A stretch of DNA of 33,419 bases from a virus (lineage: Duplodnaviria > Caudoviricetes). The translations under genes and the position numbers were made by a program. The stretch spans positions 1-33,419 of IMG/VR virus record IMGVR_UViG_3300020180_000077. One strand, given 5' to 3'. A model generated the notes under the pieces. The model did not search any database, was not told where the DNA came from, and was given only the letters and a program-made list of their open reading frames with translations. Numbering within the stretch: position 1 is the first letter of the stretch; each line of letters starts with the position of its first letter. Below are positions 1-33,419 of the stretch, one piece after another.

Positions 1-1185
1 CTTACAGACGAAGGCATTGAATATAAGACCAATCGCAGGTCTTTAATTCTGAAACATTGCCCCGATTGTGGCCGAAGTAGTTATTCGGTTTGGATGTTCA
101 GGCCCGAAGAAGGCACTAATCGTACTGGCGGTAGTTGCTGGAAATGCGGTTCTAAGTTCAGCACCTATACATACTTCGTTAAATCTGGGTATGAACCAGA
201 CGATGCCAGAAAGACACTAGGTATCGGACGACATTCGCCTGATCTACATCCTGATTCATGGAATTTACCAGATTTCAATGTTGCTTCAGAAATAGCAGAG
301 CAACTGGTGACTATGACAGAATCAAAACCAATACCAGACCATTTCATGAAAGTCCGGGACTGGCCTTATCATCCTGCGGGCAAGTACGCTCGCTCGCGAG
401 GCATAGTCGGTGAGCTGGCAGATGTTATCTATATAGATCCTTTGTCTAATGCCGTAGCGTTCCCTGTTACTTCGAACGGCATACACGTCGGGTTTCAGCG
501 ACGGTACGTTAATCCGATAAACAACATGAAAGTCAAGACCGATTCTGGAATTCCTAAATCTAGGAGCTTTATAACAGTTGGCACACCAACGCAGCAGATT
601 TGCGTCGTAGAAGGGCCTGCAGATGCTGTTGCAGCGGCTTGGTTTGGCTATTACGGGGTAGCAACCATGGGTGCATCCGTAACTAAATCCCAAGCACAAG
701 AAATTGCAATGATGGCAATGGAACAAAATTCTGATAATCCAATTGTGTTTATTGGATTCGACAAAGACGATGCTGGCGAAATAGGAGCCAGAAACCTGGC
801 TCGCTATTTAGACGCATATGGGATTAATTTCTTCAAGATAAAACCGTGTGGCGAATACAAAGATTTCGGCGATGCCTTGATTAAAGGTTCCGGGCTTGAT
901 TGGACCACTCAAGACGTTTTCCTTAATATTGATGGGTTAGTAGAACTAGAAGGGCACTGGCATTGGTCTACTCAAATGCTAGAAGGCTTTAGGTTCAAGA
1001 TTGGCACGGACTACACTTGGCAAGATTTCAAAGAAGTGAAACGGAACCACGATGACCGCCGTAGAAACCAATTGGAAACTATCAAAAAAGAAGATCCCGA
1101 GCGGCATGCCGAAATTATTAAAAAAATAGAACAACGTAAAAAAGAGCGCACGAGAGTTCTTAAAATAGAAGGTTTGCTGGATTAA
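1..1185 (+). CDS. DNA primase (Zn-binding + TOPRIM), 5'-truncated by the window edge
   Basis: Frame 1 is open from base 1 (LTDEGIEYKTNRRSLILKHCPDCGRS...), giving a CPDC...CWKC zinc-binding pair. TOPRIM motifs ICVVEGPADAVAA, GVATMGAS and FIGFDKDDAG, then KDFGD. Confidence 0.9.
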   Translation, partial: LTDEGIEYKTNRRSLILKHCPDCGRSSYSVWMFRPEEGTNRTGGSCWKCGSKFSTYTYFVKSGYEPDDARKTLGIGRHSPDLHPDSWNLPDFNVASEIAEQLVTMTESKPIPDHFMKVRDWPYHPAGKYARSRGIVGELADVIYIDPLSNAVAFPVTSNGIHVGFQRRYVNPINNMKVKTDSGIPKSRSFITVGTPTQQICVVEGPADAVAAAWFGYYGVATMGASVTKSQAQEIAMMAMEQNSDNPIVFIGFDKDDAGEIGARNLARYLDAYGINFFKIKPCGEYKDFGDALIKGSGLDWTTQDVFLNIDGLVELEGHWHWSTQMLEGFRFKIGTDYTWQDFKEVKRNHDDRRRNQLETIKKEDPERHAEIIKKIEQRKKERTRVLKIEGLLD

Positions 1186-1186
1186 T

Positions 1187-1552
1187 ATGCTATATCAACT
1201 ACGTTTTAAATCATTCATCCTGACTACAGGAACGAAGGTCGGAACAGCTACCCATACTTCTGCGTACACCCCAGTGCCTACTCCCATGACTAGGACTACA
1301 GGAACTGGCACATTCACACTAGGTCCTGTTACTACGCCCCGTGGGTATTTCGTGCTGATTCGCACTACAGGTTCTTTGAGCAAATTCGAATTAGCCGACG
1401 AAACCTTGGGAGAATGGAAGAATTCAGATTTGTCAAGTATAATGGCCACTTCTGGGGTAGAAGTGCAATGGACATCTTTAGAATCAATGGCAGAAATGTT
1501 AAAAATTTACGGTGAACATGAGCTGATTAGGTTTTTGATGAAAGATGTCTAA
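1187..1552 (+). CDS. hypothetical protein (Thr-rich N-terminal half)
   Basis: 121-aa ORF whose ATG lies 1 nt after the primase stop. No recognisable motif. Confidence 0.65.
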   Translation: MLYQLRFKSFILTTGTKVGTATHTSAYTPVPTPMTRTTGTGTFTLGPVTTPRGYFVLIRTTGSLSKFELADETLGEWKNSDLSSIMATSGVEVQWTSLESMAEMLKIYGEHELIRFLMKDV

Positions 1553-1566
1553 ATCTTTGACGATCT

Positions 1567-3087
1567 TTACGCCTTATACGGGAACATCAATTTCATTTTC
1601 CCGCAATCCCAAATCTTAAAAAGCCCATCCAATTCTGCGTGCTGATCTTCGGTCATTCCCAGAGGTGTTTCTACAGAAGACTTCTTTCTTGACTGTTTGG
1701 TTATGATTTCCATTTTCTGATTGCTGTAGAAATAGTCCGGTTTTGACATGCCAACAATCTCCCATCCTGCAGCCAAGTAACCTTTGCCATCTGAAATCGA
1801 TAGATCTGCAAAACTGAAAATATTTTCTTTAAAATGAGAAGTAGCAAGAAGCGCAATTTTAGACAGGCATCCCGACACTGTGACGCCTGACTTAAAACAA
1901 AGACGTTTCAGAAAATACTTCTCGACGAGATTCTGGCGATGCGATTTACCGAAAACTGCACAGCCTATAAGGATCCCATCTCGAAAAACTCCGATATTAA
2001 AACTACCAGCGGATGTTGAACCTTGCATGTGATGCATCTTGCAAAACTGGGAAGCAGACGCAGGGGAAATTTGTGTAAAAACACACTTTCGGCTGCCGAT
2101 TCGTTCTGGATTGAGTCGCAACGCTGATCGGATAAAATCTTTTGTCTGTTCCTGTCGCTGTGCCCAGAAACATTCAAAAATGTGGATTATACGAATCCCT
2201 TTTTTACGAAAAAAGGCGGTTTTAGCTGCATGATAGGACGGCTTTTTATATTTAGTAGAATGCCAATAAACACCGTTGTATTCAAACCCGAGATTAAGAG
2301 CTGGAACATATACATCAATTTCGAAGCCAGAGTCGTTATGTTTCACAGTTTCTATTCCAAGAGAATTAATCCAATCTTTCAATTCCTTTTCACCTTTTGA
2401 TTCAACAATAGAACCAACAGGGAATGTATCAGAACCATACTTTGACTGGCAGGTGAGCTTGGATTTTTCTTGAAATTGTGAAACAGCAAACGCAGAACGC
2501 TCACCATATTTTTCCAACATGACTTCTTGAGCCTGTTTATTGGCGTTTTTGTGCCATGCGTGCTCCGTCGAATCTCCTGTGCGGTGCACAAAGCTTTCTT
2601 GGGCTTTAACATATCCAAGTTTTGACAATGCAATCGTTCTAGAATCTTTAGACGTGAATCTCCCATCATTGGAGCATTTTTCAGAAGGATGAAGGGACTT
2701 CTTGGCTTTAGCTACTGCTTTTGGTGTAGCAATAAACGATCCATGCGTCTCGTCTAGAATCGAACATGGTTTGTGGAATGCCTTATAGGAATCAGCAACA
2801 ATGGCAACACCAGGAGGCATTAAAGATTGTGCATGATCATACGAATAGCGGTTCTTTTCACTCAACACCCGTTTCTTATTTTCGGTCCACCAATCAGGAT
2901 GTCTTTTGCTGCTCCTAGCAATCGAAAACGGAGTTGATTGAAAGATTCCAAAGTCTTTATCGACAAAAAGCGCTGTTTTACTGAAAGAAACAAATGAAGA
3001 TTCTATCAATGACACGTCTGATCTGCTGGACAATAATTCCAGCGCTGCCTCTAAACTAATAGAATTGTGAGCTTTTTGCTTTTTCAT
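1567..3087 (-). CDS. Hef-like homing endonuclease 1 (variable N-terminus + Vsr/DUF559-like nuclease + Mom-like GNAT C-terminus)
   Basis: Nuclease motifs SKGEKEL...EIDVYVP...FEYNGVYWHS...YHAAKT...GIRIIHIFE. C-terminal motifs LKRLC...IFSFADLSISDGKGY...GW...PDYFY...IWDCGK. Start is uncertain (ATG 3087 or 3126); the ORF-track start at 3261 overlaps the capsid gene. Confidence 0.8.
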   Translation of the reverse strand: MKKQKAHNSISLEAALELLSSRSDVSLIESSFVSFSKTALFVDKDFGIFQSTPFSIARSSKRHPDWWTENKKRVLSEKNRYSYDHAQSLMPPGVAIVADSYKAFHKPCSILDETHGSFIATPKAVAKAKKSLHPSEKCSNDGRFTSKDSRTIALSKLGYVKAQESFVHRTGDSTEHAWHKNANKQAQEVMLEKYGERSAFAVSQFQEKSKLTCQSKYGSDTFPVGSIVESKGEKELKDWINSLGIETVKHNDSGFEIDVYVPALNLGFEYNGVYWHSTKYKKPSYHAAKTAFFRKKGIRIIHIFECFWAQRQEQTKDFIRSALRLNPERIGSRKCVFTQISPASASQFCKMHHMQGSTSAGSFNIGVFRDGILIGCAVFGKSHRQNLVEKYFLKRLCFKSGVTVSGCLSKIALLATSHFKENIFSFADLSISDGKGYLAAGWEIVGMSKPDYFYSNQKMEIITKQSRKKSSVETPLGMTEDQHAELDGLFKIWDCGKMKLMFPYKA

Positions 3088-3121
3088 TTCTTCATCTGTC
3101 TCGTTGTTCCTATTTAACGTA

Positions 3122-3167
3122 ATCATAACATGTTTTTTCTTGAATTCAAACCATTGATGTATATAAT
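3122..3167. promoter_or_regulatory. divergent sigma70-like promoters sharing the palindrome TTGAATTCAA
   Basis: Plus strand: TTGAAT (3140-3145), 16 nt, TATAAT (3162-3167), toward the capsid gene. Minus strand: TTGAAT (3149-3144), 16 nt, TATGAT (3127-3122) with an extended -10 TG, toward endonuclease 1. Confidence 0.5.
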
Positions 3168-3175
3168 GAATTCTG

Positions 3176-3212
3176 TAGACATCGCGGAGATGTCTAAGAT
3201 TCGTTTTAGACA
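3176..3212 (+). promoter_or_regulatory. two overlapping, mutually exclusive hairpins in the capsid 5' leader
   Basis: TAGACATC-GCGGA-GATGTCTA (3176-3196) and TGTCTAAGA-TTCG-TTTTAGACA (3191-3212) share TGTCTA. Confidence 0.55.
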
Positions 3213-3234
3213 AATCCCTTTTATGGAGTCCCTT

Positions 3235-4743
3235 ATGTCGTTTAGTCCCCTTAACAGTCAAGAGCTACAGGTAATCGCCAGCAAACTAGAATCGTTGAAT
3301 AAATCTTTTGCCGCGGGATTTCCGGGGCTCGCGAATGCAGGGCGCACTGGCACATCTGCTATTGCGATCGATTCGCTAGACAGCGTTGTTCGTTCGATTA
3401 CTCTCGAAGACGAAGATTTCCTCCTCACGAAGGAAATCCAGACAATGAAGGCTACACAGTCTACATTCAGCTATGTTATCAAGACAGCTACCCGTTCCGG
3501 TGTCGATACCTGGGGTATCGAGACTTTCCTGCCACAAGAAGACATCGGTCAGTACATGCGTGTTGCTGAAGTCCTTCGTGTACAGGGCATCCGCAAGACC
3601 ATTACCCACATGGCACAGTTGATCAACGACGCAGGCGGCTATATGCTCGACCTCGAAGCTGAAAACGACAAGAACGCAGCTATGTCCATGGCTGAAGGAC
3701 TTGAGCGCGCTCTTTATGTCGGTGGTGACCTCTATCTCGCCGCTGATGGCTCGATCGACTCCATGCTCGCTGCTAACCAGAACGCACCAGTTCGCCACAT
3801 CCGCGGAATCCAGGCTCAGATCCGTGAAGGAAACAAGTCTGCTCGCGGTATCATCGGTGACTTCGTTGGCTACGGTAACAACCGCGCTACAATGTTCGAC
3901 GCCAAGGGCTCTGTCCTTAGCCGCCAGCTTGTTGACAAGGTAGTTGCTTCGGTTCGCGAAAACCGTGGTCGCATCGTAGAAGCTCACTGTACAGTTGACC
4001 AGCTTCGCCATTTCCGCGCTACGTTCTTCCCGTTCGAACGCGGGGACATCGGTTCCAGCTACGCCATCCGTGGTGCAGGCGTCGAAGCTGAACCTAAGTC
4101 CGGCTTCTCGCTTTCCTCGGTTGTTGGTGAAGTTCAGTTCATCCCGTCGGTATTCAAGTATACTCGTTCGTTCCCACAGCCACTCTTCACTTCTGCTGGA
4201 AATCCTCCTGTAGTCGGTACAGTTGTTGCCGCTGCTCAACAAGCTGGCGTTACCACTTTCAAAGCTGGTGATGTTGTTCGTTATGTAGTTCAGGCAGTTT
4301 CGATTCTCGGCATGAGCGACGTTTCTGTTGAAGTAGCTCAGACTGTTGCTGCTGACGGCAACAAGCTAGTTCTTTCGGTCCCTGCTTCTGCTACTGCAGA
4401 AGAGTTCCATGTCTACCGTACAGAAGTTGGCGGTGCTACTGGCACTTGGAAATTCTGCGGCAAAGTCATTGCAGCTCGCGGTTCAGCTACTCTCTTCGTT
4501 GACGCTCAAGCTATCCTTCCAGGACTTGACAGTATCGTGTTCCTTCCTAAGGCTCAGTTCCGCGCGAAACTCGCAGTTCTCGGTCAGATGGTAAGCAAGA
4601 TGAAGCTTGGACTCCGCGGATTGGTCGAAGAAACCGTCTATGTTTCTTACCTTGCTTGCGTACTCGAATATGTTCGTCATCATGGCCTCCTCGACAACGT
4701 GTTCCACGAACTCCAAGACGAGCAGTACGGTATCGCTCCTTAA
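3235..4743 (+). CDS. major capsid protein (Twort/K/SPO1-like, with inserted Ig/FN3-like domain)
   Basis: GGAG RBS at 3225-3228 precedes ATG 3235 (502 aa). N-terminal LNKSFAAG...AIAIDSLDSVVRSITLEDEDF resembles Twort-like capsid proteins. Inserted domain YVVQAVS...S...FHVYRTE...FVD...LPG. Strong high-expression codon bias. Confidence 0.9.
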   Translation: MSFSPLNSQELQVIASKLESLNKSFAAGFPGLANAGRTGTSAIAIDSLDSVVRSITLEDEDFLLTKEIQTMKATQSTFSYVIKTATRSGVDTWGIETFLPQEDIGQYMRVAEVLRVQGIRKTITHMAQLINDAGGYMLDLEAENDKNAAMSMAEGLERALYVGGDLYLAADGSIDSMLAANQNAPVRHIRGIQAQIREGNKSARGIIGDFVGYGNNRATMFDAKGSVLSRQLVDKVVASVRENRGRIVEAHCTVDQLRHFRATFFPFERGDIGSSYAIRGAGVEAEPKSGFSLSSVVGEVQFIPSVFKYTRSFPQPLFTSAGNPPVVGTVVAAAQQAGVTTFKAGDVVRYVVQAVSILGMSDVSVEVAQTVAADGNKLVLSVPASATAEEFHVYRTEVGGATGTWKFCGKVIAARGSATLFVDAQAILPGLDSIVFLPKAQFRAKLAVLGQMVSKMKLGLRGLVEETVYVSYLACVLEYVRHHGLLDNVFHELQDEQYGIAP

Positions 4744-4763
4744 TCAGCTAGCTGGTTACAATT

Positions 4764-4794
4764 AAACCCACATCTTTTGATGTGGGTTTTTTTT
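4764..4794 (+). terminator. intrinsic terminator after the capsid gene
   Basis: AAACCCACATC-TTTT-GATGTGGGTTT followed by a T-run. Confidence 0.9.
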
Positions 4795-4819
4795 ATACTC
4801 AAAACTAAAGCTTTGTGGT

Positions 4820-4840
4820 ATCCTCTATAAACAGAGGGAT
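4820..4840 (+). promoter_or_regulatory. RBS-masking hairpin before endonuclease 2
   Basis: TCCTCT-ATAAAC-AGAGGG. The 3' arm is the RBS of ATG 4842, and TATAAAC spans the end of the 5' arm and the loop. Confidence 0.5.
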
Positions 4841-4841
4841 C

Positions 4842-6332
4842 ATGAATTTACAAGAATTGAAAATAACTGATCCGATAAAAGATCGATACGAATACGCAGA
4901 ATATGTGATTTCCCAATGTAGTGATTGTGGAACATCCGGAAGAAATAAAGTCGGTAATCTGATAGCACGATTAAAATCCAAAGGGTATCCCTGGGCTTGC
5001 ATCGTATGTCAAAAGAAAAGAGCCTCAGAAGCTGCGAAAATAAGAGAATCTAAATATTCATCAGAAGAGAAAACAGCCAAGGCTCGAAAATCTCTAGAAA
5101 TGTTTCGGTTGAAAACTGGACTAAACAATCCTATGGATTTGTCTGGAGCTAGAGATGTTCAAAAACAAGCAACGAGTACTGAATCTTTCAGAAAGAATTG
5201 TTCAGATCGTAACAACAGGTTGAACCTAGATCCAGAATATAAAAAGAAACTGAGCGAAGGGCAGCTCAAAAGGATTGCAGAAAACCCAGAACAAGCCCTA
5301 GAACAAACAAAGAAATTATTAGCTGCTTCTAGAAGCACAGAGGCGCGGACGAAAACAGGTATAGCAATATCAAAGATTTTCGTCGAACAACCAGAACGAA
5401 TGGAAAACGGTACGCTGGAATTACATAAGTGGAATACAGATCCAGAATTAAAATTCGAGCGGTATAAACGATTGCAAGAATCCAACCGAGCTAATGATTT
5501 CACTTCTAAAGGCGAAAAAGAAGTTCTCACTTTTATACATACGTTGTTTCCAGATGCCAAAAAGGGATTCGTAGGGAATAAAGAAGTAGATATCAAAATA
5601 GAAGAAAAGAAACTCTGTATAGAATACAACGGCACATATTGGCATTCTGAAAAAAAAGTAGGTAAAACTTACCATTTCGATAAAACCGTAATGTGCGAGA
5701 AACATGGCTATCGCCTGATCCATATATTTGATTTCGAATGGGCGACTAGGAAGCTGCAAGTAATAGACTTCATTAAGTCTGCTCTTGGAGTGAATGAGAA
5801 AATAGGGGCACGGAAATGTGTGCTCAAGGTTGTAGATAGGGCGGATGCTATTAGCTTCATTAGCCATAACCACATACAAGGCTCTATAACACACGGTTTG
5901 AACCTATGTTTAGGCTTGTACTACAACGATGAATTAATATCAGTAGCTACGTTCGGAAAGCATCATCGCGGGAATGGCGAATGGATTCTGAATAGGTTTT
6001 GCTGTAAACACGGGGTGAATGTAGTAGGTGGACTCAGTCGTTTAAGCAAGAGAGCTTCAGAAACGCTGGAATCAGACATATATTCATGGGCAGATAGAAG
6101 ATTTTCCCAAGGCACTGGTTACTTAGCATCGGGGTGGGAAATCTCAAGCGAATTGCAGCCAGATTACTTCTATATTAAAGAAGGTGAAGCCGTGGCTAAA
6201 CAGTCCCGGATGAAATCCAAGATGAACACGCCTACAGGTATGACAGAAGCGCAACACGCTGCGCTAGACGGGCTAGAGAAAGTCTGGGACTGCGGCAAGA
6301 TCAAAATGATATTTAAACGTATTGGGCGATGA
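4842..6332 (+). CDS. Hef-like homing endonuclease 2 (Zn finger/helical N-terminus + nuclease + Mom-like GNAT)
   Basis: AGAGGG RBS before ATG 4842. N-terminal CSDC...CIVC. Nuclease SKGEKEV...EVDI...IEYNGTYWHS...YHFDKT...GYRLIHIFDFEW. C-terminal LNRFC...GGLSRL...IYSWADRRFSQGTGY...GW...PDYFY...VWDCGK. Confidence 0.85.
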   Translation: MNLQELKITDPIKDRYEYAEYVISQCSDCGTSGRNKVGNLIARLKSKGYPWACIVCQKKRASEAAKIRESKYSSEEKTAKARKSLEMFRLKTGLNNPMDLSGARDVQKQATSTESFRKNCSDRNNRLNLDPEYKKKLSEGQLKRIAENPEQALEQTKKLLAASRSTEARTKTGIAISKIFVEQPERMENGTLELHKWNTDPELKFERYKRLQESNRANDFTSKGEKEVLTFIHTLFPDAKKGFVGNKEVDIKIEEKKLCIEYNGTYWHSEKKVGKTYHFDKTVMCEKHGYRLIHIFDFEWATRKLQVIDFIKSALGVNEKIGARKCVLKVVDRADAISFISHNHIQGSITHGLNLCLGLYYNDELISVATFGKHHRGNGEWILNRFCCKHGVNVVGGLSRLSKRASETLESDIYSWADRRFSQGTGYLASGWEISSELQPDYFYIKEGEAVAKQSRMKSKMNTPTGMTEAQHAALDGLEKVWDCGKIKMIFKRIGR

Positions 6333-6591
6333 AATGTTGCAGCACAAACGGTTCTGGGTCTAAAGCAAGACGTGACAATAGATCTTCGATGCTGTAGAAA
6401 ACCTCACCAGTTTCGTTGCCTCGGAATGGTCCAGGAAGGTCGAAATAACCATCCATAGTAAACGAATAGACTCGGGTCTTAGTGTTACCACGAGGTGAAA
6501 TCGTAGTTACGGCTATGCCTTGAGTTTGCGGGTAAAACACATACACCCTGAGCTTACTTGTTTTTTTCCGCCCAGTGTTTGTGGATTCCAA
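6313..6591 (-). CDS. hypothetical protein
   Basis: Last ORF of the minus-strand small-gene operon, filling the gap before endonuclease 2. Start uncertain (TTG 6591 or GTG 6546). Confidence 0.5.
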   Translation of the reverse strand: MESTNTGRKKTSKLRVYVFYPQTQGIAVTTISPRGNTKTRVYSFTMDGYFDLPGPFRGNETGEVFYSIEDLLSRLALDPEPFVLQHFIAQYV

Positions 6592-7183
6592 TGAGAGCCT
6601 CCAGGGTCAAATTCATTTCATCTTTAACGTCCATGAGAGCATCGTGGTGCGTACCGGCAGGTTGCTTTGTTGCCGATTTGACTTTATCCATAGAAGGCAA
6701 ACGGCCAGCAGTAGACTCACGCGCCAACGCACAATACATCAACGCAAAATCTTGGCACTTGAACGGAGTCAGGCCAATGGCTTTACGGACATGTTCCGAG
6801 AAGCAATTGTAGTCAAATTCGGGGTTCCTGCCTACCATGGTCCAACCAGGAAATCCACCGCCTGGATAACATCCCTGGCTCTGGAACCATGCGATAGTGC
6901 GCTCCTCAAATTGCTCTAAAGAAAAGATTTCGTGCGGACATTCAGTCTTGCCTAGAATCCAATCGAACGCTTCAGGCGTGTGCTGTGTAGTGAAATCGAT
7001 AGAGCGTTTCGGTATGACGCTCATATCTCTACCTCGCCAATCGATGATACCTGAAAAGAATGCAGCCTTTTTCCAAAATTCAGGCGTTGAAGTATCCATG
7101 GTGCCGTATGCGAACTGCCAAATATTCTGTGGCGTCCCGGGAATCCCAAAAGTTTCAAAATCAATAAAAACTAATTTTGCCAT
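6554..7183 (-). CDS. DEDDh 3'-5' exonuclease (DnaQ/oligoribonuclease-like)
   Basis: ExoI VFIDFETFG, ExoII GRNPEFDY, ExoIII HHDALMD. ATG 7183 overlaps the upstream stop (TAATG). Confidence 0.85.
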   Translation of the reverse strand: MAKLVFIDFETFGIPGTPQNIWQFAYGTMDTSTPEFWKKAAFFSGIIDWRGRDMSVIPKRSIDFTTQHTPEAFDWILGKTECPHEIFSLEQFEERTIAWFQSQGCYPGGGFPGWTMVGRNPEFDYNCFSEHVRKAIGLTPFKCQDFALMYCALARESTAGRLPSMDKVKSATKQPAGTHHDALMDVKDEMNLTLEALIGIHKHWAEKNK

Positions 7184-7629
7184 TATTCTGAATCTTTGCA
7201 TTGTAAGGCAGTGATGCCATGTTTTCTGAACATATCACAATTACTCTTTTTATCGTCAATAGCAAATTCTATCAAAAAAGCAGGGAGAATTTTGCTGACT
7301 AGCAGTTCCTCTTTGATGATATGGTCGCTCGAGAAGTCTTTCGGGGTTCTCATGAACAGATGTGTAATAGGGAAGTAGAAAGCTTTGTTTAGCCAGGCTA
7401 GGGTAGCCGCCCTCGTGCGTGCAGAATCGTCTCTCGCCGTTAAAAACACTATTTCGTAACCAGCTTTATGGTACAAGTCAACTAACTTGGCACACCACAC
7501 AAATTCTTTGGCTGTGATGTTTTTTTCGTTATATTCTTCCCAATCAATCAAGGCGTATTGATCGGGTGATATGGGTGGCGTGTCTATGAGCGTGCCGTCA
7601 AGATCAATGATGATTGCGTTCTTCTTCAT
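7183..7629 (-). CDS. HAD phosphatase (stand-alone PseT/polynucleotide 3'-phosphatase-like domain)
   Basis: IIIDLDGTL, VFLTAR, LFMR...D...D.IIK, FAIDDK...MFRKHGI. ATG 7629 overlaps the upstream stop (ATGA). Confidence 0.85.
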   Translation of the reverse strand: MKKNAIIIDLDGTLIDTPPISPDQYALIDWEEYNEKNITAKEFVWCAKLVDLYHKAGYEIVFLTARDDSARTRAATLAWLNKAFYFPITHLFMRTPKDFSSDHIIKEELLVSKILPAFLIEFAIDDKKSNCDMFRKHGITALQCKDSE

Positions 7630-8198
7630 ACTATAAATTCCGCATCTACAAGAGTTCCGTAAATTAGCATCATAGCTAAAACGTAAATTGGACTGAAGTG
7701 ACAATCAGGATCGTTCAGAGCAGCTTTCAAGGACTTGTGCGTAACCGGCAATGATGGGTCTAGAAGTTCTAGATATCCAAATTTGTCGTAATGTATTTGT
7801 ATCAGTTTCCATTCGCGAGTCTTGGAAACAGCATCTGCGTACATAGGTATTAGAATTGATTTTCTCATTTCTATTAAACCCACAATGCCAGACCCTAGGA
7901 CCCAACCTAGTGGCTGCTGGCCTTCCACTGTAATAGACGAGCTTTTTTGGTATTTCTGCATCTTAGAAAGCCAGACTTTATATTCTGGTTCTAGAATCTG
8001 CCCGTCTTTCGCGAACCGGTCATAAGCCGTTAATGCCGCGAGGGCGGTATCGACGTTTTTAAAGACAAAACCCCTGTCGTGGGCTATAGAACCCACTTTA
8101 GAATAACAAAGATTTTTCCCGTATGAGGATGTCCTGTTAGAAATTTCTATCGTATGTGGAGTGCGTTTATGGTCCGAACCGCATAATTTGATTGTCAT
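7626..8198 (-). CDS. hypothetical protein
   Basis: 190-aa ORF with ATGA overlaps at both ends. Confidence 0.7.
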   Translation of the reverse strand: MTIKLCGSDHKRTPHTIEISNRTSSYGKNLCYSKVGSIAHDRGFVFKNVDTALAALTAYDRFAKDGQILEPEYKVWLSKMQKYQKSSSITVEGQQPLGWVLGSGIVGLIEMRKSILIPMYADAVSKTREWKLIQIHYDKFGYLELLDPSLPVTHKSLKAALNDPDCHFSPIYVLAMMLIYGTLVDAEFIV

Positions 8199-8497
8199 AT
8201 GAACTCTTTAATTAAGAAATCTCGCACTCTATCACTTGGGAGTTTGTTGATTTTTTCCTGCACCGAACAATAATATAAAACCTGTTCAAGAGACATTTGA
8301 AAGTATGTTGCGTTTTCTGCGGGGTATTCATTGACAGTCATATGCCATATCCACTGCACCACACCAGAACTCGAATTTAGGCCCCCAAGGAAGCAGCCAT
8401 GGTAAATTGGAAGCGTATCTAAGCTGCCTAGTACCAGTTGTTTGAACATTTCTATACCTACGACTGCGTCTTGTCTCCAAAAAACATACAATTGCAT
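8195..8497 (-). CDS. hypothetical protein
   Basis: 100-aa ORF with an AGGTG RBS; first gene of the minus-strand operon. Confidence 0.65.
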   Translation of the reverse strand: MQLYVFWRQDAVVGIEMFKQLVLGSLDTLPIYHGCFLGGLNSSSGVVQWIWHMTVNEYPAENATYFQMSLEQVLYYCSVQEKINKLPSDRVRDFLIKEFI

Positions 8498-8574
8498 TTT
8501 TCACCTACTATTTGTTTGTACCATTTAAAAAACCTGCAGACATTGCCCCAAACGCCGAAATATAGAAAAGTGTA

Positions 8575-8603
8575 TTGTCAAACGATGAGCTGCGGCTTAT
8601 ATT
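8575..8603 (+). promoter_or_regulatory. sigma70-like promoter
   Basis: TTGTCA (8575-8580), 17 nt, TATATT (8598-8603), followed by AGGAGG and ATG 8624. Confidence 0.65.
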
Positions 8604-8623
8604 TAAACAGGAGGACATTAAAA

Positions 8624-8827
8624 ATGTCGAAAACAGTGGTTGTTAGGTTCGGGAAAACAGTTAAACGGTTCGAAAGCATTCGCGCTTCTGTAGAATATCT
8701 TGCTAGGTTCACTAAAACAGACTACACTTACCCGGAAAAGAGTGGCAGTTTCCATCTTGGCTCTTTGGCTCTCAGGATCCCTTCGATTACTTCAGTAACT
8801 ATCGATTCTACAACATACAGGAAATAA
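8624..8827 (+). CDS. small basic hypothetical protein
   Basis: AGGAGG RBS, then MSKTVVVRFGK... (67 aa). KRFESIRASVEYL loosely recalls NUMOD1-type DNA-binding motifs. Confidence 0.7.
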   Translation: MSKTVVVRFGKTVKRFESIRASVEYLARFTKTDYTYPEKSGSFHLGSLALRIPSITSVTIDSTTYRK

Positions 8828-8828
8828 C

Positions 8829-9344
8829 ATGGTAAAGACAATCGTACTTAAATCTTCTCTTCTCGTTTTTCTCTCCGAAGCAGTTCGCAAAAATGTTGTT
8901 AGTAGTTCTGCAACAAGTCTTTCTAGCGAAGAAAGCGAAGAATTCGTTAAAGCCAAGGAGTTCTTCGGCGTCGAAGACCTCAATGTAGTTGGAGAATTTT
9001 CGTCTACTCTCGAGAACGTTCTCTGGAGTCTGTTCGAAAAGATTCCTGCACCGGAATCCCCTCTGCGTCTCAAAGCACACGAGAGATTTTTGCAAGAAAC
9101 TGCTGCAGAACTAGAAAAGACTCTGAAAAGCGAGGACCTCCCCGCGCTCAGTACTAAGGCGCTTCTGTCTGTAGTTGATATGGTTGAAGATCCTGAAAAG
9201 TTCAAGGCAATCACTTTCCCGTTTGAATATAAACTGGTTGATGGCACCTCTAGGATCCTGCAGCTTCCCTCGGTTAATATTCTCTCTAATGACGACTTCG
9301 TTTCCACACTCGACACAGTATTTGGACCAACAAAAGAAGCCTAA
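8829..9344 (+). CDS. acidic hypothetical protein
   Basis: 171-aa ORF starting 1 nt after the previous stop, with an AGGA RBS. Confidence 0.75.
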   Translation: MVKTIVLKSSLLVFLSEAVRKNVVSSSATSLSSEESEEFVKAKEFFGVEDLNVVGEFSSTLENVLWSLFEKIPAPESPLRLKAHERFLQETAAELEKTLKSEDLPALSTKALLSVVDMVEDPEKFKAITFPFEYKLVDGTSRILQLPSVNILSNDDFVSTLDTVFGPTKEA

Positions 9345-9345
9345 A

Positions 9346-9723
9346 ATGAATATTGTAAATTTTGCTGATTACAAAAAAAACAAGCAAAATTTAATGAACA
9401 GAGCGATTAACACAGAGCTGCAACAAAGCGTTGCGGCTCTTGTTTTGCAGTCTGCATTAAATAAGAACGGCTTTCAGAAAGCACTTGTATACCACCAGGA
9501 TCATAATTTTGCCGTTATTCTAAATATCAGCAAATTCGATCTGCTATTGATTCGAGTTTCGCTGTTCATGAGAGGCCAGAAGACGTTAAAACAGACATTT
9601 CGGAAAATGCTCTTTGCAGAGGATCCGAAAATCAAAGAAATCATTATTTTGAATGTGTGGCCGTCTGTGAAAGTGGCGACCAAGATTATGAAAAGGTGGG
9701 GAGTTACTTCCCAGAATTCTTGA
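9346..9723 (+). CDS. hypothetical protein (N-terminal NIVNFADYKK motif)
   Basis: ATG 9346 lies 1 nt after the previous stop; 125 aa. Confidence 0.7.
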   Translation: MNIVNFADYKKNKQNLMNRAINTELQQSVAALVLQSALNKNGFQKALVYHQDHNFAVILNISKFDLLLIRVSLFMRGQKTLKQTFRKMLFAEDPKIKEIIILNVWPSVKVATKIMKRWGVTSQNS

Positions 9724-10243
9724 GCGAATCGGTTAGATCTTCGATAGTGCCCTCTGCCGATACTGCTTCTGCTTGAAATTCTTCGTGGAAATAAATATCG
9801 TCTTCTACTTCGTTGTCTTTGAACAATCCACCGTCTGCATGCAATTTCTGCAATTCTGCAATCAGTGGGTTGTCTTTTAGCTTGTAGAACGCAGTAGATG
9901 TGATTTTATTGATCTGCTCTTTGCTCAGCATCAACATCCTGACCATTTCATCTTCAGTCAGTGCTCGGTCCACGTTAGCCATCAATTTGAACAAACAGTA
10001 CCCATATTTGTCTTCGGTTAGAAGGCCAAAGGGGCACCCTCTTGCTTCATGTTTTTCTTCATAAGCAAGATAATTGGGGTTGTCTGCAGTCCATCGCGCT
10101 CGTTCGAGCCCGAATTTGCAAATACCTATTGGCAATTCTGTAAAGTTTTTGGGACAAGCTTCCTTGAAACGAGCTACGTTACTCTGGGAGGACGAGCTCT
10201 CCGCTTTTTTCTTCTTGTCCGGTTTGTTCTTGCTGTGCTGCAT
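9704..10243 (-). CDS. putative transcription regulator with sigma70 region-4-like HTH and acidic tail
   Basis: LTEDEMVRMLMLSKEQINKITSTAFYKLK resembles the sigma region 4 pattern. Four Cys lie upstream and the C-terminus is acidic. Start uncertain because of a 65-nt overlap with the upstream gene. Confidence 0.55.
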   Translation of the reverse strand: MQHSKNKPDKKKKAESSSSQSNVARFKEACPKNFTELPIGICKFGLERARWTADNPNYLAYEEKHEARGCPFGLLTEDKYGYCLFKLMANVDRALTEDEMVRMLMLSKEQINKITSTAFYKLKDNPLIAELQKLHADGGLFKDNEVEDDIYFHEEFQAEAVSAEGTIEDLTDSLKNSGK

Positions 10244-10400
10244 TAAAATTTGCCATCCATTGTGGGTCTTTTGAAAGGAGATAAGCGAGAGCTGTTTCTA
10301 GCTCGGCCATGCGGTTGTGCATATGTACAACCTGGCCCATGAATTCTTCAAGGCGTTCTACGAACTGTGGGAATACTTCATCGGGGCTGAGTTCACTCAT
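10179..10400 (-). CDS. small coiled-coil hypothetical protein
   Basis: GAGGA RBS before ATG 10400 (MSELSPDEV..., 73 aa), overlapping the upstream stop. Confidence 0.65.
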   Translation of the reverse strand: MSELSPDEVFPQFVERLEEFMGQVVHMHNRMAELETALAYLLSKDPQWMANFNAAQQEQTGQEEKSGELVLPE

Positions 10401-10842
10401 CTTGTTTATCCTCGAAATTGTTAAAATCATCAGACATTAAATCTTCTAGATGCTTAGATTCCAAAATAGCAGCAATGGAATTCTTTTTAAACTTCATAAA
10501 CACTTCTTTAGAAATATTTGGCTGCATACCAATCGAAGTTAGCTGGTCAGACACTTCTTGTGACATTGCTTGCACTAGTAGACCTGAAAATGCAGCGCTG
10601 AAACCAGTTTGGTGTGAATAGTCATAAACTACACGTTCGATTTCTGCCTGGAACGACGATAGTAGTACCAACCAAGTGGAAGCTTCATCTATAGAAATGC
10701 CAAGATGCTTAATAACGTGTTGAAGATGTTGATCTTTTTCAACAATTTGACGTGCAAAAGTTAGATCAAAACTCGCCGCGTCTGCCGCGTCCTCTTTTTG
10801 TTTTTTCTGAAACTGAGCAAAATTTACAACATTGTCTTTCAT
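10393..10842 (-). CDS. hypothetical protein (N-terminal DNVVNFAQFQKK motif)
   Basis: GAGGTG RBS; 149 aa; directly downstream of the portal gene. Confidence 0.75.
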   Translation of the reverse strand: MKDNVVNFAQFQKKQKEDAADAASFDLTFARQIVEKDQHLQHVIKHLGISIDEASTWLVLLSSFQAEIERVVYDYSHQTGFSAAFSGLLVQAMSQEVSDQLTSIGMQPNISKEVFMKFKKNSIAAILESKHLEDLMSDDFNNFEDKQDE

Positions 10843-10891
10843 GTTTCACCTCTCTCAAATCATCTGCAAAGAGAGGCCGTAAAACAATGTC

Positions 10892-12952
10892 TTATTTTTT
10901 ATACAAGTCTTTGAGTGTTTTCGGGCGATTCATGACTAGATCCTTAAGAATGCCTAAAGAAGCTTGATTATTAGGAGTAGCAGCGGCCTTTTCGGTTTCT
11001 AAAGCCGACGCTTCTTTTTCAAGATTCATTTCATGGCTCTGCTTGTCCATGTCATGTTGCTCTTGGCCGTGAGACATCTCCATATCGTGCTTTTCCTGGG
11101 CTCTCACTGATTCTTGAAGTTCTTCTTCAGTAGGCTGCGGCTCTTCTACCGGAGCTTCTTCAGGAGGCGGCTGTGCATTCATTTGCATCTGTTGTTCTTG
11201 CATAGCCATTTGCTGCTGTTGCATTTCAAGACCAAGTTTCGCAGCATCGGCATTAACTTTTGTCATTCCGTATTTTTCAGCCTGATACATTTCATTGCGA
11301 GTTGGATCGACGAAAAAATCTAACGTTGGATCGTTCAGAGCATTTGCATCACCGAAAAAATGAAACCGAATTTCTGACATTTTCATGTAAACGGCTACTG
11401 ATGAGTGGAACACTGGCGAAGCTGGCATATTGCCGCCGAAAGGGAATGACTCAATCCTTTCGCTGTCTGACCAGATTTTCCCGAATGTACCGGATGTCTG
11501 TAGTTCTTCTTTGTATATAGCAAGATCTGCTTCTTTGGTATTCTGACCTAACCCGATAGGGCTAAATGTGAATATGCTTTGGCTTTCTGGGAAAGTTTCG
11601 TAAACAATCCCGTTTAGAACTCCAAACAGGCATTCCAGAATCTGGCGGAGGCCTCTTTCTTCGCCCTGAACGATGTCATCTTGTTTACCGTCATTGGTGG
11701 ATGCTGCTCCAGAATCTAAACTTCCAAAACCTATTTCTTGTGGCGCCATCTGGAAGCATGCGCAGAGAATCGAAATAACTTTGTTATAAAGTAAGACGAA
11801 TTCCATGTCTTTAGAAGTTGCATTGAGTTCGATGAAGCTGACATCAATAGGGCCGCTGATAACTGGAATCGTAGCCGAATTGTCATTACGAGCGACGTAG
11901 TTGCTGAATGTCTTGCGGAACATTTCAGTCTGTTCAGGAGAGACAACTCCGCCTTCTTGGGTCTTTAGGTTAATGATGCCTTTGGAAGCTAGCCCCTTAG
12001 TGAACATGTTTTGCATGAACTGTTGAGCGTAAAAATGCATCGTTACTGTATAGTACGCCTGCTCGATAGGAGCCAAAGGGTATCCATCAAGATCTTCGTA
12101 AGCTTGTTTGCGAAGATGCGTCATGATGATTTCTTCTTCAGTGAAGAAAGCTACATTTTTGCCGTCCATGCGCTGGACATAAGCAGCAGGACGACGACCT
12201 TTTTCTATTTTCTTATATTCTGCATAATCTAGAACCGATTGTTCTTGTACGTCGTCACCACCAGAAATAGAAATTTCTTCTTGGTCTATGACTGGGTGGA
12301 TAGATTCGACTGGAAGCGGTCGGAACATAATGGGAATACCCTCTTTGTTCCTAATAATCTGAGTCGCGCAACGGCCAAACACTAGAAGGTTCAAAGTCTG
12401 AGCAGACAAATAATCCGGCAACGAACAATTCTTGAAAAAAGAATCAGATCCTTTGAAAACATGATCCACAACCATCTTGTTAGATGTGCCACAGCTCACG
12501 ATGTATTCAGAAATCTGAGCGGCCAGTGCCAGCCGGTATTGGACTTCTTTATTCTTCTGTTCCGGCGCTAGGTTCGACTCTTGAATTGGAAGTTTCTCTT
12601 GCAATATGAAGCCGCGTTCGTATTTACCACGAGATTTCTTGCCAAACGGCATGACTTGGTTTGATCGTGTGTTAACAATCAGACCTACGATGGCATCGTA
12701 ACTTGCAATATCTTTTAGATCTTTATCTGATAAACGGCCCTTTTTTTGATAAATTCTATCGGTATTGAGCATTCGAGAATCAAGGCTGAAGACAGCTTTA
12801 GAATTTTCTACTTGCCCATTTAGGAAATTAGTATTGGGGATGGGCTTGACAGACTTGTCTAGCATCTCGCCATCAGAACTAATCGTGATGTCTACGTTTT
12901 TTGTAGTTTTATCTAAATTAATAGTCTTTTTTAAGAAATCAAAAATAGCCAT
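10892..12952 (-). CDS. portal protein
   Basis: LLVFGRCATQIIRNKEG.P..FRPL, GYPLAPIE, FTKG..SKGII, KDMEF...Y...I...CACFQMAPQEIGF and ERGLRQIL match Twort/SPO1-like portal motifs. Located downstream of TerL. Confidence 0.9.
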   Translation of the reverse strand: MAIFDFLKKTINLDKTTKNVDITISSDGEMLDKSVKPIPNTNFLNGQVENSKAVFSLDSRMLNTDRIYQKKGRLSDKDLKDIASYDAIVGLIVNTRSNQVMPFGKKSRGKYERGFILQEKLPIQESNLAPEQKNKEVQYRLALAAQISEYIVSCGTSNKMVVDHVFKGSDSFFKNCSLPDYLSAQTLNLLVFGRCATQIIRNKEGIPIMFRPLPVESIHPVIDQEEISISGGDDVQEQSVLDYAEYKKIEKGRRPAAYVQRMDGKNVAFFTEEEIIMTHLRKQAYEDLDGYPLAPIEQAYYTVTMHFYAQQFMQNMFTKGLASKGIINLKTQEGGVVSPEQTEMFRKTFSNYVARNDNSATIPVISGPIDVSFIELNATSKDMEFVLLYNKVISILCACFQMAPQEIGFGSLDSGAASTNDGKQDDIVQGEERGLRQILECLFGVLNGIVYETFPESQSIFTFSPIGLGQNTKEADLAIYKEELQTSGTFGKIWSDSERIESFPFGGNMPASPVFHSSVAVYMKMSEIRFHFFGDANALNDPTLDFFVDPTRNEMYQAEKYGMTKVNADAAKLGLEMQQQQMAMQEQQMQMNAQPPPEEAPVEEPQPTEEELQESVRAQEKHDMEMSHGQEQHDMDKQSHEMNLEKEASALETEKAAATPNNQASLGILKDLVMNRPKTLKDLYKK

Positions 12953-12961
12953 AGCAACCTC

Positions 12962-13948
12962 TTAGAAAGAACAACTTTGAACAGCTACCGTAATCGGGTA
13001 GTTGGTAGAATTGACTGCGTGAATAGAAATAGCATTCAGAGTCGAAACAAACATCGCGGATCCAGGAGTGAATTCTTTGAGTTGGATCTCCTCAGTTCCA
13101 TCGTTGAATTTAAGCTTGATGGGGCCGGAAGCTTCGATAGATACGAAATTGATCAATCGATCGAAAACTGCAAACGGAGACGAAACTCCAGCTACGACAG
13201 TTTCAGCAATCAGATTGGGGTTGTAAAAATGGATATCTCGATCAGATACCTGCAAAACTTCTAGATCAGATGATTTATTTTCGAGATTAAAAGCCGAAGC
13301 ATCGGCGATCCTGAATTTATCGCCAATCTGCACTCCAGCAGTTGAAAAGATGCGCAGGACTGAATCGAAATTAGCGCCAAGAACAATTGCTGTTTCTGCC
13401 GACACTGACCCGTTATCGCGAATAATTACGCTAGAAACTGTTGACGACAGAATTAAAAATCTCTGATTGATTGAAGAAGTGTTTAGCGGCGAAGTGAAAG
13501 ACGTGTCGTTACCTTGAAAATAAAGTTCGTCGCCGACAAGAGCCGAAGAAAGATCGACTCCTGCACCAGACAATGTGATTTGTACAGAATTTGCCGAAAG
13601 GCGGGAGGCGGCATACGTAGTAGTCGCTGGAACCGTACCGTAGTTTATTGGTCGAGCAGCCCTGAATGCGGGGGTAGGGCCAACTCCAGTCCAACGCAAC
13701 CTTCCAATATCAGAACCAATAAATGATATTGCAAATTGTGAGGTATTTAGCCCTGAAGCTATTGTTCTCGCAGTGGAATCCAGAAGCACCGTTTGGCCTG
13801 GAAGTATTTCTTTGACTAACGAAACCGGACTGGAAACGGATAATCCTTCTTTCGCAGTGACGAAATCGAAGAATTTCTGTTTAGGATTTTGAAGCGGCGC
13901 GGCGTCGGCGTACGCCATTCTACCGACATAAAAATTTAAAAATGGCAT
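12962..13948 (-). CDS. putative virion structural protein (beta-rich)
   Basis: AGGAG RBS before ATG 13948; 328 aa; S/T/V/A-rich; between TerL and portal; two 'GD.hh' beta-barrel-like segments. Confidence 0.65.
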   Translation of the reverse strand: MPFLNFYVGRMAYADAAPLQNPKQKFFDFVTAKEGLSVSSPVSLVKEILPGQTVLLDSTARTIASGLNTSQFAISFIGSDIGRLRWTGVGPTPAFRAARPINYGTVPATTTYAASRLSANSVQITLSGAGVDLSSALVGDELYFQGNDTSFTSPLNTSSINQRFLILSSTVSSVIIRDNGSVSAETAIVLGANFDSVLRIFSTAGVQIGDKFRIADASAFNLENKSSDLEVLQVSDRDIHFYNPNLIAETVVAGVSSPFAVFDRLINFVSIEASGPIKLKFNDGTEEIQLKEFTPGSAMFVSTLNAISIHAVNSTNYPITVAVQSCSF

Positions 13949-13958
13949 TGGGCACTCC

Positions 13959-15872
13959 TTAGAAGCATATGGTGATACCACCGGCTGCATTAATTATCTT
14001 CTCTTCTTGACTAGGATTCACACGTATTCCGTATTCTTTGTACATATGCTCGTCTATTAATTTTTTCATACCATCGACAGAATCAACAAGAACAGGGTTA
14101 GTAGCGATTTCATGTTCCTTCTGCCCTCCTGCTAGATGGGACACCTGACTCGAAATGAAAGGATCTATTGCGTAACGGAGGGCATCGCACCTATGAGTAA
14201 AATCATCATCGGCGAAATGGTTGAAATCGAACCCCATTGCTGTTTTTAGATATTGCCAAGATTCCATGTCTTTAACCAGAGACATCGACAGGGCGTTGTA
14301 GGGATCATCCAATATCATGAATTGGGCTTCTTGCTTAGAAGCATTCCACAGGCGGGTGCGTATCCAGGAAACTCCAGTTTCAATTCTTGGTGGCTTTGTC
14401 CCGCGAGAAGGCATGCCGATAGAAGCAGCGAACGTTGGAGAAGACTTGTCAGCGGTGTCAGGACATACCAGGTCGAACCCATAGACATCATAAATTCTGT
14501 TTTTTACATAGACTAACCAGTCCTGATTAGAAATACCTGGAGCAGTCTCGACGTGCAATACGAGGAGTTTGTCAGAACTTTTCTGATACGCGACCAGGAC
14601 GGCGGCGGCATAATCCACCCAGCCAAAGTCAACGCCGCAATTCAGTCTCCAGCCTTCATTCCGCAATTCTTGAATAAATTCTTTCTTAGTCGGAATCCGC
14701 AATGAACCATCGTGGTTCGTTGGATAGACGTTAAACGCAAAATTCCAGCATTCCTGCACTTTCTGGTAATGCTTGTTTTTATCGAATTTATTGTAGACGA
14801 CGCCTCCAGACTCTGGGCGCAGATTGATTAACTGTGCATTGATTTTATCTGAATCCGCAACTTCTCGAATCAAATTCCCCACGAAGTCGACAGTTCTTAG
14901 ATTCGGAGACGTGCTAGTTTGATTGATTGCGTCTGTCCTGCAGGTGACAAATATCGGGCATTTCCTGCAACCTTCGTACGCGGGGACTAAGTCGTAGGAA
15001 TCCCTCATGGATTCAGACAACTCTGTGTGGGCGACGATATCCAAGACCGCCAATGTTTCTTTATGTATAAACAGGTCTATACGGGGCAATTCAGGCAAGT
15101 GCCGTTCTGGGAGGCAAGGTTTTGTCCAATCCGTAACGTTCCACCTGTGCAGGTGAATACCATTGGCAGGATCCTCTGACAAATTGATCTTTTCTTGCAT
15201 CGGACCAACGGCTGTTTTTCTTGACGATAGATACACGAAAATCGGCGGTCTGCCGTTGGCGTCAGGGTCGGCGATGAATGTCGATTCAGAAAGAATATCT
15301 TTATCAATCAAGTCTGTTTCGTCGAAAATCAATAACGACGCACGGCTAGAGTTAGCACCTTTTTTGGTAGCGGTGATCACCTTTAATTTTGCGTAATTAG
15401 ATTTCTTGTATTCGTTGACAGGCATCGAACGCAATAATTTGAGACGTTTGTTATCCGACTTGAAATGTTTGTTTATAATCGGGTTGTCTAGGAAGCGATC
15501 CAAGTAGTCGATGCACGCGATTGATTGATCTAGGATGGCTGCTAGATGGACGATATTGCGCCCGAGGTGAACCATGAAAAGGAATTCTAGTACTGACGCA
15601 CAGAGCGTTTTCGCGCTATTTCGGCTGGCCGCCACTACGAACGTAGTCTTATTGGGGTTGCCAGTGAGCCCCGATTCGTAAACTTCCCATATAAAATCCA
15701 TTGGATTAGAATTGCTGAAAGTACTTACGACCTTATCAGGTAATCGAATACTCAAGAAAGTTTCCAACCATTGCTGCAATTCTTTCTTAGAACGACAGGG
15801 CGTCCAAAACTTCTGTTCGTACAGACGTTCTAGGCGTTTTTGGAGTTCTTCTTGATTCGATTCTACTGTCAT
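13959..15872 (-). CDS. terL: terminase large subunit
   Basis: Walker A-like VAASRNSAKT, Walker B LLIFDETD, motif III YLSS, RNase H-like nuclease GVDFGWVD and HRCDALRYAI. Confidence 0.93.
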   Translation of the reverse strand: MTVESNQEELQKRLERLYEQKFWTPCRSKKELQQWLETFLSIRLPDKVVSTFSNSNPMDFIWEVYESGLTGNPNKTTFVVAASRNSAKTLCASVLEFLFMVHLGRNIVHLAAILDQSIACIDYLDRFLDNPIINKHFKSDNKRLKLLRSMPVNEYKKSNYAKLKVITATKKGANSSRASLLIFDETDLIDKDILSESTFIADPDANGRPPIFVYLSSRKTAVGPMQEKINLSEDPANGIHLHRWNVTDWTKPCLPERHLPELPRIDLFIHKETLAVLDIVAHTELSESMRDSYDLVPAYEGCRKCPIFVTCRTDAINQTSTSPNLRTVDFVGNLIREVADSDKINAQLINLRPESGGVVYNKFDKNKHYQKVQECWNFAFNVYPTNHDGSLRIPTKKEFIQELRNEGWRLNCGVDFGWVDYAAAVLVAYQKSSDKLLVLHVETAPGISNQDWLVYVKNRIYDVYGFDLVCPDTADKSSPTFAASIGMPSRGTKPPRIETGVSWIRTRLWNASKQEAQFMILDDPYNALSMSLVKDMESWQYLKTAMGFDFNHFADDDFTHRCDALRYAIDPFISSQVSHLAGGQKEHEIATNPVLVDSVDGMKKLIDEHMYKEYGIRVNPSQEEKIINAAGGITICF

Positions 15873-16810
15873 ATTCTATAAAGTCTTTGCCGTGGAGTTT
15901 TGCCTTTCAGGCCAGTGCCAGACAGCAAATTTTTGTATTTCCTGAATTCACACGAACAGTTTTCGAGATTAGACGCAGTGATAAATACAGGCTTCCCCCT
16001 GATCATCAAGGGGTTAAGATCTGTGATTGGCTGCGTGTGCATCAATGTCTGAATAACGTCTGTCGCTTTGGCTTTCGGATTGAACGCCAGGGCCGAAGGA
16101 GTAGCACCTGGCCCGATGAACACTTTGTGGAATTCATTAATGAATTCAGGGAATTGGTAAGCAACGTCCATTAGAACTTCCATAGACATGAATCTGGCGT
16201 TGAAGCCAACCAACGGGATTATGGCTTCGACTAATTGGATGATAGACCAATCATTTTTGCTAGAAATTATTGCAGCAATTTGTTTGACTCGTTTTGGGAG
16301 AAAATCAAAAATAAACTCTTGACGAGTCGAGCAGCCAGTGCTAATTATGCCTGCAATCGCGCTGTTGTAGGCTGAAGTCCACCGGACCCCTTCGATGCTG
16401 TCGAATTTGTCTCGGGCGGCTTGTAACGTGGACTCGGAAAAATCCAACAAGCCAACTTGTTCCACTATGTTGGGCAAACCTACCCAACGCATGTAGAAGA
16501 AATTCAGCAGAGTTAATTCTAGATCGTGCAATACCGGGGCAGCTAGCTGATGAAGCGCGACAGTGGTCTTATCCAATTCTCGATACACATTGCAGAATTT
16601 ATTCTTTTTCAAGATAATATCTTCTGTCCAAGGGAACGCTTGGCCTGAATCTTTTTTATGAAAAATGTTCATGCGTTCAGAAACAAAATCCCAAAATTCT
16701 TGCTCTAGCTTAGAATCGACAGCTACAAGATCAATTTTCGTATCTCTCGGGTCAATTTGACATTTATTCCAATGATTATAAAGAACCGAAATAGCGGGGA
16801 TTACAGTCAT
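15869..16810 (-). CDS. aGPT-Pplase1 / HMUDK-helical-domain family protein (HhH-glycosylase-like fold, thymine hypermodification)
   Basis: Family motifs FVSERMNIF.KK..G..FPWTED.IL...KFCNVYRELDKTT, TSAY, FMSMEVLMD, IGPGA and LENCSCEFRKY. Confidence 0.85.
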   Translation of the reverse strand: MTVIPAISVLYNHWNKCQIDPRDTKIDLVAVDSKLEQEFWDFVSERMNIFHKKDSGQAFPWTEDIILKKNKFCNVYRELDKTTVALHQLAAPVLHDLELTLLNFFYMRWVGLPNIVEQVGLLDFSESTLQAARDKFDSIEGVRWTSAYNSAIAGIISTGCSTRQEFIFDFLPKRVKQIAAIISSKNDWSIIQLVEAIIPLVGFNARFMSMEVLMDVAYQFPEFINEFHKVFIGPGATPSALAFNPKAKATDVIQTLMHTQPITDLNPLMIRGKPVFITASNLENCSCEFRKYKNLLSGTGLKGKTPRQRLYRI

Positions 16811-17496
16811 TCTTTGACCCTTGCAAGCAAACGAAGAAGTTCAATTCTGTCTTTTTCATCATCTTCCGAAGCCGGAAGTTCAGCAAGGTTGACTATAGAC
16901 GCCTGCACTTGAGTAGCTTGGTTTCCCTGACCCATATTAGCAATATTCACGTTAACGACAGGAGTCGAATTGCCGATCTTGCTAGATTCGACTTCTTTAG
17001 TCTGAAGCGATTGCATCATCTGAAGCAGAACCATGAAATCTTTGTAATTTTTAGGAATCATCGGACAATTCTTGGCGTTTTCAGGATTCTTTATGACTTC
17101 GGCTAATTGGATTTTGTACAACGATGCAGTGGCGACGATTGCGTCAGATATCAAATCAATCGCAGCAGAATCCGCTCTTTTAATCTTCTCTCCAGCACGA
17201 ACAGAACCAGCAAGTTTCTTTTTAGTCCACCAACCGAAATGTACGGCAGTGTACAAGACCATGCCAATTGGGATGTTAAGTTTATCGGCAATTTCTTCCC
17301 ATGTAGAGCCCATATAGTAAAAATAAAAGGCACTGTCCGCCATTTGTTGGGGCATACACGCACCAACTTTTAATGCAATTTCCTTGGCCCATTCCCAGTG
17401 CTCGTCTGTGAAATCATCAGGTTGCTCTATGAACCTAGCTAATCTGTCGGTTTCCGGCCTCAGAGAAGGAGCGGGCCTGAATGTTGGAGTAACCAT
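16807..17496 (-). CDS. putative terminase small subunit (N-terminal HTH)
   Basis: AFYFYYMGSTWEEIADKLNIPIGMV...GWWTKK is a TerS-type HTH followed by helical segments. GAGG RBS; first gene of the packaging operon. Confidence 0.6.
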   Translation of the reverse strand: MVTPTFRPAPSLRPETDRLARFIEQPDDFTDEHWEWAKEIALKVGACMPQQMADSAFYFYYMGSTWEEIADKLNIPIGMVLYTAVHFGWWTKKKLAGSVRAGEKIKRADSAAIDLISDAIVATASLYKIQLAEVIKNPENAKNCPMIPKNYKDFMVLLQMMQSLQTKEVESSKIGNSTPVVNVNIANMGQGNQATQVQASIVNLAELPASEDDEKDRIELLRLLARVKE

Positions 17497-17570
17497 TTTG
17501 TACCTCGAGATATATTATACTAATATTATTACTTATTTTATTAAATAAATACTTCGTCCACCATGAAACG

Positions 17571-17596
17571 AAAAAAGCCAGGCCGAAGCCTGGCTT
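17571..17596 (-). terminator. intrinsic terminator after the tail sheath gene
   Basis: Minus strand reads AAGCCAGGC-TTCG-GCCTGGCTT-TTTT, a C(UUCG)G tetraloop stem with U-tract. Confidence 0.9.
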
Positions 17597-17615
17597 AATT
17601 TGCGTGGGACGGTGA

Positions 17616-20462
17616 TTATGCAGAGTCGCCGACTGAACGCTGGGCCAGAACATCGAGAACAATGAATTCAAGTGCTTCAACAGGCTTGATGCTCAATGTC
17701 ACTTTAGCAGTATTCCCATCAATCCTGACTGCATCGATCGAGAACGAACGGAGTGCGCCACCCGATATGAACAGAGCCATGATGTCATTTATAGCCTTAC
17801 GAACAACGCTAGGAGAAACATCAGAGGTGCGCTCGCCGATGTAGCTTTCCAGAGTTGTACGACAAGTTTTCAGGACTTCGTCTGTAACGAACTGGACTGA
17901 AACGCGCTCGAAGTACCATCCCTTTGGATCGTTTTCGCGGGACCTTGTGGAAAGGTCAGGAGATTCGCAACGGACTCCGAAGCCAGTAACCGGACGAAGC
18001 ACAAGTAGCCCTGCTTCGATCGCGCGATCAAGATCCTTGGTGTCTGGATCGAAATCAGAGATTAGGCTGTCGCTAAAGACGCTGAGGTCGCCGATGTGCT
18101 TGACATCGGAAACTTGGAAACTCTTGCGGAGCATCGAGGTTCCGAGAGCGGCCTGGACCCGGCCTGCGGCCACTGCGCAGGAAAGCATCCATGGTTGGAA
18201 CCATTGGATCACTCCGCTAGAACCGACGGCGCGAGCCATCTGGAAGACCATTTGAAGACGCTCAGCGGCGAGTTCGGCAGCTTTGAGTTGCGCGTCTGCG
18301 AACGTACCATGGAAGCTAACTTCTCCGAAACGTTCTTTCCTGTAATCGGCGTTGGACGCAGTCGCAACGTGAGACTTGACCAGAGCATTGATCGCGTCGA
18401 TCGAATACACTGAAGTAGGCTCAGTGAGACCATCGTCGATATCTTTAGCTGCATCGCGGCTGAACAGCGGAACGACCTGGGTCACTTCAATTTTCAGAGC
18501 TGCATCTAAAGCGGCTGCGATAGAAGCGTTAGTAGTTGCGCCTACGGAACCGCCAGACAAGAACTGGGCCGAAGCTTCTGCATCAGGGAGACCGACATAA
18601 GAAACCGAAGCTGTGTTCTGGACATAAGAGATTAGTCCGAAGTTGTCGTCAACCAATCTCTTGAAATCTGCATAATCCGACTTAACACGTCCTGGAAGCG
18701 AATTCAGCGAATGGCCAGAAAGAATTCCAACAGCAGCAACATGATCCAACACCGCTTTAGGAGCGAGTGAATTGAATTGGACAGAAGGAATGCGAGCCTT
18801 GTAGCCAGTTTTCGAATTGATGAAAGCAACCAGGTCGCCCATCGTAGCGTATTTCGCAAGCTGGATGTCGATGTTAGCGCCTGAACCACCGGCTACAGTA
18901 GTCTGAAGACGTCCAGATTTGGTGATAGTCAGAGTAGCAGCCGAACCTACGTAACCAATTTCAAGAACTACGCGGCCGCCTACAGTTGCGGCAGGGAATG
19001 CGAGACCGTCAGATTGGCGTGAAGCGACTAGACGAACTTGGCGTTCTGAAGCAGATGCATGAACCTTTGCGCCCAGAGCCGTAGAACCCAAAGCGGGCTG
19101 TACAGAAAATGGGTTTTCTTGTCCAGCGAGAGCGACAGAGGCCACGGCGACGCCACCAGAAACTGCTTTAGTGGCTACTACAGAAGTAGAACCAGCAGCA
19201 GTTACGATCCATGCACCAACGTTTGCGTCAGCGGCTCCAGCAAGCAGAGAAGCGGGAGCAACCCAAACAACATCGCCGAGTTTTGGAAGATTTTGGAATG
19301 CGCCGAGTGTGATAGAAAACGTTCCGACCGATGCAGCAACTGCCAATGCTACGGATGCAGAAAGTGCTACTGCGGATGAAATAGGGGAGCTCTGGGCAGA
19401 AGCAAGATACAAGCGCTGTGCAAGATTCTTGTCGCCTGCTGTGAGATACAGTTCGAGTGAAGCTCCGACGCCTACAGCGGAAGTCTGCAGGACCGACAGA
19501 ACGATTGGAGTGTGTGCCATGATCTCAGCAGTGGCAACGGAGGTCTGAGCGCCTGCGAGTGGTACTGCGGCTACGGCTACAGGTAGCACAGGAGCGACTT
19601 CAACACCAGCCGCAGAAGAACTGATTTTGCTCATTGACATGGTCGTAGCAGTTTTTGCAGTCAACACGTAAGCGCCAACATTTTGAGACAAAGCGCCAGC
19701 GATAGCAGAAGCTGCCGGAATATACAGAACTTGTCCGGCGAGAGCAGCAGCATAACCTGCACCAGCGAAAGGGGCCGAACAGGTCACGACTATGCTAGAA
19801 CCAGAAACGGTTACAGACAGAGAATCAAGGCCGACTTGGCTGCCAGAAATAAGTTCTAGCTGTACGCCGCCAGTCGCATCTATAGTTGGAGACAAAAGAC
19901 CACTAACGACGTCCGAAGCCACTGATTGCGCAACAAGGTTACCGGTGGTAACAGTAGCGCCAGAAACTCTGGCAGCAAGGGTCATAGCTTCATTTTTTGG
20001 AACCCAGAAACCCGTCAACGAAGGCTTGATTTCGACAGTAGCATTTTGGACCTGAGCGCTGATAAGATTACCATCTTCGCCGTATTCGGCTGCCGACAGA
20101 GTCGCATAAGTTGACATATTTGCGGTGAGTGGCCTGCCTGCGAGAGCGCTGGCGTTTGTCTTATAGACATACAAGCGATTTACAGAACTAGTGAAAACTG
20201 GCGAAGCTTGATTTTGGAAAATCATGCGTCCAGCATCAACGATTGGCCCTGAACCATAAAACGCTTTCAGCGATTCATAATCAGAGAAAAACAACTTGGT
20301 CAGATCCAAAAGAGATCCTGGTACTCCTTTAGCAGCCTCGCCGAAAATAACAATGTTCCTAGGGCCTGGAGTAATATTCGCCAGGTTGTCTTCTACAGAA
20401 AGAGTACTGTAAGTTCCAGGAACTACTACTCTCACACCGGCAACAGTGGTTGCTAAAGTCAT
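17616..20462 (-). CDS. contractile tail sheath protein with large Ala/Val-rich insertion
   Basis: N-terminal VPGTYS...IVIFGEAAKGVP...YGSGPIVDA, central LSGGSVG, C-terminal AIEAGLLVL...ERVSVQFVTD...ESYIG...IKPVEALEFI. 948 aa with high-expression codon bias. Confidence 0.92.
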   Translation of the reverse strand: MTLATTVAGVRVVVPGTYSTLSVEDNLANITPGPRNIVIFGEAAKGVPGSLLDLTKLFFSDYESLKAFYGSGPIVDAGRMIFQNQASPVFTSSVNRLYVYKTNASALAGRPLTANMSTYATLSAAEYGEDGNLISAQVQNATVEIKPSLTGFWVPKNEAMTLAARVSGATVTTGNLVAQSVASDVVSGLLSPTIDATGGVQLELISGSQVGLDSLSVTVSGSSIVVTCSAPFAGAGYAAALAGQVLYIPAASAIAGALSQNVGAYVLTAKTATTMSMSKISSSAAGVEVAPVLPVAVAAVPLAGAQTSVATAEIMAHTPIVLSVLQTSAVGVGASLELYLTAGDKNLAQRLYLASAQSSPISSAVALSASVALAVAASVGTFSITLGAFQNLPKLGDVVWVAPASLLAGAADANVGAWIVTAAGSTSVVATKAVSGGVAVASVALAGQENPFSVQPALGSTALGAKVHASASERQVRLVASRQSDGLAFPAATVGGRVVLEIGYVGSAATLTITKSGRLQTTVAGGSGANIDIQLAKYATMGDLVAFINSKTGYKARIPSVQFNSLAPKAVLDHVAAVGILSGHSLNSLPGRVKSDYADFKRLVDDNFGLISYVQNTASVSYVGLPDAEASAQFLSGGSVGATTNASIAAALDAALKIEVTQVVPLFSRDAAKDIDDGLTEPTSVYSIDAINALVKSHVATASNADYRKERFGEVSFHGTFADAQLKAAELAAERLQMVFQMARAVGSSGVIQWFQPWMLSCAVAAGRVQAALGTSMLRKSFQVSDVKHIGDLSVFSDSLISDFDPDTKDLDRAIEAGLLVLRPVTGFGVRCESPDLSTRSRENDPKGWYFERVSVQFVTDEVLKTCRTTLESYIGERTSDVSPSVVRKAINDIMALFISGGALRSFSIDAVRIDGNTAKVTLSIKPVEALEFIVLDVLAQRSVGDSA

Positions 20463-20467
20463 ATAAT

Positions 20468-20519
20468 CGTCCTTCTATATAATGACGGAGGGGAATCACG
20501 TATTTTATTATATAGGACG
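20468..20519 (-). promoter_or_regulatory. TATATAAT promoter-like box inside the 5' arm of a hairpin masking the sheath RBS
   Basis: mRNA sense CGTCCTATATAAT-(23 nt)-ATTATATA-GAA-GGACG-attatATG forms 13 bp with a 3-nt bulge and covers AGAAGGA. Confidence 0.65.
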
Positions 20520-20531
20520 GATGTCGAGATG

Positions 20532-20786
20532 TTAGATTTTATAACCGTATTTGCGCAATACTTCTAACATTTCTTTCAGTGTACCAGATTCTGGAAGCCC
20601 GCTGCTCCGGCAAAACGCTTTTATAGATTGCAGATGTTGGCTTTTGTACAATGGCTCCATTTTCTGGGACAGCGCCACTTGTTCGAGAGAAATCGCTACT
20701 GCAATCGGCGCAGTGACTGGCGCGGCTTCGACCACAGCTTCTTCTGCTTGCTCTTCAATTTCTAACGGTTTGCGATTTTTTGCCAT
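20532..20786 (-). CDS. small hypothetical protein upstream of sheath
   Basis: 84 aa; GAGGA RBS; in operon. Confidence 0.7.
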   Translation of the reverse strand: MAKNRKPLEIEEQAEEAVVEAAPVTAPIAVAISLEQVALSQKMEPLYKSQHLQSIKAFCRSSGLPESGTLKEMLEVLRKYGYKI

Positions 20787-20795
20787 GTGATCCTC

Positions 20796-21356
20796 TTAAA
20801 TAAACAAAGGTTGAATAATACCAATTTCATGAACAATATTATACTCTAGTGCCTTTGTTGCATCAAAGTCCATATCTTTCGAACCGTTCTTCTTGAAATC
20901 ATTTATGAAATTTCTGAAAGAAACATCGCCCATCTGCTTTTTCATGAAATCCAAAGATTTCTTTTCTGACTTTTTGGTCCGACGCAGAATCGCGTCAAGA
21001 TCTTCGAGGCTCATGGTAGGCGTTTCTAATTGGAACGAGTGATGCATGAATTCTGCGTCGGGCCAAGATACTCTTTCAGCACCCACACAAGCAAAAATAA
21101 GGCCATAACTAACGGCTGAAGTCATGACTTGGGTTTTAAAAGGTTTGGTCGAAGAAAGCAGAAGGGTCAAAATCGCCGCAGAATATCTAGAATCTTGTGA
21201 ACCGTCGCAGCAAACGTTCAAAAGAATCCATGGGACTTTGGGGTTGTTTTGCAAACTGAAAAATCTGGAATAGACAGCTTGGAGTCCTTCCAGAGAATCG
21301 ACATTGTCAGAAAGCCACAAGATATTGGTTTCTTTAGATTTTAGTCCTGTGGCCAT
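20796..21356 (-). CDS. ClpP-like serine protease subunit
   Basis: ILLNV...AI...KTQVMTSAVSYG (Ser), ERVSWPDAEFMHH (His) and KDMDFDATKALEYNIVHEI (Asp) align with ClpP AASMG, MIH and RD...A.EA..YG..D.I. Confidence 0.75.
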   Translation of the reverse strand: MATGLKSKETNILWLSDNVDSLEGLQAVYSRFFSLQNNPKVPWILLNVCCDGSQDSRYSAAILTLLLSSTKPFKTQVMTSAVSYGLIFACVGAERVSWPDAEFMHHSFQLETPTMSLEDLDAILRRTKKSEKKSLDFMKKQMGDVSFRNFINDFKKNGSKDMDFDATKALEYNIVHEIGIIQPLFI

Positions 21357-22246
21357 ATCTTAACTTCCTCTAAATCTGCTGTGGGAGGTTTCGCTACCAC
21401 CACAAGTTCCAATTTATCAGCATTTGTCGATTCTGACATTATCCACTGATCGTGCAGAAGACCAGAGATTGAAAATTCAACAGCCCAAACTTGGGATTCG
21501 TCGAAATCAGAAGATTTGCTCAAAGCAGAGTGGGTCATTGTGGTTTCGTAGAGTCCATTGGTCTCGAGGAAAAGATGCGCCTGCTTCAGCAAATAGCGGA
21601 TGATGGTCGAAATCATGTCTGCGATTTCCGGATCCCCATCAATCGTCAAATAGATCTTAACCGTCACAGCATCCATGCTCGAGCCGATGCTTCTAATCTT
21701 AGTGACCACCGGCGATTCTGCAGTCCAATGACGCAATTCTACAAGATCCAGAGTAGCTTTCTTCGACAGGATCAATCTGACGTCATTGCCTTCAGGCAGG
21801 ATGTCAACAATCTTACTAGAGAATTTGCCCTGGCGGACAATCAGACCGCGCCAGATTTTCGATTTGATGTCTTCTGCCGGAGACACGAGCAGGTCTCCCT
21901 CGATCAAGCCCTTGATAGAAAAAGCAGCATACTGACGCTTGGGGATTTTGACGTTCTCCGTTCCGCCAAACTGCCCGATAAACTTCTCTCGCTCAGAGCC
22001 GCCTTCGTACGTGACGCAGATAGAAGGGAGCTTGTCGATGTCTAGGCGAGACCCGAGCATGAAGAATATTTCTCGATTCTTGAATGCTTGGATGGCTTTG
22101 CAGATGTAGTCTGCACCGTAAATATCAGACAGAACACACGAATCGTAACCGCACAACAAGAATTCGAGCTCTTGCGGGTGGTTCCTAAGGTGTTCACATT
22201 GCTTCTTAAGATACTGAAGCACGAAAAGATGCGGTAAAAGTATCAT
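21341..22246 (-). CDS. putative tail completion/terminator or neck protein
   Basis: 301 aa, upstream of the sheath. KLPSICVTYEGGSE.EKFIG and a C-terminal 'IIRYLL...FLE..GL' pattern fit myovirus tail-completion proteins. Confidence 0.55.
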   Translation of the reverse strand: MILLPHLFVLQYLKKQCEHLRNHPQELEFLLCGYDSCVLSDIYGADYICKAIQAFKNREIFFMLGSRLDIDKLPSICVTYEGGSEREKFIGQFGGTENVKIPKRQYAAFSIKGLIEGDLLVSPAEDIKSKIWRGLIVRQGKFSSKIVDILPEGNDVRLILSKKATLDLVELRHWTAESPVVTKIRSIGSSMDAVTVKIYLTIDGDPEIADMISTIIRYLLKQAHLFLETNGLYETTMTHSALSKSSDFDESQVWAVEFSISGLLHDQWIMSESTNADKLELVVVAKPPTADLEEVKIWPQD

Positions 22247-22984
22247 TTAGGCTCCAAAGAACTGTGCCATCAAATTATCTAACACTTCGTTGAAGATAAC
22301 ATCCTCATTGGAAGATAACCATTTGTCTATTTTACCCTTGATGTTCTTTCCAGATACACCTGGGTGCTGCCATTCAGAAGTCCCCGGCCGTTGGGACATA
22401 GTCCTGAAAATGACTACTTGACTTTTCTTGGGTTTCTCGTCTGCGTTGAAAGAATCCTTGGATTCGAAAACACGAGTCCTGGATAAACCCCTGGTTCTAT
22501 CAACAACCACGTATTCTTTAGTTTTCTTATTTGTAAATGCCATCTTGAGAGCCATGTTCGCCCCAGCCAAAATGTCTTTGATCTGACTTTGGATTTCTTC
22601 TTCTTTCTGAGAAATCTTCTTGCCTTCTACGGGTGCGTCTTTGTTCAGAGCCACAGATCGATACAGATAGCCTGCTTTAGACATCTTTACTCCTGGCTTT
22701 CCAGCTTGAAGCATTTTGTCTTTGATCGAATACGACGAAATCCCGCGTTCTAAAGTTTTGATTTTATCCGAAGCAGCCACGAATCGGACCATACGTTTTT
22801 CGGTAGTAAGATTTTCTACTCTGAAGCTTTGGATGTATTGGACAGCTAGATCTGTATCTCCAACTTCTGAAACTACGATAGCAGTGAGAGCTATTTGAGT
22901 TTCCTTAGTCGTTACTTCGTCTGCTACTTCCATCATGTACGGGAACAGAGCTTGGAACTGCTGGTAGATGTCGTCTTGGTTCAT
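22247..22984 (-). CDS. putative neck / tail completion protein
   Basis: LERG..SYSIK..ML and IFRTMS......WQHPG motifs, as in Herelleviridae-like neck proteins; position in operon. Confidence 0.65.
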   Translation of the reverse strand: MNQDDIYQQFQALFPYMMEVADEVTTKETQIALTAIVVSEVGDTDLAVQYIQSFRVENLTTEKRMVRFVAASDKIKTLERGISSYSIKDKMLQAGKPGVKMSKAGYLYRSVALNKDAPVEGKKISQKEEEIQSQIKDILAGANMALKMAFTNKKTKEYVVVDRTRGLSRTRVFESKDSFNADEKPKKSQVVIFRTMSQRPGTSEWQHPGVSGKNIKGKIDKWLSSNEDVIFNEVLDNLMAQFFGA

Positions 22985-22999
22985 TAGAGTTTCTCTTTC

Positions 23000-23122
23000 C
23001 TATTCTTCTTTACCTTCTTCTTCACTTACTAAAGCCAAGTGTTCAGGAATACAGCACAATAAACACCCAAAAACAGAAAGTCCAATGATTACTCTGAAAA
23101 TGTCAAGAACCAGACAATCCAA
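23000..23122 (-). CDS. possible small membrane peptide (40 aa)
   Basis: TTG-start ORF MDCLVLDIFRVIIGLSVFGCLLCCIPEHLALVSEEEGKEE fills the only gap in the operon. No clear RBS. Confidence 0.3.
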   Translation of the reverse strand: MDCLVLDIFRVIIGLSVFGCLLCCIPEHLALVSEEEGKEE

Positions 23123-23636
23123 AGTGCTTACCAATAAGTTCAATAAGCTTCAAATCAGTCGAAGAGAGCCCCTCAGACGCGTTTTTGATTTGGTCGTAGA
23201 CGCTGCCACCTTGGCCAAGCAAACTGCCTCTCACGAGCTCGATAACGGCTTCGATGGCCGTAGTGCTCGGAGTACCAAGGTCGTTGGGCTGTTCTTCAGC
23301 ACTTTTGAACACTGGAGTCGCCAAAGCGCCCTTAAGAGTTTCTACTTCCATCTTCAAACTCTGGATCTTGCGATACAAAATTTCAAGTTCTTCAGGAATC
23401 ATCTTTTGCTGGCTGAGACATTCGAAATCTTCTCCAGACACCTGATTGTGCATAATCACGTTGCTAAGGTCTTCTGGACCGATATCTTTTCGTTGAAACA
23501 TCGCAATGTAGGACGGTTTGTCCACAATACATTTGTCGATCAGCGAATAGACGGATGGTTCTTCGTCGTAACCGCAAAAGACTGGTTTGCCAGCGATCTG
23601 CCAAATTTTCATGTTCAAGATTCTAGGCGTTTCCAT
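23103..23636 (-). CDS. hypothetical protein with central coiled coil
   Basis: 177 aa; ATG 1 nt after the upstream stop; GGAG RBS. Confidence 0.7.
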   Translation of the reverse strand: METPRILNMKIWQIAGKPVFCGYDEEPSVYSLIDKCIVDKPSYIAMFQRKDIGPEDLSNVIMHNQVSGEDFECLSQQKMIPEELEILYRKIQSLKMEVETLKGALATPVFKSAEEQPNDLGTPSTTAIEAVIELVRGSLLGQGGSVYDQIKNASEGLSSTDLKLIELIGKHFGLSGS

Positions 23637-23637
23637 T

Positions 23638-24510
23638 TTAGCTCCTTGTCATCAATGTACGATCAGGTTCTGTTTCTCGTGGCCACCCAGGAAGATCAGC
23701 CCGGAACGCGCTATCCAGCCAAATGGCCTTCAGAACAGCAGAACCGGAAATATAAGTGCCTTGGCTAGGTTTATTGGCATCTCCAGTTGGATTCGTGAAC
23801 ACTTCTCGCATCACTCGTGGAGTTTCTACGACGCTGAAATAGGGTCTGGTCCAATAATTGATGCTAAGAACGTCGCCCCTGCCTTTTGCAGCATCCCAAC
23901 AAGGACGGCGGTCGCCAATCCATTCGATCATGCCATCTTTTACAGAAAAATCAATGTTTTCTTCGTATCTATTTTTATTTCCATCAGATAAGTAGTCAAC
24001 TTCTAAGACGGGAAACTTAAGACGCTGCGGACCAGCAGGTTTGTATTCAAAAAGTTGCCCAACCATGACTGTGTGCCCGGAATCTACCATGACGACATCA
24101 TATTTGCGCAGAAAAACGCGTTCTGTTTGAGATCCTTCGTAATATGTCGTGTAATTCACGGACGAAATGTTCATAGAGCCGTGAATTCCTTGGATTATTG
24201 CCTGATCTTGCCACCCCAATTGCTGGATTGCCACGTAAAAACAACGTGGATCATAGACGTTCATCGCTCCTACGTCTGCCTGGTCAGTCAAATCGACTCC
24301 AGCTTCGATAGTGGTCCTATTGGGGTTCAAAGCGTGCCGCCAATGGACGGATTTGAAGCCTTTGGTCTTGATCAGCTCGTCGTGAACGTCAGAACTGAAA
24401 ATTCCAGCGGGTGCGAAGGCTCCGAAAGGATGGAACCCTGCTGATATTTGTCTTTGATCTGTAGGACTCTTGCCTTGAGTCAAATAAGTTGGTGGCAATC
24501 GGTTTCCCAT
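23638..24510 (-). CDS. putative head closure / head-tail connector protein
   Basis: AGGAGG RBS. HDELIKTKG....HWRHALNP, YEENIDFSVKDGMIEW and SINYWTRPYFSVVE..R.MR resemble Twort-like neck proteins. Confidence 0.6.
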   Translation of the reverse strand: MGNRLPPTYLTQGKSPTDQRQISAGFHPFGAFAPAGIFSSDVHDELIKTKGFKSVHWRHALNPNRTTIEAGVDLTDQADVGAMNVYDPRCFYVAIQQLGWQDQAIIQGIHGSMNISSVNYTTYYEGSQTERVFLRKYDVVMVDSGHTVMVGQLFEYKPAGPQRLKFPVLEVDYLSDGNKNRYEENIDFSVKDGMIEWIGDRRPCWDAAKGRGDVLSINYWTRPYFSVVETPRVMREVFTNPTGDANKPSQGTYISGSAVLKAIWLDSAFRADLPGWPRETEPDRTLMTRS

Positions 24511-24620
24511 CTGTAATCCTCCTACTTCATTATCGCTCCGAATCTTTAATTTGATTGTATGTAGTAAACAGTTGGCCGACTGGTATACTGAATAAAGAAT
24601 CTCGATTTGGGAGACATGAA

Positions 24621-25133
24621 ATGCACAGAGCTCAGTTTGATTTCTATATTGTCCGTTCCAACCCTACCTACCCAGAAACTCCTCGACTTTTTTTCGTAAA
24701 AACACTCAATTCCAAAATTTCATGGGCCATCGAAATAGACGAAGTCGAAGACTCGTTGCTGCCCACGGCGTTCGACCTGGACGAAGCGGAATTGTGGGGC
24801 GCATTGGAAGAAATCAATCCAGACGGCCTGGCTAAAGTCAAGTTGGAAGACAAGAGCCTAGAAGAAGCAGTGTTTTCCGAGAAAATGGCTTGGACCCTGG
24901 AAACGCTGATGTCGGAAAACCATGCAATCGCGAGGTTGCCTAGTCAGATGCACGCCATGAAAGCTATTTCGCGCGACAAGTACAGGAATGACCCAGCGGT
25001 GCTCCGAGAAGAACTGAGGCAGTTTCGACATGCAGCAGGAAATACGGCGGGTGCAGGCAAGCATTACGATTTGTACATTGATGAACCTAAAATCCAAAAT
25101 CTGAACAAGAAAAAAGCTCGGGGTGGACGGTGA
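24621..25133 (+). CDS. hypothetical protein
   Basis: GGGAG RBS before ATG 24621 (170 aa), with a TGGTATACT extended -10-like box upstream. Confidence 0.7.
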   Translation: MHRAQFDFYIVRSNPTYPETPRLFFVKTLNSKISWAIEIDEVEDSLLPTAFDLDEAELWGALEEINPDGLAKVKLEDKSLEEAVFSEKMAWTLETLMSENHAIARLPSQMHAMKAISRDKYRNDPAVLREELRQFRHAAGNTAGAGKHYDLYIDEPKIQNLNKKKARGGR

Positions 25134-25618
25134 AAGACGTCGCACTAGATATCGCCCTAGAGTTGATCAACAACACGACAAATACCGAAGAAGCTATGGA
25201 TATCTACGATTTGGTTGAATCCGGAGTCAGCGGCACTCTACTGCGGGAAGTGCTCCAGTACCTGACAAAATTCGGATATGTCGTAGACACGCATTTTTCG
25301 GAAAGCTTTAAGAAAGTTGCCGAAAACAATATTCGAGAATGCAAAAACATCTTATCGAGGTCAGAAATTCCTTCCGTCAGAGCCGAACTTGACCTGTTGC
25401 AGGCAAAGCCGAATATCCTTCTTGGCGTGATGTTCGGAACTGTCGACAATATCCGGACCGAAGCAGATTCTGGCATTCCGCTGCTGATCAACAAATACGG
25501 CCGAACGTCTACTTCATTGATGAAACTCTCCGGATCAGCTTCGCAACAAGTAATCTTGGTGGATGGCGAAATTGTTTCGTTCGATGCCAGCATGCTTGAC
25601 CATAAAAACATGAATTGA
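25130..25618 (+). CDS. hypothetical protein
   Basis: 162 aa; GTG start overlapping the previous stop (GTGA). Confidence 0.7.
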   Translation: MKDVALDIALELINNTTNTEEAMDIYDLVESGVSGTLLREVLQYLTKFGYVVDTHFSESFKKVAENNIRECKNILSRSEIPSVRAELDLLQAKPNILLGVMFGTVDNIRTEADSGIPLLINKYGRTSTSLMKLSGSASQQVILVDGEIVSFDASMLDHKNMN

Positions 25619-25659
25619 CTGTATAATTTCAATTTGGACTCGTTTGCTTTGGAGACAAA

Positions 25660-26424
25660 ATGGAAATTTATGGCATAGCGTCTACCGAAGACGTTGATAG
25701 AACTGGCGAAAGAGTACATCTGAAAGGTATGGACGTTGCGGACATACGTCTCTGGGTAGACGAGCATCAGTCAGATACTATGTTCCAGATTCTGGGAAAA
25801 ATCTCACAATGCACGAAAATCTTTTCAATCAAAGATTGCGTCGACGAATATCAACTGAAATGTTGGAATTTGGTCAAGCGCCCGTACCTGTATGTTCGCG
25901 GTGCTCTCGCTAATGACGAAGGTCATCCCAACGCAGCCGCAGCAGCAGCCCTGATTCAATTCAGTGTTAAGAACCCCGACTTTGCCGTAGGCTTTTCGAT
26001 TGAAGGTTCCACCATCCACCGGGAAGGACCAGAATTAATCCAGACTAAAGTCAAGAACGTTGCGCTTACAGTCCGTCCAGCGAATCCACACACTTGCATT
26101 TTCCCCATTATGGATCTGGCTAAATCGTTCACCACCCCAGAACTCCCAGAGTGCTACAAGGGCGTCGAAGGCCGCAAGCAATTCAGAAACATCCCTACAG
26201 TCGAACAGAAAATTCTTGCTAAATCAGAATTTATAAAAGATATTAAGGATCTAGCCAAGAGCGATGCGGAAACTATGGATTCTGCAGCGGTTATCAAATG
26301 CTGGAATTGCGGCCAGAACAAGCTGTTTATGAAATCTAGGTTGCCAAATCGTTGTTCTGCGTGTTCCGAAGCATTCACTATGAGCGATATTTTTAAAGCT
26401 AGATCGAGCAAATCAATTTTTTAA
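25660..26424 (+). CDS. prohead (capsid maturation) protease with C-terminal Zn ribbon
   Basis: IYGIASTEDVDRTGE....KGMD, DEH (His), GFSIEG (Ser), NVALTVRPANP; C-terminal CWNC-x14-CSAC. GGAG RBS with TATAAT upstream. Confidence 0.88.
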   Translation: MEIYGIASTEDVDRTGERVHLKGMDVADIRLWVDEHQSDTMFQILGKISQCTKIFSIKDCVDEYQLKCWNLVKRPYLYVRGALANDEGHPNAAAAAALIQFSVKNPDFAVGFSIEGSTIHREGPELIQTKVKNVALTVRPANPHTCIFPIMDLAKSFTTPELPECYKGVEGRKQFRNIPTVEQKILAKSEFIKDIKDLAKSDAETMDSAAVIKCWNCGQNKLFMKSRLPNRCSACSEAFTMSDIFKARSSKSIF

Positions 26425-26433
26425 GGAGTTTTT

Positions 26434-26790
26434 ATGTCTAGTGGTTTAGGAAAAGGCGCGCGAGTTGGTATCAGAAGCGAATACGCCGAAAAGCAATTTG
26501 GCGACGTCACGGGAACTACTCTGCTGACAGCGACACGATTGATCAAGCTATCGCAAATGGCGAAAGTGTTCTATCTCGACAATTCGACTAACAGGCAAAT
26601 TAAAATTGCAGTTGTCACCGCAGAAGATACAACATTTACGAAAGTAGATTGGTTGACGATTCAACCAGGCAGAATCATCAACTTCGAGCTTGCTTCGAAC
26701 AATCTTACTCTAGAAGCTGGTACCGAAGTTTGGATTTACGCTCCGGTAGCTCCTGCAAGTGGAAACCTCTCCATGTTTACGTGGGGCTAA
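26434..26790 (+). CDS. putative small virion protein (beta-sandwich)
   Basis: AAGGAG RBS; 118 aa; beta-rich; in the structural operon. Confidence 0.6.
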   Translation: MSSGLGKGARVGIRSEYAEKQFGDVTGTTLLTATRLIKLSQMAKVFYLDNSTNRQIKIAVVTAEDTTFTKVDWLTIQPGRIINFELASNNLTLEAGTEVWIYAPVAPASGNLSMFTWG

Positions 26791-26793
26791 CAA

Positions 26794-27303
26794 ATGGGTT
26801 TTCATCGGGGGAGTATAACCCCTGCGGAATTAGAAACAGGAACACCAATAGTCGTAATCGGACCTGGTGATATTTTTGTTGGTTCCGTGGAAGGCAATCC
26901 CTCTTTAAGAATCCAATCAACAGGCGTTGTAGGAAATGTAGTTTCTTTGTTCGCTTCTGTGAACAACATAGATTACGTCCTGATTGAACAAATTGACGGC
27001 CCTGGAACGTTTCTGTCGTCTCTAGGCGGCTTTAACACTGCGAAAGTAACAGTCGGTCCTTATGTTGGTCCATCTTTCACGGTGGCTCTGAACGAATATG
27101 ACAAAGATACGGCTGACCAGTTCAACCCTGCAGAATACGAAGCAGGTATACGACCTCCGCGCTTCGATCGAGTGACTTTAACTAGAAATTCCTTGACTAA
27201 GGATTTGTCTTTAGCTACGTTTTATCAACGCGGTGTGTCCATCAAGCAGTTGGAGTTGTCTTATGACATCGACGGCGATTTGATCGAGGTTAAAACTTTA
27301 TGA
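26794..27303 (+). CDS. putative virion protein
   Basis: 169 aa, beta-rich, tightly packed in the operon. Confidence 0.6.
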   Translation: MGFHRGSITPAELETGTPIVVIGPGDIFVGSVEGNPSLRIQSTGVVGNVVSLFASVNNIDYVLIEQIDGPGTFLSSLGGFNTAKVTVGPYVGPSFTVALNEYDKDTADQFNPAEYEAGIRPPRFDRVTLTRNSLTKDLSLATFYQRGVSIKQLELSYDIDGDLIEVKTL

Positions 27304-27572
27304 GAATCTTGGTAGATTCAAACGGTGATCCACTAGACGGTTCTGATTGGATCCCTAGTAACAAACGAGAAAAAGACAAAGAAGTATTTTTGTTCAATTC
27401 TATTACGGGCGAGCTGGACTTGGCTTTGAAGTTCAACGAAAATAGAATCATCACACATCTTTATAATGAAGCTGGGACTCGTCTACAGGCATATGATAAG
27501 AACACAAATATGCATTTGGATTCTGGCCCTTTAGTTGTAGTCGATCGAAATGGCAATGTCATAGTAATTTGA
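27300..27572 (+). CDS. hypothetical protein
   Basis: 90 aa; ATGA overlap; GAGG RBS. Confidence 0.65.
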   Translation: MRILVDSNGDPLDGSDWIPSNKREKDKEVFLFNSITGELDLALKFNENRIITHLYNEAGTRLQAYDKNTNMHLDSGPLVVVDRNGNVIVI

Positions 27573-27580
27573 GGTAGATC

Positions 27581-28552
27581 ATGAGTTTCCACAGCCGCCT
27601 TAAATCACAGGATTTGCACTCTCCATCTAGAGAGTTGGTTGCAAACACAACTGGATCAACTATTGAAGCTCTACGCTGCGTTGCTTTAGTTTCTCAGCCA
27701 GGAACAATCCCTTTAGTAGCAAAAATAAATAACCCGACTATCCAAGTAGTTCGAGGAGTTACAGAACTAGAGATCACTACTGGGCAAGCCGGTTTCATGA
27801 CGTCTTTAGGTTTTATGCAAAACGTGGACACTTCGCCATGGACTGTAGGCACCAGATTATATTCGTCAATTACTGGATCTTTATCTATAGTTCAAGCAGG
27901 GTTGCCTGTGGCGACAGTTTTGCGACAAAACGCTACTACCGGCATCTTGTATGTCGATAATACTGGTATCACACAAGCAGATATCGCTTCTTCGGTTATC
28001 ACGTCTGGATGGAAAACTGACGGAAACGTCGGGACAAATCCAACTGTTAACTTCGTAGGTACCGCCGACGCAGAAGGGCTAGCTTTCAGGACGTCGAATT
28101 CTGAACGTATGAGGATCGACGAAAATGGCCGTTTCGGTTTCGGCACACAACCAGAAAATTTCTTTCACATAAAATCACATGCGAATTTTCCATTGTCTGG
28201 CCACCAAACTGCAACGTTCGCTGGAGTAACTAATTCAACTTCTTTGACTCCAATTTATTCATATGGCGTTCCAATAGGCGCTACGTGTATTGTCACTGTC
28301 GTAGTGGCCGCACGCGAGAGTTCCAATAACAGAGCTGTGTTTAGAAAAACTGTAGGAGTTTTTAGAGACGGGCCAACTGCACAAAAAATTCAACAAGAAC
28401 AATCAGATTTCACTAGCAGATCTGATGGAGCTTTTGAAGCAAAATTCATTATTTCTGGCCCTAATATGACTCTTAGGGTCAAAGCACCCAATGCTAATGA
28501 AACGTCTTGGACGGGCACTGTAACCATAGATTGTGTTTCTACGCCTACGTGA
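27581..28552 (+). CDS. putative head decoration/fibre protein
   Basis: N-terminal cement/decoration-like NTTGSTI...GV....I..G..G....G...NVDTS.W.VG..LY. Central W...GN.GT....FVGT.D...L.FRT...ERMRI...G.FG.GT fibre motif. C-terminal domain shared with 29974..31323. Confidence 0.65.
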   Translation: MSFHSRLKSQDLHSPSRELVANTTGSTIEALRCVALVSQPGTIPLVAKINNPTIQVVRGVTELEITTGQAGFMTSLGFMQNVDTSPWTVGTRLYSSITGSLSIVQAGLPVATVLRQNATTGILYVDNTGITQADIASSVITSGWKTDGNVGTNPTVNFVGTADAEGLAFRTSNSERMRIDENGRFGFGTQPENFFHIKSHANFPLSGHQTATFAGVTNSTSLTPIYSYGVPIGATCIVTVVVAARESSNNRAVFRKTVGVFRDGPTAQKIQQEQSDFTSRSDGAFEAKFIISGPNMTLRVKAPNANETSWTGTVTIDCVSTPT

Positions 28553-29903
28553 TCACGATAGAATACAATTTCTGACCAGCATCATAAATTTTGTGCCAAC
28601 CAAGTTCATCTGCGTGTTGTTTTTCGCTTAATTTTCTGATGTCCATATTGGCTCTGCACCTGAGACGATTGAAAGTATGTCTGAAATCAGTCCATTTCCA
28701 CGACATGACTGTTTTTTGTGATTCCCACCCAATGTGTTCCAGGAACGTCCCAGTACCGTATCTCAGATCAGTCCAGAAAGTCCATTTCTGATGCAGATGT
28801 TTTATATATTTAAATAATTTAGAAAATCCACCAACCACATACACATTTATCCGAGTACACAATCTGGAAATATCTCCTATACCATCTTTCTTTTTGTAAG
28901 AAAGAATCATTACTAATTTCGATTCATGAAATAGCCCAACATGTTTGGCGTTAAAGCTGCCCATTAAATGGTTCTCGTTTAAGAAACTAGTCGCGTCTGC
29001 TTGGCTGACTGTACGTATTTCACATTTTCTCGCTTGTATTTTGATATTCTGGCCAAGAAGGTTCTTGCACATAGACGCAACAATATTCGGCTTATCGATT
29101 ATTTCATCTTCTCTGAACTGCAAGAGCCTGATATTCCGTGATTCAAGCTGTTCTCTGGCAGCGAAATGGCGATGACGATTTTCTTCTTTAGAAGCAACGG
29201 AATGCCAATACAGACCGTCTACGTTAACGAATATGTTTTCGGCTAATTGGAAATCTGGCCTCTGACGCCCAATATATTTATCGTATCTCGTGCCAATATT
29301 CATTTGTTGAAAAAATAATTCTATATTCGTAAGATGTTTTTCCAAGGGCAACCCTGCGGCTAGTCTAGCCCGGATGCAGCTCTCAGAAAGCTGAGTTGCG
29401 TCTTTCAATTGAACCATGGAAAGTTCTTCGCCTTGATGTTTATGCAAAACACGAGCCTTGCCTTTAGTTCTGTTAGAGAATTTCTCAACCCAACCATCTG
29501 GATGCCCAGATGTTTCACTGTATAAAAGACTCGAAGGCTTGGCCCAAAAAGTACCAACATGTCCTGCCTCAGTAAATTCTGCTATACTGTCTAGACTCTT
29601 GTAAGTTTCTGGAACAATTTGTATCCCGCGAGATGCTAGCCTTTTCTGGATGATGTCGACTCGTATCTTTTCTTGGAGTTTAGAAGCACATAAACTTCTA
29701 TTCATTTTACTTCGATCTGGGTGATTCCCTTTTCCTCTAGCCATATCGGTAGGTTTTCTCCAGAAAAGACCGAATTGAATATCTTCAAATTGGCAAAGAG
29801 TTTGAGAATCTATAAAAGATTCAGGGATCAGTCTAACGATAAAAGGATTGACCATTTTAATTTTGGTTTCAAAAAAAGACCAATCTTTACGAATGAACGT
29901 CAT
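28545..29903 (-). CDS. Hef-like homing endonuclease 3 (HTH-containing N-terminus + nuclease + Mom-like GNAT)
   Basis: GAGGA RBS before ATG 29903. RPDF...VNVDGLYWHS...RLLQFREDE; KIQARKCEI...FLNENHLMG; ISRLC...GGFSKLFK...TDLRYGTG..L...GW...IYDAG. Inserted antisense within the fibre cluster. Confidence 0.8.
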   Translation of the reverse strand: MTFIRKDWSFFETKIKMVNPFIVRLIPESFIDSQTLCQFEDIQFGLFWRKPTDMARGKGNHPDRSKMNRSLCASKLQEKIRVDIIQKRLASRGIQIVPETYKSLDSIAEFTEAGHVGTFWAKPSSLLYSETSGHPDGWVEKFSNRTKGKARVLHKHQGEELSMVQLKDATQLSESCIRARLAAGLPLEKHLTNIELFFQQMNIGTRYDKYIGRQRPDFQLAENIFVNVDGLYWHSVASKEENRHRHFAAREQLESRNIRLLQFREDEIIDKPNIVASMCKNLLGQNIKIQARKCEIRTVSQADATSFLNENHLMGSFNAKHVGLFHESKLVMILSYKKKDGIGDISRLCTRINVYVVGGFSKLFKYIKHLHQKWTFWTDLRYGTGTFLEHIGWESQKTVMSWKWTDFRHTFNRLRCRANMDIRKLSEKQHADELGWHKIYDAGQKLYSIVIT

Positions 29904-29973
29904 ATAATGTTCCTCGAACAAGAAAGTTGTTTGTATTAAAGTAGCATAATTTTAACAGGAGAGATATTTCTTT

Positions 29974-31323
29974 ATGGCTAACATCTTAGATCAGATTACG
30001 ATAGGCGATAAGAAGCATCTTTCCGTCGATGCAGATCCCGCAGGAGGCGGTGGTACCGCTGCTGAGATTGGTTCTATTGCGGCGTGGGACAACGGCTCCG
30101 GCGTCGGTCGCGTTTACATCAAAGTCGGTACTGCCGATACAGCTTGGGACAAAGTCTCTACTGCAGAATCTGGCCCAGTTGCCCAAGGTGCTTTCAGGCG
30201 TCTTGCAATCTATTCCACGAGCCCCACAGGATTCGTAGTCGACGACCAAATCCAATTGAACGCGCAGAACGTACAAGTTGAAGTTGTAAACCAAGCAACG
30301 CGTACACAGCCAATCACTTATACAGTTCCGAATCCGGGTGACGCAGTCACCGGCGCTGATTTTGTTTTATCTGAAGGCGCACAGACAATTAACGGAAACA
30401 AGACTTTCGGAAACAACGTTGTTGTTACCGGAAACCTTACTGTTAACGGTGCACTCACAGCTCTCAGCACTACGAATACAGAAATCGTCGATAAACTCAT
30501 CACGCTGAACAAAAACGGCTTGGCGAACTCGTCAGGCGGCGCTGGTCTCGAATTCGAAGAAGCAGCGGCGATTGCAGCATTCTGGAAAATTTCTGCTGCT
30601 CGTTCGGGTATGGACTGGAAAGTTCCTACTCTTACTGGAGTTCTAACTCTTACACAGTTGCTTGCAGCAAGTGACCGTACTCAGAATTTCGCAAATGCCA
30701 GCGGTACTCTGGTACTTCAGCCGTTAGCTCCTGCTGGAGTTGCAAATCAAATTCCATACTGGACTTCGACAACTTCTATTACTTCTCCTGCTGGCTCAGC
30801 AGCGGATTTCCTCACGTGGGATTCTAACAACTTCCGCCTTGGCGTTGGAACTGGCGCTCCTACTCATGCACTTCATGTTGCTGGAACATCACGAGTATCT
30901 GGAACTGGTTCACTTCAATTGTTCCAAGCTGCTTCTGATGACCGGAAAGATCAAGCTGCTGCTTCTTATCCGAATGCAAGCACTGCTGTTCAGACTTTGT
31001 GGTCTCTTGCAGTTCCAAATAACTCGGTTGTCCTGGTCACAGCTAATACAATGAACAGGAAAACAGCCGGTGGCGGTACTGGTGTTATCGGAGTTGGCAG
31101 CGCTTACATCCGAACCGTTCGCGTATACAATATCGCTGGCGTTCTGACTCTCGGAGTAGTTCAATCTGACTACACTTCCGAAGCGGTTGGCTTGACAGCT
31201 CTTGATTGTACATTTGACACTTCAGGCACTGACCTTCGTCTCCGAGTAACAACAGGTTCGGGTAACGCGACCGCAAACACCATCGCCTGGGAAACCACAG
31301 TTTCATATCAAATCCTTGATTAA
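29974..31323 (+). CDS. virion fibre protein
   Basis: AGGAG RBS; G/A/T-rich; QTINGNKTF, VTGNLTVNG...DKLITLN and WD..N.RLGVGT.AP...LHV.G fibre motifs; high-expression codon bias. Confidence 0.75.
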   Translation: MANILDQITIGDKKHLSVDADPAGGGGTAAEIGSIAAWDNGSGVGRVYIKVGTADTAWDKVSTAESGPVAQGAFRRLAIYSTSPTGFVVDDQIQLNAQNVQVEVVNQATRTQPITYTVPNPGDAVTGADFVLSEGAQTINGNKTFGNNVVVTGNLTVNGALTALSTTNTEIVDKLITLNKNGLANSSGGAGLEFEEAAAIAAFWKISAARSGMDWKVPTLTGVLTLTQLLAASDRTQNFANASGTLVLQPLAPAGVANQIPYWTSTTSITSPAGSAADFLTWDSNNFRLGVGTGAPTHALHVAGTSRVSGTGSLQLFQAASDDRKDQAAASYPNASTAVQTLWSLAVPNNSVVLVTANTMNRKTAGGGTGVIGVGSAYIRTVRVYNIAGVLTLGVVQSDYTSEAVGLTALDCTFDTSGTDLRLRVTTGSGNATANTIAWETTVSYQILD

Positions 31324-31343
31324 TTTTAATTAAATCAATCTTT

Positions 31344-31372
31344 AAAGCCACTCAGTAATGGGTGGCTTTTTT
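31344..31372 (+). terminator. intrinsic terminator
   Basis: AAAGCCACTCA-GTAA-TGGGTGGCTTT followed by TTT. Confidence 0.85.
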
Positions 31373-31381
31373 GGTTTCATA

Positions 31382-31406
31382 GACTATAATTTTTGTAGTC
31401 GGAGGT
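31382..31406 (+). promoter_or_regulatory. TATAAT-containing hairpin abutting the GGAGGT RBS
   Basis: GACTATAA-TTT-TTGTAGTC (31382-31400) is immediately followed by GGAGGT and ATG 31410. Confidence 0.5.
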
Positions 31407-31409
31407 ATT

Positions 31410-33419
31410 ATGGCTGAGTTAGGCACGATCACAATAGATGGGTTAGAAGTCACTAATACAAATACCGATCCAACTTCAATTGGAGTAGCCAAGCCCATTG
31501 GCTCGTTGGTTCTGTTCACCGATGGTACAACCACAGGTTTTTATCAAAAAACTGGATCCGCCAGTATAGATTGGCGAAAAACTTCTATTAATCCTGTTGG
31601 CGGATATGTATCAGGTAGAATCCCTTTTGGAAGCTCTGGCGATTTAATAGTCACTGCGACTACATTGTTCTGGGATACTGCGAATACTAGACTCGGGATT
31701 TCGACTGAATCTCCTGCTGGCAAGATCCACGCTGTTCAAATAATCAATGCAGATCCTATTTTAGTTCTTCAGCAACCAGGCGTTCCAACTGGCAGCATCC
31801 TTTCAATAAGAAATTCTGCTAATACAACAGTATACCGAATTACGGCAGACGGGTTGATAACTTTTGCATCCGGAACAGCCGCTGCTCCAGCATACAGTTT
31901 CTTTACCGAACCTGATTCAGGAACTTATTTGTCTGCTACGGGTGTAGTTTCGACTTCTACGGCAGGAGTTCAAAGACTAGCAATATCGGCGGCGGGAACA
32001 CAATCGACTGTAGTGTTCATCGCGCCTGCCGGAGCTGTCGGAGCCCCTGCATATACTTTTTCTGGAACTACAAACACAGGTTTCTATTCTACTGGCGCTT
32101 CGATCATAAATGCATCGAACAACGGAGTAGAAAGTTTTAGAATTGATGCTTCAGGCGTCGTGACTACAGTAGGGCGAATCCACAGATTTGGCTCTGTCAA
32201 CTACATAGAATTAAACGCTTCAGCTGCGGCAGCTAATAGAATTTACACGCTGCCAGACGTTGGGGCAAACGCTAATTTCATCATGTCCCAAAGTGCCCAG
32301 ACTATCGCAGGTGTGAAGACGTTCAGTTCTGGGATTCCCATTTCTGCAACGACTAACCAATTCGTTCTTGGTACTACTAACACTGTAACAATCACTTCGC
32401 CAGCTCCGGTAGCTTCTCGAGTTTACACGATTCCCGATGTGCTATTGGCAGCAAGCTTCATAATGTCTGAAGGAATTCAAACATTAAACGGCGCTAAAAC
32501 TTTTTCTGCAAATCCGACTTTTTCTGATATTTTGCCGAATAGAGTTTTGTTTGCTGGCACAGGCGGATTGATTTCGCAATCAGCGAATCTTACTTGGAAT
32601 AACGGCACTTCCCGACTTTCTGCTACTAACGGCACGCTGTTTTCCACAAACGGATATATCTTAGGATCTGACATTTCTTTGCTCCCCGTGGTCGGCGGAC
32701 AATCTGTCATATCGTCTTATTGGGGCTTGCAGCTAGCTGGAAATATTCAAAGTACCATAGAATACACCCCAATAAATGTGGGCGCTAACAACATCGCTAC
32801 AGTTATCATTCCTAATGTTCAATCTGCCAGTATTGGTCTTTTGATCAGAGCAGAAGCGGCTCAATCTGTCAATATTTTTGATATTCAGGATGCTGGTGGA
32901 ACTTCTTGGGTAAATGTTTCGAGCGCGGGACTATTGGTTGCAAACAATGCAATGAGACTAGGAACCACGGCGAATGCAACAAATGGAAATATTAGATATA
33001 ACGGCCTAGATGTACAATTTTATCGAGATACGTGGCGCAATTTAACGTTTCCTAAAATGCAATATGATGATTTTCTGTGGACCACTACAGCGACATCTAA
33101 TCCTTTTGCTTGGGTTTCTACTGTGGCTAACGGTGGTACGACAGCTTTCAACACGACTAACTTTAATACCTCGGTTGGAACTGCAAACATATCCACCGGA
33201 ACGTCCAACAACACGACTGGTGTTAGCGCTTTGCAGTCTAATAACGGAACTAGCAACATTTTATTGACTGGGCTTCCTCTTACTTGCGAATGGCGCGTTA
33301 GACTTCCTGTTGTGTCTACTGCGGCAGTAAATTATCAATTAAGAATTGGATTACAGGATTCTGGAGCTGCGGGCGATCCTGCTAATGGAGTATATTTCAC
33401 TTACTCGCATGGCCTGAAT
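31410..33419 (+). CDS. long virion/tail fibre protein, 3'-truncated by the window edge (absent from the ORF track)
   Basis: GGAGGT RBS and ATG 31410 (MAELGTITIDGLEV...). The frame reads to the last base (...VYFTYSHGLN, 670 codons). Contains repeated fibre motifs and an N-terminus paralogous to 29974..31323. Confidence 0.85.
   Translation, partial: MAELGTITIDGLEVTNTNTDPTSIGVAKPIGSLVLFTDGTTTGFYQKTGSASIDWRKTSINPVGGYVSGRIPFGSSGDLIVTATTLFWDTANTRLGISTESPAGKIHAVQIINADPILVLQQPGVPTGSILSIRNSANTTVYRITADGLITFASGTAAAPAYSFFTEPDSGTYLSATGVVSTSTAGVQRLAISAAGTQSTVVFIAPAGAVGAPAYTFSGTTNTGFYSTGASIINASNNGVESFRIDASGVVTTVGRIHRFGSVNYIELNASAAAANRIYTLPDVGANANFIMSQSAQTIAGVKTFSSGIPISATTNQFVLGTTNTVTITSPAPVASRVYTIPDVLLAASFIMSEGIQTLNGAKTFSANPTFSDILPNRVLFAGTGGLISQSANLTWNNGTSRLSATNGTLFSTNGYILGSDISLLPVVGGQSVISSYWGLQLAGNIQSTIEYTPINVGANNIATVIIPNVQSASIGLLIRAEAAQSVNIFDIQDAGGTSWVNVSSAGLLVANNAMRLGTTANATNGNIRYNGLDVQFYRDTWRNLTFPKMQYDDFLWTTTATSNPFAWVSTVANGGTTAFNTTNFNTSVGTANISTGTSNNTTGVSALQSNNGTSNILLTGLPLTCEWRVRLPVVSTAAVNYQLRIGLQDSGAAGDPANGVYFTYSHGLN

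Follow-up and report, generated by a model that had tools for sequence, protein, structure and literature searches.

Three Hef-type homing endonuclease genes of an uncultured myophage carry a Mom-family GNAT domain that may mark or grip their target sites

The window analysed here is the whole 33,419-nucleotide stretch of the IMG/VR virus record IMGVR_UViG_3300020180_000077 (Caudoviricetes). It contains three open reading frames (ORFs) in which a nuclease is joined to a Mom-like C-terminal domain, two of them on either side of the major capsid protein gene. Features are as follows, with Mom-like residues numbered as in Mu Mom unless a copy is named:

1567..3087, minus strand: Hef copy 1 (P0001), an intact ORF of 506 aa, head-to-head with the major capsid gene
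~1591-2100, minus strand: Mom-like domain of copy 1, which keeps H, R, S, D and Y and has Ser at the R151 position
~2119-2400, minus strand: nuclease domain of copy 1
3229..4743, plus strand: major capsid protein gene (PHROG 752), flanked by copies 1 and 2
4764..4789, plus strand: terminator-like hairpin of 11 pairs with a T-run, between the capsid gene and copy 2
4842..6332, plus strand: Hef copy 2 (P0002), an intact ORF of 496 aa, immediately 3′ of the major capsid gene
5502-5786, plus strand: nuclease of copy 2 (E225, D250, E261, N263, H268, H278 in copy 2 numbering)
5802-6308, plus strand: Mom-like domain of copy 2, in which H344, R385, S399, D418, R420 and Y427 correspond to Mu H58, R111, S124, D149, R151 and Y159
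28545..29903, minus strand: Hef copy 3 (P0003), an intact ORF of 452 aa, antisense between two putative structural genes
~28563-29039, minus strand: Mom-like domain of copy 3, with H, R, S, D and R present and Y159 lost
~29055-29312, minus strand: nuclease of copy 3, with the variant motif NVDGLYWH

Alternative, longer TTG/GTG starts for the three ORFs lie at 3261, 4815 and 29921. The hairpin at 4764..4789 would be expected to damp read-through into the copy 2 nuclease gene; five terminator-like sites were found where 4.2 were expected, however, and the hairpin is thus to be read as a consensus match only. A promoter scan was likewise at chance level (8 sites vs. 8.4), and no tRNA genes were found in the window.

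A first-pass annotation made from the sequence alone had identified the three ORFs and described each as a Vsr-like nuclease joined to a second domain, and both the ORFs and their architecture were borne out in all three cases. The region common to the copies is the C-terminal ~280 aa. Copies 1 and 2 are 46% identical over this shared part (E 1e-74), and copy 3, which matches them at 23-29% identity (E 1e-19 to 1e-24), belongs to a more divergent subfamily. The N-termini are unlike, with two CxxC pairs in copy 2 and 'F-x-x-x-P...HP[DS]' repeats in copies 1 and 3. In copies 1 and 2 the EDxHD/Vsr-like residues (S-x-x-E, D, E-x-N-G-x-x-W-H and H) are all present; copy 3 retains D, H and H, with N replacing E261. 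The motifs proposed in the annotation are exact in copies 1 and 2, and copy 3 deviates from them: E.NG.YWH is replaced by NVDGLYWH, S[FW]AD by TFWTD and G..Y.A.GW by GTFLEHIGW.

A PHROG search returned families 3339/559, with PHROG 3339 matched by all three copies, and the Hef-like label given earlier agrees with a 39% identity match to U5 Hef that spans both domains (residues 248-487, 253 columns, E 5e-46). U5 Hef is described as a site-specific nuclease that cuts in the ribonucleotide reductase region (PMC2988022), and Taylor et al. (2011) place Hef in the EDxHD/Vsr-like family of I-Bth0305I. I-Bth0305I (PDB 3R3P) and Hef agree at the E, D, N and H positions of the active site, but that enzyme is intron-encoded and lacks a Mom domain, and where it has its last Asp the Hef clade has His (217/220, as judged by motif spacing). 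The Hef family numbers more than 12,000 clusters, with 5-12 copies found in cultured phages. Its members, which share the nuclease and Mom-like tail, include those of Campylobacter Fletcherviruses, LIMEstone F-LimIII/VII/VIII/X and an Acinetobacter 'nuclease/acetyltransferase'; these are free-standing genes that adjoin core genes, in phage Abraxas lying between capsid genes, and that occur in multiple copies per genome. The window copies differ in their N-terminal regions, insertion sites and uncultured host, and in the NVDG variant of copy 3. Considered as genes, the three copies are unremarkable within a known and very large family.

Their distribution among relatives is that of optional genes. 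One contig of run X10, from a strain about 88-98% identical to the window in aligned stretches, links position 1510 directly to 3158 and skips copy 1, while copy 2 is present; nine differences separate this strain from the window within 3158-3572. Copies 1 and 2 are both absent from five syntenic relatives (L004-L007 and L097) whose capsid protein is 77% identical, and the capsid gene has Hef neighbours in several relatives and none in others. Copies 1 and 2 are therefore optional, free-standing insertions beside a conserved gene. The number of Hef genes per relative ranges from none in the complete genome G002 to three in G003 and ~13 full-length matches in G008, and upstream neighbours were core virion or replication genes in 42 of 62 cases scanned. 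The major capsid gene is a candidate target of the copies that flank it, although the search located no target site. Sliding identity along the capsid gene against 12 relatives revealed no clear co-conversion tract, as these relatives are too diverged, and flanking-gene searches for the copy 3 site returned only the window's own contig or one weak match among five genomes. Judged from homology and gene content, the three genes are very probably Hef-type free-standing homing endonucleases of a large uncultured myophage.

The C-terminal domain had been assigned to the GNAT-fold Mu Mom family, and several comparisons converge on that assignment. Copies 1 and 2 score 30.6 and 33.0 bits against the Pfam Mom profile (PF25680, cut-off 27.1); copy 3 had no match in this search and matches the Hef family's own Mom-domain profile at 101 bits. 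Against 121 Mom proteins, a profile-profile comparison reached a probability of 95% (E 7.6e-9). The single-sequence hhalign comparison with Mu Mom was weak (probability 3%), and the signal emerged once both sides were profiles. A sequence search of the PDB gave no Mom match and returned I-Bth0305I alone, weakly (E 0.042). The structural comparison suggested in the annotation also predicted a GNAT fold: residues 215-496 of copy 2, modelled with AlphaFold at a pLDDT of 96, have Mu Mom as their best PDB match (8BV8, Foldseek E 1.1e-7). The model aligns to 8BV8 with Z 13.3 over 158 residues, a score that ordinary GNATs tie (Z ~13) over ~133 residues, and within the 158 aligned residues the Hef domain has an insertion at the position of Mom's essential HTH-like insertion. 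Mu Mom moves glycine from Gly-tRNA onto adenine N6; a 2026 paper (PMC13219725) reports this chemistry together with the structure and the essential residues of the enzyme, and the R151A substitution abolishes its activity. All four essential residues (R111, S124, D149, R151) are present in copies 2 and 3, and copy 2 also keeps H58 and Y159. Unlike Mu Mom, the Hef tail is fused to a nuclease, is only ~16-20% identical to Mom, and never keeps Y59, with S124, D149 and R151 variable. On sequence and model comparisons, the tail of the Hef ORFs is a true Mom-family GNAT that retains most of the Mom active site.

Conservation was scored in 220 Hef cores, 216 of them nuclease-intact, and in a separate set of 150 Mom-selected proteins. 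Nuclease residues are nearly invariant in the cores (D250, E261 and H268 in 219 each, H278 in 217), and so are the equivalents of H58 and R111 (219/220 cores; 150/150 in the Mom-selected set). The remaining Mom residues are kept less strictly (S124 in 177, D149 in 199, R151 in 172 and Y159 in 193 of the cores), an equivalent of Y59 occurs in 0/220, and W181, which also varies in stand-alone Mom (79/116), is not among the common residues. Of the 216 nuclease-intact cores, 92, copy 1 among them, have a replacement at one or more of the five scored residues (H, R, S, D, R), with at least 25 independent losses of S124, at least 13 of D149 and at least 22 of R151; the D149 position of U5 Hef itself is Asn. 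Among pairs matched at 50-60% identity, R151 differs in 24% of Hef pairs vs. 0% of stand-alone Mom pairs, D149 in 10% vs. 0% and S124 in 33% vs. 5%, a control that overstates the strictness of Mom, as it is drawn from close Mu relatives and the stand-alone Mom of relative G002 also lacks R151. The fusion itself is near-obligate: the Mom domain is in frame with the nuclease at 77 of 79 nuclease-selected loci, and the Vsr site is intact in 137 of the 150 Mom-selected proteins. A search for shorter members yielded four proteins of 152-259 aa, three of them on contigs under 1.5 kb, which are not good evidence for a stand-alone form. Between copy 2 and an 88% relative, the Mom domain is 94% identical, the nuclease 93% and the N-terminus 82%. 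The tail is thus conserved to the same degree as the nuclease and is under constraint.

These patterns can be read in two ways. If the Mom-derived domain performs no transfer, it would grip the target, perhaps with R111 and H58 holding a flipped base, or dimerise the EDxHD nuclease, and self-immunity would come from target-site polymorphism, as in other free-standing homing endonucleases. This account, which we regard as possible but short of probable, fits the fact that S124, D149 and R151 have each been lost many times independently beside an intact nuclease, as well as the loss of Y59 throughout and the near-obligate fusion. It is also consistent with the roles assigned in the Mom work described in PMC7261163, where R111, invariant here, serves substrate recognition and S124 and Y59 serve cofactor binding, and with descriptions of I-Bth0305I and Mu Mom as each functioning as dimers. 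Against it, H, R, S, D and R are all five present in 126/220 cores and 98/150 Mom-selected proteins despite a mean domain identity of ~38%, and the G002 protein shows that a comparison with Mu relatives is too strict. Many of the substitutions, such as D to N or S to G, are mild. Weighing both, we put catalytic activity of the Mom domain in most members at slightly better than an even chance.

The explanation we prefer combines homing with a site-local Mom mark. Each Hef copy would cut a long site that a co-infecting relative carries in the neighbouring core gene, and repair of the break would copy the Hef gene in. The Mom-family tail would act at the bound target site only, where it would most likely mark adenine in the phage's own copy and so damp self-cutting. 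Unmodified U5 DNA was reportedly cut in vitro by the phage's own Hef; a mark of this kind would then be required. The architecture, the U5 Hef homology, the presence/absence pattern, the core-gene adjacency, the near-obligate fusion and the conserved Mom pocket are observations; from them we infer cleavage by the three copies, their target sites, transferase activity and a role in self-protection. As a whole this explanation is tentative, and site-local self-marking as the role of the domain is held with similar reserve. More specifically, a self-immunising Hef that transfers an amino acid from a charged tRNA to an adenine in its own long site, and cuts unmarked co-infecting copies, is conceivable but somewhat doubtful. 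Against self-marking, Y59 is never kept, S124, D149 and R151 have been lost repeatedly, and copy 1 has Ser at R151. In addition, a Wroclawvirus Hef splits a DNA polymerase gene, so that its target may already be disrupted, but keeps H, R, S and R, with Asn at D149; this suggests that the domain is kept where self-marking may be unneeded. A role in gripping DNA without catalysis is almost as probable as site-local Mom activity, and on either account any marking or gripping by the tail is probably confined to the site that the gene itself targets. The window and its relatives hold a natural contrast: copy 2 with the five scored Mom residues, copy 1 without R151, and the X10 strain without copy 1.

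The first-pass annotation had envisaged a selfish, one-polypeptide cut-and-modify element. Its single-chain pairing of nuclease and Mom-GNAT stands, and at the 77 fused loci the two do occur together. Extended to genome-wide restriction-modification, in which Mom would momylate a short motif of the phage and the nuclease would degrade unmarked host or competitor DNA, the idea draws on the conserved Mom fold and pocket and on related Mom domains joined to other nucleases, such as T5orf172 in P0280. Iyer et al. 2021 (PMC7824862) have also predicted it: they describe the same fusion, Mom-REase, in jumbo phages and assign it a cut-and-protect, or restriction-modification, role. This extension is poorly supported, because the genes behave like site-specific homing endonucleases, as described for the U5 prototype, and because 92 of 216 lack a scored Mom residue. 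Moreover, the genes are optional between close strains, adjoin core genes and reach ~13 per genome, matching plasmid records number 1 of 72,556, the phage of the window has a separate 5-hmdU kinase-domain gene, and the Hef-less G002 has a stand-alone Mom. Genome-wide modification by Hef proteins is therefore unlikely, and we consider the full restriction-modification scheme improbable. Least probable of all is a GNAT active on some other acceptor, such as a cut DNA end, tRNA or protein, that would steer repair to recombination or regulate the nuclease. GNAT acceptors are very diverse, and structure failed to predict the acceptor even for Mom; invariant H58 and R111 equivalents in an otherwise remodelled pocket would suit such an enzyme, but there is no direct sign of one, and the nearest structure and family belong to Mom, a DNA-adenine enzyme.

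The cut-and-modify idea is thus not new, being a published prediction for jumbo phages. In the main text of Iyer et al., the words 'Hef' and 'homing' have 0 occurrences, and the present data favour site-specific homing. Five Hef places in Wroclawvirus Deifobo match the 'five momylating enzymes' of PA5oct and are probably the same set. In the published accounts, restriction resistance of PA5oct is ascribed to modified G, with LC-MS reported for F8 and 14-1 only, and Campylobacter phages are cited for dADG only. We found no experimental test of a Hef Mom domain in the literature; the supplements of Iyer 2021 and Silva 2026 may list or test fusions. What is added here is the near-obligate fusion and the near-invariance of H58 and R111, set against the complete lack of Y59 and the frequent replacement of S124, D149 or R151. 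With the essential residues of Mom published and cultured phages carrying several copies, the job of the domain is now directly testable. If the domain does mark its own target, it would represent a new self-immunity mechanism for homing endonucleases and could provide a site-directed DNA modifier, or programmable DNA aminoacylase, for biotechnology. Across this family, self/non-self discrimination in homing would then be epigenetic and not sequence-based.

The three ORFs that the first-pass annotation described as fusions are all intact and have in common a C-terminal core of ~280 aa. They lie in 33 kb of a large myophage with primase, portal, terminase, sheath and head protease genes (PHROG). 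The window is contained in a 48 kb IMG/VR contig (L003), and relatives of this phage measure 169-187 kb.

1567-3087, minus strand: copy 1 (P0001, 506 aa)
3229-4743: major capsid protein gene (PHROG)
4842-6332, plus strand: copy 2 (P0002, 496 aa)
15869-16810, minus strand: gene with a 5-hmdU DNA kinase helical domain (PF18723, 77.6 bits), adjoining terminase
28545-29903, minus strand: copy 3 (P0003, 452 aa)

The kinase-domain gene suggests a thymidine hypermodification pathway of the phage's own, apart from the Hef genes.

Copy 2 is 39% identical to the Hef of phage U5 over both domains, which bears out the proposed Hef-like architecture and means that an experimentally studied homing endonuclease itself carries a Mom tail; cleavage by U5 Hef has been placed in nrdB (PMC2988022). 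The EDxHD/Vsr-type residues, as defined for I-Bth0305I in PMC3239194, are present in the window's Hef nuclease. The suggested Mom/GNAT identity of the tail was recovered by Pfam (Mom family in two of three copies), by profile-profile comparison (probability 95%, E 7.6e-9) and by structure. A model of copy 2 residues 215-496 (pLDDT 96) had Mu Mom (8BV8) as its top match in a structure search (E 1.1e-7), with Z 13.3 and rmsd 4.0 over 158 aligned residues, other GNATs being equal in Z over ~133 residues. The sequence motifs originally assigned to all three proteins match copies 1 and 2, with copy 3 as a diverged variant.

Copy 2 matched 415 of 50,697 phage records, including U5 Hef, with up to 12 Hef places in Fletcherviruses and 5 in Wroclawviruses, and one of 72,556 plasmid records. 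A Mom-domain profile search returned 12,048 50%-clusters at E<=1e-30, and GenBank labels some family members 'nuclease/acetyltransferase'. Our literature search found no published experiment on a Hef Mom domain. Silva et al. describe a search profile made from Mom-only sequences, and the text passages and two of three supplementary files searched make no mention of Mom fusions.

Among 12 other viral loci with the capsid gene, four carried a Hef gene and eight had none within the DNA fetched. Five relatives with shared synteny and a capsid identity of 77% (L004-L007, L097) have neither copy 1 nor copy 2; in more distant relatives Hef lies upstream of the capsid gene (L010, L103, L110), downstream of it (L008, L100, L101, L105), or downstream in inverted orientation (L102). 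Hef genes number none in the complete relative G002, three in G003 and one clear match in G004. In sequencing run X10, which holds a near-identical strain, one contig (depth 12) joins 1510 to 3158 via 98 other bases and hence lacks copy 1; in its flanking pieces, bases that depart from the window's number 77 of 1016, 20 of 172 and 9 of 415. This joint was seen in one of four runs compared, the other three having none. Copy 2 is present on another X10 contig, where its 5′ end has diverged.

Of the 77 upstream neighbours listed, 62 were classified by their first 300 aa; the other 15, judged by eye to be near-duplicates, tandem Hef genes or contig-edge pieces, were set aside. Core genes accounted for 42 (23 tail tube, 5 sheath, 4 capsid, 2 terminase, 2 baseplate, 2 other virion, 4 replication/recombination), the remainder being Hef-like (2), of unknown family (3) or without match (15). 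Optional presence beside core genes is typical of free-standing homing endonucleases, and the three genes very probably work by homing.

Several loci show further variation. Among the upstream neighbours (L018-L094), the tail tube genes are mostly head-to-head with Hef. At copy 2's site, near-identical Hef alleles (L100:7636-8946 and L101:4213-5679) are set apart by the in-frame loss of 51 aa just ahead of the nuclease, which leaves nuclease and Mom domains unaltered. In phage Deifobo (OR805293, L197:1-4495) a polymerase gene is split by Hef: of the two ORFs annotated as DNA polymerase on either side, Hef overlaps the first and directly adjoins the second. Copy 2 is far more diverged between strains at its 5′ end (Zn-ribbon region; window 4792-5010 vs. 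X10) than elsewhere, with ~24 of 58 substitutions between P0002 and the protein P0004 in the first 64 residues; altered target specificity is possible. A small Thr-rich ORF (1187-1552), which lies between primase and copy 1 and has diverged strongly in the strain lacking copy 1 (1215-1339 replaced), may have come in with the copy 1 element or may hold the target.

The two domains are usually joined. Among 79 loci selected by nuclease alone, from the best 80 of 617 matches and so biased toward close relatives, the Mom domain was in frame in 77, in another frame in one and absent from one. Selection by Mom domain gave 150 proteins, with the Vsr site intact in 137, changed or partial in 6 and missing from 7, some of them short and some with other domains. 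P0280 and P0274 have the same Mom-like domain without Vsr, after a T5orf172 (GIY-YIG-like) domain and after DUF7487 repeats. At locus L138 the clade's Vsr nuclease is followed by only ~66 aa ending in a 'VENCG' motif, apparently resembling a shrunken Mom-tail remnant. An 831-aa ORF of G003 (L115:2927-5422, minus strand) combines a GIY-YIG nuclease, NUMOD repeats and a complete Hef (Vsr plus Mom), hence two nuclease types within one chain.

Mu Mom is reported to require R111, S124, D149 and R151 and an HTH-like insertion, activity being much reduced in mutants of H58, Y59, Y159, W48 and W181 (PMC13219725; PMC7261163). In 220 unique Hef cores covering both domains (from 236), equivalents of H58 and R111 were each kept in 219, on par with nuclease catalytic residues; S124 was kept in 177, D149 in 199, R151 in 172, Y159 in 193 and Y59 in none. 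All of H58, R111, S124, D149 and R151 were present in 126 of the 220, and 92 of 216 nuclease-intact cores lacked this full set of five; independent changes at S124, D149 and R151 numbered at least 25, 13 and 22. H58, Y59, D149, R151 and Y159 are invariant in stand-alone Moms close to Mu (116 of 121), and identity-matched pairs confirmed the relaxation in Hef, this control being narrow, as the stand-alone Mom of G002 has Ala at R151. That protein (L118:4263-4907; G002:C1 ~115265-115831; PF25680, 112 bits), from a complete Hef-less relative, has equivalents of H58, Y59, R111, S124, D149 and Y159. In the window, copy 2 has the five plus Y159, copy 3 the five without Y159, and copy 1 Ser at R151.

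Conservation and change across the Hef cores thus argue that the Mom pocket is under selection but remodelled. Such a pocket would fit a transferase in altered form or a module that binds a base without catalysis; a role in binding or dimerisation is possible and only slightly less probable than self-marking. An obligatory genome-wide protector would fit less well, and genome-wide restriction-modification, which Iyer et al. (PMC7824862) had already put forward as a prediction for jumbo phages, is unlikely. That the GNAT domain acts on another acceptor is highly improbable.

Under homing with self-marking, the Mom domain would act at the bound target site and would most likely mark the phage's own copy; we favour this combination as a whole only tentatively. 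According to Sandegren 2005, U5 Hef reportedly cuts its own unmodified DNA, which we weigh as a lead only. In a Wroclawvirus, a Hef that splits a DNA polymerase gene has nonetheless retained H, R, S and R, which counts against self-marking. The target site was not located by the analysis here; at the tail tube hot spot, Hef-plus and Hef-minus tube alleles are suited to target mapping. The window's three genes are genuine new members of the already known Hef family, with a predicted function.
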